From an uncultured delta proteobacterium (GTDB taxonomy: Bacteria > Myxococcota > Myxococcia > Myxococcales > Myxococcaceae), in assembly GCA_963776345.1 (NCBI GenBank), contig CAVZMH010000002.1:46604-110603 (forward strand): 64,000 nt of DNA, written 5' to 3'. The notes beneath the pieces were generated by a model that searched no databases, was not told where the DNA came from, and saw only the letters and a program-made list of their open reading frames with translations. Numbering within the stretch: the first letter of the stretch is position 1; every line of letters starts with the position of its first letter. Positions 1 through 64,000 of this stretch are shown piece by piece. Position numbers and translations under genes: made by a program.

Positions 1-9
1 GAAGGTGGT

Positions 10-471
10 CTGAAGCTGCGCGTCCTCTCCGTGGGGCGCGATCGGTCCGGTTGGTTCGAGCCCGGGGTCCAGGGCTACGCGGAGCGGCTCCGGCGGCACC
101 TCCAGCTCGAGCTGGTCGAGCTCCCCGCGGCGAAGGGCGCTCTCCCCCCTGCGGACGCACGCCGGCGCGAGGGCGAGGCGCTGCTCGCGAAGCTCGGTCC
201 GGACAGCTGGCTGGTGGCGCTGGACGAGCGCGGCACGCTGCTCGACTCGGTGGAGCTCTCACGGCTGGTGGCCACCGCCCGGGACGCCGGCCGCGAGCTG
301 GTCTTCTGCATCGGCGGCGACGAGGGCCTCGACCCTTCGGTGCGCGAGCGAGCGTGGAAGGTGGTCGCGCTGTCGCGGATGACGCTTCCCCACCGCCTGG
401 CCCGACTGGTGCTGATGGAGCAGCTCTACCGCGCCTTCTCGCTGCTGCGTGGCGAGCCGTACCACAAGTAG
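10..471 (+). CDS. rlmH: 23S rRNA (pseudouridine1915-N3)-methyltransferase (SPOUT family)
   Basis: Motifs [40 protein letters not shown] and C-terminal PYHK. The frame is open upstream of 31 ([10 protein letters not shown]), so the start is probably CTG at 10 or just outside the window. Confidence 0.95.
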
Positions 472-514
472 GCGCTGGCGCCGTGGCGGTCCCGGCATTA
501 TCCATGCGCCGCGC

Positions 515-739
515 ATGATCACCATCACCTACTGCAACGTCTGAGGTTACCTGCCGAGGGCCACCCGTGCGGCGGCCGAGCTGAAGAAGGCGCTGGGCGT
601 GGAGGCGGAGCTGGTTCCCGGAAGCGGCGGCATCTTCGAGGTCGCGGTGGACGGGAAGGTGGTGGCGAAGAAGGGCCTGGGCGGCTTCCCGGACGAGCAG
701 GCGGTGGTCAAGGCCGTGGGCGCCGCGCTCAAGCGCTGA
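515..739 (+). CDS. Rdx family (SelW/SelT/SelH-like) selenoprotein, 74 aa, Sec at TGA 542-544
   Basis: Manual translation: MITITYCNV-U-GYLPRATRAAAELKKALGVEAELVPGSGGIFEVAVDGKVVAKKGLGGFPDEQAVVKAVGAALKR*. Contains the I-x-Y-C-x-x-U-G-Y, GGIFEV and GFP motifs of the Rdx family. Absent from the ORF track because of the in-frame TGA. Confidence 0.93.
559..577 (+). promoter_or_regulatory. Candidate bacterial SECIS of the Rdx selenoprotein
   Basis: GGCCACC-CGTGC-GGCGGCC (6 of 7 pairs) starts 14 nt after the TGA and has a G-containing 5-nt loop. Confidence 0.6.
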
Positions 740-1832
740 CCGGGCCGGCGGCGGACATCCGCCGCGGGGCGCTGCGCCGATCGAGACGCCGGTAGATCTT
801 GTCCGTCACCCAGGCGAGCGCGGCGGTCGCGGCGATGACGAGTGCGGTGAGTCCGGCGAAGCCCGCCCAGCCGCACCGGCCGCCGGCGACGCCGGCGAGC
901 GAGACGCCACGGACCTCGTAGTAGATGAGCATCTCGTGGAAGAAGTACGCCGCGAGCGACGAGGTGCCGAAGAGCTCGAGGAGCCACACCGACGGTGAGC
1001 GCCGCGCGCCAGCGGGAGCGCGGGCCTCGATCGCCAGCAGCGCCAGGAGCACTGCCATCACCATCATGCCCCGGGCGCCCGAGTTCGCGGGGTCGGTGAC
1101 CCAGAACGCGTGCGGCGGGTAGAGGGCGAGCCAGACTGGCCTGAGGAACCATGCCGCGGCCGAGCCGAGGGCGATGCCCAGCGCGAGCCGGCGCACCTGT
1201 GCCGCGCTCCCCTTCGCCGCGGTCGCTCCCGCCGCCCCGCCGAGGAACGCCCAGCCCGCCCAGGGGAGGAGGGGAAACACCGACCGGTGCGGGCCGTCCT
1301 TGTTGAACAGGTCCTGCAGCGGTCCGGTCACCCCGTCGGCGAACGGGGCCGCCAGGAAGAGCGCCACGCCGACCAGCAGCGAGGCGATGGCGAGCGTGCG
1401 CGGGCGCGGGGCGAGCGCCACGTCCAGCGGCAGGGCGGCGAGCAGCGTGAGCCCGATGCACTGGAGGATGTCCACCCGGAGGAGCCAGGCCGGCTCGACG
1501 GAGATCGGGAACCACACCCAGTTGATCAGCGTGCCGACCGCGAGCACCTCGCCGATGCGCCGGAGCGAACGGAGCACGCGCGGGCTGCGCGCTCCGCCGG
1601 CCGACGCGGCACGCACCTGGACCAGAGCCAGCGAGAACCCGGCGGCGAAGATGAAGGACGGCGCCACCAGCCCGTTCACCCAGTCGAGCGCCCCGGCCGT
1701 CCAGGTGGCGAGCAGCTCCTTGCGCAGCAGGACCATCGCGTGGGTCTCGACCATGACCAGCACCGCGAGGCCACGGAGCCAGTCGAAGGCCCGGACGCGT
1801 GCCAGGGCGGAGGGCTGGGGCGGGCTGGACAC
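729..1832 (-). CDS. Membrane acyltransferase-like protein (DUF1624 / heparan-alpha-glucosaminide N-acetyltransferase-like)
   Basis: N-terminal R-x-x-x-FDWLRGLAVLVMVETH, APSFIFAAG, DILQCIG, FPLLPW and many TM segments. Start is GTG 1832 or 1859. Confidence 0.8.
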   Translation of the reverse strand: MSSPPQPSALARVRAFDWLRGLAVLVMVETHAMVLLRKELLATWTAGALDWVNGLVAPSFIFAAGFSLALVQVRAASAGGARSPRVLRSLRRIGEVLAVGTLINWVWFPISVEPAWLLRVDILQCIGLTLLAALPLDVALAPRPRTLAIASLLVGVALFLAAPFADGVTGPLQDLFNKDGPHRSVFPLLPWAGWAFLGGAAGATAAKGSAAQVRRLALGIALGSAAAWFLRPVWLALYPPHAFWVTDPANSGARGMMVMAVLLALLAIEARAPAGARRSPSVWLLELFGTSSLAAYFFHEMLIYYEVRGVSLAGVAGGRCGWAGFAGLTALVIAATAALAWVTDKIYRRLDRRSAPRRMSAAGPVSA

Positions 1833-1886
1833 GGGCCGGTTGTACCAGGGAGGGAGCACGCGGGACGTCGAATCCCCCCGCGACCT

Positions 1887-1931
1887 GGGGTGCCAGACAC
1901 CTCATGGCCTCGACACCTCGCTCCCTCGACC
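1887..1931. repeat. REP-like palindrome copy (GGGGTGCCAGACACCTCATGGCC plus degenerate tails)
   Basis: Matches the GAGGTGYCARACACCTCGTGACC family also seen at 3759-3851 and 25150-25250. Confidence 0.6.
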
Positions 1932-1975
1932 TGTCCGTGGTCGACGCTGGCCGGGGCGCTGGCTAGATAGGGCCC

Positions 1976-3517
1976 ATGCGACCGAAACACCGGGTGCTCC
2001 TGGCCATCCTCGACGGATGGGGCGTGCGCGCGGCGCGCGAGGACAACGCGATCCTGCTCGCCGGCACCCCCAACCTCGACCGCTTCGCCGGGAAGATGCC
2101 TCGCACCGAGCTGCTGAGCTCCGGGCTGGCGGTGGGTCTCCCCGAGGGCCAGATGGGGAACTCGGAGGTGGGGCACACCAACATCGGCGCCGGGCGGATC
2201 GTCTACCAGGACCTGGTGCGCATCAACCGCGCGGTCGAGCGGGGAGAGCTGGGCCACAACCCGGCCCTGGTCGCGGCGATGGACACTGCACGCTCCGGGG
2301 GGACGGCGCTACATCTGATGGGGCTCATCGGCCCCGGCGGGGTGCACGCCTCGCAGGCGCATCTGCTGGGGCTCCTGCGCGCGGCGAAGACCCGGGGCGT
2401 GGCGCGCGTCTTCGTCCACGCCTTCCTCGACGGCCGGGACACGCCGCCGATGAGCGCGCTGGGCTACCTCGAGGAGCTGGAGCGGTTCCTCCGCGAGACC
2501 GGCACCGGGCGCATCGCGACCGTCATCGGCCGCTTCTACGCCATGGACCGAGACAAGCGCTGGGACCGCGTGCAGCAGGCGTACGAGGCGCTGGTACGCG
2601 GCGTCGGCCGGCGGGCGCCGGGCGCGCTGGAGGCGGTGCGCGCGTCCTACGCCGAGAAGGTGGGCGACGAGTTCGTCCCGCCGACGGTGCTGGTGGACGG
2701 CGACGCCCCGGTGGCCACCGTCCGCGATGGCGACGCGGTCATCTTCTTCAACTTCCGCGCGGACCGGGCGCGGGAGCTGACCCGCGCGCTGGCCGTCCCC
2801 GGCTTTCACGAGTTCGACCGGGGCGGGCTGCAGCTCGGCCGGATGGTCTGCATGACCCAGTACGACGAGACCCTCAATCTGCCACTGGCGTTCCCGCCCG
2901 AGCAGCCGCGGGAGATCTTCCCCGAGGTGCTGGCCGAGCAGGGCCTGACGCAGTTCCGCACCGCCGAGACCGAGAAGTACGCGCACGTCACCTTCTTCTT
3001 CAACGGCGGCCGGGAGGTGGTGTTTCCCGGCGAGGAGCGGGTCCTCATCCCCAGCCCGCGCGAGGTGAAGACGTACGACCAGAAGCCGCAGATGTCCGCG
3101 CCGGAGGTGACGTCGCGGCTGGTCCAGGCGGTGGGCTCGGGGAAGTACGACTTCCTCCTGGTCAACTACGCCAACCCGGACATGGTCGGGCACACCGGCA
3201 ACCTGGACGCGGCGATCGAGGCGGTCCGGGTTGTCGACACCTGCCTCGGCCAGGTCGCGGACGCGTGCGCCCGGGCCAACATCGTGCTGGTCATCACCGC
3301 CGACCACGGGAACTGCGAGCAGATGCGCGACCCGGTGACGGGGCAGCCGCACACCGCGCACACCACGAACCCGGTGCCGTTCCATCTGGTGCATCCGGAC
3401 TTCGCCGGGGCGAAGCTGCGGAGCGGGGGAATCCTCGCGGACGTGGCGCCCACGCTGCTGCAGATCATGGGGCTTCCGCAGCCGAAGGAGATGGACCGGA
3501 ACAGCCTGCTCGTCTGA
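1976..3517 (+). CDS. gpmI: 2,3-bisphosphoglycerate-independent phosphoglycerate mutase
   Basis: ILDGWG, GQMGNSEVGH, FNFRADRARE, AETEKYAHVTFFFNGG, NPDMVGHTG, TADHGN. Confidence 0.98.
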   Translation: MRPKHRVLLAILDGWGVRAAREDNAILLAGTPNLDRFAGKMPRTELLSSGLAVGLPEGQMGNSEVGHTNIGAGRIVYQDLVRINRAVERGELGHNPALVAAMDTARSGGTALHLMGLIGPGGVHASQAHLLGLLRAAKTRGVARVFVHAFLDGRDTPPMSALGYLEELERFLRETGTGRIATVIGRFYAMDRDKRWDRVQQAYEALVRGVGRRAPGALEAVRASYAEKVGDEFVPPTVLVDGDAPVATVRDGDAVIFFNFRADRARELTRALAVPGFHEFDRGGLQLGRMVCMTQYDETLNLPLAFPPEQPREIFPEVLAEQGLTQFRTAETEKYAHVTFFFNGGREVVFPGEERVLIPSPREVKTYDQKPQMSAPEVTSRLVQAVGSGKYDFLLVNYANPDMVGHTGNLDAAIEAVRVVDTCLGQVADACARANIVLVITADHGNCEQMRDPVTGQPHTAHTTNPVPFHLVHPDFAGAKLRSGGILADVAPTLLQIMGLPQPKEMDRNSLLV

Positions 3518-3543
3518 GCGGGACATCGACGTGGGCGCCCCGA

Positions 3544-3724
3544 CAGCGGCCGGAGGTGTCCCTGGGCATCCTGCTCGGCGGACCCTTCAGTCTCGGCGGA
3601 CGGTGCCTCCGACCGCTCCTACCGGGGCGCACCGGGAACCTGGGCGCACGCCACCGTTCGTGACCCTTCCCCGCCCGAAGTCGGCCGGCAGGCCACCGGC
3701 CTGGAACGCAGGCATCGACCGCTG
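3544..3724 (-). ncRNA. Candidate structured ncRNA, ~181 nt rod (6S-like architecture, family unassigned)
   Basis: Nested end-to-end helices on the minus strand (CAGCGGUCG/CGGCCGCUG, GUUCC/GGGAC, CCUGC/GCAGG, CGGC/GCCG, GAC/GUC, GGCGG/CCGCC, ACGGUG/CACCGU). G-U pairs occur only on the minus strand. An AT-rich tract lies at its 5' side. Confidence 0.55.
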
Positions 3725-3770
3725 ACTGTCATATCTATCCGGACTTACACTAGTTTTTGAGGTGTCAAAC
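3725..3770. promoter_or_regulatory. AT-rich, probably divergent promoter region
   Basis: ACTGTCATATCTATCCGGACTTACACTAGTTTTTGA stands out in high-GC DNA. Plus strand has CTGACT-N18-TACACT (3722-3751) toward comF; minus strand has TTGACA at 3763-3768. Confidence 0.5.
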
Positions 3771-3851
3771 ACCTCGTTACCGAGTTACCGGTTACCGACC
3801 GTGACCAGCTGACCACGAGGTACCAAACACCTCGTGACCGACCTCGTGACC
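3759..3851. repeat. Cluster of REP-like palindromes and CCTCGTGACC/GTTACC short repeats
   Basis: GAGGTGT-CAA-ACACCTC (3759-3775), CACGAGGT-ACCAAAC-ACCTCGTG (3814-3836), CCTCGTGACC at 3830 and 3842. Confidence 0.75.
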
Positions 3852-3935
3852 GGACCTCGGCGCCCTGGCCCGAGGTCTCGTCGGGCCCCGAGCATCCGCC
3901 GGAGCGGGGTCCGGGCCTTGCTGTGGCGGGACCGG

Positions 3936-4673
3936 ATGTCCCTCGTGGCCGAGCTGCTCGCGCTGGTCTTCCCTCCGGCCTGCGCCGCCTGTGGCGAGGT
4001 CCTGGAGCAGGAGGCGCCCCTCTGTCCGCTGTGCACGCTGGCGACCGAGCCCGTGCCGCTCCCGGGGTGCCCGCGGTGCGGGGAACCCGTCGAGCGTCCC
4101 GGCGCGTGCGTCCGCTGCCGCCGCGCGCCGCCGCGGTTCGTCTCGGCCCACGCGCCCTTCGTGCATACCGGTCCGCTCGCCCGCGCCATCCACCGGTTCA
4201 AGTACGAGGGGCACAGCGCGCTCGCGCTCCCCCTGGCGCGGGCGCTCGCCGCCGGGTCCGGGCCCTGGCTCGGTCTGCTGCAGCGCCTCGGCCCCCCGCC
4301 CACGCTCGTTCCCATCCCGCTCCATCGCGGTCGGCTGCTAGGTCGCGGGTACGACCAGGCGGCCCTCCTCACCCGCGCGCTGGCCCGCGCCACCGGCCTC
4401 CCGCTGTGCTCGACCCTGCTCCGGCGCATCCGCGCCACCCGGCGGCAAGTGGGGCTCACCGAGGCCGAGCGCACCGAGAACGTGCACGGCGCCTTCGCGG
4501 TCACCGGGCCGCTCCCCGGAGGGCCGGTGGTGCTGGTCGACGACGTCTTCACCACCGGCGCCACCGCCCGGGCCGCGACCGCCGTTCTCCGCGAGGCCGG
4601 AGCCCGAGGGGTGTACGTCCTCACCCTGGCCCGGGCGGTCGGGGAAGCGAACCCCGGGCGCTTCGGGTTATGA
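3936..4673 (+). CDS. comF: ComF family protein (double zinc ribbon plus phosphoribosyltransferase domain)
   Basis: FPPACAAC...CPLC...CPRC...CVRC, FKY, VPIPLH, RGYDQA, VVLVDDVFTTGAT. ATG at 3936. Confidence 0.93.
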   Translation: MSLVAELLALVFPPACAACGEVLEQEAPLCPLCTLATEPVPLPGCPRCGEPVERPGACVRCRRAPPRFVSAHAPFVHTGPLARAIHRFKYEGHSALALPLARALAAGSGPWLGLLQRLGPPPTLVPIPLHRGRLLGRGYDQAALLTRALARATGLPLCSTLLRRIRATRRQVGLTEAERTENVHGAFAVTGPLPGGPVVLVDDVFTTGATARAATAVLREAGARGVYVLTLARAVGEANPGRFGL

Positions 4674-4733
4674 CGGGGGAACGCGGCCCCGGACCAGCGC
4701 ACTGGCTCCCGCACCCGCATCAGACGAGCCACC

Positions 4734-7700
4734 GTGGTCTCCAGCCTCCTTCTCTCGGCCTTCCTCGCCGCAGCGTCCGCTCCGCCTCCCGTCGCCGACC
4801 CGCTCCCCGCCGAGGCCCAGCGCCGCGCAAACGAGGCGCTCGCCCAGTCCCGCTCGGTGCGCGGCGCCGCCGCGCTGATCCGGCTTCGCGGGCTCCGGGA
4901 CGACCTCGCCGACCCGCGCCCGGTCGACACCACGCTCGCCCGCATCGCCGCCGACGGCCGCGCCGAGCCCTTCACCCGCACCCTGGCCCGTCAGCTCCTG
5001 GCGGACATCGACGTCTTGCAGGGTCGGGTGGACGCGGCAGAGCGCCGCCTGCACGCGCTCGGGTACCTGCAGGACGTCTACGTCCTCGGCGGCTTCGAGA
5101 ACGAGGGCAAGACGGGCTGCGACACCGACTTCGGGCCGGAGGCGACGCTCGACCTGGACGCCTCGCTCCAGGCCAAGGGCCACCTCGCCCGCTGGCGGAA
5201 GGCGCCGGCGCGCTCGCTCGACGGCGGGATCGACCTCGGCGCCATGGTTCGCCCCTCCCGGGGCGTCGTGGCCTACGTGCTCGCGCTGCTGGACGAGCCG
5301 GCGCCCCGCCGCACCGTCCTCGCGCTCGGCACCTCCGGCGGGTTCCGCCTCTGGGTGAACGGCGAGAAGGCGGCCAGCGGCGACGCCTACCACCCCGCCC
5401 GGCCGGACCAGGACCGCGTCTCGGTGCAGCTCCGTGCCGGGGTGAACCGAGTGCTGCTCAAGGTCTGTCACGAGGACAGCGGCGTGCTCGGCGCCTACCT
5501 CCGCGACGAGTCCGCGCGCGCCCGGGCGGTGACTCCCGGAACGCTCCCCGCGCTCCCCTCCGGCCCGGCGGTCTCGGTCAGCAAGCTCCCGACGCTGAGA
5601 AGCGCGCTGGAGGCCGAGGTGGCCCGGCGTCCGGACGATGGCCGGCTACGGGCCGACCTCGGCCAGGTGCTGGAGGCGACGCAGTCCTTCGAGGCGCGCG
5701 ACCACGCCGACACCGTGGCCGCAGACCGGGCCGCGGCGGATGCCGCACGCCACGGCCATCCGGACCCGCGCATCGAGCTGCTCGCCGCCCGGCTCCAGCA
5801 CGACGACAACCTCCGCCGCCGGCATCTCGAGACGGCGCTCGCCGCAGCCCCGGATCTGCTCGAGGCGCGGCTGATGCTCGCCCGCGCCGAGCTCGCCCAG
5901 GGGCACCCGGAGCGGGTGCTCACCCTGCTCCAGCCGGTGGTGCAGCGGTGGAAGGCCTTCGTCCCCGCGCAGGTCCTCCTCGCGCGCGCCGAGGACGACC
6001 TCGGCGACGGCGTCTCCGCCACCCGGCGCATCGAGGCCCTTCCGGCCTCGGCCTGGCGCGTCCCGGAGGCGGGCCGGGAGCGAGTGCGCAGCGCGCGGCG
6101 CCTCGACCGATCCGACGAGGCCCTGGGGCGACTCCGCAGCGTGCTCGAGGCGCGTCCGGGAGACGGCGCGAGCCTCTCGCTCCTCGCGGAGATGCTGGCC
6201 GATCGCGGGGACGTGGCCGGCGCCGCCGACGCGCTCCGGAAGGCGCTCCGGCTGTCGCCCACCAGCAACGACGTCCGCCTGCGCCTCGCCGAGCTCCTCG
6301 CCTCCAACGGACGGCTGGACGAGGGGCTGGCGCTGTTCTCCGAGGCCGAGACGCTCTGCCCCGACGAGCCCGAGGTGTTCGAGCGCAAGGGCCGCGCCCT
6401 GCTCTACGCCGGCCGGAAGGCCGCCGCGCTCGAGGCGCTGGAGCGCTCGCTGGTGCTCCGTCCCCAGAACCCCGGGCTCCGCGATGCGGTCCGGGCGCTC
6501 CGGGGGAGCGAGACCTCCGCCGCGACCACCGACGCCATCGACGTCCGGCCGCTGGTCGCGGAGGCGGACAGCTACGCCGAGGACGCGGTGACGCTCGCCG
6601 ACGTCACCCGGGTGCGCGTGCAGCGGAGCGGGCTCTCCAGCCGCTTCCACCAGCTGGCGGTGAAGGTCTACACCCGCCGCGGGGTGGACGCGTTCCGGAG
6701 CTACCCCATCACCTACAGCCCGAGCCGCGAGGAGGTGCGCATCCTCCGCGCGCGCATCACCAAGCCGGACGGCTCGCTGGTGGAGAGCTTCGGGGACACC
6801 AACCGCAGCCTGAACGAGCCCTGGTCCGGGATGTACTACGACGCGCAGGCCAAGATGCTCACCTTCCCGGGACTCGCCCCAGGGGACCTGCTCGAGCTGC
6901 AGTACCGGGTCGAGGACACCGCGAGCGACAACCTCCTCTCCGACTACTGGGGGGACCTCGCGTACGTGCAGGGCATCACTCCGAAGCTCCGCTGGGAGTA
7001 CGTGGTCGACATGCCGGCAGGGCGCGCCCTGTACTGGAACGAGAAGACGCTGGGCGCCGGAGTCAGCGCCCGCCGCGAGCCCGCCACCGACGGCCGGGTG
7101 CTCTACCGCTTCGAGGCCAAACGCGTCTCACGGGTCACGCCCGAGCCGGGCATGCCGGGGTGGTCCGAGGTCGCCGCCACGCTCCACGTCTCGACCTACC
7201 GGACGTGGGAGGAGGTGGGGCGGTACTACTGGAGCCTGATCCGCGACCAGCTGGTGCCCGACGACAGCATCCGCCGCGCCGCCGAGGGCGCGCTGGGGGG
7301 CGTGGACCGGAAGGACACCCGGGCGGTGGTGCGCGCGCTCTACGAGTACGTGGTGAAGAACACCCGCTACGTGGCGCTGGAGTTCGGGATCCACGGATAC
7401 AAGCCATACCGCGTGGACCGGGTGCTGGCGCGGCGCTTCGGCGACTGCAAGGACAAGGCGTCGCTCCTGCACGCGCTCCTCGAGGTCTCCGGGGTGGACA
7501 GCCGCATCGTCCTGCTCCGGATGCGCCAGCTCGGCGCCGTCCCGCCCGAGCCCGCCTCGCTCGCCGTCTTCAACCACGCCATCGTCTACGTGCCGTCGCT
7601 CGACTGGTACCTGGACGGCACCGCCGAGTTCCACGGCGCGACCGAGCTGCCCATCCCCGACCGCCGGGCGAGCGTGCTGATCGTCGAGCCCGACGGGAAG

Positions 7701-8444
7701 AGCCGCTTCACCGTCACCCCCGAGGCCCGGCCGGAGGACAACGTCACCGACGTGCAGCTCGACCTGGCGCTCCGGCCCGGCGGCGCCGCCGAGGTGAAGG
7801 GCGAGAGCCGGGTGCGCGGGAGCGCCGCCCCCGAGTACCGCCGCAGCTACCAGTCCGCAGCCACGCGCCGCACCACCTTCGAGCAGGGCTGGGCCCAGAC
7901 CTTTCCGGGCCTGAGCGTGGACAAGGTGTCGATCAGCGACCTGAACCGGCTCGACCAGGACGTGGCGCTCGACTACGAGCTGAGCATCCCGCGCTACGCC
8001 GAGGCGGGCGGGGATACGCTGCGCTTCCTGCCCTTCGGCAGCCGCCGCGGCTACGTCGAGACGTACGCCGGGCTCACCGAGCGCCGGGGCGACCTGGTCC
8101 TCGACGGACCCAGCGTGAGCCGCTTCACCTTCCGCTACCGGCTTCCGCCGGGGTGGAGCGTGGACGCCCTGCCGCCCGACGTCACCACCACCACCGGCTT
8201 CGGGCGCCTGTCGCTGGTCTACGTCGTGGAGCAGGGCCTGCTGGTCTGCCGGGGCGAGCTGGTGTTCACCCGGGACCGCGTCTCGGCCAGCGAGTATCCG
8301 GCGTTTCGCGCCTTCGTCGCCCAGGTGGACCAGGCGTTCGCCCGGAAGGTGCTGGTCCGGGGCCCGAGGAAGTCCATCCAGCCGCAGCGGGCCACGCGCC
8401 CGTCCGCCGGCGGCGCGCCGCTCGCCCTCGCGGCCACCCCATGA
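4734..8444 (+). CDS. Secreted TPR + DUF3857 + transglutaminase-like domain protein
   Basis: Signal peptide and TPR-like helices. Transglutaminase-like triad motifs GDCKDKA, FNHAI and YLD; RYVALEFG. Confidence 0.88.
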   Translation: MVSSLLLSAFLAAASAPPPVADPLPAEAQRRANEALAQSRSVRGAAALIRLRGLRDDLADPRPVDTTLARIAADGRAEPFTRTLARQLLADIDVLQGRVDAAERRLHALGYLQDVYVLGGFENEGKTGCDTDFGPEATLDLDASLQAKGHLARWRKAPARSLDGGIDLGAMVRPSRGVVAYVLALLDEPAPRRTVLALGTSGGFRLWVNGEKAASGDAYHPARPDQDRVSVQLRAGVNRVLLKVCHEDSGVLGAYLRDESARARAVTPGTLPALPSGPAVSVSKLPTLRSALEAEVARRPDDGRLRADLGQVLEATQSFEARDHADTVAADRAAADAARHGHPDPRIELLAARLQHDDNLRRRHLETALAAAPDLLEARLMLARAELAQGHPERVLTLLQPVVQRWKAFVPAQVLLARAEDDLGDGVSATRRIEALPASAWRVPEAGRERVRSARRLDRSDEALGRLRSVLEARPGDGASLSLLAEMLADRGDVAGAADALRKALRLSPTSNDVRLRLAELLASNGRLDEGLALFSEAETLCPDEPEVFERKGRALLYAGRKAAALEALERSLVLRPQNPGLRDAVRALRGSETSAATTDAIDVRPLVAEADSYAEDAVTLADVTRVRVQRSGLSSRFHQLAVKVYTRRGVDAFRSYPITYSPSREEVRILRARITKPDGSLVESFGDTNRSLNEPWSGMYYDAQAKMLTFPGLAPGDLLELQYRVEDTASDNLLSDYWGDLAYVQGITPKLRWEYVVDMPAGRALYWNEKTLGAGVSARREPATDGRVLYRFEAKRVSRVTPEPGMPGWSEVAATLHVSTYRTWEEVGRYYWSLIRDQLVPDDSIRRAAEGALGGVDRKDTRAVVRALYEYVVKNTRYVALEFGIHGYKPYRVDRVLARRFGDCKDKASLLHALLEVSGVDSRIVLLRMRQLGAVPPEPASLAVFNHAIVYVPSLDWYLDGTAEFHGATELPIPDRRASVLIVEPDGKSRFTVTPEARPEDNVTDVQLDLALRPGGAAEVKGESRVRGSAAPEYRRSYQSAATRRTTFEQGWAQTFPGLSVDKVSISDLNRLDQDVALDYELSIPRYAEAGGDTLRFLPFGSRRGYVETYAGLTERRGDLVLDGPSVSRFTFRYRLPPGWSVDALPPDVTTTTGFGRLSLVYVVEQGLLVCRGELVFTRDRVSASEYPAFRAFVAQVDQAFARKVLVRGPRKSIQPQRATRPSAGGAPLALAATP

Positions 8445-9187
8445 GCCAAGTCTCCCAGCCACCGCTCCAGCTGACCGTCGCCATCTGCGCCTACGTGCTG
8501 CTCGTGGTCTGGGCCACCTTGCGCGGGCTGGACACGGGTCTGCGGCGGTCCGGCTGCGCGGGGCCGATTCGCCGGAGCCTCCTGGCGCGCCTCGGCGCGT
8601 TGCTCGGGACGTGGTTCCTGGCGATCACCGCGGCGGCGGTCTCCGGCGCGTGGCTCGATCCGGGAGTCCCCCGGGCGCTCGGGTATCTGGTACCAGCCCT
8701 CCTCCTCTCGCTGGTGCTCTGGCGGGCGGGCTGGCTCCAGGCCGCGGTCCAGACGCTGTCACCGGCCGCGATTCCCTGGCTGCAGACGATGCGCATCGGC
8801 GGCGGGCTCACCCTGTTCGCGGCCTGGGCCTCGGGCCTCGCGCCCTGGGGCTGGGTGGCGACGGCGGGGACCGGAGACATCCTGGTGGGGCTCGGCGCGG
8901 TGGCGGTCGCCCTGCTGCTCGGCACCGGCCTCGCCTGGTCCCGGACCGCGGCCCAGGTGTGGAACGTGTTCGGGCTGGTGGACATGGCCCACACCATGGT
9001 CCGCGGGCTGCTCTCGGCGCCGGGGCCGCAGCAGCGCTTCTTCGAGAACCCGCCCAACCTCGTGCCGGCGATCTTCCCGTTCATCTACCTGCCGGCGTTC
9101 ATCGTCCCGCTCACCATCCTGCTGCACATCCTGTCGCTGCAGCAGCTCGCACGGATGGGCCGGCTCACCCCGGCCTCTACCCGGTGA
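8441..9187 (+). CDS. Hypothetical integral membrane protein
   Basis: ATGA overlap with the upstream stop. About 7 hydrophobic segments, with LQTMRI, GTGDILVG, WNVFGLVD and FPFIYLPAFIVPL. It is the C-terminal part of track ORF 3923..9187. Confidence 0.8.
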   Translation: MSQVSQPPLQLTVAICAYVLLVVWATLRGLDTGLRRSGCAGPIRRSLLARLGALLGTWFLAITAAAVSGAWLDPGVPRALGYLVPALLLSLVLWRAGWLQAAVQTLSPAAIPWLQTMRIGGGLTLFAAWASGLAPWGWVATAGTGDILVGLGAVAVALLLGTGLAWSRTAAQVWNVFGLVDMAHTMVRGLLSAPGPQQRFFENPPNLVPAIFPFIYLPAFIVPLTILLHILSLQQLARMGRLTPASTR

Positions 9188-9593
9188 AGAGCAGGCGGGC
9201 CTCGCCGCCGACCTCGCCCTGGACCACCGCCACCTGACCGAAGCGGCGGGCGAGCGCACGGGCCTCCTCCGGATCGAGATCGAGGACGCAGAGGCTCTCC
9301 TCGACCCAGTCGCGTCCGGGTGACTCGCCGCGGGCCGGCCAGGCGACCCGTCCGGGGCGGTCGAGCGCGGCGGTGAGCGCCCGCTGGGCGGCGGCGTTCT
9401 CCGGCTCGCTCCGGGGCACGCTGCCCGGATTCCACGCGGTCAGCACCACCCAGGAACGGCGGGAGGACCCGGTGAGCCGCGCGTCGAGCTCCGGGTGGCG
9501 CTGGCCGATGCGGAGCACGAGCTCGGGCGAGCCGGGCGGGAACACCCGGTAGAGGCTCTCGAGATAGGCCTGCACGAGCGTCGGGTCGACCAT
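9177..9593 (-). CDS. DUF3293 domain protein
   Basis: AYLESLYRV, LTAWNPGS, N..AQ..L, WVEES, ARRFGQVAV. Confidence 0.85.
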   Translation of the reverse strand: MVDPTLVQAYLESLYRVFPPGSPELVLRIGQRHPELDARLTGSSRRSWVVLTAWNPGSVPRSEPENAAAQRALTAALDRPGRVAWPARGESPGRDWVEESLCVLDLDPEEARALARRFGQVAVVQGEVGGEARLLFTG

Positions 9594-9642
9594 GCGGCCT
9601 GGCGAGGATGCTCCGGGCGCGCGGCCGACGGAAGCGCTCGAG

Positions 9643-10896
9643 CTACTCGGTGCGCATGGCCTCGACGGGGTCCAGCCGCGCCGCCCGGGCCGCCGGGTAG
9701 ATGCCGAACAGGAGCCCCACGCCAGAGCTCATCACCAGCGCGAGCATCACCGCCCAGGTCGGGACGGAGGTGGGAAAGCTGAACGCCCAGCGGGCGAGGA
9801 AGGCCACCAGGCCGCCTCCCAGCACGCCCAGCACCCCCCCCACCAGCGAGAGCATGATCGCCTCGGTCGCAAACTGGCCGAGGATGCGGTGCCGCCGCGC
9901 CCCGAGCGCCTTCCGGACCCCGATCTCCTGGGTCCGCTCGGTGACCGAGACCAGCATGATGTTGAGGATGCCGATCCCGCCCACGATGAGCGACAGGAGG
10001 CACACCCCGAAGCTCGCCGCGGTCACCACCGAGGAGATCTGGTTGAAGGCCTGGGTGGCCGACTCGTTGGAGAAGATGAAGAAGTCGTCCTCCTGCTCGG
10101 GCTTGAGGTTGTGGCGCCGGCGCATGAGCTGCCGCACCTCCTCCATCGCCCGGGGCAGGAGCTCGGTCGAGACCGCCTGCATGCTGATGTTCAGCGACCG
10201 GTTCTTCCCCCACAGCTGGAAGAAGGCGTTGACCGGGATCACCACCACGTCGTCCTGCTGGAAGCCGCCGACGAAGGCTCCCTTGCGCTTGATGAGGCCG
10301 ATGACCCGGAAGGGTCGGGTGCGGATCCGGACCTCCTGACCGATGGGATCCACCTGGGGGAAGAGCACCTCGGCCACGTTCGACCCGAGCACGACCAGGC
10401 GCTCTCCGTCGGCGACCTCCTTCACGTTGAAGGAGCGCCCGGAGGCGATGTCCATGGCGTTGGTGAGGAAGAAGTCGGCGGTGCCGCCGGCGATCTGGAT
10501 GTTGGGCCGCGTCTCGTAGCGGTCGGTGGAGACCTTCACCCCGAAGTCCCAGGCCTCGCCGGTGGTGGCGATGACGTCCGGGAGCCGGCGCTCGATGTCG
10601 TCCCGGTCCTCGATGGTGAGGTTGGGCCTCTTCGAGAGGCGATCGAAGTCGAAGTTACCGAAACCATTGGGGAACTTCTGGATCTGGAACCCGTTGGACC
10701 CGAGGCCGGTCAGGTCCTCGTCGACCTTGTTCCGCAGCCCCTCGAGCAGGGCCATCATCGAGACCACGGTGGCCGCCCCGATGACGATGCCCAGCAAGGT
10801 CAGCAGCGAGCGGAGCCGGTGTCCCCAGAACGTGGAGAACGCCAGCCGGAAGTTGTCGATCAGCGCGCGCACCCACAGTGCCTGACGGCCCGTCAT
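9643..10896 (-). CDS. ABC transporter permease, MacB/FtsX family
   Basis: RSLLTLLGIVIG, VGGIGILNIMLVSVTERTQEIGVRKALGA, GIYPAARAARLDPVEAMR. Start is ATG 10896 or 10905. Confidence 0.93.
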   Translation of the reverse strand: MTGRQALWVRALIDNFRLAFSTFWGHRLRSLLTLLGIVIGAATVVSMMALLEGLRNKVDEDLTGLGSNGFQIQKFPNGFGNFDFDRLSKRPNLTIEDRDDIERRLPDVIATTGEAWDFGVKVSTDRYETRPNIQIAGGTADFFLTNAMDIASGRSFNVKEVADGERLVVLGSNVAEVLFPQVDPIGQEVRIRTRPFRVIGLIKRKGAFVGGFQQDDVVVIPVNAFFQLWGKNRSLNISMQAVSTELLPRAMEEVRQLMRRRHNLKPEQEDDFFIFSNESATQAFNQISSVVTAASFGVCLLSLIVGGIGILNIMLVSVTERTQEIGVRKALGARRHRILGQFATEAIMLSLVGGVLGVLGGGLVAFLARWAFSFPTSVPTWAVMLALVMSSGVGLLFGIYPAARAARLDPVEAMRTE

Positions 10897-10964
10897 GTCC
10901 CCCATTGCAGCAGATCCCTGCACCGGGCGCGCGGCTGGCCGGGCGGGAGAGCCCGGAGGGCGCC

Positions 10965-11939
10965 CTACCTCCCGAAGGCGAGCGAGGCGCTGGTCCTCTC
11001 GGCCGGCACCCAGCGCTGCAGCGGATAGCCCTCGGACACCCACGCGGCGTAGCCGCCCTCCAGGGGCCGGACCCGGTCGATGCCTCGTCGCTTCAGCCGG
11101 AGCGCCACCCGGGCGCTCGTCCACTCATCGGGTCAACTGCAGAAGAGGACCACCGGGCGGCTGCGGGCAATCTCCCCGTGCCGCCGGTCCAGCTCGTCCG
11201 GCGAGATGTGGAGCGCACCCGGCAGCGTGCTGCCCGACTCCTCCAGCTCGCGCCGGTGCCGCAGGTCCACCAGCACCAGGTCCTCGCCCCCGTCGAGCAG
11301 CCGCTTCAGCTCGACGGGCGACAGCCGCGCCACCCGGAGCGCGGTCCGGAAGCGCAACCGCTGGAGGAACTTCCACCCGAGGTACAGGGCGAACCCCGCG
11401 GCGAGGACGCCCGCCGCCGAGCCCGCGTAGGCCATCGCCAGCTCGAGCGCGCGGAAGAACGGGCCACCCGCGAGCCAGCCCAGGCCCACGAACGTCGTCG
11501 CCCAGAAGAAGTCCCCCATCGCGTCCAGCCCCAGGAAGCGCCGGAGCCGCATCCCCGACATCCCGGCCAGCGGCGGCGCGAGGGTGGTCAGCCCCGGGAT
11601 GAAGGGGGCGATCACCAGCGCCCGCGCGCCGTAGCGGGTGAACGCGTTCTCGGTCCGCTGCACGCAGCTGTCGGGCTCGAGCGAGACGCGGCAGATCAGC
11701 CGCAGCACGCGGTTGCCCCAGCGACGGCCGGCGAGGAACCAGGCCGAGTGCCCCAGCGACGCCGCCACCGTGGCGAGGACGATCGGCACCGCGAGCGTCC
11801 CCTGACCGAGCCGCGCCAGGGCCCCCGAGGCGATGAGCCAGGGCGTGCACGGGATGGGCACCCCGCCCTGCTCGAGGAGCACGCTCGCGAAGACCAGCAG
11901 CGGTCCGTACGTCTGGAGGAACTCGATGCTGGCGTTCAC
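10965..11939 (-). CDS. DedA (VTT/SNARE-associated) + rhodanese fusion, predicted selenoprotein (Sec at 11135-11133)
   Basis: DedA motifs LEQGGVPIP and FIPGLTTLAPPLAG. The rhodanese domain continues in frame through TGA: VVLFCS-U-PDEWTSARVALRLKRRGIDRVRPLEGGYAAW...GR*, with TAG at 10967-10965. GTG 11939 has a GGAGGT RBS. Confidence 0.88.
11100..11118 (-). promoter_or_regulatory. Candidate SECIS of DedA-rhodanese
   Basis: Perfect 7-bp stem GAGCGCC-CGGGU-GGCGCUC starting 14 nt after the UGA. Confidence 0.75.
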
Positions 11940-12019
11940 GGCGGGTGGAACCTCCGGCGGCACCCGCGGGCGGGTGCAGAGCGGCGTGTGTAGCCGGACC
12001 GGCGCCCCACCGCCACCGT

Positions 12020-12044
12020 GTCACCCTCGGGGGGTGGCCGTTGC
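12020..12044 (-). promoter_or_regulatory. Candidate ECF sigma promoter (GCAAC-N16-TGAC) for DedA-rhodanese
   Basis: Same spacing as the motifs at 27001, 28703 and 31932; about 80 nt upstream of the start. Confidence 0.4.
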
Positions 12045-12062
12045 AGACCGCCCGCGTCGGGG

Positions 12063-12290
12063 CTAGTTGGGGCGGGCCGACGGAGGCTGCCCGATCAGGT
12101 GGACCACCTCGTCCACCCGGACCGGCAGCTTTCCGCCCTTCCGCTCCAGGGCGAGCGAGAGCTTCCGGTGGTCGGACCGCGTCAGCCGCCGGTCGAGCAC
12201 CACGTCCACCATGTACTCGAGCGAGTCGACGCCGAGCACCATCCCCACGCTGAACAGCATCAGCTCATCCGGGTCCACGTAGGCCGACAT
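12063..12290 (-). CDS. Small hypothetical protein
   Basis: MSAYVDPDELMLFSVGMVLGVDSLEYMVDVVLDRR...; protein-like composition, fills an intergenic gap. Confidence 0.65.
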   Translation of the reverse strand: MSAYVDPDELMLFSVGMVLGVDSLEYMVDVVLDRRLTRSDHRKLSLALERKGGKLPVRVDEVVHLIGQPPSARPN

Positions 12291-12377
12291 GGCACCTGGA
12301 AGCCTTTGCAAGGAAGGATCCGACGGGACGCCGCCCCGGGAAGCGGGGGGCGGCCAGACCTGTTAGGGGTCCCAACC

Positions 12378-14513
12378 GTGCTTCCTGGCTTGCTCCTTTC
12401 CGTGCTCGTGGCCGCTGGCCCGGCACCCTCTCCGACCGCGAGCGGGGCCGTCCACGAGGGCAAGCCGAGGGTGCATGCGACCCTGGTCTCCGAGCTGACC
12501 CAGGTGGAGCCGGGCGGCGCGTTCCGGCTCGGGGTGCAGCTCCGGATGGCGCCCGGGTGGTACGTCTACTGGAAGAATCCGGGCGAGGCGGGACTCCCGA
12601 GCGAGGTGGTCTGGGACGCGCCCCGCGTCACGGTGGGGCCACTCACCTGGCCTGCGCCGGAGGTGCACCGGAGCCCCGACGGCACCATCACCAGCTACGG
12701 CTATGGCGGGGAGGTGGTGCTCTTCGCCACCGCCCGCGCGCAGCCCGAGGTGCAGCCGCCGCTGACGGTGGTGGCCACCGCCGAGGTGCTGGTCTGCCAG
12801 GTGCAGTGCATCCCGGCCCGCTTCGAGCTCACCCGCGTGCTCGGGGTCGGTCCCCGGCAGGCCGATGCGGCGGGCGCGGCGCTCCTCGAGGCCGCGGCGG
12901 CTCGCGTGCCCCGCCCCCCGGCCGCCGCGGGGCTGCGGGTGGCCATCCGGCGGACCACCGCCTTCGTGCCCGGCCAGCCGTTCGAGGGCGAGCTGACGGT
13001 GGAGCGCGCCGACGGAAGCCCCGAGCCGCTCGCCGACGCCGACGCCTTCGTCCCGGAGCGGCTCCCCGGAGTCGTCTCGGTCACGGGCATCGCCGAGGGG
13101 CCCGGCCGGCTCCGGCTGTGGGGGAAGGCCGCCGCCGACGCGCCGGCCCCGCCGTCGCGGATGGCCGGGGTGGTCACCCTCGCCGGCGGCGGCGCCATCG
13201 AGGTGAGCGGGCCGTTCGAGCTCCCGCCCGGCCTCGCTCCCCGGCCCGCCGCCGCGACGCCGCCGGTCGCGGCGCGGACGCCGGGGTTGCCGTGGGTGCT
13301 GCTGCTCGCCTTCCTCGGCGGCGTGCTCCTCAACGCCATGCCCTGCGTCTTCCCGGTGCTGGCGCTGAAGGCGTACGGGTTCGCGCGCACCGTCCAAGCC
13401 GACCACGGCTCGGTGCGAAGGCACGCGCTGGCGTACACCGGAGGAATCCTCGCCTCGCTGCTGGTCCTCGCCGTGGCGGTGCTGGGCCTCCGCGCCGCGG
13501 GCCACGCCGTCGGCTGGGGCTTTCAGTTCCAGGAGCCGCTCTTCGTCGCCGTCCTCTCCGGGGTGGTGCTCCTGTTCGCCCTCAACCTGCTCGGGGTGTT
13601 CGAGCTCACGCCGCCGAGCCACGGCACCGGGTCTCTGGTGGCGGCGGTGGATCACTCCCACGGCCCGCTCCGGAGCGCGGGCGAGGGCGTGCTCGCGGTG
13701 GTGCTCGCCACGCCCTGCTCCGCGCCGCTGCTCGGGACGGCGGTGGGCTTCGCCTTCGCGGCCAGCGCGCCGGTGGTCCTCGCCGTCTTCGCCGCGGTGG
13801 GCCTCGGCCTCGCCGCGCCCTTCTGCGCGCTGGTGCTGGTGCCGGGGCTCCGGACCCGGCTGCCGCGGCCGGGCGCATGGATGGAGCGCGGCAAGCAGCT
13901 CCTCGGCTTCGCGCTGCTCGGCACCGGGGTGTGGCTCGCGGGCATCCTCGGGGCGCTCGCCGGGGTGGACGGGGTGGTGCGGCTGCTCGCCTTCCTGGTG
14001 GTGGTCGCGCTCGCCGCCTGGGCCTGGGGCGCGTGGCGCCGCGGGCCGGTGCTCGCCGCGGGGCTGGCCCTGGTGCTGGTGACCGGCTTCCTGGCGCTGC
14101 GCTTCGGCGCGGGGCCGGCGTCGGCGGTCGGGCGCGAGGCCTGGAGCGACGAGGCCGTGGCCAGGAGCCTCGCCCAGGGCCGGCCGGTGCTGGTCGACTT
14201 CACCGCGGAGTGGTGCCTGAGCTGCAAGTTCAACGAGCGCACCGTGCTCGCCTCCGAGCCGGTGCGGTCGGCGCTGGCCCGCACCCGGACCCAGCTGCTG
14301 GTGGCCGACTGGACGCGCCGCGACGCCGGCATCGCCCGCCGTCTTGCCGCGCACGGGCGGGCCGGCGTCCCGATGTACCTGGTCTACTCGCCGGCGCACC
14401 CCGACCAGCCCGAGGTGCTGCCCGAGCTCCTCACCGTGGACCTGGTGGTCTCCGCGCTGGAGCGGGCCTCAACCGGACAGGGCGCGCTCGGGCTCTCCTC
14501 GTCCCCGAGGTGA
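12378..14513 (+). CDS. dsbD: Protein-disulfide reductase, DsbD family
   Basis: N-domain GWYVYWKNPGEAG...CQVQC; TM domain LLNAMPCVFPVL and ATPCSAP; thioredoxin domain DFTAEWCLSCK. Confidence 0.92.
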   Translation: MLPGLLLSVLVAAGPAPSPTASGAVHEGKPRVHATLVSELTQVEPGGAFRLGVQLRMAPGWYVYWKNPGEAGLPSEVVWDAPRVTVGPLTWPAPEVHRSPDGTITSYGYGGEVVLFATARAQPEVQPPLTVVATAEVLVCQVQCIPARFELTRVLGVGPRQADAAGAALLEAAAARVPRPPAAAGLRVAIRRTTAFVPGQPFEGELTVERADGSPEPLADADAFVPERLPGVVSVTGIAEGPGRLRLWGKAAADAPAPPSRMAGVVTLAGGGAIEVSGPFELPPGLAPRPAAATPPVAARTPGLPWVLLLAFLGGVLLNAMPCVFPVLALKAYGFARTVQADHGSVRRHALAYTGGILASLLVLAVAVLGLRAAGHAVGWGFQFQEPLFVAVLSGVVLLFALNLLGVFELTPPSHGTGSLVAAVDHSHGPLRSAGEGVLAVVLATPCSAPLLGTAVGFAFAASAPVVLAVFAAVGLGLAAPFCALVLVPGLRTRLPRPGAWMERGKQLLGFALLGTGVWLAGILGALAGVDGVVRLLAFLVVVALAAWAWGAWRRGPVLAAGLALVLVTGFLALRFGAGPASAVGREAWSDEAVARSLAQGRPVLVDFTAEWCLSCKFNERTVLASEPVRSALARTRTQLLVADWTRRDAGIARRLAAHGRAGVPMYLVYSPAHPDQPEVLPELLTVDLVVSALERASTGQGALGLSSSPR

Positions 14514-14699
14514 GCGTCGGCAGCTCCGGCGCCGGCGGCGGCGGTCGGGCGCGCCGGGCGCACTGTCCGGTACGCCGAGACCGCGCCCGGGGGCGCTCGC
14601 CGGGGGCCGCACTCCGGCTAGAGTCCGGCACCGGCCGGTGGGATGGAGGGCGGCAGGTCCGGCTGTCGCCCGGGGCTGGCCTGAGGGGACGTCATTCCG

Positions 14700-15371
14700 A
14701 TGAGGATCGGCCTTGCCCGGGCGCCGCTGCTCGCGCTGTGCTTCGCCGCGACGGGGGTGAGCGCCGAGGAGCTGCCCACCCACTTCGAGGCGGCGGCGCG
14801 GGTGGGGATGGGCATTCCCATCGGCAACGCCGTGGGCTCTACCCAGAACACGCCGAACGGAACGAGCCTCGGGGACCTGGTGGCCTGGACGGTGCCGCTC
14901 CAGCTCGACATCGGGGCCCGCATCGGCCCGGCGTTCGTCGGCGGCTACCTGGCCTACGCCTTCGGCAAGACGGGCAGCGCGCTGGACACCGGGACCGCGC
15001 GCTCGGCGAGCGACGTCCGGGTCGGCTTCGAGGTGCTCTGGCATCTCGGGCCCGACCGCAAGGTGGACCCCTGGGTCGGCCTGGGGGTGGGCTACGAGTG
15101 GCTCAACCTCAGCGTCACCGGCAACGGCGGGAAGGTGTACGCCAGCGCCCGCGGCTTCGAGTGGACGAACCTGCAGCTCGGCATCGACTTCGTCCTCGGC
15201 CGGAACTTCCGGCTCGGCCCGTTCGTCATGGCCAACATCGCCGAGTACGACGTCGGGAGCCTGGGCCTGATCAACGGGCAGGGCACCGACGTCGGGGGCA
15301 GCAGCGATCTGCAGAGCAAGGCGGTGCACGCCTGGATCGACATCGGGCTGCGTTTTGCGTTCTTGCTGTGA
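14700..15371 (+). CDS. Outer membrane beta-barrel protein
   Basis: Signal peptide, alternating beta-strand pattern, DPWVGLGVGYEW, C-terminal GLRFAFLL. Confidence 0.8.
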   Translation: MRIGLARAPLLALCFAATGVSAEELPTHFEAAARVGMGIPIGNAVGSTQNTPNGTSLGDLVAWTVPLQLDIGARIGPAFVGGYLAYAFGKTGSALDTGTARSASDVRVGFEVLWHLGPDRKVDPWVGLGVGYEWLNLSVTGNGGKVYASARGFEWTNLQLGIDFVLGRNFRLGPFVMANIAEYDVGSLGLINGQGTDVGGSSDLQSKAVHAWIDIGLRFAFLL

Positions 15372-15523
15372 CAAGCGTTGACGGCTGTGCGCCCGGGTAC
15401 GTGGGTCGCGACGCACGCCCTGGACCGCGAAGGTCGTCCACGACCCGGCCGGACCCGAGGCGAAGTGCCTGGATTCCCGCGGTTCCTCCTCTGGCGTGAC
15501 AGCTGCAAACAGAGAGCCCAGCG

Positions 15524-15805
15524 ATGGCCAGCTCTGCACAGCGAACGAGGTGTCAGGTCCCCCAGTGCGGACGGCCGGTCCACAGCCGCGGCTACTGCGC
15601 CAGCCACTACCGGCAGCTGCTCCGTGGACGCGTGCCCAGCCGCCCCATCCGTCCCCGAGGGCGCGGCGAGAAGCCGGTGCTCGCGGTGCGGCTCCCGGCG
15701 CCGCTCATCTCGGCCATGGACCGCCAGCTGCGCCGCGCGGGCCTGAGCCGCGCCGAGCTGCTCGAGCAGCTGGTGCACCGCTGGGTGCGGCGGAACGGAC
15801 GCTGA
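15524..15805 (+). CDS. Small protein with CCCH zinc-finger-like N-terminus and ribbon-helix-helix-like C-terminus
   Basis: CQVPQC-x8-YCASHY followed by VLAVRLPAPLISAMDRQLRRAGLSRAELLEQLV. Confidence 0.7.
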   Translation: MASSAQRTRCQVPQCGRPVHSRGYCASHYRQLLRGRVPSRPIRPRGRGEKPVLAVRLPAPLISAMDRQLRRAGLSRAELLEQLVHRWVRRNGR

Positions 15806-15817
15806 GGCGCCGGGCGG

Positions 15818-16477
15818 CTACCGCTTCTTCCTGGCGAGGGTCAGGCCGTCGCCCACCGAGAGGACCACCGCGTCCACCCGCGCGTCGTCGCGCACCTTGA
15901 GGTTCAGGGCGCGGAGGGCCGCGGTGTCCGCGTCGTTCACCGCGGGATCCGCCACCCGGCCGTACCAGAGCACGTTGTCGATGGCGATGAGCCCGCCGGC
16001 CCGCACCAGCGCGAGGCACGCCTCGTAGTACCCGTCGTAGCCGGTCTTGTCGGCGTCGATGAACGCCAGGTCCTGGCTCCCCGGCCCCTCGGCGGCGAGC
16101 AGCGCCGCCAGCGTCTCGCTGGCCGGGGCGAGCCGCAGGTCGATGCGGTCCTCCACCCCGGCCTCGCTCCAGTAGCGCCGGGCGACGGAGGTGTACTCCT
16201 CGCTCACGTCGCAGCAGACGACGCGTCCCCCGGGGGGGAGCGCCATCGCCATCGCCAGCGCGCTGTAGCCGGTGAAGGTGCCCACCTCCACCACCCGCCG
16301 CGCGTCGAGCAGGCGGACCAGGAGCCCGAGGAGGAGGCCCTGGTCCGGGCCGATCTGCATCGAGGCCCGCGGATGGCCTCGCGTCTCCTGCCGCAGCCGC
16401 TCCTGGACGTCGGTGCGCGGCGAGAGCACGTCGAAGAGGTACCGCTCCAGGGGCTCGGGGAGGAAGCTGCGGGCCAT
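15818..16477 (-). CDS. SAM-dependent O-methyltransferase (caffeoyl-CoA/COMT family)
   Basis: MQIGPDQG, VVEVGTFTGYSAL, FIDADK, IDNVLWYG, GDGLTL. Confidence 0.95.
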   Translation of the reverse strand: MARSFLPEPLERYLFDVLSPRTDVQERLRQETRGHPRASMQIGPDQGLLLGLLVRLLDARRVVEVGTFTGYSALAMAMALPPGGRVVCCDVSEEYTSVARRYWSEAGVEDRIDLRLAPASETLAALLAAEGPGSQDLAFIDADKTGYDGYYEACLALVRAGGLIAIDNVLWYGRVADPAVNDADTAALRALNLKVRDDARVDAVVLSVGDGLTLARKKR

Positions 16478-16533
16478 CGCCACCGAACCTTGCGCGAGGT
16501 CGGCGCCCGGGGACAAGCTGCCCCCCGGCCCAG

Positions 16534-17475
16534 GTGACCAAGACGCCCTCCTCCGACGTGGACCTCAACCGGGTGGCGGTCTTCCTCCGGGTGGTGGAGC
16601 TCCGGAGCTTCACCGCCGCGGCCGAGGCGCTGGGCCTGCCCAAGTCCAGCGTCAGCCGGAGCGTGGCGCGGCTCGAGGAGTCGCTCGGGGTGCAGCTGCT
16701 CCAGCGCACCACCCGCAGCGTGCAGCTCACCGAGGCGGGCCGGGTGTACTTCGAGGAGGCCTCGCGGGCGCTGTCCACGCTCGAGCAGGCGCACCAGACG
16801 CTGTCCCAGCTCGAGGGCCGTCCGCAGGGCGCGGTGCGCATCACCGCCCCGGTGGACCTCGGGGCGCGGGTGCTGGCGCAGCTCGCCGCGCGCTTCACCC
16901 GCCGCACGCCGGGCATCACCCTGGAGTTCATCCTCACCGGCCGCCTGGTGAACCTGGTGGACGAGGGCGTGGACCTGGCGGTGCGCGCCGGAACGCTCCG
17001 GGACAGCTCGCTCATCTCGCGGCGGGTGAACCGGCTCGAGCCCTGGCTCTTTGCCAGCCCGGGCTACCTGGACGCCCGCGGGACGCCCACCGCGGTGGAG
17101 CAGCTCGCCGAGCACGACTGCGTGCTCTTCCGCCCCAGGCGTGGCCACGTCGAGTGGACGCTGACCGGCCCGGGAGGAACCGCCCGGGTCACCGTGCGCG
17201 GCCCCGTGGCCGGTGACGACTTCACCTTCCTCCGCGAGGCGGTGCTGGCAGGCGCGGGCATCGGGCTATTGCCTGCGCTGCACTGCGAACAGGACCTGGC
17301 CCGGGGCAGGCTGGTGCGTCTCCTCTCGCCCTACACCGGCGTCGCGGCCCCGCTCCACGTGGTCTGGCCGGCGTCGCGGCACGTGCCGAAGCGGGTGGTG
17401 CTGGTCCGCGAGTGGCTGGTGAAGGCGCTCGGGGCCATCGAGCCCGCGGCCGGGTCCGACGATCGCGAGGGGTGA
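16534..17475 (+). CDS. LysR family transcriptional regulator
   Basis: DLN...F..VVE..SFTAAA..LG..KSSVSR.V..LE..LGV.LL.RTTR...LTEAG. Divergent from the O-methyltransferase. Confidence 0.96.
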   Translation: MTKTPSSDVDLNRVAVFLRVVELRSFTAAAEALGLPKSSVSRSVARLEESLGVQLLQRTTRSVQLTEAGRVYFEEASRALSTLEQAHQTLSQLEGRPQGAVRITAPVDLGARVLAQLAARFTRRTPGITLEFILTGRLVNLVDEGVDLAVRAGTLRDSSLISRRVNRLEPWLFASPGYLDARGTPTAVEQLAEHDCVLFRPRRGHVEWTLTGPGGTARVTVRGPVAGDDFTFLREAVLAGAGIGLLPALHCEQDLARGRLVRLLSPYTGVAAPLHVVWPASRHVPKRVVLVREWLVKALGAIEPAAGSDDREG

Positions 17476-17580
17476 GAGCGGTGGCGCCGGGGTGCGTGCC
17501 TCGCGCCCTGGGGCAATCCTGTCCCGTGACGCCCGTTCACTCTTGTCGCAGAAATCCGTCCGGAGCCTAAGCTCGATGCC

Positions 17581-17985
17581 GTGCAGCAGACGGACGAGCC
17601 CCGGACGCTCCTGGTGGTCGACGCGAGCTTCGACCTGGGGAACGCGCTCGCCGTCGCCGCGCTGGAGTACGGCTGGGAGCCCTTCCTCGCCGGCAACGCC
17701 GAGGCCGCGCTGAGCATCCTCCCCGGCCTCCTCGGCGAGGTGCTGGTCCTGGTGGATCTCGGCTCGGCGGTGAGCCACGGTCTGTGGCTGGTGCTGACGC
17801 TCCGTCGGAATCCGCCGCCGCCCTCGGTCCGGGTGGTGGTGATGACCTCCGGGCAGCCCATCCCCGAGGCGGTGCGGCGCTCGCCGTTCGTGGTCGGCGC
17901 CATCCGGCGCCCGCGTCACCCCGAGGAGGCCGGAGCGCTCGCCCGGGCGCTCCTCGGCCCTGCCGACGTGACGCGAACCGTCTGA
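17581..17985 (+). CDS. Stand-alone atypical receiver domain protein
   Basis: LLVVD...A.N.EAAL...LVLVDL...G...VVVMTS...IRRP receiver fold, with a degenerate acidic pocket and Lys replaced by Arg. Confidence 0.65.
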   Translation: MQQTDEPRTLLVVDASFDLGNALAVAALEYGWEPFLAGNAEAALSILPGLLGEVLVLVDLGSAVSHGLWLVLTLRRNPPPPSVRVVVMTSGQPIPEAVRRSPFVVGAIRRPRHPEEAGALARALLGPADVTRTV

Positions 17986-18012
17986 GGGATCGCCGCGCCG
18001 GAGCCCGCCCGG

Positions 18013-19026
18013 TCAGTTGTCCAGCGCGCCCCGGAGGATCCAGGACTGCACACGCACCAGCTCGCCGGAGGAGAGCGGATTGCCCCCCTCGGGCATCCGG
18101 GTGCCGCAGCTGCTCCCGAGCAGCTTGTCCATCAGCCCCGAGCTGCCGGGGTCCCCCGCCACCACCCGCGTCGCATCGCTACAAGACTTGACCATGGCCT
18201 GGCCGACCAGCGCCGACCGGCTGGCCCCGGCGGTGAGGTCGAGCTGCCCGGACAGGGTCGTGGCGTCGTGACAGGGCAGGCACTGCGAGGTCCAGATGGG
18301 CTGGATGTCGTTGGCGTAGGACGGCGTCGTCACGGTCACCGTGGCCTGCTGCTGCTGGATGGGGTTGAACCCGTCCCAGACCGTCACCTGGAACGAGAAG
18401 CCGAGCGAGTCCACGCCGAGCGGCGGGGAGACCCAGGTGGTCGTCGCCTTGGCCGGGCTGCCGAACGTGCCCTGCTGCGCAGGCGCGGTCTGCGTCCAGG
18501 CGATGGTGAGCGGGTCTCCATCGGGGTCGCTGGCGGTGATGGAGAGCGTGACCACGTCGCCGGTGACCGGCATCGCGGGCGACACGGTGATGGACGAGAC
18601 GGTGGGGGGACGGTTCACCGTGGCGTGGTTCACGGTGACCTGGCAGGACTCGGTCGTCGAGCCTCCCTGCCCATCGGTGATCGCCACCTGGAAGGTGAAC
18701 ACCGTGTCGGCGGTCACCGCCGGAGCCGTCCAGACCGGGTTGCGCACGGTCCGCGAGCTGAAGGTCCCCTGGGGCGTGGCCGGCGCGGTCTGCGTCCAGG
18801 CGTAGCCCAGCGAGTCTCCGTCGGGGTCGGTCGCGGTGACCGAGAGCAGCGTCGCTCCACCCTCGGCGATCGGCGTGACGGTGGCGCTGGGGGCCACCGT
18901 CACCACCGGCGCGTGGTTGGTGCTCGGCGGAGGGCCTCCGGTGCCGCCGCCCGGCGCGGTGATGGTTCCGCTCCCGCAGGCCAGGGCGAGGAGGGCAAGG
19001 GGCGCTGCGAGTCGACGCACGTCCAC
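18013..19026 (-). CDS. Lipoprotein with two Ig/PKD-like repeats and a C-terminal c-type heme domain
   Basis: Lipobox LALA-C. Two repeats N.(A/P)P.V....DPDGD.L...WTQTAPA..QGTF. IQPIW...CLPCH, MP (axial Met) and WI..GA.DN. Confidence 0.85.
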   Translation of the reverse strand: MDVRRLAAPLALLALACGSGTITAPGGGTGGPPPSTNHAPVVTVAPSATVTPIAEGGATLLSVTATDPDGDSLGYAWTQTAPATPQGTFSSRTVRNPVWTAPAVTADTVFTFQVAITDGQGGSTTESCQVTVNHATVNRPPTVSSITVSPAMPVTGDVVTLSITASDPDGDPLTIAWTQTAPAQQGTFGSPAKATTTWVSPPLGVDSLGFSFQVTVWDGFNPIQQQQATVTVTTPSYANDIQPIWTSQCLPCHDATTLSGQLDLTAGASRSALVGQAMVKSCSDATRVVAGDPGSSGLMDKLLGSSCGTRMPEGGNPLSSGELVRVQSWILRGALDN

Positions 19027-19116
19027 GTCGCGGGCATGGTGTCACCGAGCGCGCGGGGGGTGGAACGTGCGCTCCCGTCCCACCGCCGAGGGGGCAGGGG
19101 TGCTACCTTGCCCGAC

Positions 19117-19410
19117 GTGACGACCCAGACCCCCCAGCGCATCGCCGGACTGACCGAGCCCACGGTGCGGCCGCTGGAGCGCCTGGCCATCCGACTCCGC
19201 GAGAGCACGGTGACGCTCTCGGCGTGGCGCATGGCCGCCTCCGGCACCGAGGGCGCCGGCACGCTGGTCCGGGTGGAGACGCCGGGCGGCACGCTGTTCC
19301 GCGGGGACGGCTGGTTCCTCGGCTGGACGCAGGAGGCGATGTCCACCGCCTGGGCCGCGCTGCTCCCTCCGCCTCCGTCCAGCGAGCTGGAGCTGGCCCA
19401 GCTCGGCTGA
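19117..19410 (+). CDS. Small hypothetical protein
   Basis: C-terminal part of track ORF 18268..19410 (MTTQTPQRIAGL...RGDGWFLGW...QLG); fills the gap between convergent and divergent genes. Confidence 0.65.
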   Translation: MTTQTPQRIAGLTEPTVRPLERLAIRLRESTVTLSAWRMAASGTEGAGTLVRVETPGGTLFRGDGWFLGWTQEAMSTAWAALLPPPPSSELELAQLG

Positions 19411-19427
19411 GCCTGGGTTCGGGGCGC

Positions 19428-20240
19428 CTAGAGCCCGGCGATCCCCGGCTCGAGGCGCACGTAGCCGCGCTCGATGGCCCAGAGGTCGAGCGACAGCGAG
19501 CGGAGCTCGTCCACCTCCGGCACCGCCCGCGCGTCCAGGCTCAGGTCCACCGACTTCACGTAGCGGTGGCAGGTCTCGCAGGCCTCCACCCGCGCCGCCG
19601 GGTGCGTCTCGCTCTGCCATCCCGGGAGCCGCTCGGGGTCCGTCTCTCCGCAGCTCGGGCAGCGGATGCGGTTGGTCTGCCACTCGGTCCCGCACAGGCC
19701 GCAGCCGAGGAAGCGCGTGGCGCCGTCGGACCCGGGCATCTCGCGGCGGAAGGCGATGCTCGGCGGAGCGCCGCACGCCGGGCACCTCCCGCTGCCCGGC
19801 TCGCGGGGGCGATCCAGCTCGACGCCGGCGTGCACCGCCGCCTCGGCGTAGGCCCGGAGCACGGCGTGCGAGAGGAAGTCCTGCCGCTCCTCGGGACCTC
19901 CGCCCCAGGCGGCGCGCAGGCGCGCGGCGAAGAGGTCCGCCGGCTCGGCGACACGGGCTCCCGCCGAGTCCCGGAGCGCCACCGGCCCCGAGTTGGCGAG
20001 GAAGCGGAGCACCGAACGCAGCGGCGCCTCGACCCGCGGGAGGTCCCGGTCGAGCGTGCCGCTCAGCGGCGCCCGGCCGTGGGCCTCGAGCACTCCGGCG
20101 GCGGCGCGCGCTTGCGCCCGGAACAGCCCGGCGGCGAAGCGCAGCGGCTCCCGGCCGGACGAGGGGGACTCCGCCAGCGCCTCCGCGCGCGCGGCCCGTC
20201 CCTCGAAGCGTGCGCCGAGCTGCTCAGCGCTTGGTGCCAC
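19428..20240 (-). CDS. fdhE: Formate dehydrogenase accessory protein FdhE
   Basis: CPACG, CGLC.TEW, CPSCG, CETC..YVK; downstream of fdnI. Confidence 0.93.
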   Translation of the reverse strand: MAPSAEQLGARFEGRAARAEALAESPSSGREPLRFAAGLFRAQARAAAGVLEAHGRAPLSGTLDRDLPRVEAPLRSVLRFLANSGPVALRDSAGARVAEPADLFAARLRAAWGGGPEERQDFLSHAVLRAYAEAAVHAGVELDRPREPGSGRCPACGAPPSIAFRREMPGSDGATRFLGCGLCGTEWQTNRIRCPSCGETDPERLPGWQSETHPAARVEACETCHRYVKSVDLSLDARAVPEVDELRSLSLDLWAIERGYVRLEPGIAGL

Positions 20241-20925
20241 TCGTCACGTCGCGGTACCAGGCGGGGTGGTGCAGGCGCGCCCAGGCCTTGGTCACCGTCC
20301 CCTTCACCATGGCGGAGTACGTCCCCGGCTCGGCGATGGCCAGGTAGATGTGGCCGAAGATCATCAGCATGAAGAGGATGAACGTCACGTCGTGGACCAC
20401 CCACGAGGTCTCGCGGAGTGCCGCGGACGGGAACAAGTCCGGCCACCAGAGGATGACACCGGTGGCGAGCAGCCCGAGCGAGGCCAGGCTGCTCAGCCAG
20501 AAGAGCATCTTCTGGCCGCCGTTGAACTTTCCGACCTCCTCGTCGTGCGTCTCCCAGCGCAGGTAGGCCCCGAAGCTCGAGGTGAAGCGCTTGTCGGCCG
20601 CGGTCATCTTCATCGCCCCTGCCCAGTGCACGAACTGGAGCAGCGCGAAGACCGCGAAGGCGACTCCGCTCCACGGGTGGAGCCAGCGGCAGACTTGCAG
20701 CCCGCCGAACAGCGGGGCCAGCCAGCCGAAGATGGGCGTCCAGATGGGGAGCCCGGTGAAGAGGCAGAGGAAGAAGAACAGCGCCACCCCCCAGTGCACC
20801 ACCCGGGTGTAGTAGCGGAAGCGGACCAGCTCGTCGCCGACGACCAGGTCCTCCTGCGCCTGGGCGAGGAGGATGCCCGGATCGGCGCTGGAGTGGGCGG
20901 GGACGGCGCGCAGCGGCTCGGCCAT
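20224..20925 (-). CDS. fdnI: Formate dehydrogenase cytochrome b556 (gamma) subunit
   Basis: R..HW, LHPWSG, GKFNGGQK, HD, GHIY, AM..G.V...WA..HHP.WY. Confidence 0.95.
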   Translation of the reverse strand: MAEPLRAVPAHSSADPGILLAQAQEDLVVGDELVRFRYYTRVVHWGVALFFFLCLFTGLPIWTPIFGWLAPLFGGLQVCRWLHPWSGVAFAVFALLQFVHWAGAMKMTAADKRFTSSFGAYLRWETHDEEVGKFNGGQKMLFWLSSLASLGLLATGVILWWPDLFPSAALRETSWVVHDVTFILFMLMIFGHIYLAIAEPGTYSAMVKGTVTKAWARLHHPAWYRDVTSGTKR

Positions 20926-20943
20926 GACGTGTCTCCTCGCTCT

Positions 20944-21825
20944 TCAGGCCGCGGGTGGAGTGGAGGACGGCGGGCCCTTGGGTGGCTCCCGGGGTCCGAA
21001 GCGGAGGTAGTGACCGACCAGGCCCACGATCACTGCGCCCATTCCCAGCAGCCCCAGTGGCCTCAGGTAGCTCTTCACGAACCGGACGGAGCCGGGCACG
21101 GTCGGGTCGCGCGGCAGCCCGTAGAGCTCGGGCTTGTCGGCGTGCTTGAGAACGGTGACCACACCCGTTCCGCCCACGCCGGGTGGATCGTACACCCCGG
21201 CGTTGGCGTAGCCGTCGGCCTTGAGCTGCTTCACCCGCTCGTTTCCGAGCGCGAGCATGTCCTCCTTGGTGCCGAAGTGGAGGCACCCGGTGGGACACGC
21301 CTTGATGCACGCCGGCTCGAGGCCCACCTGGGTCCGGTCCACGCAGAGCGTGCACTTGGACATCTTCCCGGTCTTCTCCGAGAAGCGCGGCACGTCGAAC
21401 GGGCAACCGGTGCGGCACAGCTGGCACCCGATGCACAGGTCCGGATTCACGTCCACCGTGCCGTTGGAGTACTGGACGATGGCGCCGGGCGCGGGGCACG
21501 CCTTGAGGCAGCCCGGATCGAGGCAGTGCATGCACTGATCCTTGCGCATCAGCCAGGCGAAGCTGCCGTCCACCTCCGCCTCGTGGAACTTGATGAGGTT
21601 CCAGAAGTCGGCGGTCATCGTGGGCAGCGTCTGGTAGCTGCCGTCCTGCACCGTCTTCGCGTTCGGCAGGTCGTTCCACTCCTGGCAGGCGACCTCGCAG
21701 GCCTTGCAGCCGATGCAGGTCGAGGTGTCGATCAGCTTGCTGACGACCGGCACCTTGCGCACGCCGGAGCCGGTGCCCCGGAGCGACGCGGAAGACATCA
21801 TCACCTCGAGACCAGGGATCGCCAT
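20944..21825 (-). CDS. fdnH: Formate dehydrogenase iron-sulfur (beta) subunit
   Basis: KLIDTSTCIGCKACEVAC, CMHC.DPGCLKACP, CIGC..C...CPFDVP, KCTLCVDR, and a C-terminal TM helix. Confidence 0.96.
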   Translation of the reverse strand: MAIPGLEVMMSSASLRGTGSGVRKVPVVSKLIDTSTCIGCKACEVACQEWNDLPNAKTVQDGSYQTLPTMTADFWNLIKFHEAEVDGSFAWLMRKDQCMHCLDPGCLKACPAPGAIVQYSNGTVDVNPDLCIGCQLCRTGCPFDVPRFSEKTGKMSKCTLCVDRTQVGLEPACIKACPTGCLHFGTKEDMLALGNERVKQLKADGYANAGVYDPPGVGGTGVVTVLKHADKPELYGLPRDPTVPGSVRFVKSYLRPLGLLGMGAVIVGLVGHYLRFGPREPPKGPPSSTPPAA

Positions 21826-21827
21826 GG

Positions 21828-24800
21828 TCAGGCCCTCCCCACCTTCTCGAGCTTCACCTGGAACGCCTTGAACTCCGGTGTCCAGGTGTTCGGATCGATG
21901 GCCGACGAGGTCAGGATGTTGGCCAGCGGCCCGGCGTGCTTGGCGTCACCGCTGTAGCCCCAGTGGATCGGGAAGCCGATCTGCCAGACCCGCTTGCCAT
22001 CGAGCATGAAGGACGGCATGCGCTTGGTCACCATCGCCGGCCCCTCGATCGACCCGCGCGCCGACGAGATGCGCACCGTCTCCCCGTTCTGGATGCCCTT
22101 CTCCTTGGCCAGGTCCTCGGGGATCTCGAAGAAGATGCCGGGCTGCACCTCGTTGAGCCGTCCCCCCACCTGGTTCTTGGTCCAGTAGTGGAAGTGCTCG
22201 GTCAGCCGATAGGTGGTGCAGACGATGGGGAACTCGTCCGCCTTGCCCCACTTGTCCTTGTCGCTGTTGAAGCGCTTGAGGACGGGGCTCGCGGAGACCT
22301 TGGGGTGGAGCACGTTGTCCACCGGCGCCTCCACCGGCTCGTAGTGCTCGGGGAACGGACCGTCGTTCAGCACCGGCGAGAAGAGCCGGCCCACGCCCTC
22401 GGGGAGCATGATGAAGGCGCCGAACGTCCCGGGCGGCGCGTCCGGCTTCATGTCCGGGACGTCACCCACCCACTTCTCGCCGTTCCACTGGATGCCCACG
22501 CGCTTGGGATCCCAGGGCTTGCCCGCCGCGTCGGCGGAGGCGCGGTTGTACATGACGCGCCGGTTGGCCGGCCAGCTGAAGGCCCACTGGTGGAACTGTC
22601 CAAGCCCCATCGGATCGGTGGTGAGCCGGCGCGCGGAGTTGTTCCCGCCCTCGGTGAACACCCCGGTGTAGAGCCAGTTCCCGCAGGAGGTGCTGCCGTC
22701 GTCCTTGAGCTGGCCGAAGCTGTCCAGCTGCAGCCCGGCGGCCTTGAGGACCTTCGGCGGGTCCTTGGACTTCGGGTCCTTGGGCGGCTCGACCAGATCG
22801 GTGATCGCCTTGCCGTTGATCTCCTTCAGCACCTCGGCGAGGTCGGGATTGGCCGGGTTGGTGTACGGCCAGGAGATGTTGAGCACCGCCTCGGGCAGCG
22901 CGCCCGGCTCCTTGCGGTACAGGTCCTTCAGCGCCAGCAGGAGGCGGCTGATGATCTCCTGATCGCTCTTCGACTGGCCGGGGCCGTCCACCGCCTTCCA
23001 CTTCCACTGCACCCAGCGCGCGGAGTTGGTGAAGGTGCCGTCCTTCTCCGCGAAGTTGGTGGCGGGAAGCAGGTAGACCTCGGTGGGGATCTTCGAGGCG
23101 TCCGCGCCCCCGAGCTCCTTCGGCGCCTTCCAGAACGCCGCGGTCTCGTTCTCCTGGTTCTCCACCATCACCAGCCACTTCAGCTTGGAGAGGGCGGCGA
23201 CCATCTTCAGCGAATTGGGACCTGTCCCGACCGGGTTCATGCCAAAGGAGATGAGGCCCTCGGGGGCCGGCTCCTCGCCCCCGGCGCGCTTCGAGTTCCC
23301 CCGGTACATGTCGTCGAACATGTAGCCCCAGGAGTAGTTGCCGTCGACCTTGGGCAGCCAGGCGTAGCCGAACTCGTTCTCCTTGGTGGCCGTCTTGCCC
23401 CAGACCGTCTTGAGCAGCGAGACCATGAACTTGGGGTAGTTGGTCCAGTAGTTCATCGACGCCCAGGCCATCTTGTTCAGCGTCCAGGGCGTGCTCTTCT
23501 CGAGGTAGGTGGCGAGGTCCGGCAGGTTGGAGCTGGGCGTCTTGAGGTAGCCGGGCAGGATGTCGAACGTCCCGCCCATGTCGGTGGCGCCCTGGATGTT
23601 GGAGTGCCCGCGCAGCGCGTTGACCCCGCCGCCCGGCCGGCCCACGTTGCCCAGCAGCAGCTGGAGCATCGCGGCGGTGCGGATGATCTGCACCCCGATC
23701 GAGTGCTGGGTCCACCCCAGCGCGTAGAGGATGGTGCCGACCTTCTCCGCGTTCCCGGTGGAGGTGACCATCTCCGCCACCTTGAGGAACTGCGCCTTCG
23801 GCGTCCCGCAGATCCGCTCCACCATCTCGGGCGTGTAGCGGTCGACGTGCTTCTTCAACAACTGGAAGACGCAGCGGGGGTTCTCCAGCGTCGGGTCCAC
23901 TCCGTAGGCGCTGGTCTTCTCGTCCGCCTGGTAGCCCCACGCCGTCTTGTCGTACTCGGCCTTCTTTTCGTCGAAGCCGCTGAACAGGCCGTCCTGGAAG
24001 CCGTACTTCTCACCGACGATGAACTGGGCGTTGGTGTGCAGCTTGACGTAGTCGGCGTGGTAGCGCTTCGTCTCCAGGGCGTAGCGGATGATGCCGTTGA
24101 GGAAGGCGATGTCCGTGCCGGCGCGGAGGGGCGCGTAGAGGTCCGCCACCGCCGCCGTTCGCTGGAAGCGCGGATCCACCGACACGATCTTCGCCCCGCG
24201 CGTCTTCTTCGCCTCGATGGCCCACTTGAACCCGCACGGATGGTTCTCGGCAGGGTTACCGCCCATCACGAACACGACGTCCGCGTTCTTGATGTCCACC
24301 CAGCCATTGGTCATCGCACCGCGACCGAACGTGGCGGCCAAACTGGCCACCGTTGGACCGTGTCATACTCGTGCTTGTGTATCTCGGTAGACGATGCCGA
24401 GGCCGGCGCCGAACTTGTACTGCAGCATGTTGAATTCGTTGGTGTCGGTGCAGCCGCCGATGAGCCCGATGCCCGGAGTGCGGTTCACCACCGCGCCCGC
24501 GGCGTTCTTGGCGACGAAGGTCCGGTCGCGCGTCTCCTTGATGTGCTTGGCGATGCCGGCGATCGCCGCGTCCCAGGTGATCTCCTCCCACCGGTCCGAG
24601 CCGGCCCGCCGCACCTTGGGGACGCCCAGCCGCCCGGGATGATGGATGTCGTTCTTGAGGCTGATGCCCTTGGGGCACAGCGTGCCGCGGTTGATCGGGT
24701 GGTCGGGGTCGCCCTCGATGTGCACCACCGAGCCGTGGACGTTCTTCGCCTTGTCCCCCAGCGTGTGGATGATCACCCCGCACGAGACCGAGCAGTACGG

Positions 24801-24944
24801 ACAGGTGCTGCGCGTCTCGGTGGTCCGGGAGATCTTCAGCTCGCGCATCTCCGCGCGCGCCTCGGAAAGATCGAAGAACCCCAGCCCCAGCGCTCCACCG
24901 GCAGCGGCCGTCCCCTTGAGGAACGTGCGGCGGTCCACGTGCAT
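21828..24944 (-). CDS. fdnG: Formate dehydrogenase-N/O alpha subunit, selenocysteine at codon 194 (24365-24363)
   Basis: Track ORFs 24363..25166 and 21828..24350 are one frame joined by TGA: QARV-U-HGPTVASLAATFGRGAMTN. Tat signal DRRTFLK; CPYCSVSCG...C 4Fe-4S motif; ATG 24944 with GGAGGGG RBS. Confidence 0.97.
24333..24351 (-). promoter_or_regulatory. SECIS element of fdnG
   Basis: GGUGGCC-AGUUU-GGCCGCC hairpin 11 nt after the UGA, the canonical fdnG-type spacing, with GU in the loop. Confidence 0.88.
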
Positions 24945-24980
24945 GGAACCCCTCCAGCGCAATGAATCCGCGACGGGTGC

Positions 24981-25049
24981 ACGCTGAACCCGCTGCACTC
25001 GGGTGTCAAGAAGCTCCGGAGTCGTAACGCCAGGCGTCATTCGACTCTG
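24981..25049 (-). promoter_or_regulatory. Candidate sigma70 promoter and upstream palindrome for the fdn operon
   Basis: Minus-strand TTGACA (25009-25004)-N17-CAGCGT. Imperfect palindrome CGGAGTCG-TAACGCC-A-GGCGTCA-TT-CGACTCTG at 25017-25049. Confidence 0.45.
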
Positions 25050-25149
25050 GGCGCGAGCGGCAACGGATGCCGTGCGCGGTGTCCGCGATGGCTCGACCAC
25101 GGGCCGCGGAGGGAGTCCATCGTCGAACAGCCGAGCGACGGCGCCGACG

Positions 25150-25250
25150 GTCACGAGGTGCGTCACGAGGATGTCACGAGGCGCTGGTCACGAAGTGTCT
25201 GGCACCTCGCTAGTCACGAGGTGTGGGGCACCTCGCCGGGGCACCTCGCC
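25150..25250. repeat. REP-like repeat cluster
   Basis: GTCACGA(G/A)G at 25150, 25162, 25173, 25187 and 25213; palindromes CGAAGTGTCTGGCACCTCG and CGAGGTGTGGGGCACCTCG; tandem GGGGCACCTCGCC x2. Confidence 0.8.
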
Positions 25251-25375
25251 GGGAGCCTCCGCGGGTCGAGACGCGCTCGCGAGCCGCTCAGGCGGCGAGT
25301 CCACCGGACTCGACCACGAGCCGCGAGCCACGGGCCCACGGCCCGGCCGGTCTCGCGTCGCAGCGCGGCCGGGGA

Positions 25376-25531
25376 GAGCCAGCTCCGCCGGAGCGAGTCG
25401 GAGAGCCCATCGCTCAGGACCACGAGGCCGAAGATCACGAGCACCATCGTGCAGACCTGGTCGTGGAAGCCGAGCTGGATCGCGTTGTACAGCTTGAGCC
25501 CGAGCCCGCCGCCGCCGAGGCACCCGACCAG
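25376..25531 (-). pseudogene. C-terminal remnant of a PhnE/PtxC-family ABC permease
   Basis: LVGCLGGGGLGLKLYNAIQLGFHDQVCTMVLVIFGLVVLSDGLSDSLRRSWL resembles the PhnE C-terminus (G-x-V-G-A-G-G-(I/L)-G...D-x-x-S-x-x-L-R). No plausible N-terminus. Confidence 0.7.
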
Positions 25532-25668
25532 CTGGCGCGCCACCGGCGCCCGCTGGAACTTTCCGCAGCGGACGGTGCGCGGCGTCGAGCACACCCCTTT
25601 CCTCTGGAACCCACATCGCCCGGCGCGCGAAAGGAGTCCCCAGGGCCGGTCACAGCGGGAGGCAACAC

Positions 25669-26307
25669 GTGCGAAGAGTCGTCTTCGGGATGACGCTGGT
25701 GGCGGGGCTGGTGGCGGGGGAGGCGCGGGCACAGTCCTGGTCCGCGATGTCCGGGCAGACGCTGGGAACCGGCGCGGGGATGGTCTGGGGCCAGTTCGGC
25801 TGGCCGGGCATCTCCGCCGACCTGGCCTACGGCGTGAGCCCCACGGTCGATCTCGGCGGTCGCTTCACCTTCAACTACGGCGAGGAGGGAATCACCGACA
25901 CCGGCGTGCTGGGGCTGAAGTTCCAGTTCACGCTCCGGGCGCAGCTGGTCAGGAAGCCCAAGTTCGACCTGGCGCTCCGCTTCGACCCGGGGCTGCTGCT
26001 CTACTTCCCCAACAGCACCACGGTCACCGGGATGACCTTCCCGGTGGGGCTCGAGTTCGGCTTCCCCATCACCCCGGTGTTCCGGGCGATGGGCAGCTTC
26101 GACCTGCCGTTCTGGATCACCTTCAGCCCCTCACCCGTCGAGGGCTGGATCCCCATCCTCTTCGGCGGCGGGGTGGAGTACCTCGTCCAGCGGGATCTCG
26201 CGCTCACCGCGCGCATCAAGATGGGGCCCACCATCGGGACCGCGGACCGGACCCGGAACGCCTTCTTCACCCTCTACTTCCTGTTCGGGGTGGCCTACCG
26301 CTTCTGA
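25669..26307 (+). CDS. Hypothetical secreted/outer-membrane beta-barrel protein
   Basis: GGAGG RBS, signal peptide ending ARA, amphipathic strands, C-terminal GVAYRF. Confidence 0.8.
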   Translation: MRRVVFGMTLVAGLVAGEARAQSWSAMSGQTLGTGAGMVWGQFGWPGISADLAYGVSPTVDLGGRFTFNYGEEGITDTGVLGLKFQFTLRAQLVRKPKFDLALRFDPGLLLYFPNSTTVTGMTFPVGLEFGFPITPVFRAMGSFDLPFWITFSPSPVEGWIPILFGGGVEYLVQRDLALTARIKMGPTIGTADRTRNAFFTLYFLFGVAYRF

Positions 26308-26951
26308 GCGTCTGCCGGCTGCGTCTGGACCTGCCTGGCGACGGCGTAGGCACGCTCCACCGCGGGGCGCTGGGCGATGGTGGCGAACCAGCGCTTGAGG
26401 TTCGGGAAGTCGTCCAGCCTCATCTGCTGCTTCTCGTGGGGAACCACCCACGGGTAGCAGGCGATGTCGGCGATGGAGTAGTCGGCCGCGAGGTACGGCC
26501 GGTCCGCGAGCCGGGTGTCCATCACCCGGTACAGGCGCGCGGTCTCCTTCACGTACCGCTCGATGGCGTAGGGAATCTTCTCCGGCGCGTACTGCACGAA
26601 GTGGTGGTTCTGCCCGGCCATGGGCCCGAGCCCGCCCACCTGCCAGAACAGCCACTGCATCACCTCGGTCTTGCCGCGCGCGTCGCCCGGCAGCAGCCGG
26701 CCGGTCTTCTCGGCGAGGTAGGTGAGGATCGCCCCCGACTCGAAGATGGACAGTGGCCCGCCACGGTCCGCCGGCGCGTCGTCGACGATGGCCGGGATGC
26801 GATTGTTCGGCGAGATGCGGAGGAACGCCGGGTCGAACTGCTCGCCCTTGCCGATGTTCACCGGCTTCAACCGGTACGGCAGCCCGAGCTCCTCGAGGGC
26901 GATGGTGATCTTGTGCCCGTTCGGCGTGGCCCAGTAGTAGAGGTCGATCAC
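26295..26951 (-). CDS. Glutathione S-transferase, Nu class (YfcG/YghU-like)
   Basis: IDLYYWATPNGHK, ISPNNRIPAIVD, IFESGAIL.YLAEKTG, QWLFWQVGGLGPMAGQ. GTG at 26951. Confidence 0.95.
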   Translation of the reverse strand: MIDLYYWATPNGHKITIALEELGLPYRLKPVNIGKGEQFDPAFLRISPNNRIPAIVDDAPADRGGPLSIFESGAILTYLAEKTGRLLPGDARGKTEVMQWLFWQVGGLGPMAGQNHHFVQYAPEKIPYAIERYVKETARLYRVMDTRLADRPYLAADYSIADIACYPWVVPHEKQQMRLDDFPNLKRWFATIAQRPAVERAYAVARQVQTQPADAQKR

Positions 26952-27000
26952 GTGGCACGGCCCTCCAGCTGCTGTGGCTAGCGAGCCCGCCGAGACGCGC

Positions 27001-27025
27001 GCAACGAAATCAGCCCCGCACCGTC
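27001..27025 (+). promoter_or_regulatory. Candidate ECF sigma promoter GCAAC-N16-CGTC upstream of cfa
   Basis: AAC...CGT is the typical ECF -35/-10 signature; lies 150 nt upstream of ATG 27176. Confidence 0.5.
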
Positions 27026-27175
27026 TCCCGGACGCCGAGCAGCGCGCGGCAGCGCAGCACCCAGGGGGACTGGCCCTCGACGTCCTGCGGCGAGCGCGGG
27101 GCACACGATGCGATCCGGTTGGACTTGACGACGACCGGCCGGCAGCGCAGCGATCTCCTGAGCGGAGGGCACCGG

Positions 27176-28441
27176 ATGGACGCGCGCGCGGTGGTGGAGG
27201 CCGTGATGTCGGGGAAGGACCGGCCCTTCGGGGTGCGGCTCTGGGACGGCACGCTGGTTCCGCCCGAGCCCGAGCCCGGCATGCCGGTCCTGGTGGTGAC
27301 GCACGAGCGCGGCGCCGGCGCCTTCGGCATCCCTCCCTCCGAGGAGCGGCTGGCGGAGGCGTACCTCGCCGGTGACGTCGAGCTCGAGGGAGACCTGGTC
27401 GACTTCCTCCAGCGGGCCTCGAGCTGGTCCGGACCCGAGTCGCTTCCCGCCGCCGCGGTCGCCGCGGGGCTGATGGCCGAGGTCGGGGCGCGCGCGGGCG
27501 AGCTCCTGCGCTCTGCCGCCCGCCACACCCTGGCCCGGGACGAGGGTGCCATCCGGCACCACTACGACGTGGGCAACGACTTCTACAGCCTCTTCCTCGA
27601 CGAGCAGCTGGTCTACTCCTGCGCCTACTGGACGCAGGGAGCGGACCGGCTCGAGCTCGCCCAGGTCGCCAAGCTCGAGCTCATCTGCCGCAAGCTCGGG
27701 CTTCGCCCCGGCCAGCGCTTCCTCGACGTCGGCTGCGGCTGGGGCGCGCTCATCGCCCACGCCGCCAGGGGCCACGGCGTTCGCGCCACGGGCATCAGCC
27801 TCAGCGACGCCCAGCTCGAGCTCGCGCGCGAGCGAATGAGGGCCGTGCTCCCCGCCGACGCCGTCCCCGACGTGCGGCACCAGGACTACCGGCAGCTCCC
27901 GCCCGACGAGCGCTGGGACGCCATGGCCTCGGTGGGCATGATGGAGCACGTCGGGCGCGAGCACCTGGAACGCTACTTCTCCAGCCTCGCCCGCCACCTG
28001 GCTCCCGGCGGGCTCCTGCTGAACCACGCCATCGCCGATAACGGCGACGGGCGGCGCACCATCCCCTGGCTGCAGCGCATCCACGGCGGCTTCATCCAGC
28101 AGGAGATCTTCCCCGACAGCGACCTGCCGCCGCTGGACCTGGTCGTCTCCGCCGCGCAGCGCGCCGGGCTGGAGGTGCTGGACGTCGAGACGCTCCGCCC
28201 GCACTACGTCCGCACCCTCGTCGAGTGGCTCGGCCGGCTCGAGCGGCGCTTCACCGAGGCGGTACAGCTCGCGGGCAAGCGCCGGGCCCGGGCCTGGCGG
28301 CTCTACCTGGCCTCGTGCGCGGTCACCTTCCAGACCGGGCGCATCACCGTGGCCCAGGTGCTGCTCCGGAAGCGGGACGGCGGCGAGCTGCGGCCCATCG
28401 ACCGGCTCGGCTGGTACCGCGAGCTGGTGCCGCGGACCTGA
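27176..28441 (+). CDS. cfa: Cyclopropane-fatty-acyl-phospholipid synthase family methyltransferase
   Basis: HHYDVGNDFY, YSCAYW, LDVGCGWG, SVGMMEHVG, HYVRTL..W, W.LYLA.C. Confidence 0.93.
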   Translation: MDARAVVEAVMSGKDRPFGVRLWDGTLVPPEPEPGMPVLVVTHERGAGAFGIPPSEERLAEAYLAGDVELEGDLVDFLQRASSWSGPESLPAAAVAAGLMAEVGARAGELLRSAARHTLARDEGAIRHHYDVGNDFYSLFLDEQLVYSCAYWTQGADRLELAQVAKLELICRKLGLRPGQRFLDVGCGWGALIAHAARGHGVRATGISLSDAQLELARERMRAVLPADAVPDVRHQDYRQLPPDERWDAMASVGMMEHVGREHLERYFSSLARHLAPGGLLLNHAIADNGDGRRTIPWLQRIHGGFIQQEIFPDSDLPPLDLVVSAAQRAGLEVLDVETLRPHYVRTLVEWLGRLERRFTEAVQLAGKRRARAWRLYLASCAVTFQTGRITVAQVLLRKRDGGELRPIDRLGWYRELVPRT

Positions 28442-28472
28442 GCCGCAGACCGGCCTCGGCGCGCCGGGGTCG

Positions 28473-28688
28473 TCAGCCGCCCGCGCTGGCGCCGAACGGG
28501 TCCGGCATCAGGAGGTCCCAGCGCTCGAAGTCGCCGAGCCGCTCGCCGGGGCGAATCTCGCGGAAGACGCCCACGTCGCGGCGCACCTGGTAGACGGTCC
28601 CGTCCGCGGCCCGGAGCACCTCTACCGGCTGTCCGGACAGCTCGATCCGCCCCACGACCTGCATCACTCCGAGCTCGCTCCACCGCAT
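28473..28688 (-). CDS. Small hypothetical protein (71 aa)
   Basis: AGGAG RBS before ATG 28688; MRWSELGVMQVVGRIELSGQPVEVLRAADG... Confidence 0.6.
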   Translation of the reverse strand: MRWSELGVMQVVGRIELSGQPVEVLRAADGTVYQVRRDVGVFREIRPGERLGDFERWDLLMPDPFGASAGG

Positions 28689-28702
28689 CACGACAACTCC
28701 TG

Positions 28703-28727
28703 GACACCGAGGATGCGCCCTCGTTGC
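28703..28727 (-). promoter_or_regulatory. Candidate ECF sigma promoter GCAAC-N16-TGTC
   Basis: Immediately 5' of the RBS of the 28688 gene. Confidence 0.5.
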
Positions 28728-28840
28728 ACCCGCCGCAAGCCGCCGGGGCGCCACGCCGAACGAGCGGGCGAGCGCTGCCGCGTCGTGGTCCGGTGGCGCG
28801 AACCCGCGTTCTCGCGGTAGAGACGGCGGCTTCGGGACGC

Positions 28841-29986
28841 GTGTCGCTGCCGACCCTCGCACTGCTGTCGCTGCTGACCGCCTCCCCGCCCGCTCCGGGG
28901 CTGGAGACCGTGGCGGAGCTTCCCGAGCGCCCGGGCGCCATCGCGGTCGTCGGCGCGCGGGTCTTCGTCGCGCTCCATCCGCTCGGGCATCCGGAGACCA
29001 AGCTCGTCGAGCTGGTCCCCGGCGGGCGCCGGGAGCCCTACCCCAGCGGCGTCCTCAGCCGCGCCTTCGCCGCGGTCACCGCGCTGGCCTCGGACGGAGC
29101 GGGCGGGCTGTGGATCCTCGACGGCGGCGGGGAGGGACGGCCGCCGCGGCTCACCGGCTGGAACACCACCGACGAGCGGCGCCTCCGGGCGCTCCGCATC
29201 CCCGCCTCCGCCCTCGGCGCCAACTCCTGGCTGTGCGCGCTGGCGGTGGACCGCGGGCACCGGGTCGCCTACGTCGCCGACCGCTCGCGCGCCGACTGGA
29301 CCGGCGACTCGCACCCCGCGGTGCTCGTCGTCTCGCTGGAGACCGGCGAGACCCGGCGGCTCCTCGAGGACCACCCGGGGCTCGAGCCCGACGCGGTGCC
29401 GGTCACGGTGGACCGCCGCCCGCTGGCGCACCGTGAGCTGGACGGGACGGTGGAACGGCTCCGGCTCGGGGTGAGCCAGCTCTCGCTCGATCCGTCCGGC
29501 ACCTGGCTCTACCTCGCCGCGCTCAACGGGGGCTCGGTGTGGCGGGTGCGCACCGCGGACCTGGTGGACGCCAGGCTCGAGCCTGCCGAGCTCGCCACCC
29601 GCGTCGAGTCCCACGCCGAGCGTCCCCCGGGGAACGGCCTGGTCGCGAGCGACGACGGGCGGGTGGTGGTCACCGACGTCGAGGGGCACGCCCTCCGGAT
29701 CACCGCGCCGTCCGGGCAGGTCGTCCTGGTGGAGGACGCGCGGCTCCAGTGGCCCGACGGGCTCGCCCGCGGCCCGGACGACTGGATCCACCTCACCGTC
29801 AACCAGCTCAACCTCCACCCCGCGCTCGACCGCGGGGAGGAGGAGAGCCGGCCGCCGTACCTGGTCCTCCGGGTGAGGGCGCCCGGCGGGCTCCCTCTCC
29901 GCGGCTCCCGGCCGGCGCCGCCTCCCGTCGAGAGCCGGACGGACCCGGAGGTCGAGTCACGGACTGGCGGGGGTCGCGGACAGTGA
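28841..29986 (+). CDS. Major royal jelly/yellow-like (beta-propeller) secreted protein
   Basis: PG.IAV...RVFV, PYP, LWILD.G, AVD....VAYVAD, RRLLE.HP, D.RLQWPDG, VNQL. Confidence 0.8.
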   Translation: MSLPTLALLSLLTASPPAPGLETVAELPERPGAIAVVGARVFVALHPLGHPETKLVELVPGGRREPYPSGVLSRAFAAVTALASDGAGGLWILDGGGEGRPPRLTGWNTTDERRLRALRIPASALGANSWLCALAVDRGHRVAYVADRSRADWTGDSHPAVLVVSLETGETRRLLEDHPGLEPDAVPVTVDRRPLAHRELDGTVERLRLGVSQLSLDPSGTWLYLAALNGGSVWRVRTADLVDARLEPAELATRVESHAERPPGNGLVASDDGRVVVTDVEGHALRITAPSGQVVLVEDARLQWPDGLARGPDDWIHLTVNQLNLHPALDRGEEESRPPYLVLRVRAPGGLPLRGSRPAPPPVESRTDPEVESRTGGGRGQ

Positions 29987-30174
29987 CGCGGCCGATGCCG
30001 CGCCAGACGCTGCTCGCCTGGTGGTACGACGGCTTGGCCGGTCTCTGACGCACCGGCCCGGGACGGCACTCGTGCTGGACGCGCGGGCGGCGGAGCGGGT
30101 TGATCGCCCGGCGTCCTGGAGACATGGTGGTCGCACCGCTACGCTCCGCCGCTCCGAGGGAGGAGACCCCGATC

Positions 30175-30396
30175 ATGCCCATCATCCAGTGCGACATCCG
30201 CGAAGGACGCACGCCCGAGCAGAAGCGGGCGCTGGCCGAGGCGATCACCCGCGTGGTGCACGAGACCATCGACGCGCCCATCGAGTACATCTACGTGCTG
30301 ATCCGCGAGACACCCGGCTCGCACCACGTGAAGGCCGGCAAGCCGTTGCCGGACTGGTCACCGGGGTCGAAGGGGGACCCCGGCCATGCGCGCTGA
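30175..30396 (+). CDS. 4-oxalocrotonate tautomerase family protein
   Basis: Catalytic Pro1 (MPIIQ), [21 protein letters not shown]. Confidence 0.92.
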
Positions 30397-31924
30397 GTCC
30401 CCCCGCACCGGCGCCGGCCCCGCGCGGCTCTGGCACTGGATCGGCGGGCGCGCGGTCCCTGGCGAGGGCAACCGCCTGGGCGACGTCTTCGACCCCTCCA
30501 CCGGGGAGCGGACCCGTCAGGTCCCGCTCGGGAGCGCGGCCGAGGTGGACGCCGCGGTCCGCGCAGCCGCGGCGGCGTTCCCCACCTGGTCCCGCACGCC
30601 CCCGGTGGTGCGCGCCCGGGTGCTCTTCCGGTTCCGCGAGCTGGCGGAGGCCCGGGCCGACGAGCTCGCCCGGCTCATCACCTCGGAGCACGGGAAGATC
30701 GTCTCCGACGCCCGGGGCGAGCTGGCCCGCGGCATGGAGGTGGTGGAGTTCGCCTGCGGCATCCCCCAGCTGCTCAAGGGCGAGATGACCGAGCAGATCG
30801 GCCGGAGCATCGACTCGTGGTCGGTACGCCAGCCGCTCGGGGTGGTGGCGGGCATCACCCCCTTCAACTTCCCGATGATGGTCCCGATGTGGATGTGGCC
30901 GGTGGCGCTGGCCTGCGGCAACACCTTCGTCCTCAAGCCGTCCGAGCGCGACCCCTCGCCGAGCCTGGAGGTGGCCCGGCTGCTCGCCGAGGCCGGGTGC
31001 CCCGAGGGCGTGTTCAACGTGGTGAACGGCGATCGCGAGGCGGTGGACGCGCTGCTCCGCCACCCGGAGGTGGCCGGGGTGAGCTTCGTCGGCTCCACCC
31101 CGGTGGCCGAGGCGGTGCACCGGACCGGCACCACGGCCGGGAAGCGGGTCCAGGCGCTGGGCGGGGCGAAGAACCACCTGGTGGTCATGCCCGACGCCGA
31201 CCTCGACCTCACCACCGACGCGCTCATCGGCTCGGCCTACGGCTCGGCCGGCGAGCGGTGCATGGCCATCTCGGTGGCGGTGGCGGTGGGCGACGTGGCG
31301 GGACCGCTGGTGGAGCGGCTCGCCCCGCGGGTGCGCGCGCTGCGGGTGGGCCCCGGGACGGACGCCTCGGTGGAGATGGGCCCGCTCGTCACCCGCGAGC
31401 ACCTGGACCGGGTGCGCTCCTATCTCGACACCGGGCTGGCCGAGGGCGCCACCCTGGTGGTCGATGGACGCGGGACACGGGTCGCCGGACGCGAGCAGGG
31501 CTTCTACCTCGGTGGATGCCTCTTCGACGGGGTCCGGCCCGGGATGCGGATCTACAAGGAGGAGATCTTCGGCCCGGTGCTCGCGGTCGTCCGGGTGCGC
31601 ACCCTCGACGAGGCGCTGGAGCTGGTGGACGCCCACGCCTACGGGAACGGGACGGCCATCTTCACCCGCTCCGGCGCGGCGGGGCGCGAGTTCTCCAGCC
31701 GCGTCCAGTGCGGGATGGTGGGGATCAACGTTCCCATCCCGGTGCCGATGGCCTTCCACAGCTTCGGGGGATGGAAGCGCTCCCTCTTCGGCGACCACGC
31801 CATTCACGGCCCGGAGGGCGTCCGGTTCTACACCCGCCTGAAGACCGTGACAGCCCGGTGGCCGGAGACGGCGGTCGGGGCGGAGTTCGCGATGCCCAGC
31901 AGCCGGAACCCCGGGAATCACTAG
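30386..31924 (+). CDS. mmsA: CoA-acylating methylmalonate-semialdehyde dehydrogenase
   Basis: [57 protein letters not shown]. Confidence 0.96.
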
Positions 31925-31931
31925 GCCCCCC

Positions 31932-31956
31932 GCAACGGGGGGGGTTGCCCCGTGTC
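31932..31956 (+). promoter_or_regulatory. Candidate ECF sigma promoter GCAAC-N16-TGTC at the head of the 32003-38970 cluster
   Basis: 46 nt upstream of ATG 32003; overlaps a C-run/G-run inverted repeat after the mmsA stop. Confidence 0.5.
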
Positions 31957-32002
31957 TTCCGGGCATGGTGGCCACTCTCTGGCTGACCCACAGGAGAACG
32001 GA

Positions 32003-32176
32003 ATGAAGATCAAGAAGCTCTTTCAGGTGCTGGTGCTCGGCGGGACGACGCTCGGGCTCGGCGTCGTCGCGTGCGGTGGTGACAACGGGACCGGCAACAA
32101 CGGCGGGCAGCAGCAGACCCTGCCGGACGGTGGCACTCCCAACCCCGGAGGCGGCGGAGGGCCGCCGGGTTGGTAG
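32003..32176 (+). CDS. Small Gly-rich lipoprotein (57 aa) ending in Trp
   Basis: AGGAG RBS; MKIKKLFQVLVLGGTTLGLGVVA-C lipobox; low-complexity mature part ending GGGGGPPGW. Confidence 0.8.
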   Translation: MKIKKLFQVLVLGGTTLGLGVVACGGDNGTGNNGGQQQTLPDGGTPNPGGGGGPPGW

Positions 32177-32898
32177 ACGCCGCTCGCCAGCACGTCGATC
32201 GGGTCTGGGCGGGGCGCCACGGGGTCGAGACCGGCGCCGCGCTGCGGTTCGGCTCGCTCTCCCGCCGGATGTGGGAGGCGGGCGCGCCCGAGGCCCTGAT
32301 CGAGCTGGCGGCGCGGGCCTCGCGGGACGAGACACGGCACGCCTTCCGCTGCGAGGAGATCCTCCGCGCGCGGCATGCGGCCGTGCCTCCCCCCGAGACC
32401 CGGTTGCTGGAGTACGCCCCCCTGGAGCTCACCCCGGCGGAGCGCCTGACGTACGAGGTGGTGGCCCAGTCCTGCGTGTCGGAGACCGAGAGCATGGCCA
32501 CCCTGGTCACCTTGCTGGACGAGGCCCGCGACGAGCAGCTGAAGTCGGTCATCCACGAGCTCGCCCGCGACGAGGTGAACCACGCGCGGATCGGCTGGGG
32601 CTACCTGGCCTGGGCGCGGCAGCGCATGGAGCTCGGCTTCCTCGCCCCGCTCCTGCCGGGCATGGCGGCGGGGAGCGCGGGCCCGGATCTGTTCCGTCCC
32701 GCCCTGCCGGGGACGGATGATCCGGCCTTGCTGGGCTCCGGCGTCGTGCCGCACTCCGAGCGGCAGCGCATCTACCTCGAGACGCTCGAGTCGGTCGTCA
32801 TCCCGGGCATGGCCGAGCACGGGGTGGAGACCGGTCCGCTCCGCGCCTGGGTCGACCGGCAGCGCGCGGCGTGCCGGCCGGCGCCCCTCGGGGCCTGA
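32170..32898 (+). CDS. Ferritin-like di-iron domain protein
   Basis: E (GVETGA), DETRH, E (CVSET), DEVNH: the E...ExxH...E...ExxH four-helix-bundle pattern. TTG start overlaps the lipoprotein stop. Confidence 0.85.
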   Translation: MVDAARQHVDRVWAGRHGVETGAALRFGSLSRRMWEAGAPEALIELAARASRDETRHAFRCEEILRARHAAVPPPETRLLEYAPLELTPAERLTYEVVAQSCVSETESMATLVTLLDEARDEQLKSVIHELARDEVNHARIGWGYLAWARQRMELGFLAPLLPGMAAGSAGPDLFRPALPGTDDPALLGSGVVPHSERQRIYLETLESVVIPGMAEHGVETGPLRAWVDRQRAACRPAPLGA

Positions 32899-32909
32899 AG
32901 GGCCAGCGA

Positions 32910-33446
32910 ATGCCCCGACGCGCTCCCGCCCTCGCGCTGCTGCTCGCGCTGCCCCTGCTCGCGGCCGCCACGCAGGTCACCGGCGAGCCCACCGCGGGGT
33001 TCCACGGGCGCGGCCCCGGTGGATTCAGCCTGGAGGGGAAGACCCACCAGCTGCGCGTCGAGGACGACGGCACCCTCCTCCGGATCGTCGTCCCGCTCGC
33101 CGGCCTGCAGACCGGGATCGCGCTGCGCGACCGGCACATGCGCGAGCGCTACCTCGAGGTGGAGAAGTACCCCGATGCGGTGCTGGAGCTTCCCTGGTCG
33201 GCGGTGAAGCTCCCCGAGGACGGACAGACCGCCGAGGGAACGGCCGCGGGGAAGATGACGCTGCACGGGAAGAGCCACGAGGTGCAGGTGAAGTACCGCC
33301 TCTCGCGCAGCGGGAACCGCTACCAGGTCAGCGGGACCCTGCCCCTGAACATCACCCACTACGGGATCGACGTGCCGAGCTACTTCGGGATCACGGTGCA
33401 GCCGGACGTCGAGGCCAGCGCCACCTTCACCGCGGAGCGGGCTTGA
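32910..33446 (+). CDS. YceI family lipid/polyisoprenoid-binding protein
   Basis: Signal peptide; L.TGI.LRD.HM...YLE..KYP, G.MTLHGK, YGI..PS. Confidence 0.9.
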   Translation: MPRRAPALALLLALPLLAAATQVTGEPTAGFHGRGPGGFSLEGKTHQLRVEDDGTLLRIVVPLAGLQTGIALRDRHMRERYLEVEKYPDAVLELPWSAVKLPEDGQTAEGTAAGKMTLHGKSHEVQVKYRLSRSGNRYQVSGTLPLNITHYGIDVPSYFGITVQPDVEASATFTAERA

Positions 33447-34667
33447 GATCGAGCCTCGGCAGGCGCCTGCAGCTCCTGCGACTCGGACTGCTCGTCGGCC
33501 TGGCGCTCCCGGGCGCGGCGGCCCGGGCCTACCCGTGGATGATCCAGCACGGCTACACCAACTGCAGCGGCTGCCACGTGGAGCCCTCGGGATTCGGCCT
33601 GCTCACCGAGTACGGCCGGGCGCAGGCGCAGATCGTCCTCCCCACGCTCTGGGGAAAGAGCCCCGAGGAGGTCGAGCCGACGACCGGCATCCTCTACGGC
33701 GCCGTCCCGCTCCCGAGCTGGCTGAACGTGGGGCTCTCGACGCGCGGGGCCGTCCTCAGCACCACCACCTCGCAGGGGACGCGCTGGCGCGACATCCTGA
33801 TGATCGCCGACCTGCGCGCGGGCCTCACCGCCGGACCGTTCCTCGCCTCGGTCAGCTTCGGCTACGTGCCCACCGGCGCGACCCTGGCCGCGCTGACCAA
33901 CCAGCCCCGGGACAACATCGTCTCCCGCGAGCACTGGCTCGGCGTCCGGCTCGCGGACCAGAAGCTTTACTTGCTCGGCGGCCGGCTGAACCTCCCCTTC
34001 GGGCTGCGCAACGTCGAGCACAACGCCTTCGTGCGGAGCGCCACCCGGACCGACACCAACTCCGCCCAGCAGTACGGAGGGGAGCTGGTCTGGGACGGCC
34101 CCGGCCTCCGCGCCGCCCTCATGGGGATCGCCGGAAACCTCCTCATCCGCGACCCCGCCTACCGCGAGCAGGGCTACAGCGGGTACGTCGAGGGCGCCTT
34201 CAGCAACGCCTTCACCCTCGGTCTCAGCAGCCTGGTGACGCACGCCGACCTGGGTGTCTCCTCGTTCGCCAACCCCTTCCTGCCCGTCGATCGCTTCTCC
34301 AACGCCTCGGACGTCTGGCGGCAGTCGCACGGGCTGTTCACGCGCTGGCACGTGGGCGGGCCCTGGGTCCTCCTCGCCGAGGCGGATCTGCTGGTGGAGA
34401 CCGCGGAGGGAGTTCCTCGGGACCTGGGGCGGGGCGGGCTTCGTCCAGGCGGACGTCGAGCCCATCCAGGGGCTGCACTTCATCCTGACCGGAGAGGCGC
34501 TCCGGCAGAGCGAGCTCAACAGCGTCGGCGCCTGGTTCAGCGTCTCCTGGTTCCTCTTCACCTACTGCGAGGTCCGGCTGGACACGGTCTTCACCGAGTT
34601 CGGGGTCCCCGGCGGTGGGCACGAGCCCAGCTTCAGCGTGCTCGGGCAGCTGCATTTCTCGATGTGA
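33443..34667 (+). CDS. Outer-membrane beta-barrel protein with N-terminal CxxCH; +1 frameshift near 34408-34411
   Basis: TTGA overlap with yceI; signal peptide then YPWMIQHGYTNCSGCHVEPSG.G.L..YGR. Strand pattern continues in the 34254 frame (GAGFVQADVEPIQGLH...LGQLHFSM*). Confidence 0.8.
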
Positions 34668-34713
34668 GCCGCCGGAGGGGCGACGGGGTGCCGGGTTCCG
34701 GTACACTGTCCTC

Positions 34714-35481
34714 GTGGCCCGCAGAGCGCGGCTGGCACGGTGGTTCGCGGCCCTTCTCCTGCTCCTGGTGGCGCCGGCGCGCGCCGCCCGGACGAGCCAC
34801 CTCTTCCTCGACGAGTCGCAGCTCATCCCCGAGGGCGGCATCGAGCTGGAACAGTGGGTCTGGGCCTACGGGCGCGTCCCCAACCGCATCGGGCGGCCGG
34901 CGTCGATGTGGCTCTGGTGGGGGCCGGCCATCTCCGTCTCCAACCACCTCGAGTTCGAGCTGCCGCTCCAGGTCGTCGCCATCCCGGACGACACCTACCT
35001 GCACTCGATCGGCCTGGTCGTCCGCTACCGCATCTTCCCCCGCGAGGACGACGACGGGTGGCAGCCGCTCATCCGCGTGGCGTACGGGCACCCCCTGGAC
35101 CCCGCCGCGGGGCCCCCCTCGCTCGAGACCACCTTCGTGCTCACCGTGGGCAGCGCCCAGGGCGTGCGGACCACCTTCAACGTCGGGGTGCTGATGGGGC
35201 TCCCCTTCCTCCAGGAGACGACCCCGGGCACGTTCTCGGTGCTGGGCCGCGGGGGCCTGGGGGTCTCGTTCCCGCTGGGCCACGAGTGGCGGGTGGCCGG
35301 CGAGTTCTTCGGACAGCTCCCCATCCACGGGGACACCCGGCCGAGCCAGGCACAGATGTACCTCGGGCCCTCGGTCGCCTGGACGCGCGGTCCGTTCTGG
35401 ATCACCTTCGGGTCGCTGTTCGGCCTGACCGGCGACTCGTCCCGGTATTATCCGCGGGTGCTGTGGGGCATCGCGCTCTGA
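34714..35481 (+). CDS. Hypothetical outer-membrane beta-barrel protein
   Basis: Signal peptide ending ARA; ELEQW, Y.GPSVAW..G.FW, C-terminal RVLWGIAL. Confidence 0.75.
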   Translation: MARRARLARWFAALLLLLVAPARAARTSHLFLDESQLIPEGGIELEQWVWAYGRVPNRIGRPASMWLWWGPAISVSNHLEFELPLQVVAIPDDTYLHSIGLVVRYRIFPREDDDGWQPLIRVAYGHPLDPAAGPPSLETTFVLTVGSAQGVRTTFNVGVLMGLPFLQETTPGTFSVLGRGGLGVSFPLGHEWRVAGEFFGQLPIHGDTRPSQAQMYLGPSVAWTRGPFWITFGSLFGLTGDSSRYYPRVLWGIAL

Positions 35482-36122
35482 CCCTGGTGGTGCTGCTCCT
35501 CGCGGCCGCGGCCGCCGGGGGCGAGATCCGCGGCACGGTGCAGATCCGCGCCGCGGACGGAGGGGTGGAGCCCACCGGCGACCTGCCCGTCGTGGTCTAC
35601 CTCACCGGGTTCCGTCAGCCGCCGCTGCCCGACACGCCGGTCATCAGCCAGAAGGACAAGACCTTCGTCCCCGACGTTCAGGTGGTGGTCGCCGGCCAGT
35701 CGGTGCAGTTCACCAACGACGACCCCTGGGTGCACAACGTCTTCTCCACCTCGACCGCGCGCTCGTTCGACCTCGGGCAGCCCGGGCCACACGAGACGCG
35801 CACGGTGAGCTTCCCCAGCCCCGGCCTGGTGGACGTGTTCTGCAACATCCACGAGCAGATGAACGCCAGCGTGCTGGTGCTGCCGAACCGCGCCTTCGCC
35901 CGGGTGGCGCCCGACGGCAGCTTCGTCATCCGCGACGTCCCGCCGGGACGCCACTCGCTCCACGCCTGGGGGCGACAGACCGAGCCGTTCGAGATGGACG
36001 TGGTGGTGGGCGAGGGCCAGCCTGCCGAGGTGCAGCTCACGCTGCGGCCGCGGCTCTTCAACCCAGCGCACCTCGACAAGTTCGGGCGGGCCTACAAGAA
36101 GCGGCCCGGCTACGCGCCATGA
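35463..36122 (+). CDS. Secreted cupredoxin-like + carboxypeptidase-regulatory-like domain protein
   Basis: QKDKTFVP, F.N.D...HNVFS, FDLG, FCNIHEQM (type-1 Cu ligands H/C/H/M), DGSFVIRDVPPG.H.L.AW. Confidence 0.85.
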   Translation: MGHRALTLVVLLLAAAAAGGEIRGTVQIRAADGGVEPTGDLPVVVYLTGFRQPPLPDTPVISQKDKTFVPDVQVVVAGQSVQFTNDDPWVHNVFSTSTARSFDLGQPGPHETRTVSFPSPGLVDVFCNIHEQMNASVLVLPNRAFARVAPDGSFVIRDVPPGRHSLHAWGRQTEPFEMDVVVGEGQPAEVQLTLRPRLFNPAHLDKFGRAYKKRPGYAP

Positions 36123-38071
36123 CCACCTCCGCCGCCGACCTCGAGGGCGGCCACCTCGACGAGAACGACGTCGCCCGCCACCTGGACGGCGACGGCACCG
36201 ACGCGGACCGGGCACGGGTGGGCGAGCACATCGACCGGTGCGACCGCTGCCGCGAGCTCCTCTCGGCGCTGGTCCGCACGATGTTCACGCCCGAGGAGGA
36301 CATCCCGTCGCGGCGGCTCCTCGCCCGGGGCACCAACCTCGGGCGCTACGTGCTGCTCGACCCGGTGGGCCGGGGCGGGATGGGCGTGGTGTACGGCGCG
36401 TTCGACCCGGAGCTGGACCGGAAGGTGGCGGTCAAGTTCCTCCGTCCGGGACGGGACGGCAACCCCGCGGCGGCCAGGACCCAGCTGCTGGCCGAGGCCC
36501 AGGCGATCGCCCGGCTCTCCCACCCCAACATCGTCACCGTCCACGACGTGGGCACCTTCGAAGGCGAGGTGTTCTTCGCCATGGAGTACGTGAAGGGCGA
36601 GACGCTGCGGCGGGCCCAGCGGCCCGGCCTCGCTGCGCTCCAGGAGACCCTCGGCCTCTACGTCGCCGCCGGCCGGGGTCTCGCCGCCGCGCACCGGGCG
36701 GGCATCGTCCACGGCGACTTCAAGCCGGAGAACGTGCTGGTCGGAGAGGACGGGCGGGTGCGGGTGACCGACTTCGGCCTGGCCCGCGCGGTCAGCGAGC
36801 ACGCGCCGCGCTTCGCGGGGACGCCGGCCTACATGGCGCCGGAGCACTGGCGTGGCCATCCGCCCGACGTGCGGAGCGACCAGTACAGCTTCTGCCTGGC
36901 GTTGCTCGAGGCGGTGGAGGGCCAGCGCCCGGACGAGGTCGAGGAGGCCTCGCCCTCCCGCCCCCCCGAGCCGGTGTCGCTGCGGCGGCGCACGCTGCCG
37001 GCCCGGCTCTCGCGGGTGCTCTCCCGGGGGCTGGCGGCGGATCCGGAGCAGCGCTGGCCGTCGATGGACGCGCTGCTCGACGCGCTCCGGGAGGCGAGGC
37101 TCCCCTTCCGGCGGCGCACCGGCGCTCTCGCCCTGGCGCTGCTGCTGGCCACCGCCCTGGCCTGGGGGCAGCACGTGGTCTGGGAGCGGCGGGTGGACCA
37201 CGAGCTCGCCGCGTCCGCCGCGCGGCTCCCCGAGCTGCTCCGGGCGCACAGCGAGCGCACGGATCTCCTGGTCCAGGCGGGACTGCGCGCCGAGGGCGTG
37301 CTGGGCGCGCTGGGGCAGGCCAGCAACATGGACGCGGCGCTGGGCCTGGTCGAGGACGAGAGCCGCGAGCACCAGCTCGCCGAGGCGCACGAGATCCTCC
37401 GCTCGGCGGACCTCCCCGGCCTGAAGAGCCGTGACGCGCTTCTGGTGGCCAACGCCTGGGGGCGCGTGGTCCTCAACCTCGCGGCGCCGCAATCGTTCGG
37501 CGCTCCCGCGCCCGCCCTCCCGATGCTGATGGAGACCATGGAGGGAACGCCCACCGACGCGCTCTGGTCCTCCGCCACGCTGTTGCAGGTCGGGTTGCCG
37601 CTGGTCAGCGGGGTCAGGGCAGACGACCTGCTCCTCGTCTCCGGGCGGCCCGTCGTCCGCGGCCGCTCCATCGTCGGGCTGGTGCTCACCGGCCGCTGGG
37701 TGGACACCGGGCTGCTCGACGAGCTCGGCCGGGCCGCCGGCGCCGAGGTCGTCCTCCATGCCCCGGACGGTGGATGGGCCGGCGCCCGCTGGCCCGCGAC
37801 GCCCCCACTGGGACGGGTGGTGCAGCTCCAGGTCGGGGGAACGACACTCCGCGTCCTCGGACTCCGGCTGGGCGCCGAGGGGACGCGCACCCCGGCCGGA
37901 GAGGCCTACGTGGTGCGGATGCTCACCCCCGGTGAGAAGGGGGGACTCGGGGCGGCTTGGCTCCGGTGGGGGCTGCTGGCAGCTTCGGTGGCGATGCTGA
38001 CCTGGCTGGGGTTAGTCACCCGGAAATCCGGCTGGTCCCTTCGTTCCAGGGGACGGGCTCCTCACTCGTGA
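36119..38071 (+). CDS. Membrane Ser/Thr protein kinase with N-terminal zinc anti-sigma (HxxxCxxC) motif
   Basis: EHIDRCDRC; GRGGMGVVY, VAVK, HPNIV, HGDFKPEN, DFGLA, GTPAYMAPE; two TM helices flank an extracytoplasmic domain. ATGA overlap. Confidence 0.95.
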   Translation: MTTSAADLEGGHLDENDVARHLDGDGTDADRARVGEHIDRCDRCRELLSALVRTMFTPEEDIPSRRLLARGTNLGRYVLLDPVGRGGMGVVYGAFDPELDRKVAVKFLRPGRDGNPAAARTQLLAEAQAIARLSHPNIVTVHDVGTFEGEVFFAMEYVKGETLRRAQRPGLAALQETLGLYVAAGRGLAAAHRAGIVHGDFKPENVLVGEDGRVRVTDFGLARAVSEHAPRFAGTPAYMAPEHWRGHPPDVRSDQYSFCLALLEAVEGQRPDEVEEASPSRPPEPVSLRRRTLPARLSRVLSRGLAADPEQRWPSMDALLDALREARLPFRRRTGALALALLLATALAWGQHVVWERRVDHELAASAARLPELLRAHSERTDLLVQAGLRAEGVLGALGQASNMDAALGLVEDESREHQLAEAHEILRSADLPGLKSRDALLVANAWGRVVLNLAAPQSFGAPAPALPMLMETMEGTPTDALWSSATLLQVGLPLVSGVRADDLLLVSGRPVVRGRSIVGLVLTGRWVDTGLLDELGRAAGAEVVLHAPDGGWAGARWPATPPLGRVVQLQVGGTTLRVLGLRLGAEGTRTPAGEAYVVRMLTPGEKGGLGAAWLRWGLLAASVAMLTWLGLVTRKSGWSLRSRGRAPHS

Positions 38072-38970
38072 CCTCCCTCGTGACCGACTTCGTCCACGCC
38101 GACGTGTTCTGGGATGCGCTCCCCGTGGCTCGACGCGTGGCCGACCGCGCCGCCCTGGACGCCCGGCTCGCCGGGCAGCTCGCCGCGGCCGAGGAGCGCT
38201 GGCCCGGGCTCGCCGTCGATCGCCGCCGGTTCGTGGCGCACTGGGCGGCGCAGCTCGCGCGCGCGGGCGACCTCGGGACGGCGCTCGACCAGATCCACCT
38301 CCCGGACCTGTACCTCGCGTTCGCCTGCGCAGAGGGAGACACCGCGGCGCTGCGCGCCTTCGGCACCCTGCTGGGCTCGGTGGCCGGCGCGGTGCGCAGC
38401 GTGGACGCCTCGCCCTCCTTCCTCGACGAGATCCTCCAGCGGCTGCGGACCCGGGTGCTGGTCCCGGAGGAGGGAAAGTCGCCCCGCATCCTCGACTACG
38501 CCGGGCGCGGCTCGCTGGAGAACTGGCTGCGGGCCGGCGCGCTGCGGCTGGCGCTGAACGCCCGGCGTGACGCCCAGCGCGGACCGGAGCAGATGCCCGA
38601 GGCGTCGCTCTGGGAGCCCATGGCCCCGGCCGTGGAGCGCACGTTCGAGCTGCTGCGGGGAGAGTACGCCGCCGATTTCGGCCGGGCGCTGCGCGAGGCG
38701 TTCGGCTCGCTCGAGCCCCAGGAGCGAAACGTGCTCCGGCTGCACTTCATGGAGGGGCTGAGCCTCAACCAGATCGCCGCCATGTACCAGGTGAACAAGT
38801 CCACCATCAGCCGGCGGATGTCACGGGCGCGGGAGACGCTCCTCGAGCGGACCCGGGCGACGCTGGAGCGTACACTGGCGCTCCCCCCCTCCGAGCTGGA
38901 CAGCCTGCTCCAGCAGCTCGGACCGCGGCTCGACCTGAGCCTCACCTCGGTGCTGAACCCGAGCACCTGA
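38068..38970 (+). CDS. Myxobacterial-type ECF/sigma-70 family factor
   Basis: DLYLAFACAEGD..AL..F, Y.GRGSLENWLR, region 4 LEPQERNVLRLHFMEGLSLNQIAAMYQVNKSTISR. GTGA overlap with the kinase. Confidence 0.88.
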   Translation: MTSLVTDFVHADVFWDALPVARRVADRAALDARLAGQLAAAEERWPGLAVDRRRFVAHWAAQLARAGDLGTALDQIHLPDLYLAFACAEGDTAALRAFGTLLGSVAGAVRSVDASPSFLDEILQRLRTRVLVPEEGKSPRILDYAGRGSLENWLRAGALRLALNARRDAQRGPEQMPEASLWEPMAPAVERTFELLRGEYAADFGRALREAFGSLEPQERNVLRLHFMEGLSLNQIAAMYQVNKSTISRRMSRARETLLERTRATLERTLALPPSELDSLLQQLGPRLDLSLTSVLNPST

Positions 38971-38986
38971 GCGAGCGCGCGCCGCC

Positions 38987-39940
38987 TCAGGCCCCGGCGG
39001 GCGCCCGCATGGCCCCGTCCACCGGGCTCGCCTCTCCCTCGGCGGGCTCGGTGTGGACGATCACGTCCACGTCGAGCACCGCGGCGCGGATGGCGTCCTC
39101 GGCGGCGTGGGCGATCTCGTGGGCCAGCTCGACTGGGAGCCCGCGCGCCACCTGGAGGATGACGTCGGCGAAGGTCCTCGGGCCCGAGCGCCGCACCCGG
39201 ACCTGCGAGACGCCGACCACCTGGTCCACCGCGGCGGCGGCGCGGGCGATCGCCTCCAGCAGGCCGGTGGGCGCAGCGTCGAGCAGGTCGTCCACCGACT
39301 TGCGGCCGAGCCGCACACTGACCAGGGCGGCGATGCCCGCGACCCCGAGCGCGGCGATGGCATCGGCGCGCACCAGCCACTCCAGACCGCTCCGGTGCGA
39401 GAACCACACCCCGGCCAGGCCCACCAGCACCACCGCCGAGGACCAGACATCGGTGGAGAAGTGGAGCGCGTCCGCCTCCAGCGCCTGGCTGCGATGCTTC
39501 CTGGCGACGGTGGCCAGGGCCCGCGAGCGGGAGAGGTCCACGACGATCGAGATCGCCATGATCACGAACGACCAGACCGTGGCCTCGACGTGCCTGCCGC
39601 CGACGACCAGCCGCTTGATGGCCTCGTAGGCGATCCACACGCAGGTGGCCAGCAGGAGCCCGGTCTCGAAGAGCGCGGAGAAGTTCTCGATCTTTCCGTG
39701 GCCGTAGAGGTGGTCCTGGTCGGGCGGCTTGGAGGAGGCCCGCACCGCCCAGAAGGTCATCAGCGCGGCGAGCAGGTCGATGCCCGAGTGCGCCGCCTCG
39801 GAGAGGATGCCGATCGAGCCGGTGGCCAGCCCCACCACGACCTTCATGGTGGTGAGGAGGATCGCCGCGCCCACCGACGTGAGGGCGACGAGGTTCTTCT
39901 CCCGCTGGGCCACTGCGGGATCGTGGACGACGGCGACCAT
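38987..39940 (-). CDS. Cation diffusion facilitator family transporter (FieF-like)
   Basis: SEAAHS..D, PPD.DH.YGHGK.E, EADALHFSTD, AHEI, DVIVH.EP. Confidence 0.95.
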   Translation of the reverse strand: MVAVVHDPAVAQREKNLVALTSVGAAILLTTMKVVVGLATGSIGILSEAAHSGIDLLAALMTFWAVRASSKPPDQDHLYGHGKIENFSALFETGLLLATCVWIAYEAIKRLVVGGRHVEATVWSFVIMAISIVVDLSRSRALATVARKHRSQALEADALHFSTDVWSSAVVLVGLAGVWFSHRSGLEWLVRADAIAALGVAGIAALVSVRLGRKSVDDLLDAAPTGLLEAIARAAAAVDQVVGVSQVRVRRSGPRTFADVILQVARGLPVELAHEIAHAAEDAIRAAVLDVDVIVHTEPAEGEASPVDGAMRAPAGA

Positions 39941-39999
39941 GGGCGGGGGGCATGTAACATGAGCCCGCGGGCGAGGGGGGAGATCACCGCCGCGCGAGG

Positions 40000-40350
40000 T
40001 CAGAGCGCGCGCAGGGCGCGGAGGAACCTCGCGAGCCGCTGCTCGTCGCGCCGGTAGAACGTCCACTGCTTGATGCGTCTGGTGCGGACCAGGCCGGCCT
40101 GGACGAGCACCCGCATGTGCTCGCTCACCGTGGGCTGGCTGAGGCCCAGCTTCTCGGCGATGAGGAGGCCGCAGACGCCGTCCGCCTCGAGATCTCCGTC
40201 CACCTGCGGCGGGAAGTGCCTCGTCGGCTCCTTCAGCCAGCGGAGGATCTGCAGGCGGCGCTCGTTGTCCAGCGCCCGGAGCGGGTCGAGGAGATCGGGC
40301 CCGGTGTCCGGCGGCGCCGACGCGACCCTCCTGCGCGCCGGCCGGCTCAC
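40000..40350 (-). CDS. ArsR/SmtB family transcriptional regulator
   Basis: RAL.NERRLQIL.WLK.P..HFP, GVC...I.EKLGLSQPTVSEHM..L..AGLV...RIKQWTFY.R. GTG overlaps the RidA stop. Confidence 0.88.
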   Translation of the reverse strand: MSRPARRRVASAPPDTGPDLLDPLRALDNERRLQILRWLKEPTRHFPPQVDGDLEADGVCGLLIAEKLGLSQPTVSEHMRVLVQAGLVRTRRIKQWTFYRRDEQRLARFLRALRAL

Positions 40351-40727
40351 CTCTGCCGGTCCGCCACGGTCATCTCGATCTCCACCGCGGCGCCCATGGG
40401 CAACTCGCGGACCGCGACCGTCGTCCGGGCGGGGAACGGTTGCCGGAAGTACCTGGCGTAGACCTCGTTCATCGCGCCGAAGGACTCCATGCCGGTGAGG
40501 TAGACACCGACGCGCAGCACGTCGTCGAGCGACGAACCGATGGACTCGAGCAGCGCGCGGATGTTCTCCAGCGTCCGCGCCGTCTGCGCCGCCACGTCTC
40601 CGGAGATCAGCCTCCCGGTCGCGGGGTCCAGGCCCACCTGGCCGCTGAGGTAGATGACTCCCGGCCCGCGCACGCCCGCCGAGAACGGCAGGCCGGGAGA
40701 CCGCTCGCCCTGGATCGCGTCTCGCAT
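40347..40727 (-). CDS. RidA/YjgF family protein
   Basis: PFS, IYLSGQVG, MNEVYARYF, FPARTTV, LPMGAAVEIE; GAAGGAGGAG RBS. Confidence 0.92.
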   Translation of the reverse strand: MRDAIQGERSPGLPFSAGVRGPGVIYLSGQVGLDPATGRLISGDVAAQTARTLENIRALLESIGSSLDDVLRVGVYLTGMESFGAMNEVYARYFRQPFPARTTVAVRELPMGAAVEIEMTVADRQR

Positions 40728-40741
40728 CGCACTCTCCTCCT

Positions 40742-41680
40742 TCAGCGGCCGAAGTCGACCGCGGTGGTGTTCCCGCCGCTGACCACGATGCCCACCCGTT
40801 CGCCGGGACGCGTCCGCACCTTGCCCGCGAGCAGCGCGGCGAAGGCGGCGGCCCCGCCAGGCTCGGCGACGACGCGGAGCAGCTCCCAGAGCCTCCGCTG
40901 TGCGGCGCGGATCTCCTGGTCCGTGACCAGCGCCACCTCCGCCACGGTGTCGCGGAGAACGGGGAACACCCGCTCGCCGATGCGCCGGGGCGCGAGGCTG
41001 TCGGCGGCGATGCTCCCCACCGGGGCGTCGACCGGCCGGCCCGCCTCCAGCGCGCGGGTGAGCGTGGGCGCGCCCTCGGGCTCCACGCCGACCAGCCGCA
41101 CCCGCCGGCCGTACCAGCTGCCGATGCCCGCGAGCAGGCCGCCCCCGCCGACGCCGACCAGCAGCGTCTCCAGCTCCGGCGCCTGCGCCTCGAGCTCGAG
41201 GGCCAGGGTGCCCTGACCGAGGATGGTCTCCTCCTGGTCGAAGGCGTGGATGGGCATCGCCGCGCTGCGCTCGACCCAGGCCTCGCTGGCGGCCAGCGCC
41301 TCCGCGTAGGACTCGCCACCGACCACCAGGTCGGCGCCGTAGCCACGGATGCGGTCGATCTTCGCCGGCGACGAGATGCTGGGGACGAAGATCTTCGCCG
41401 GCACCCCGAGCCGCCTCGCGGCGAAGGCCACCGCCGCCCCGTGGTTCCCTCCCGAGGCGGCCACCACCCCGGCCGGGGGCACCCGGCGCAGCGTGAGGTT
41501 GGCGAACGCGCCGCGGACCTTGAAGGAGCCGGAGTGCTGGAACAGCTCGAGCTTGAGGGTGCCCGTCACCCCGTCCAGACCGAGCTCCTCGCCGGCCACC
41601 TGGACCACCGGCGTGCGCCGGACCTGCCCGCGGATCGCCTGGTGGGTGGCGGTGATGCGCGGCCGGCGGTCGAGGCTCAT
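40742..41680 (-). CDS. PLP-dependent threonine/serine dehydratase family protein
   Basis: KLE.FQ.SGSFKVRGA, ASGGNHG, VGGGGLLAG, EPGGAAA, SGGN. Confidence 0.93.
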   Translation of the reverse strand: MSLDRRPRITATHQAIRGQVRRTPVVQVAGEELGLDGVTGTLKLELFQHSGSFKVRGAFANLTLRRVPPAGVVAASGGNHGAAVAFAARRLGVPAKIFVPSISSPAKIDRIRGYGADLVVGGESYAEALAASEAWVERSAAMPIHAFDQEETILGQGTLALELEAQAPELETLLVGVGGGGLLAGIGSWYGRRVRLVGVEPEGAPTLTRALEAGRPVDAPVGSIAADSLAPRRIGERVFPVLRDTVAEVALVTDQEIRAAQRRLWELLRVVAEPGGAAAFAALLAGKVRTRPGERVGIVVSGGNTTAVDFGR

Positions 41681-41771
41681 GCCCCTCTGTTACTTCGTCG
41701 CTTGGCGAAGTTCCAATACAGCACCGGAGCGCTCGCAGCGGATCAGTCGGACGGCGTATGCTGCACGCCAC

Positions 41772-43153
41772 GTGCGGGGGACCGACGTCCGACAGCGGCT
41801 GGCGGTCTGCGGTGCCCTGGCGCTGCTCGGGGTGCTCTTCGTTTCCGCGACCCGCGCCTGGAACCCGAGGTCGAGGGGCCGCAGCGCGTCGTTCCCGCCG
41901 CGGGTGGTGAGCGGTGACGAACCTCACTACCTCCTCGCGACCAACGCGCTCCTGAGGGGAGACGGATTCTCGGTGCGGGCGGGATACGCGCGCGTCCGGG
42001 CGGGGAGCCAGGAAGCCGGGCTCCGGTTCGCGGGGGTCGGCCTGGACCACCACACCTTGCTGCTGGCTCCCGGTCTCTCCTCGCCCGTGCGCTGGCAGGA
42101 GGCGTATCAGATCTCGAAGCCCAGACCCTGCCCGACCCCGGAGTGCACTCCCTTCACGCCGACCTCGGTGGACTTCGACACGATTCCCGGGGTCCGCGAG
42201 ATTCCCGCGCACCCGCTCGCCTTTCCGTTGCTCGTCGCAGCGCTGCTCCGTCCGTTCGGCCTGGAGCCGGACCGGGTCGAGACGTTCGCCATCACCTGGA
42301 ACGCGGTCCTCGCCTGGCTCGCCACCGTCGCGATCTACGGGGCCGCGCGCGCCAGCGCGTTCTCCCGCCCGAGCGCGCTGGCCGCGGCGCTGGTCTGCGG
42401 CCTGGCCAGTCCCCTCCTCGCCTACGGGCGCGGCTTCTTCCCCGAGGTGGCCATCGGGTGCGCGCTGGCCGTGGCGGCCTGGCTCTTCTTCCGGGGCCGG
42501 CTGGCGCTGTCCGGGGCGGCGTGTGCCGTGGCCTTCGCGCTGAAGCCGCCCTTTGCCCTCGCCGGCGCGGGTCTGGTGGCGGACCGACTGCTGGCCCGGC
42601 AGTGGCGGGAGGCGCTCCGGCTCGGCGCGCCCCTCGCCGGCGGCGTGGCAGTGGTGCTGGTGATGAACCGCTCATCGCCCGGACACCCCTGATCTCCGGC
42701 GTGAACCGGTGGGTCTGGGCTCAGGGGCTCGACGGGCTCCGGTCGACGCTCCTCGAGTCGACGTCGGGCCTCTTGCCCTTCGTCCCCTGGGCGGCGGTGA
42801 GCCTGGGGGCAGCGCTCCTCGGAGTCGTGCGTCCCGGCGCTCCGGGCGCTCCTCCTCGACCCGGCCGGGCGCTCGGGCTGGGAGTGCTCGCCACCCTGGT
42901 GCTGCTCGCGCTCCGCGGGGAAGGCGCCGGAGACTGCTGGGGGCCGCGCTACTGGGTCGGATGGTGCCCGTGGCTCGCGCTGCTCGCGGTGGACTTCGCA
43001 CGACGGGGTGGCCGCCTGCGGGTGCTCGCGATCGGGGTGCTGGTGGCGCTGGCCATCCCCGTCTCGCTCGCGGGCGCCTTCCGCTACCCGGACGTCTGGA
43101 AGCACACGCCCATCGAGACGGTCCGGGCACAGTGGCGATGGTTTCCGCGGTGA
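41772..43153 (+). CDS. Polytopic membrane protein (GT-C glycosyltransferase-like); frameshift near 42669-42671
   Basis: GDEPHY after TM1, SPLLAY...FFPE, K motif. Continues in the 42143 frame (LIARTPL...GLLPFVPW...WGPRYWV...WFPR*). Confidence 0.7.
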
Positions 43154-43233
43154 GGCGCCGGGCTGCGCCCGGCGCCAGCTCCTCCTAGACTCGGGGCCCC
43201 AGCGGACCTCGAGCCGGCCTCCGCTTCCAAGAC

Positions 43234-45342
43234 ATGCACGGGACCCACGAGTTCCTCAAGGCGATCGCCGTCGTGCTCTGCGTGGCCGCGGTGACCACCG
43301 TGCTCTTCCGGAAGCTCAGGCAGCCGGTGGTGCTCGGGTACCTCCTCGCCGGTCTCATCGTCGGCCCGCACGTCCCGATTCCCCTGGTGGCGGACCGTCA
43401 GACGATCGAGGCCCTCTCCGAGCTCGGCGTCATCCTGGTGATGTTCGCGCTCGGCCTGGAGTTCAGCCTCCGGAAGCTGGCGAAGGTCGGGCTCTCCGCC
43501 GGGCTGACGGCCATCTTCGAGTCGAGCATCATGCTCTGGCTGGGGTTCCTCGCGGGCCGCGCGTTCGGCTGGAGCTCGCGGGAGAGCATCTTCGCCGGGG
43601 CGGTGATCGCCATCTCCAGCACCACCATCATCGCCAAGGTCTTCGACGAGCAGCGGATCAAGGGCGGGCTCCGCGAGCTCGTGGTCGGGGTGCTGATCGT
43701 GGAGGATCTGATCGCCATCCTCCTGATGGCGGTCCTCACCGCGATCTCCAGCGGGAGCGACGTGTCGGCCGGCACGCTGCTGGCCTCCAGCGCCCGGCTG
43801 GCCGCGTTCCTGGTGGGCCTGGTCTCGCTGGGGCTCCTGATCGTCCCGCGCACCGTCCGGATGGTCAACCGCCTGAGGCGGCCGGAGACCACCCTGGTGG
43901 CCAGCATCGGCTTCTGCTTCGCCACCGCGCTGCTCGCCCAGGCCTTCGGCTACTCGGTGGCGCTCGGTGCGTTCATCGCCGGCTCGCTGATCGCCGAGTC
44001 CGGCGAGGTGGCCGAGATCGAGCACCTGGTGCTGCCGGTGCGGGACCTCTTCGCGGCCATCTTCTTCGTCTCGGTGGGCATGCTGATCGACCCGGCCCTC
44101 ATCGTCCGGAACTGGCTTCCGGTCACCGTCTTCACCCTGCTGGTCATCGGGGGCAAGGTGCTGGGGGTGACCGTGGGCGCGTTCCTGACGGGAAACGGGA
44201 CCCGGACCGCGCTCCAGGCCGGGATGAGCCTGGCCCAGATCGGCGAGTTCTCGTTCATCATCGCCGCGCTCGGGCTCTCGCTGGGAGCGACCCGCGACTT
44301 CCTCTACCCGGTCGCGGTGGCCGTCTCGGCGATCACCACCTTGACCACCCCCGCGCTCGTCCGCGTCGCCAGCCCGGTCGCGTCCTACGTGGATCGCAAG
44401 CTGCCGCGGCCGATCCAGACCTTCGCCGCGCTCTACGGGACCTGGCTCGAGGAGCTCCGGGCCAGGCCGCCCCGCCAGACGGAGGCCGCGAGAGTGCGCC
44501 GCCTGCTCAGGCTCCAGCTCCTCGATGCGGCGCTCCTCAGCGCGGTGGCGATCGGAACCGCGGTCTCGCTCCCCCACGTGGTGCGGTTCTTCTCGACGCG
44601 GCTGGGCGCCTCCGGGGAGCTGGTGCGGGCGGCGATGCTGGTGGCCGCCGCGGCCCTGGCGGCGCCGCTGGTGGTCGGCCTCTTCCGGATCGCCGGCGCC
44701 CTCGGCGTCGCCCTCGCCGACCGTGCGCTCCCGAAGGCTGGAAGGGGCAAGACGGACCTCGCGGACGCGCCACGGCGGGCGCTGGTGGTCACGGTCCAGC
44801 TGGCGATGGTGCTCCTGGTGGGCCTCCCGGTGCTGGCGCTCACCCAGCCGTTCGTCTCCAGCTGGGTGGCGGCGGCGACCCTCGGCGCGCTCCTCCTGCT
44901 CCTCGGGGTCCACTTCTGGCGGAGCGCCACCAACCTCCAGGGCCACGTGAAGGCGGGGGCCGAGGTCATCGTCGAGGCGCTGATCGCGCGGGCGGGCAGA
45001 CGCGCCGCTCCGGACCGGGCCGCGCTCGAGGGGGTCAGCGAGCTCCTCCCGGGACTCGGGGCGCCGGTCCCGGTGCGTCTGGGCGCCGGAAGCCCGGCGG
45101 TGGGGAAGACCCTCGCCCAGCTCGGCGTGCGCGGCGTCACCGGCGCCTCGGTCCTGGCCATCGTTCGCGGCGAGGCCGGGGTCATCGTGCCCTCGGCGGG
45201 CGAGGTGCTCCGGGCCGGCGACGTCCTGGCGGTCGCCGGGACGCGGGAGGCAGTCGCCGCCGCGGTGGAGCTGCTGAGCCGCGCCCCTCCCCGGGAACCC
45301 GGACCGGTCCAGGACGTCGGCGAAGGCTCGGTCGCTCCCTGA
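43234..45342 (+). CDS. CPA2 cation:proton antiporter with C-terminal TrkA-C/RCK domain
   Basis: QPVVLGYLLAG, LGLEFS, SSTTII.K, LIVEDL, LGAFIAG, AQIGEFSFII, GKTLAQL..R..TGASVLAI.R. Confidence 0.95.
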   Translation: MHGTHEFLKAIAVVLCVAAVTTVLFRKLRQPVVLGYLLAGLIVGPHVPIPLVADRQTIEALSELGVILVMFALGLEFSLRKLAKVGLSAGLTAIFESSIMLWLGFLAGRAFGWSSRESIFAGAVIAISSTTIIAKVFDEQRIKGGLRELVVGVLIVEDLIAILLMAVLTAISSGSDVSAGTLLASSARLAAFLVGLVSLGLLIVPRTVRMVNRLRRPETTLVASIGFCFATALLAQAFGYSVALGAFIAGSLIAESGEVAEIEHLVLPVRDLFAAIFFVSVGMLIDPALIVRNWLPVTVFTLLVIGGKVLGVTVGAFLTGNGTRTALQAGMSLAQIGEFSFIIAALGLSLGATRDFLYPVAVAVSAITTLTTPALVRVASPVASYVDRKLPRPIQTFAALYGTWLEELRARPPRQTEAARVRRLLRLQLLDAALLSAVAIGTAVSLPHVVRFFSTRLGASGELVRAAMLVAAAALAAPLVVGLFRIAGALGVALADRALPKAGRGKTDLADAPRRALVVTVQLAMVLLVGLPVLALTQPFVSSWVAAATLGALLLLLGVHFWRSATNLQGHVKAGAEVIVEALIARAGRRAAPDRAALEGVSELLPGLGAPVPVRLGAGSPAVGKTLAQLGVRGVTGASVLAIVRGEAGVIVPSAGEVLRAGDVLAVAGTREAVAAAVELLSRAPPREPGPVQDVGEGSVAP

Positions 45343-45376
45343 GACGCGCACGCCTCTGCGCTGGAATCGCCGGGCA

Positions 45377-46774
45377 TCACCGGGACCTGGACCACCAGGC
45401 ATACGCCGGCAGCCCGCTACCGATGAGCGCGAGCCCGAGCAGGGAGCGGACCGGCGCCTGGACGAGGGTGACCGCCGCAAGCACCAGGCAGCAGGCGACG
45501 AATCCGCCGGTCATCCAGGGATGCCCCCACGCCCGGGACGGCCTCGGCGCGTCCGGCCGGCGGCGGCGGAGCACGAACACCGCCGAGGCCGTCGCCGCGT
45601 GGAAGAGGACCCCGGCGAAGACCACCGTCGTGTAGAGCTCGGCGTAGGTCCCGGACAGCGCGAGCGCCGCCGCCAGCCCGCCCTGGGCGAGGAGGCTGGT
45701 CGACGGGGTGCGGCGCCGGGGGTCGATCCGCGCCAGCGACCGGAAGAAGACGCCGTCCTCCGCCATGGGCAGGTAGATCCGCGCGCAGCAGAGCACGTTG
45801 GCCGCGAGGCATCCGAACATCGACAGCAGGATGACCACCGAGACTGCACGCGCCGCACCGGGTCCGAGGAGCGCGGCCGCCGCCGCTTCTCCCACCCGCG
45901 CAGACCGGGCGAGCGTGCCCACGTCCAGCGCGCGCAGGTAGACAAAGTTGATGGCCAGGTAGAGCGCGGCGACGATCGCCACCCCGAGCACCAGTCCGCG
46001 GGGCAGGTTCCGCTCGGGCTGGCGGATCTCCCCCGCGGAGAAGGTGAGCATGTACCAGCCGTCGTACGTCCAGAGCACGGCCACCAGACCGAGCCCCACG
46101 CCCCCGACGAGGCTGCCCGACGGCAGCGGCGTCCACCAAGGATGCGCTGACAGCGCCGGAGCTGACAGGCCGATCGCCACCAGGACCGCGAGCGCGCCGA
46201 GCTTGAGCACCGTGGCCACGTTCTGCACCAGCGCGCCTTCTCGCACCCCGAGCCAGTTCACTCCGGTGAGCGCGAGGATGGCCAGCGCGCCGGCGACCTG
46301 CGGCCCCCTGACCGTCCACTCCAGCCAGCCGACATGGACCGAGAGGAGCTCCGTGTCAGCTCCGAGGAGCGGGACGAACGCCCCGAGGTACTCGCCGAAG
46401 CCGACGGCGATGGCCGCGATGCCCCCGGTCATGATCACCAGGAACGAGGTCCAGCCGAAGAGGAAGCCCCAGAGCCGGCCGTAGGCCTCCTTGAGGAAGT
46501 GGTACTGACCGCCCGCGCGGGGAAACATCGCCCCGAGCTCGGAGTAGGCGAGGGCGCCGGCGAGCGCGAAGAGCCCTCCCGCGGCCCAGAGGAGGAGGAT
46601 CATCCCCGGCTGCGGGAGCCGCCGCGCGATGTCGCCGGTGGTGAGGAAGATGCCGCCCCCCAACGTGGCCCCGATGGTGATGAGCGCTCCGTCCACCGCG
46701 CCCAGCGAGCGGACCAGCGTCGCCACCGGCGCGGCGGTGTGCTCGGCCCGGTCCGGGCGGCGTGCGGCGGTCAC
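45377..46774 (-). CDS. APC family amino acid permease
   Basis: IG..LGGGIF, GALAYSELG.MFP.AGG.Y, WTYDGW, AGEI..PERNLP. Confidence 0.94.
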   Translation of the reverse strand: MTAARRPDRAEHTAAPVATLVRSLGAVDGALITIGATLGGGIFLTTGDIARRLPQPGMILLLWAAGGLFALAGALAYSELGAMFPRAGGQYHFLKEAYGRLWGFLFGWTSFLVIMTGGIAAIAVGFGEYLGAFVPLLGADTELLSVHVGWLEWTVRGPQVAGALAILALTGVNWLGVREGALVQNVATVLKLGALAVLVAIGLSAPALSAHPWWTPLPSGSLVGGVGLGLVAVLWTYDGWYMLTFSAGEIRQPERNLPRGLVLGVAIVAALYLAINFVYLRALDVGTLARSARVGEAAAAALLGPGAARAVSVVILLSMFGCLAANVLCCARIYLPMAEDGVFFRSLARIDPRRRTPSTSLLAQGGLAAALALSGTYAELYTTVVFAGVLFHAATASAVFVLRRRRPDAPRPSRAWGHPWMTGGFVACCLVLAAVTLVQAPVRSLLGLALIGSGLPAYAWWSRSR

Positions 46775-46852
46775 AGGGGCGGCATCCTGCCACGGAACCG
46801 GCGGCGGCCCGGTTTGAGGGGCGGCCGTGACCGGGGTAAGCCTCCGGATCGC

Positions 46853-47959
46853 GTGGACGCCTCGCTCGACGAGCTCCTGGCGGCGTTCGATCCCGGCCTT
46901 CCGCTGGAGCGGGCTCGCTCACTCCCCTCGACCTGGTACCGCGACCCGCGGGTCGACGCCCTGGAGCGCGAGCGCGTCTTCGGCGACAGCTGGCTGCTGG
47001 TGGCACGGGCCGAGCAGCTGGACCGACCGGGCGACTTCGTCACCACCGAGGTCGCGGGTGAGCCGCTGCTCGTTCTCCGGGACGACGCCGGGGACCTCCG
47101 CGCGTTCTTCAACGTCTGCCGGCACCGGGCGGCATGCGTGGTGACGGAGCCGGAGGGGAGCGCGCGCCGGCTCCGCTGCCGGTACCACGGGTGGACCTAC
47201 GACCTCCGGGGGCGACTGCGGGGCGTGCCGGAGTTCGAGGGGGTCGAGGACTTCCGGCGCGAGGAGCACGGGCTGGTGCCTCTGGCCGTGGACCGCTGGG
47301 GCCCCCTGGTGTTCGTCCACCTCGGCGCCGAGCCTCCACCGCTGCGGGACTGGCTCGCCCCGCTCCCGGAGCGGATCGACGCGCTCGATGGGCTCCGCTT
47401 CCTCGAGCGCCGCGAGTACAGCCTGGCCTGCAACTGGAAGGTGTTCGTCGACAACTACCTCGACGGCGGATACCACGTGAACTCGGTCCACCCGGCGCTG
47501 GGCAGCGTGCTCCAGTACTCGGAGTACCGGACCGAGTGCTTCGAGCGGACCAGCCTCCAGTCCAGCCCTCTGCACGCCGGGGACGACCCGTCGGCGTCGG
47601 CGACCCGGAAGGGCGACCTCGCGCGCTACGGCTGGGCGTTCCCGAACGTGATGGTGAACCTCTACCGGGGGGTCATGGACACCAACGTGGTGCTCCCGCT
47701 GGGCCCGGAGCGCTGCCGGGTGGTCATCGACTTCTACTTCGCCGATCTGGACGGCGCGCGCGCCCAGGCCTTCGCCCGGGAGAGCGTGGAGCTGGGCCAC
47801 CGCATCCAGCTCGAGGACGTGGGCGTCTGCGAGGACGTGCAGCGGGGGCTGGGCAGCCGCTCGTACCGAACGGGGCGGTTCAGCGTGCGCCGCGAGGTGG
47901 CCATCCATCACTTCCACCGGCTCCTCGCGGCGGCCGTTCGCGGGCCCGGCCCGGGCTGA
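46853..47959 (+). CDS. Rieske non-heme iron oxygenase alpha subunit (choline monooxygenase-like)
   Basis: NVCRHR...CRYHGWTY Rieske motif; NWKVFVDNYLDGGYHVNSVH; ED...CE.VQRGL.S. Confidence 0.93.
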   Translation: MDASLDELLAAFDPGLPLERARSLPSTWYRDPRVDALERERVFGDSWLLVARAEQLDRPGDFVTTEVAGEPLLVLRDDAGDLRAFFNVCRHRAACVVTEPEGSARRLRCRYHGWTYDLRGRLRGVPEFEGVEDFRREEHGLVPLAVDRWGPLVFVHLGAEPPPLRDWLAPLPERIDALDGLRFLERREYSLACNWKVFVDNYLDGGYHVNSVHPALGSVLQYSEYRTECFERTSLQSSPLHAGDDPSASATRKGDLARYGWAFPNVMVNLYRGVMDTNVVLPLGPERCRVVIDFYFADLDGARAQAFARESVELGHRIQLEDVGVCEDVQRGLGSRSYRTGRFSVRREVAIHHFHRLLAAAVRGPGPG

Positions 47960-47963
47960 GGGC

Positions 47964-50325
47964 ATGGCCGGAGGACACGACCCTCGACGCCCGCCGGCGG
48001 TGAGCGAGGCGCCCTCTTCGCACTGGAAGCGCTGGGCGCGGATCGCGGCGCTCCTCGCGCTCGCCGGCATGGCGCTCACCGGGATCGGATTCCTGGTCGC
48101 CCGTCGATCGCCCGCGCTCGCGCAGCCGCCGCCCGCCACATACGTGGGCAGCGAGCGGTGCAAGGCGTGCCACCAGGCCGAGTACGACGCGTGGAAGGGC
48201 TCGCACCACGCGGCGGCGATGGCAGCCGCCCGCGACGGGACGGTCCTGGGCGACTTCCGCGACGCCCAGCTCGTGCACCGGGGAAAGACCTGGCGCTTCT
48301 TTCGCGACGGCCAGAAGTTCATGGTGCACGCCGAGGGGCCGGACGCGCAGATGCGCGACTACGAGGTGCTGTACACCTTCGGCGTCGAGCCGCTGCAGCA
48401 GTACCTGGTGGGGTTTCCCGGGGGACGAGCTCCAGACGCTGTCGGCGGCCTGGGACACGCACGCGCGGAGGTGGTTCCACGTGAACCCGGGTCCCGAGGC
48501 CCCGCCGGGCGACTGGCTGCACTGGACCCGCCCGGGCCAGAGCTGGAACGCGATGTGCGCGGACTGCCACTCGACGGACGTCCGGAAGCGCTACGACCCG
48601 GAGAGCGACACCTACCGGACGACCTGGTCGGAGATCATGGTCGGCTGCGAGGCGTGCCACGGCCCCGCCTCGCGCCACCTGGCCTGGGCAGACCAGCCGG
48701 CGACACGGCGACCGGCCTTGGAGAACGCGGGGCTGCCGACCCGGACCGCGAAGCTCGCGGCTCCCGAGCTCGGCGCCCTCTGCGCCCCGTGCCACTCCCG
48801 GCGCGCGCAGTTCGAGGACCAGGGCACGCCCGGCGGCGAGCTGCTCGACCGCTACCTGCCGGTGCTCCTCTCGCCGGGCGTCTTCCACCCCGACGGGCAG
48901 ATCCTCGACGAGGACTTCGAGTGGCAGTCGTTCACCCAGAGCAAGATGTACGCGAACGGCATCCGCTGCACCGACTGCCACGACGCGCACTCGGGGAAGC
49001 GGATCCGGGAGGGGAACGCGCTCTGCACCCGCTGCCACCGGGCGGACACCTACGACGACCGCTCGCACCACTTCCACGCGGCGGAGTGGCAGGGGAAGCC
49101 CAGCGCGGGGGTGCTCTGCGTCTCCTGCCACATGCCGGGCCAGAACTACATGCGGGTGCACTTTCGCAGGGACCACTCGATCCGCGTGCCCCGCCCGGAC
49201 CTCACCGCGGCGCTCGGCGTCCCCAACGCCTGCAGCACCGCGGGCTGCCACGCGGACCGCCCGCTCCGGTGGGTCCAGGCGAAGTACGACGAGTGGTACG
49301 GGAAGAAGAGGAAGCCGCACTTCGGCACCGTGCTCGCCGCCGGGCGGAGGCAGGACCCCGCGGCCGAGCAGGCGCTGATCAGGCTCGCGCAGGATGCGCT
49401 GCTGCCGGTGGTCGCCCGCGCGACGGCGGTCGATCTCCTCGCGGGCTACCGCGGGTCGGCCGCGCAGGGAGCGTTCCAGGAGGCCCTCACCGACCCCGAG
49501 CCGCTGGTGCGTGTCACGGCCGCACAGCGCGTCGCCGGCGAGCCGGCCGCGCTGGCCCGGCTCCTGGGCCCCTTGCTCCAGGACCCCATCCGGGCAGTCC
49601 GCGCACAGGCAGCCGCGCGTCTCGCCGGCCCGCCTTCCCTCCAGCTCCCGGAACCGGAGCGCCGGGCGCAGGCCGCGGCGCTGGAGGAGTACGTCCAGGC
49701 GCAGCGCTACACCTCCGACCTGCCGTCCGGGCCCTACAACCTCGGGAACCTCGACGTCGCGCTCGGGCGGCCGGCCGAGGCCGAGCGACAGTACCGGCGG
49801 GCGATCGCCATCGACGACCAGCTCTTCGCGGCCAAGGCCAATCTGGCGATGCTTCTCGCCGGCCAGGGGCGGCTCGAGGAGGGGGAGACGCTGCTGCGTC
49901 AGGCCCGCGCGGCGCGACCGCGGGACGCGAGCCTGGCCTTCAACCTCGGACTGCTGCTCGCCGAGCGGGGCAAGCGCGAGGAGGCGGAGCAGGCGCTCCG
50001 CGCCGCGCTCGAGGCCGATCCGCGACTGGCCGCCGCCGCCTACAACCTCGCGGTGATGGTCGGGGAGAGTCGTCCAAGGGAAGCAGTCGCGCTGGCGCGT
50101 CAGGCGGCGGAGGCAGAGCCCGGGGTTGCCCGGTACGCGTGGACGCTCGGGTACTTCCAGTCGCGGTCGGGAGACCTGCGGGGCGCCGCGGAGACGCTCG
50201 AGCCCCTCCTCCGCGCCCACCCCGAGTACGGCGACGCCTGGGGATTGCTGGCGGAGGTCTACGCGCGTCAGGGCCGCACGGCCGAGGCCGGGGCCCTGCT
50301 CCGGCGTCGACCGCCCCCGCCCTGA
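47964..50325 (+). CDS. Multiheme c-type cytochrome with HEAT/TPR C-terminus; +1 frameshift near 48420-48430
   Basis: CKACH before the shift; CADCH, CEACH, CAPCH, CTDCH, CTRCH, CVSCH and CSTAGCH after it. Restored junction PLQQYLVGFPGG(R)LQTLSAAWD...WFH. Confidence 0.88.
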
Positions 50326-50345
50326 GGCCGGTCGACAGCACCCTG

Positions 50346-50403
50346 ATTGGCCCTAGGTCCAATATCCCCGCGCGGGCGGGCCGTGAAAAGGCGTCGCGCC
50401 TTT
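50346..50403. promoter_or_regulatory. Two palindromes upstream of the arylsulfatase
   Basis: ATTGG-C-CCTAGG-T-CCAAT (50346-50363) and AAAGGCG-TCG-CGCCTTT (50387-50403). Confidence 0.45.
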
Positions 50404-50483
50404 GCATCCACGCGCGGACCGGCGCCCCGACGGAACGACTGGAGGCGTGGCCGCTGCAGCCATCACGTCAGGGGAGCCCATCG

Positions 50484-52067
50484 ATGAAGAGCCTCTCGAA
50501 GGTCATGGCCATCGTGGCCGCGGGGTGTCTCCTCGCGCCGCCGCTGGCCCACGCGCAGCAGAAGAAGCCGAACATCCTCGTCATCTGGGGCGACGACGTC
50601 GGCGTTCACAACATCAGCGCCTACAACCACGGGATCATGGGCTACCAGACGCCCGGCATCGACCGGCTGGCGAAGGAAGGCGCGCTCTTCACCGACGCCT
50701 ACGCCCAGCAGAGCTGCACCGCGGGACGCGCGTCGTTCATCCTTGGCCAGCACCCCTTCCGCACCGGGCTGCTCACCATCGGCATGCCGGGCTCGCCGCA
50801 CGGCATCCCTGACTGGACGCCGACGATCGCCGATCTCCTCAAGGAGCAGGGCTACGCAACGGGCCAGTTCGGGAAGAACCACCTGGGCGACCGGGACAAC
50901 CACCTGCCCACGGTCCACGGCTTCGACGAGTTCTTCGGGAACCTCTACCACCTCAACGCCGAGGAGGAGCCGGAGACCTACTACTACCCGAAGGATCCCG
51001 AGTTCCGGAAGAAGTACGGGCCCCGGGGCGTCCTCCACTCCTGGGCCGACGGCAAGGGCGGGCAGCGCATCGAGAACACCGGGCCGCTGACCGTGAAGCG
51101 GATGGAGACCATCGACGAGGAGATCTACGCCGCCGCCGACAAGTTCATCGACAAGTCGGTCAAGGCGAAGAAGCCCTTCTTCGTCTGGTTCAACACCACC
51201 CGGATGCACGTCTGGACGCACCTCAAGAAGGCCTCGGACGGGAAGACCGGGATCGGCCTCTACCCCGACGGCATGGTCGAGCACGACGCGATGGTGGGCG
51301 AGCTGCTGAAGAAGCTCGACCAGCTGGGGATCGCCGGCGAGACCATCGTCATCTACGGCACGGACAACGGCGCCGAGACGGCCAGCTGGCCCGACGGCGG
51401 CATCACCCCGTTCCACGGCGAGAAGGGGACCACCTGGGAGGGCGGCTTCCGCGTCCCGATGATCGTCCGCTGGCCAGGGGTCCTCAAGCCGGGCACCACC
51501 CAGAACGCCATCTTCTCCCAGGAGGACTGGATGCCCACCCTGCTCGCGGCGGCGGGTGTCCCGGACGTCGTGCAGAAGCTGGAGAAGGGCTACAAGGCCA
51601 ACAACCGTCAGTTCAAGATCCACCCCGACGGCTACAACTTCCTGCCCTACTTCAAGGGCGAGGTGAAGAAGGCTCCCCGCGAGGAGATCCTCTATTTCGG
51701 CCAGGGCGGCGAGCTCAACGCCGTGCGCTGGAACGACTGGAAGGTGAACTTCGCCGTCGTGGACGGGAACATCGCGACCGGCACCCGAAAGGTCACCGGC
51801 TGGCCGCTCATCGTGAACCTCCGGGCGGATCCCTACGAGAGGATGCCGCTCGAATCGCAGATGTACATGCGCTGGTACGCCGACAACCTCTGGCTCTTCG
51901 TGCCGGTGCAGCAGAAGCTCAAGGAGTTCCTGGTCACGCTCCCGCAGTTCCCCTTCCAGGAAGGCGGCAGCCTGAGCGCCTCGAACATCAACTACGGCAC
52001 GCTCAAGGCCGCGGCGGCGCTGAAGCGGTTGCAGGAGATCGAGAGCCTCAGCCCTCCGAGCAACTGA
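50484..52067 (+). CDS. Arylsulfatase (Cys-type, CTAGR), secreted
   Basis: Signal peptide; KPNILVIWGDD, SCTAGR, GQFGKNHLGD, TDNG, GEKGTTWEGGFRVP. Confidence 0.95.
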   Translation: MKSLSKVMAIVAAGCLLAPPLAHAQQKKPNILVIWGDDVGVHNISAYNHGIMGYQTPGIDRLAKEGALFTDAYAQQSCTAGRASFILGQHPFRTGLLTIGMPGSPHGIPDWTPTIADLLKEQGYATGQFGKNHLGDRDNHLPTVHGFDEFFGNLYHLNAEEEPETYYYPKDPEFRKKYGPRGVLHSWADGKGGQRIENTGPLTVKRMETIDEEIYAAADKFIDKSVKAKKPFFVWFNTTRMHVWTHLKKASDGKTGIGLYPDGMVEHDAMVGELLKKLDQLGIAGETIVIYGTDNGAETASWPDGGITPFHGEKGTTWEGGFRVPMIVRWPGVLKPGTTQNAIFSQEDWMPTLLAAAGVPDVVQKLEKGYKANNRQFKIHPDGYNFLPYFKGEVKKAPREEILYFGQGGELNAVRWNDWKVNFAVVDGNIATGTRKVTGWPLIVNLRADPYERMPLESQMYMRWYADNLWLFVPVQQKLKEFLVTLPQFPFQEGGSLSASNINYGTLKAAAALKRLQEIESLSPPSN

Positions 52068-52116
52068 CGCTCGGACCGGGAGGGCGGTCGCCGGTTTGGT
52101 CCAACGGCGAGGTGAG

Positions 52117-52857
52117 CTACGGGTCTGCCTCCACCGGGCGGGACAGCGCCTCGCGAGCTCCGGCCGCGGCGCGCTCCATCGCCTCCCGACCCCGCTCGAG
52201 GCGGAATGGCCCGACCCAGGGGAGCCCGTCGAGGGCGACCACCTGCATCTCCTTCCGGTCGGGGATCTGAAGAGCAGGGCTGGCCTTCCGCCGCCACGGC
52301 GAGCGCGACGCGAGGTGGTGGAAGAGCACGCGCTCGTTCTCGCCGACGCCTGCCATGCCGGGACGATCGAGCACCCCGCCGTCCAGGTAGAGCCGCCTGC
52401 CGATCCGGACCGGCTGGAGCAGCACCGGGAAGGCGCAGGAGGCATGGATCGCCGGGGCGAGCGGCCCGCTGCGCAGCACGGCCGTCCGGGCGCCGAGGAC
52501 GTCGTAGACGGAGAGCGCCAGGGGCACCCGGCATTCCTCGAACGTCTTCACCGGAGCGAGCGTCTCCAGGAGCGCACGGAACAGGGCGCCGCGGAGAAGC
52601 CCGAGCCCCGGGCGCAGATCCCAGAAATGCTCGCGCCGGAGCCGGAGGAGCTCCTCACGGATGCGCGGGGCAGGGACTCCCGCGGCCCAGAGCCCCCCGA
52701 CCAGGGCCCCGGCGCTCGAGCCCGAGATGCGCGCCGGAAAGAACCTCTCCTCCTCGAGTACCGAGACCACGCCCGCGTGGGCGAAGAAGCCGAAGAACCC
52801 GGACGACATCGCCAGGGTGAACGACTTCTCGCTCAGCCAGTCCCGAAGCGTCCGCAT
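52117..52857 (-). CDS. Patatin-like phospholipase
   Basis: [17 protein letters not shown] nucleophile elbow, ASCA.P, DGG. Confidence 0.92.
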
Positions 52858-52862
52858 CCGTG

Positions 52863-52896
52863 CCCTTCAACGTGTCGGGGAGACAGGATTCGAACC
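52863..52896 (-). repeat. att-like copy 1: tRNA-Pro 3' fragment
   Basis: CCCTTCAACGTGTCGGGGAGACAGGATTCGAACC, 34 bp identical to 60876-60909. Confidence 0.9.
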
Positions 52897-52960
52897 CGGC
52901 GATCGACTTGTAGCGGTTCCACGCAGCGTCGACACGGTTCTCGAGCGTGACGCTGTCACG

Positions 52961-54286
52961 TCACCAATCGAAGTAGTAGGCGAGACCCAGCCCCACCCCG
53001 TACTTGAAGGTCTCATCGGCGGCGGTGCTCGACAGCGACGCCTGGTACCAGGCGGAGATGGAGAGCGACTTCTGCCGGTCCACGAACATGCCCGCCACGC
53101 CCTTCATCACCGGGACGAAGGTCTCGCCGACGAAGTCCCAGCCGAGCTTGGTGTCCAGTGCCAGGAAGGACCTGCCGGGGAGGTTGAACACCAGGATCGG
53201 CTCGAGCAGCAGGCGGTTGATCTCTGGATAGCCGGCGCTCGACCCCAGCGAGCGGTACCAGATCACCTGTGTGGTGAGCGCCGCCCACCGCGTGAGGCCC
53301 ACCGCGATGGCATACGAGGGGACCAGCGCCCAGGGTGCGCCTACCCAGGGCGAGCCCAGGGAAGGGTTCGAGGCCGTCTGCCACTGGAGGCCGAGCGCGA
53401 CGTACTGGCGCACCCGCCCCTGGGCGAGGAAGTTCCAGGCGAAGGAGGTGAAGACTGCCCCCAGCCCGAACTGCGCCGGACCGCCTCCGGCGTCGGGGTA
53501 GAGCGCCGAGACGGGAACCTTGACCTGGAGCGCGAGCTCGCTCGATTGCCCGAACACGAACTGAGGATTGAAGAGAAGGCGGCCACCGTTGGCCTTGTTT
53601 CCCAGCCTCTCGTAGCTGTCGAACTGGAGCAGGATCTGGCTGCGGGAGAAGGCGACGGAGTCGAGGCCCTGCAGGATCTGAAGGGCCTCTCGCACCCGGT
53701 CCTGGCGAGTCATCTGCTCCAGGACGTCGACCAGGCTCGACGCTTCCACCGCCTGACGGAGGTCGGCTGCGTTGCACTCGCTCGAGAGCTTCGCCTCGTT
53801 CGCCTGAAGGCACTCCAGGAGGGGCCCAGCCTGTGACGGCACGCCCTTGCAGACGCGCTCCAGGTCGGCTCTGCACGCCGTCCTCAGGCCCGCGACCCGC
53901 TCCCTGGCCTCGGCGAGCCGGTTCATCTCAACCTGGCAGCTGGGAGACAGCTCGGGATGGTGCTGGGCGAGGCACCCCAGCACCCGTCCCCCGCCAGGCT
54001 CGATGGTTGGGCAGAACTGGTCGACGTCTGCGCGGCAGGCCCTGCCGAACTCCTCGACGAGCGTCCTCGCCTTCAGGGCGTCCGCGTCGACCTTCTCGCG
54101 ACAGGCGACGGAAAGCCTGGGCTCGTTCTCGCGCAGGCAGCTCACGATGCGGGCGCTCCCGGGCTTGACCTCGGGACAGAGTTGCCTCACGTCGTCGGCG
54201 CAGGGGTCCTCGGCGAGGGCCGTTGACCCCGTCAGGCTTCCGACGAGGAGAGCCAGCAGCGCTGGCTGGCGGCTCTTGAACCCCAC
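52961..54286 (-). CDS. Cysteine-rich repeat protein fused to a C-terminal beta-barrel-like domain
   Basis: Signal peptide; three repeats C.(D/A)D...(L/F/V)C..(V/I)......CL......LS..C; amphipathic strands ending GLAYYFDW. Start is GTG 54286 or ATG 54373. Confidence 0.8.
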   Translation of the reverse strand: MGFKSRQPALLALLVGSLTGSTALAEDPCADDVRQLCPEVKPGSARIVSCLRENEPRLSVACREKVDADALKARTLVEEFGRACRADVDQFCPTIEPGGGRVLGCLAQHHPELSPSCQVEMNRLAEARERVAGLRTACRADLERVCKGVPSQAGPLLECLQANEAKLSSECNAADLRQAVEASSLVDVLEQMTRQDRVREALQILQGLDSVAFSRSQILLQFDSYERLGNKANGGRLLFNPQFVFGQSSELALQVKVPVSALYPDAGGGPAQFGLGAVFTSFAWNFLAQGRVRQYVALGLQWQTASNPSLGSPWVGAPWALVPSYAIAVGLTRWAALTTQVIWYRSLGSSAGYPEINRLLLEPILVFNLPGRSFLALDTKLGWDFVGETFVPVMKGVAGMFVDRQKSLSISAWYQASLSSTAADETFKYGVGLGLAYYFDW

Positions 54287-54461
54287 CCTCAGCAGATACC
54301 CCCTCTCCAGGCTCGCCCCGAGGAGAACTCTGCCGTGCGCCGGAACCGGCGGGTCGTAGGACCAAGGGCGCATACGAGGCCGCCCCCCCGGTGCCCTAGC
54401 GTGACCTTCTCGGCAGGCACCCGCGATTGCCCTGGGCCTGGACCGGCGGACGTGGCGGCTC

Positions 54462-56960
54462 GTGACCCCGGCCGCGAGGGAGGATCAGTTGACGACCTGG
54501 ATCACAAACGGGGTTCTGGCCGCCGCGCTGACGGTGGCCACGGGATGCCATCCCAGGACGCCACCGAGCGACCCCGCGGCTCCCGTGCCCGTGGCAACGA
54601 AGGCGATGCCCGTGGCGACGGAAGACCGCACCGTGCTGCCAATCCCCGAGCCGACCTATCCGCCCATCACCGAGCTCGACGCGCGCAAGGTGACGCCGCC
54701 GCCGCGGTTCGAGGTGAAGGCGCCCGAGGGTGCGCCCAACGTCCTCATCATCCTGATCGACGACATGGGCTTCGGGATGCCCAGCGCGTTCGGCGGGCCG
54801 ATCCACATGCCGACCGTGGACCGGCTGGCCAGCGAGGGGCTCAGCTACAACCAGTTTCACACCGCTGCGCTCTGCTCGCCGACGCGCGTCGCCCTGCTCA
54901 CCGGCCGCAACCATCACACCAACAACATGGGCTCCATCACGGAGACGGCCACGGCCTTCCCGGGCAACACCGGCCAGCGGCCCGACAGCGTGGCGCCGCT
55001 CGCCGAGGTGCTGCGCCTCAACGGCTACAGCACCAGCTTCTTCGGAAAAAACCACGAGACCGCGACCTGGGAGCTCAGCCCGTCGGGCCCGACCACGCGC
55101 TGGCCGAACCGGTCCGGCTTCGACGAGTTCTACGGGTTCATGGGCGGCGAGACCAACCAGTGGGCGCCGCTGGTCTACCACAACCAGTCGCCGGTCGAGG
55201 TGCCGAAGGACCCGAAGTACCACTTCATGAACGACATGACGAACAAGGCCATCGGCTGGATGCAGTTCCAGAAGGCGCTGACGCCGGACCGGCCGTTCTT
55301 CATGTACTTCGCGCCTGGAGCGACGCACGCGCCACACCACGTGCCCAGGGAATGGATCGCCAAGTACAAGGGCAAGTTCGACAAGGGATGGGACGCGATG
55401 CGGGACGAGGTCCTGGCTCGCCAGATCAAGCTCGGCGTGGTGCCTCCCGGAACGAAGCTCGCCGCGAAGCCCGAGGCGATCAAGGACTGGGACAAGCTCT
55501 CGGCCGACGAGAAGAAGCTCTTCACTCGCCAGATGGAGGTTTTCGCCGCCTTCGGCGAGTACACCGACACCGAGATCGGCCGGCTCATCGAGGCCATCCG
55601 GGAGACGGGCCAGCTCGAGAACACGCTCATCTTCTACATCCTGGGCGACAACGGCACGAGCGCCGAGGGCGGCATGAACGGGATGTTCAGCGAGATGACC
55701 TATTTCAACGGCGTTCAGGAGAAGGTCGAGGACATCCTCAAGCACTACGATCAGCTGGGCGGGCCGATGTCCTACCCCCACATGGCGGCCGGTTGGGCCG
55801 TCGCCGGCGACACGCCCTTCAGCTGGACCAAGCAGGTGGCCTCGAACTTCGGTGGCACGCGCAACGGGATGGTCATCCACTGGCCCAAACGCATCAAGGC
55901 CAGGGGGGAGGTGCGCTCTCAGTTCCACCACGTCGTCGACGTGGCGCCGACCATCCTGGAGGCCATCGGTCTGCCCGAGCCGAGGAGCGTCAACGGGTCC
56001 GTCCAGAAGCCGATCGAGGGCGTCAGCATGGTGTACAGCTTCGACGACCCGAGGGCGGAGAGCCACCACAAGGTCCAGTACTTCGAGATCTTCGGCAACC
56101 GGGCCATCTACGCCGATGGCTGGTTCGCGGGAACGATCCACCGGGCTCCCTGGGAGTTCAAGCCGCGCGCGGCGCTCCTCGCGGACAAGTGGGAGCTCTA
56201 CGACACGCGCAGCGACTTCAGCCTGGCGAGCGACCTCGCCGCATCCAACCCCGCCAAGCTGAAGGAGCTCCAGGAACTCTTCATGAAGGAGGCGGTGAAG
56301 TACAACGTCCTCCCCATCGATGACCGCAGCGTCGAGCGGCTCGATGCCAAGCTCGTCGGGCGGCCCGACCTGATGGGGGACCGGATGTCGCTCACGCTGC
56401 ACGCGGGGATGACGGGCATCTCGGAGAACGCCTTCATCAACGTGAAGAACCGCTCGGCGATCATCACCGCCGACCTGGAGATCCCGGCCGGCGGCGCCAA
56501 CGGCGTCATCCTCGCGCAGGGCGGCCGCTTCGGCGGCTGGAGTCTCTACTTGAAGGGCGGCAAGCCGGCCTACAGCTACAACTTCATCGGTCTGGAGCGA
56601 GCCACCATCGCGGGCAAGAAGCCGGTCCCACCCGGCAAGGCGACGCTGAGGATGGAGTTCGCCTACGACGGCGGGGGCATCGGCAAGGGCGGCGTGGTCA
56701 CCCTCTATCTGAACGACGAGAAGGTCGGCCAGGGCCGGCTCGAGCGCACGCAGCCGGGGATCTTCTCGGTCGACGATCCCGCAGACGTCGGGATGGACGA
56801 GGGCACGCCCGTCATCGAGGACTACCAGCCCAAGGACACGCGATTCACCGGCACCATCCGCAAGGTGGTGGTGGAAGTGAAGGCGATGGGGGCTGGGGAG
56901 AAGACGGCCGCGGCGATGGGCAACGCCGAGACCGCCAGGAAGGCCGCGGAGGCCGAGTAG
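54462..56960 (+). CDS. Arylsulfatase (Cys-type, CSPTR; long form), probable lipoprotein
   Basis: APNVLIILIDD.GFG, LCSPTR..LLTGRNHH, GKNH, ATHAPHH, GDNG.SAEGG; VATG-C lipobox-like. Confidence 0.95.
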   Translation: MTPAAREDQLTTWITNGVLAAALTVATGCHPRTPPSDPAAPVPVATKAMPVATEDRTVLPIPEPTYPPITELDARKVTPPPRFEVKAPEGAPNVLIILIDDMGFGMPSAFGGPIHMPTVDRLASEGLSYNQFHTAALCSPTRVALLTGRNHHTNNMGSITETATAFPGNTGQRPDSVAPLAEVLRLNGYSTSFFGKNHETATWELSPSGPTTRWPNRSGFDEFYGFMGGETNQWAPLVYHNQSPVEVPKDPKYHFMNDMTNKAIGWMQFQKALTPDRPFFMYFAPGATHAPHHVPREWIAKYKGKFDKGWDAMRDEVLARQIKLGVVPPGTKLAAKPEAIKDWDKLSADEKKLFTRQMEVFAAFGEYTDTEIGRLIEAIRETGQLENTLIFYILGDNGTSAEGGMNGMFSEMTYFNGVQEKVEDILKHYDQLGGPMSYPHMAAGWAVAGDTPFSWTKQVASNFGGTRNGMVIHWPKRIKARGEVRSQFHHVVDVAPTILEAIGLPEPRSVNGSVQKPIEGVSMVYSFDDPRAESHHKVQYFEIFGNRAIYADGWFAGTIHRAPWEFKPRAALLADKWELYDTRSDFSLASDLAASNPAKLKELQELFMKEAVKYNVLPIDDRSVERLDAKLVGRPDLMGDRMSLTLHAGMTGISENAFINVKNRSAIITADLEIPAGGANGVILAQGGRFGGWSLYLKGGKPAYSYNFIGLERATIAGKKPVPPGKATLRMEFAYDGGGIGKGGVVTLYLNDEKVGQGRLERTQPGIFSVDDPADVGMDEGTPVIEDYQPKDTRFTGTIRKVVVEVKAMGAGEKTAAAMGNAETARKAAEAE

Positions 56961-56991
56961 CAAGGACGGCGGAGAGACTAGACTGAAAGCC

Positions 56992-57756
56992 ATGGCTCGC
57001 TCCGATGCCCGCCGCCAGGCCACGGGCGGGCTTCGTCTCGCCATCGCGGCTCTCTTGGCGCTGGTCGCCTTCCGGGCCGATGCCTCGGAGTTCTTCGGGC
57101 CCTCGGAGGGCCTTCAGCTCTGGCCGGAGCTGAACGTCATCGTCAGCGCCGGAGACGCGTTCCGGATCATCGGGAGGGTCGAGCCCAGCTTCATCCCTTC
57201 CCAGGACGCGGCCACCGGGGGAGTCAGTCTCTACGGCGACTGGCTGGTGGCCCCGTTCATGCCCGCCCTCCTCACCCCCGACGTCGCGAAGCGGCGCCGC
57301 CTCGACGTCCGGCTCGGGCTCTCCTGGTACCCAACACGTGCTGCCGGGGACGCCAGCGGATCCAAGCTGCTCCAGCTCGAGCTGGAGGCGACCACCCGGA
57401 CCAACGTTCCCGGCGGCATCCTGGTCACGCTGCGGTATCGCGTCGAGGCACGGTGGCAGCTCGAAGAGCCCACCTCGTTCACCTGGCGGCTGCGTTTGCG
57501 CCCCCAGCTGGAGCGCGAGTTCATCCTCTCCCGGGAAGCGGGTACCTCGCTCACCCCCTTCGCGAACGTGGAGTTCATCTGGTCCACGTCTCGGGACAAG
57601 TGGGACCAGTTCCGCATGCAGGCCGGGCTGCAGCTGGGCACGAACTGGTTCGGGAAGGGGCAGGTGATCGAGGTGAATGGCTCGATCATCACGTACCTGC
57701 AGCCGGCCCGGAGCCACTCACCGGCCGTTGGGCTGGTCTTCTACCAGTACTTCTGA
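56992..57756 (+). CDS. DUF2490-like outer-membrane beta-barrel protein
   Basis: Signal peptide; QLWPEL, R.R.E.RW, WRLR.R..LE, PF..VEF, C-terminal YQYF. Confidence 0.78.
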   Translation: MARSDARRQATGGLRLAIAALLALVAFRADASEFFGPSEGLQLWPELNVIVSAGDAFRIIGRVEPSFIPSQDAATGGVSLYGDWLVAPFMPALLTPDVAKRRRLDVRLGLSWYPTRAAGDASGSKLLQLELEATTRTNVPGGILVTLRYRVEARWQLEEPTSFTWRLRLRPQLEREFILSREAGTSLTPFANVEFIWSTSRDKWDQFRMQAGLQLGTNWFGKGQVIEVNGSIITYLQPARSHSPAVGLVFYQYF

Positions 57757-57840
57757 GGAGGGGACGGGAACCGGAGGTATCGCCCCGAGGAGCTTCTACC
57801 TAGTCCAGATGCTCGTTGAGGTCGTCGTGCTCGAGGCTGC

Positions 57841-58113
57841 GCGTTCGCACCCCCCGCGCGCAGGCGGTGGCGATGGTGCGCTGAAGGATGGCCCGTCCGG
57901 GCCAATCGCGGCTTTCGCGGCCCTGCTATTCCATGATCGTTCTCGATCGCGTTGCCAAGGAGTCCGTCATGAGGGCGCTGCTCTGCACCCGGCTCGGTCC
58001 GCCCGAGTCTCTCGTCCTCACCGAGCGGCTTCCGTCGCCCAAGCCGTCCGCCGGCGAGGTCAAACTCAAGATCTTGGTGGCGGGAATCAACTTCCCCGAC
58101 ACGCTGATCATCG
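57841..58113 (+). pseudogene. Truncated duplicate of the quinone oxidoreductase 5' region and its upstream sequence
   Basis: Near-identical to 58482-58775. Lacks the 19-nt CGGGAAAGCCAAGGAGGTT segment and breaks off after NFPDTLII. Confidence 0.9.
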
Positions 58114-58456
58114 GCGCCGGCCGCGATGCGATGCGCCGGACCGAGGGGGCGTCGGCCGGCGTGCCGGTGCGCACGGCGGTACTTCTGACCCGGATCGCCC
58201 AGGACGTGCAGTCAGTCACCTTTCAGCGAGGAAGTCAGTCGTGACCACCGTGACCCACGCAGTGAGCAGCACCACCCCTCGGCGAGGCGATTCGTTGCTC
58301 GGGCGCCTGGCGGCCCTGGTCGCCCACATGCGCTCGACGGCCGCGGAGGGTCTGGAGGTCACCATCGCCCGCGCGGTGGACGAGGCCTTCGCCTCCCTCG
58401 CTCGCGAGTTCCGGCACTGACTCCGGGAAGGTCGCCGACCGTGGCCTGGCGGACCC

Positions 58457-58535
58457 GTGGCCAACCTCCTCGGCCCGCTCGGCGTTCGCACCCCCGCGCG
58501 CAGGCGGTGGCGATGCCGGTGCGCTGAAGGATGGC
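58457..58535 (+). repeat. Degenerate copy of the 3' end of the hydrolase-LuxR gene
   Basis: GTGGCCAAC.TCCTCG...GCTCGGCGTTCGCACCC..GCGCGCAGGCGGT.GCGATG..GGTGCGCTGAAGGATGGC matches 60674-60750. Confidence 0.9.
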
Positions 58536-58630
58536 CCGTCCGGGCCATTCGCGGCTTTCGCGGCCCTGCTATCGGGAAAGCCAAGGAGGTTTCCATGATC
58601 GTTCTCGATCGCGTTGCCAAGGAGTCCGTC

Positions 58631-59614
58631 ATGAAGGCGCTGCTCTGCACCCGGCTCGGTCCGCCCGAGTCTCTCGTCCTCACCGAGGGGCTTCCGTCGT
58701 CCAAGCCGTCCGCCGGCGAGGTCAAACTCAAGATCTTGGTGGCGGGAATCAACTTCCCCGACACGCTGATCATCGAAGGAAGATATCAGTTCAAACCCGA
58801 CCTGCCCTTCGCGCCGGGGGGCGAGGCCCTGGCCCGGGTCGCGGAGCTCGGCGAGGGCGTCGAGGGCCTGGCTGTCGGCGATCGGGTCATCGCCTGCAAC
58901 GCGTTCGGAATGCTGGCCGAAGAGGTCTGCCTACCCGCATATCAAGTCATCAAGCTGGCAAGTCCCAAGCTCTCGGACTTGGAGGCGGGCGGCTTCCTGA
59001 TGACCTACGCGACCTCCTACTACGCCTTGAAGCAAAGGGGCGGACTCCGCGCGGGACAGACGCTCGCGGTGCTGGGGGCCTCCGGCGGCGTTGGTCTCGC
59101 GGCGGTGCAGCTCGGGAAGGCCATGGGCGCCAAGGTCATCGCGTGCGCCAGCACCGACGCCAAGCTCGCAGTGTGCAAAGCCCAAGGCGCCGACATCTTG
59201 ATCAATACCCGGACGCAAGAGTTGAAGGACGCGCTCAGGGCCGCCACGAACGGCGACGGGGTCGATGTGGTCTACGACCCCGTCGGAGGGACCCAGTCGG
59301 AGGAGGCGGTGCGCGCCTTGGCCTGGGGTGGGCGGCTGCTGGTGGTGGGGTTTGCCAGCGGTTCCATCCCCCAGCTCCCACTGAACCTGACCTTGCTCAA
59401 GAGCTGCGCGGTGGTGGGCGTCTTCTGGGGCGCGTACGCCGCGCGCGAACCCGAGAACTTCCGGCAGGACATGGCGGAGCTCTTCGCGCTCGTCGACGCG
59501 GGCCGATTGAAGCCGGTGATCAGCGGCAGCTTTCCGCTGGCGCGCGGCGGCGAGGCGATTCGCCAGCTCACGGACCGCAAGGCCATCGGCAAGGTCGTGG
59601 TCACCGTCGGCTGA
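58631..59614 (+). CDS. NADPH:quinone oxidoreductase (MDR/zeta-crystallin family)
   Basis: GINFPD..I..G.YQ.KP.LPF.PG.E, LGASGGVG, DPVGG, GFASG.IP, GKVV. Alternative in-frame ATG at 58595. Confidence 0.95.
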   Translation: MKALLCTRLGPPESLVLTEGLPSSKPSAGEVKLKILVAGINFPDTLIIEGRYQFKPDLPFAPGGEALARVAELGEGVEGLAVGDRVIACNAFGMLAEEVCLPAYQVIKLASPKLSDLEAGGFLMTYATSYYALKQRGGLRAGQTLAVLGASGGVGLAAVQLGKAMGAKVIACASTDAKLAVCKAQGADILINTRTQELKDALRAATNGDGVDVVYDPVGGTQSEEAVRALAWGGRLLVVGFASGSIPQLPLNLTLLKSCAVVGVFWGAYAAREPENFRQDMAELFALVDAGRLKPVISGSFPLARGGEAIRQLTDRKAIGKVVVTVG

Positions 59615-59671
59615 CGCGGCGTCGACATTCAGGATGAAGTGCTGCTCGGGTCGGGGCTACGTTTCCACGGG

Positions 59672-60742
59672 ATGGCGCTCCCCGTGACCCGCTACGCGCG
59701 CAGCGGCGAGGTGCACATCGCCTGGCAGTCGCTGGGCGATGGTCCGATCGACCTGATCTTCATCCCCGGCTGGGTCTCGCACGTCGAGGCGAGCTGGCGC
59801 TTCCCCGAGGTGGCCTCGTTCCTCCGCACGCTGGCGCAGGGCTGCCGGCTGCTGGTGTTCGACAAGCGCGGCACCGGGCTGTCCGATCCGATGCCGCGCG
59901 CCTCGACGATGGAGGAGCGCATGGACGACGTGCGCGCGGTGCTGGACGCCGCGGCGGTGCGCCGCGCGGTCGTGTTCGGAGCATCGGAGGGCGTGTCGCT
60001 GGCGATCCTCTTCGCTGCCACGTATCCCGAGCGCACGCTGGGCCTCGTGGCCTACGGCGGCTTCGCCTGCCGCCGCCGCACGCCCGACTACCCCTGGGCG
60101 CCGTCCGACAAGGCGAGCGCGAGGCTGATGGAGCTGGTGCAGCGCTCGTGGGGCGGCCCGATGGAGCTCGACACGCTGACGCCGTCGCGCGCGAACGATC
60201 GCCGCTTCGTCATGCGCTTCGCGTCCTACCTGCGCCAGAGCGCGAGCCCCGGCGCCGCCGCGGCTCTGCTCCGCTACAACGCCGACGTCGATTCCCGGGC
60301 CGCGCTCGCGCACGTGGCTGCGCCGGCGCTGGTGCTGCACCGCACCGCCGACCGCGACGCGAAGATCGACGAAGGCCGTTTCATCGCCCGCCACATCGCC
60401 GGCGCGCAGTTCGTGGAGCTGCCCGGCGCCGATCACTGGCCGTTCGTAGGCGATTCGGCGGCGCTGCTGGGGGAGGTGCACCGGTTCCTCGAGCGGCTCC
60501 CCTCGCTGCCGCGGCGGCCGGGCCGGCGCATGCCGAAACCGCCGCGCAAGCCTCCGGTGATGTCCACCCTCACCTCGCGCCAGCGGCAGATCCTGGAGAT
60601 GCTCGCCCAGGGCCGGTCGAACCGGCAGATCGCGCAGGTGCTCACTCGCAGCGAGCACACCGTGCACCGGCACGTGGCCAACATCCTCGCGCAGCTCGGC
60701 GTTCGCACCCGCGCGCAGGCGGTCGCGATGCTGGTGCGCTGA
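59672..60742 (+). CDS. Alpha/beta hydrolase-fold sensor + LuxR-type HTH regulator
   Basis: TRYARSG.VHIAWQ..G.GP, FDKRGTGLSD, GASEG, LPG.DH; LT.RQ..IL..LA.G.SN.QIA..L..SEHTV.RHV.NI..LG. Confidence 0.92.
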   Translation: MALPVTRYARSGEVHIAWQSLGDGPIDLIFIPGWVSHVEASWRFPEVASFLRTLAQGCRLLVFDKRGTGLSDPMPRASTMEERMDDVRAVLDAAAVRRAVVFGASEGVSLAILFAATYPERTLGLVAYGGFACRRRTPDYPWAPSDKASARLMELVQRSWGGPMELDTLTPSRANDRRFVMRFASYLRQSASPGAAAALLRYNADVDSRAALAHVAAPALVLHRTADRDAKIDEGRFIARHIAGAQFVELPGADHWPFVGDSAALLGEVHRFLERLPSLPRRPGRRMPKPPRKPPVMSTLTSRQRQILEMLAQGRSNRQIAQVLTRSEHTVHRHVANILAQLGVRTRAQAVAMLVR

Positions 60743-60751
60743 AGGATGGCG

Positions 60752-60808
60752 CACCGGGACCCAAAGCTGACGGAGGCCACCTACGGCCACCTCGCAACCG
60801 ACTTCCGT
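60752..60808 (+). pseudogene. C-terminal scrap of a tyrosine integrase
   Basis: HRDPKLTEATYGHL matches box II H-x-D-x-x-x-T-x-x-x-Y-x-H (Tyr at 60782-60784); directly beside att copy 2. Confidence 0.7.
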
Positions 60809-60832
60809 GTCACCCACTCCCCCAGAAACGCC

Positions 60833-60875
60833 GAAGGGGCCGGAGCTGCGCGGGGGAAACCCGAGCGACTCCGAC

Positions 60876-60881
<6 letters not shown>
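60833..60881 (-). terminator. Long GC hairpin downstream of tRNA fragment copy 2
   Basis: Plus-strand GAAGGGGCCGGAG...CTCCGACCCCTTC; a G-U pair fits the minus strand; weak U tail (GGCGTTTCT). Confidence 0.6.
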
Positions 60882-60919
<38 letters not shown>

Positions 60920-61080
60920 GGCAGTGTGGCCGCCGAGTGGCCCGGGTGCTTCCTGAACGATGGCACGCGCGCCCTCTCCGTCCCGAGCAGCGGGGCGTTG
61001 CGAGGTTCGGACTGGAACAAGGCCAGCCCGGAGCGGAAACAGCTAAGGCGCTTGCTCGGTCAGCCCGCAGTTCCGGGAGA

Positions 61081-61282
61081 AACCGGCTCGTCCCACCGCC
61101 TGAATTCCGCTTCCGGCCAGCCGTCTCGGGGAACCCGAAGGGTCGGCCGTCCAAGCCTGCGACCACGAAGCAAATCCGAAAGCTCGCGCGGCAACTCTCT
61201 GCTGCGCCTCGCTCAACTCGTCGAGGACGATGACCCGAGGGTGGCCCACCTGGCTGCCGTCGCAATCCTCGATCGCGGCTCC
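61081..61282 (+). pseudogene. Phage-like DUF5681-type gene remnant
   Basis: NRLVPPPEFRFRPAVSGNPKGRPSK...IRKLARQ in one frame, then LLRLAQLVEDDDPRVAHLAAVAILDRG in another. Confidence 0.55.
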
Positions 61283-61768
61283 CGCTCACGATGATGACCC
61301 GGAACTCACCAGAGTCAGCTCGAGCGTTGGGACAGCGAACAAAAGCACGCTCGCATATGTCAATCGCTCGCCGTCGGCGATGGCTCGCGCAACGGCGTGG
61401 ATGCAGCTGTGCAGCGAAGTGCCTGCACGAGGCTGCAGTTCGCCTGGTCGGCATCGCAACCCCGCGCCGGGTGACGCTATCCTTGGAGTAGACCCGCCGG
61501 CCGCCGCCACCTGCTCGGTCACCGAGGGGAGCACACGCGATGCCTGTCCACCGAAGCCGGACCGTTGTTCGCGGGCTTGTGGCAGCCGTCTACCTCGCCG
61601 CCGTCCATGGTGCGGAAGCCGCGGAGACCGGGGACTTCGATGGGCGTGCCCACAAGCCGTGCACAAACCTGTGGAAGGTGACGATCGCCACGAAGGGTCT
61701 ACGCCTGGGCTCCAACGCGTGACTGCTGTTCCTGCCATCCGCAGCGGCTCTCGTGCGTCACCACAGTC

Positions 61769-63832
61769 ATGCACACACTGACCCGTCGTGATTTTCTTGG
61801 AAGAGCCGCCGCGGTCGGGGCGACACTGGCCTGGGTAAGGCCGGCCCTCTCCGCAGTGCCCAGGTGGCGAGAGCGACGCGACCTCTTTCCGGAAGGCGTC
61901 GCATCCGGTGACCCCGAGCCAGACAGCGTCATTCTGTGGACGCGCCGGCCGTTCACTCCGACGGAGCGCGCGATGCTCACCGCCGAGGTCGCGCTCGATT
62001 CTGAGTTCCGCAAGGTGGTAGCGAGGGCGCGCGCGCCAGTTCTCGCCGAATCCGATTGGACCTGCCGGGTGCTCGCCGCGGGCCTCAAGCCAGCCACCGT
62101 CTACTGGTATCGATTCGTTGACACCAAGGGCGACGGCAGTCGCATCGGCCGGACCATCACCGCACCTCACCGAGACGACCCGCGAGCGGTCCGCTTCGCC
62201 TTCGTCTCGTGCCAGTCGGTCAACGAGGGCAAACAGCACGCGTGGCGGCGCATGCTCTGGGAGGACCGGCACGCGCCCGCCGATGGGCGGCTGAACTTCG
62301 TTCTGCACCTGGGCGACTTCATCTACGAGGTCGTCGAGTATCCCGAGGAGGTCGCACATCGTTACGACCGGACGGTCTACGAGGTCTGCCGGATTCCCGA
62401 CGGACGCAAGGTCGGCAATTTCCATGTGCCGACCACGCTCGAGGGCTATCGCGCCGTGTATCGCGGCCACCTCGCCGATCCGGACATCCAGGATGCCCGC
62501 GCCTGGTGGCCGTTCGTCTGCATCGGCGACAACCACGAGTTCTCGTGGCAGGGCTGGCAGAGCACCATCAAGTACGGCGGGAAGTCAGAACCTGCGCAGC
62601 CGCTGCGGGTCGCGGCGAACCAGGCGTGGTGGGAGTTCATCCCCTCGCGGGTCGCGAAGGCCTCCGGACCGGGACTCGAGCGGTTCGACCCGCCGGCGGT
62701 GAAGGTCGCGCCGATCGATCGGCTCGATGCGGACGGGCTGGGCGACGAGCCCAACAACCGCGCGGCGATCGCCAGCATGACCGCGTACCGCGCGCTGCGG
62801 TTCGGGGCGCACGTCGAGCTGATCCTGACGGACATGCACAGCTATGCCATGGAGGATCCGGGGTCGCGGGCCGAGACCGACCCACTCGGTTCGGACGACT
62901 TCCCATTCTTCTTCCCGCAGGAGGGGATGGAGATCCTGGACGGCGGCCGCGTGCATAACGACGGCAAACCGCCCGAGACCATCGCGTTCGGCTCGAAGAC
63001 GATTCCCAACTTCCGCAAGGAGGAGCCGCCGACGACGATTCTCGGCCGCGAGCAGAAGGCGTGGTTCAAGAGGACGCTCGCCCGGTCCACGGCGACGTGG
63101 AAGATCTGGGGAGCCTCGAACGGCACGCTCGACTGGCGCGCCGACCCTCAGAACTTGCCCGGGGGTCTGGCAAAGACCGCATGGCCGGGAGCGGGTTATG
63201 CCTGCCTCGGAGGCGGGGACCTGAGCTCGAGCTATCGCGAGCGCACCGAGCTGTACGAGTTCGTCCGCGACCAGCGGATCGAGGGGTTCGTCACGGTTTC
63301 GGGGGACCGGCACAGCTTCTGGGCCGGGTACGCGGCAAAGGACCTTCCTCCCCGGCCTTTCGAGCCCATCGGGGTCGCGTTCATCTGCGGGTCCATCTCG
63401 GCCCCGGGTCTGGCAGAGGCGCTCGAGCACGGACTGAAGGGCCATCCGCTCAGGCCACTGTTCACCGTCGAGCGGGAGAACGCGCGGTATGAATCCACGG
63501 TCAATCTCACGCTCAAGCGCGGCGTTCGCAGCGCGCTCGAATATGCGCGCTCCGGCGACCTCGTGGCAGCGCGGTCTTTGACCAACCCCGACAACGCGCC
63601 CCATCTCGAATTCATCGACATGGGTGGCCACGGCTATGCCGTCGTGACTGCGAAGGCCGAAAGGCTTGCAGTCGAGTTCGTCTGCATCCCGCGTCCCATC
63701 AGTCAAGTACTGAGCCGCGATGGCGGACCCTTGCGCTATCGCGTCATTCACACCGTTCCACGGTGGCGCGCAGGCGAACGCCCCAGGCTCGAGCAGCGCT
63801 TCATCGAGGGTCAAGCGGACCTGTCCATCTGA
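61769..63832 (+). CDS. phoD: Alkaline phosphatase D family protein (Tat-exported)
   Basis: TRRDFL Tat motif; F..GVASGDP, ILWTR, GRT.TAP, AFVSCQ, LHLGDFIYE, DNHE, SGDRH. Confidence 0.93.
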   Translation: MHTLTRRDFLGRAAAVGATLAWVRPALSAVPRWRERRDLFPEGVASGDPEPDSVILWTRRPFTPTERAMLTAEVALDSEFRKVVARARAPVLAESDWTCRVLAAGLKPATVYWYRFVDTKGDGSRIGRTITAPHRDDPRAVRFAFVSCQSVNEGKQHAWRRMLWEDRHAPADGRLNFVLHLGDFIYEVVEYPEEVAHRYDRTVYEVCRIPDGRKVGNFHVPTTLEGYRAVYRGHLADPDIQDARAWWPFVCIGDNHEFSWQGWQSTIKYGGKSEPAQPLRVAANQAWWEFIPSRVAKASGPGLERFDPPAVKVAPIDRLDADGLGDEPNNRAAIASMTAYRALRFGAHVELILTDMHSYAMEDPGSRAETDPLGSDDFPFFFPQEGMEILDGGRVHNDGKPPETIAFGSKTIPNFRKEEPPTTILGREQKAWFKRTLARSTATWKIWGASNGTLDWRADPQNLPGGLAKTAWPGAGYACLGGGDLSSSYRERTELYEFVRDQRIEGFVTVSGDRHSFWAGYAAKDLPPRPFEPIGVAFICGSISAPGLAEALEHGLKGHPLRPLFTVERENARYESTVNLTLKRGVRSALEYARSGDLVAARSLTNPDNAPHLEFIDMGGHGYAVVTAKAERLAVEFVCIPRPISQVLSRDGGPLRYRVIHTVPRWRAGERPRLEQRFIEGQADLSI

Positions 63833-63906
63833 CGCACGACGGATCTTCCTGGGCGCGCGGCCGCTGGCCATGTGACCCCCGTGTTACCCACGAGCCCGGA
63901 AACGCC

Positions 63907-63955
63907 GAAGGGGCCGGAGTCGCGCGGCAGCAACACCGGCGACTCCGACCCCTTC
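63907..63955 (-). terminator. GC hairpin downstream of tRNA-Pro
   Basis: GAAGGGGCCGGAGTCGC...GCGACTCCGACCCCTTC, a 17-bp stem with one G-U on the minus strand. Confidence 0.65.
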
Positions 63956-63960
63956 ACCCA

Positions 63961-64000
<40 letters not shown>

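Follow-up and report, generated by a model that had tools for sequence, protein, structure and literature searches.

A predicted selenocysteine-containing DedA-rhodanese membrane fusion that is widespread in bacteria and routinely truncated in databases

We identified a DedA(VTT)-rhodanese fusion gene (10965..11939, reverse strand; 324 codons, GTG start, TAG stop) in the window, i.e., the whole stretch of 64,000 nucleotides analysed here, that almost certainly encodes a 324-residue inner-membrane selenoprotein with the UGA at codon 269 read as selenocysteine (Sec). This integral-membrane selenoprotein is widespread and routinely truncated in databases. Among the best 120 of 1,020 database matches, 83 end directly before column 269, 35 extend to full length and carry Cys there, and two fit neither description, in line with the original prediction that annotation cuts the protein short and that the UGA occupies a Cys position; the motif given there for the Cys form, C-x-C-P-N-E, was correct for most of the 35 full-length Cys matches. 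The best 150 cluster representatives (50% identity) comprised 99 full-length sequences, 11 partial ones and 40 that end at C-x, for which Sec was deduced from the truncation of the protein. What is new, according to the catalogues examined, is a known Sec-rhodanese domain within an uncatalogued membrane fusion. Further new features, as read from the alignments, are a near-invariant Cys pair in the DedA domain, missing flippase arginines and a rhodanese loop that is acidic rather than basic. The original prediction of a rhodanese selenoprotein stands, having missed that the C-x-U domain is already catalogued and that DedA carries a Cys pair.

Reading frame, host machinery and constraint

Translation with table 11 halts after ...VVLFCS at the one in-frame TGA (11133..11135, reverse strand; motif C-S-U-P-D-E). 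Beyond it, 55 open codons (PDEWTSARVALRL...RVRPLEGGYAAW...; 10968..11132, reverse strand) continue to the TAG and are left out by standard gene calling. As originally proposed, they complete a rhodanese fold: the read-through protein has a VTT/DedA domain (residues 29-155) and a rhodanese-like domain (residues 207-302; 11034..11321, reverse strand; PF00581), both above the Pfam cut-off. The VTT/DedA score of 56.1 bits (cut-off 33.9) places the protein in PF09335 and, together with the hydropathy profile, the membrane domain was delimited to residues 1-190 (11370..11939, reverse strand). The GTG start at 11939 agrees with the truncated database forms, 81 of 83 of which have 267-268 aa or near, and lies 11 nt 3' of GGAGG (11951..11955, reverse strand), a likely ribosome-binding site; no promoter-like site was found for the gene. 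Its nearest named relatives share 79-84% identity and are listed as Myxococcaceae or delta proteobacterium. Codon 269 is covered by contigs from four public DNA runs, one of which is possibly the source sample, and the table of kinds of change for these assembled contigs held none that gives TGC or TGT. An assembly error at the TGA is unlikely.

The host genome contains a tRNA-Sec (70.3 bits, cut-off 47) and selA, selB and selD, each scoring above cut-off. Host SelD (G000:C20:109736-110665 (+), L018) is itself a selenoprotein with an in-frame TGA (C-A-G-U-A-A-K; U-x-x-K). A second likely hidden selenoprotein of the host, with U-G-V-C and a SECIS-like hairpin, was seen at a TGA on another contig (G000:C15, 34867 (-)); we take it to be a TlpA/thioredoxin-like lipoprotein. 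Among 37 Myxococcales genomes tested (36 fusion carriers and one incomplete non-carrier), selA was present in 37 and selB in 35; the search did not find selB in G009 (89% complete). Purifying selection acts on the codons that follow the TGA, with a dN/dS over codons 270-308 of 0.20 in 11 host-genus genes and 0.11 in seven genes of another genus, compared to 0.22 and 0.18 for the DedA domain in the same two sets. None of the four observations that the original prediction had named as contrary to Sec was made, namely TGC or TGT at bases 11133-11135 in the reads, lack of UGA at this column in other genomes, a host devoid of Sec genes, and absence of purifying selection downstream.

The downstream hairpin and alternation of Sec and Cys forms

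A hairpin at 11100..11118 (reverse strand) has a 7-bp Watson-Crick stem (+15..+21 with +27..+33) and a 5-nt loop, C-G-G-G-U; the stem begins 14 nt past the UGA, where a perfect 7-bp hairpin had been predicted, and the loop 21 nt past it. The bacterial SECIS model, as given in the Fig. 2 legend of PMC13188914, has a loop of 3-9 nt, a stem of 4-16 bp, G[G|U] at the first loop positions, a distance of 16-37 nt from the UGA and an energy of <= -7.5 kcal/mol. With a loop of 5 nt, a stem of 7 bp, a distance of 21 nt and -13 to -16 kcal/mol, our hairpin agrees with this consensus model throughout, and it also covaries across TGA loci. Its folding energy was unremarkable for 70% GC DNA (z of +0.82 to -1.13 relative to shuffles in five folded stretches), but its placement is rare: only 500 of the 88,207 TGA triplets of the genome (0.57%) are followed at similar spacing by an unbroken 7-bp stem. 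Because the folding energy is not significant relative to shuffles, the case for a SECIS rests on conservation.

The four apical pairs are kept in 56/56 TGA loci, which comprise 52 fusions and an additional four standalone rhodaneses. Pair +21:+27 is C-G in 43, G-C in 11 and U-A in two of these loci and pair +18:+30 is C-G in 44, G-C in 11 and U-G in one, while the two pairs form in 19 and 16, respectively, of the 50 Cys loci. Three hairpin pairs connect two third-codon positions, and compensatory flips are seen there. In the covariation test, for which 45 of the 56 TGA loci were aligned (45 distinct rows), 33 cells were changed on both sides of a pair versus 10.2 in shuffles (0/500), and the hairpin structure outscored each of the six slid controls; on these 45 rows, pairs with change and further pair types, used as additional measures, did not rise above shuffles. 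Only three of 144 four-fold sites are conserved to >=95% in 33 TGA genes (codons 276, 278 and 279), all of them in the hairpin; the corresponding values in 23 Cys genes are 0.61, 0.77 and 0.38. The loop-forming Arg277 is present in 56/56 TGA loci and always encoded by CGG, CGU or AGG, a codon choice that matches the G[G|U] loop rule, with these codons making up 46% of the other Arg codons in the TGA-locus genes. Cys loci have Arg at 277 in 21/50 and a codon of the CGG/CGU/AGG type in five. Such conservation supports the hairpin as a functional bacterial SECIS. The full 7-bp stem is not universal, because 11 Burkholderiales loci have another lower stem. These Burkholderiales Sec forms (L163, L166, L167, L171, L172, L188, L189, L191, L193, L200 and L202) combine flipped apical pairs and a different lower stem with a shared C-G-U-G-U loop, and thereby offer natural variants for testing which features SelB recognises.

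Column 269 is TGA in 52 and Cys in 50 of 102 DedA-rhodanese fusion loci; every non-TGA locus has TGC or TGT, and neither TAA nor TAG occurs at this column. The 50 Cys loci include 20 from metagenomes. Loci L022-L030 (genomes shared with other loci), the partial loci L057, L110, L116 and L119-L125, and L169 were dropped before counting, and the host DedA paralogue was left out of all counts. TGA forms are spread over four phyla, and Cys and Sec versions of the same fusion alternate across bacteria, which is the Cys/UGA pairing that the original prediction had proposed to look for. A search of 61 relatives gave a full-length match in 16 genomes, with TGA at column 269 in 16/16, and 34 of 301 genomes of a class-wide sample carry the fusion. 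The Myxococcales loci read have TGA in 33/36 and TGC in 3/36. Carriers in the other samples numbered 1/201 Gemmatimonadota, 13/151 Eremiobacterota, 52/301 Burkholderiales and 1/251 Verrucomicrobiota genomes, the last one with the Cys form. The 46 non-Myxococcales loci read have TGA in 19 (Gemmatimonadota, n = 1; Eremiobacterota, n = 7; Burkholderiales, n = 11) and Cys in 27.

Outside the Myxococcales, 18 of 19 TGA carriers had a selA match, compared with 14 of the 26 carriers of Cys forms (Fisher p 0.003, with kin that are not independent). Searches of G937 (L191; TGA and intact hairpin, completeness not given) did not find selA, selB or tRNA-Sec, for which an incomplete bin, a mis-binned contig and a recent loss are candidate explanations. 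A tree of 53 loci, calculated with the SECIS region excluded, has four Sec/Cys changes, three of them forced by well-supported branches, and a FastTree of 143 proteins, on which Sec was deduced from truncation, requires 22; gains and losses alike are counted on both. L179 (G1280) has Cys and no hairpin and its sister L180 (G1294) has TGA and the hairpin (branch support 100). Both genomes have selA and tRNA-Sec, so this switch is gene-specific. A TGA flagged in selA of G1280 turned out to be the terminal stop of that gene.

The TGA could instead be a genuine stop codon, a lesion in a pseudogene or an error of assembly, with the 268-residue protein listed in databases as the product. Under selenium shortage, some ribosomes are expected to terminate at UGA, which we counted in favour of a stop together with G937, the TGA carrier in which Sec machinery was not found. 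This explanation is nevertheless hardly credible, given that the same codon recurs in 52 fusion loci of four phyla and is never TAA or TAG, that a covarying SECIS and sequence under purifying selection follow it, and that four runs are concordant. The host also uses ordinary TGA stops elsewhere, e.g., in the adjoining permease, so its genetic code is not reassigned.

Rhodanese and DedA domains and their genomic surroundings

The active-site loop C267-S-U269-P-D-E-W-T-S275 (11115..11141, reverse strand) is part of the rhodanese loop C267-S-U-P-D-E-W-T-S-A, which has eight residues, two more than the canonical six-residue loop. A conserved acidic residue at 272 (E/D in 92/99 full-length representatives) takes the place of the sulfurtransferase Gly/Arg. 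C267 is present in 102/102 fusion loci, and HMMER places U269 or C267 in the catalytic column, varying with the structure compared; because Sec is used there repeatedly, we regard residue 269 as the reactive one. By sequence profile, the protein shares the rhodanese fold with the single-domain sulfurtransferases GlpE 1gmx, 6mxv, 3iwh and 3tp9. These have the loop C-x-x-G-x-R-S-A, whereas ours is two residues longer and contains two S/Se residues and an acid; our protein thus lacks the six-residue C-x-x-G-x-R/basic loop of the GlpE type, and NF001195 (GlpE) was not among the NCBIfam matches of the full protein.

The best NCBIfam match (E 9e-23) is NF041203 rhodanese_LYCAU, which scores 77.7 for the whole protein and 80.3 for the domain alone against a cut-off of 115 that is reached by 0/61 relatives. 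The NCBI model would not name the fusion, because its score is below this cut-off. NF041203 (representative TKB26178.1) corresponds to the C-x-U rhodanese 'form 3' or COG0607 form 2 in PMC13188914 (Table 1) and PMC9312934, the first of which interprets C-x-U and C-x-x-U motifs as redox motifs. Its members are predicted to have the same fold, loop and Sec position as our protein, with L-Y-C-A-U-P-[NS]-E-x-T-S-A in the published examples compared to L-F-C-S-U-P-D-E-W-T-S-A in ours, in which the NF041203 loop C-x-U-P-x-E-x-[TS]-S-A is present. The members known so far stand alone, are about 130-150 aa long and carry an N-terminal hydrophobic leader, which resembles a signal peptide and suggests export, whereas our domain is not standalone, lies behind a DedA domain and is predicted to be cytoplasmic. 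The rhodanese domain thus appears to work like the NF041203 family without being filed there. Four Myxococcales genomes encode standalone C-T-U rhodaneses (L062, L066, L070 and L074) of 117-126 aa that have no leader peptide and share the same hairpin; at 79-96 bits they are under the NF041203 cut-off and would therefore also be missed.

The C83-x8-C92 dithiol (C-R-x-S-L-E-P-D-S-C; 11664..11693, reverse strand) lies in an Arg-rich extramembrane loop of the DedA domain. It is present in 169/169 near homologues and 40/40 Sec-type representatives, and among the 99 full-length cluster representatives C83 is found in 89 and C92 in 87; E. coli YghB has no Cys at columns 83 and 92. Two segments are rich in Arg/Lys, the C83/C92 loop (7) and the linker to the rhodanese domain (6), and the positive-inside rule places such segments on the cytoplasmic side of the membrane. 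Because their flanking segments are Arg/Lys-rich, both pairs, C83/C92 and C267/U269, should face the cytoplasm.

According to PMC10127716, residues E39, D51, R130 and R136 of YghB are tied to undecaprenyl-phosphate flipping. Our protein shares the DedA core, two re-entrant helices and a Glu at the E39 column (E23) with the E. coli YghB/YqjA and UptA flippases, but has T, P and T at the D51, R130 and R136 columns, and YghB in turn has no rhodanese domain. The first re-entrant helix (11847..11873, reverse strand) carries E23 as well as C31 and T32 in the D51 region, the assignment of T32 to D51 being approximate as it crosses a 3-residue gap. C31, beside the D51 column, is specific to two Myxococcaceae genera (18/52 TGA loci). 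The tip of the second re-entrant helix (11586..11606, reverse strand) lacks the basic residues of R130 and R136 and has P112 and T118 in an ungapped alignment. H64 (11748-11750, reverse strand), the partner of P112, replaces the usual Asp: most of the family has Asp64 and Lys112, 31/33 Myxococcales Sec forms have His64/Pro112, and this position pair is the top coupling in a weak coevolution analysis (222 sequences). Pro112 was rejected as a marker of Sec forms, as it is a Myxococcales trait and 38/40 Sec-type representatives have Lys. No solved DedA structure matching our protein was found.

The same architecture is found in fusions annotated as 'DedA family protein/thiosulfate sulfurtransferase GlpE', e.g., P. 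aeruginosa PA1209. The nearest Cys-form fusions have 42-51% identity to our protein and the same C-x8-C and C-x-C-P-N-E motifs. Ours differs from them by Sec in place of the second loop Cys and by the SECIS, and the Myxococcales clade by His64/Pro112 for Asp/Lys, with two genera adding Cys31. DedA-rhodanese fusions are noted in PMC10127716, which calls their link to UndP 'unclear', and in PMC12893004; the available text of both has no mention of Sec or of the Cys pair in these fusions. Full-text, title and abstract searches found no report of a Sec-containing DedA-rhodanese fusion, and other catalogues may list it. The 119-family selenoprotein table has no DedA or VTT entry in the part of PMC13188914 available, and no DedA/VTT selenoprotein was found in the accessible portions of the BSepDB and SelCysML texts, the BSepDB supplement and four deep-Sep supplements. 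The literature covered for this comparison also included bioRxiv 2020.12.18.423352, PMC13326102, PMC13745706 and PMC12013277.

Among 86 neighbouring ORFs at 30 loci, we found no S/Se metabolism gene, no redox neighbour conserved beyond one genus and no neighbour of any kind kept beyond one or two genera. Divergently upstream in the window lies a full-length DsbD with its N-terminal, membrane and thioredoxin domains (12375-14513 (+)), as it does at three other loci of the genus (L023, L026 and L029); within the 30 loci, it was not seen next to the fusion gene in other genera. A 75-aa ORF with no Pfam match (12063-12290 (-)) is located 350 nt upstream. A MacB/FtsX-type permease (9643-10905 (-)) follows 59 nt downstream and recurs at this place in a second genus (four loci), and a hemerythrin-domain gene is downstream in three other host-genus loci. 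A TPR/DUF3857/transglutaminase-like protein of 1,236 aa (4734-8444 (+)) likewise lies close to the fusion at other loci of this genus.

Candidate functions of the fusion

The comparative evidence strongly supports that SelB binds the hairpin 21 nt downstream and brings Sec-tRNA to UGA269, which yields a C-x-U rhodanese domain joined to a DedA domain. We tentatively propose, at somewhat less than an even chance, that this protein functions as a cytoplasm-facing thiol/selenol relay at the membrane. The U269 selenolate may attack a membrane-associated substrate at a disulfide, at a sulfane bond (polysulfide/persulfide) or at an oxidised sulfur bond, and C267 would resolve the U269 adduct. The C83-x8-C92 dithiol on the same face would be its partner, either regenerating the C-x-U centre or being switched by it, and the DedA part may anchor the enzyme and present or move the substrate, being something other than a standard undecaprenyl-phosphate flippase. 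This reading builds on the read-through signals, the four conserved S/Se residues and the missing flippase residues, and we infer from sequence its sidedness, the contact between the two pairs, the chemistry and the substrate. C83 and C92 covary (rank 11 in the coevolution analysis of 222 sequences). D90-D271 and E88-S275 rank 36 and 46 among noisy pairs, 222 sequences being too weak to call a contact. Loss of the DedA and rhodanese Cys pairs is uncorrelated (76 have both, 9/7 one only and 1 neither; Fisher p = 1), and the rhodanese domain does not need the DedA pair, because standalone C-x-U rhodaneses without DedA exist.

With UGA also read as Sec, the function originally predicted, sulfur or selenium transfer coupled to the transport of selenite, thiosulfate or a related species by DedA, appears rather unlikely. 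It would suit the Cys/Sec in the catalytic loop of a rhodanese fold, and Asp64/Lys112 and Glu23, retained in most of the family, could serve ion-coupled transport. Moreover, a DedA of Cupriavidus metallidurans CH34 has been linked to selenite uptake (cited in PMC8679861 and PMC2744661), and a homologue of the fusion, which may differ from the selenite-linked DedA, is encoded on a replicon of C. metallidurans. Against it, the acidic loop exceeds those of sulfurtransferases by two residues, His64/Pro112 replaces the common pair in 31/33 Myxococcales Sec forms, the Myxococcales Sec forms lack the basic residues of the DedA substrate site, and there are 0 S/Se genes among the 86 neighbours. A membrane thiol/selenol relay would fit better than oxyanion transport.

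Alternatively, C83, C92, C267 and U269, together with E272, might bind a soft metal or metalloid (Cu, Zn, Hg, As(III)) at a joint site through which DedA is loaded or gated. The conservation of four S/Se ligands and of an acid (E/D at 272, 92/99) would be apt for this, Table 1 of PMC13188914 includes Hg-, Cu/Zn- and As-handling selenoproteins, and PMC8679861 links a DedA to indium extrusion. We consider such a site unlikely, as the two Cys/Sec pairs are lost independently and metal-resistance genes do not recur among the neighbours (one AcrB/HlyD pair in 86 ORFs). That the protein is a COG0586-type lipid or lipid-carrier flippase switched by the redox or persulfide state of its rhodanese domain is very unlikely: the family does not retain the YghB residues at the D51 and R136 columns, R130 is Pro in the Myxococcales clade, the UptA models give 35 bits where 250-300 would be needed, and deletion of P. 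aeruginosa PA1209 gave no envelope phenotype in PMC12893004, where redundancy is possible. Such a flippase would agree with the retained E23, with Lys/Arg at the R130 column in most of the family, and with the placement of DedA-rhodanese fusions within COG0586, the undecaprenyl-phosphate flippase subfamily (PMC10127716).

Soil and wetland surveys of selenium use miss the fusion, since public gene calls cut it at residue 268. Beyond the cytoplasm-facing thiol/selenol relay that we prefer, the DedA fold may have been turned into a selenium-driven trans-membrane thiol relay, which we consider quite unlikely. Electrons or sulfane/selenium atoms would then pass from U269/C267 via C83/C92 and C31 to an acceptor in or beyond the membrane, akin to DsbD/CcdA but on an unrelated scaffold. 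If true, redox chemistry would thereby be ascribed to the DedA superfamily for the first time within the literature examined. The predicted selenoprotein gives a handle on why DedA is fused to rhodanese, with the conserved Cys pair as a direct candidate partner.
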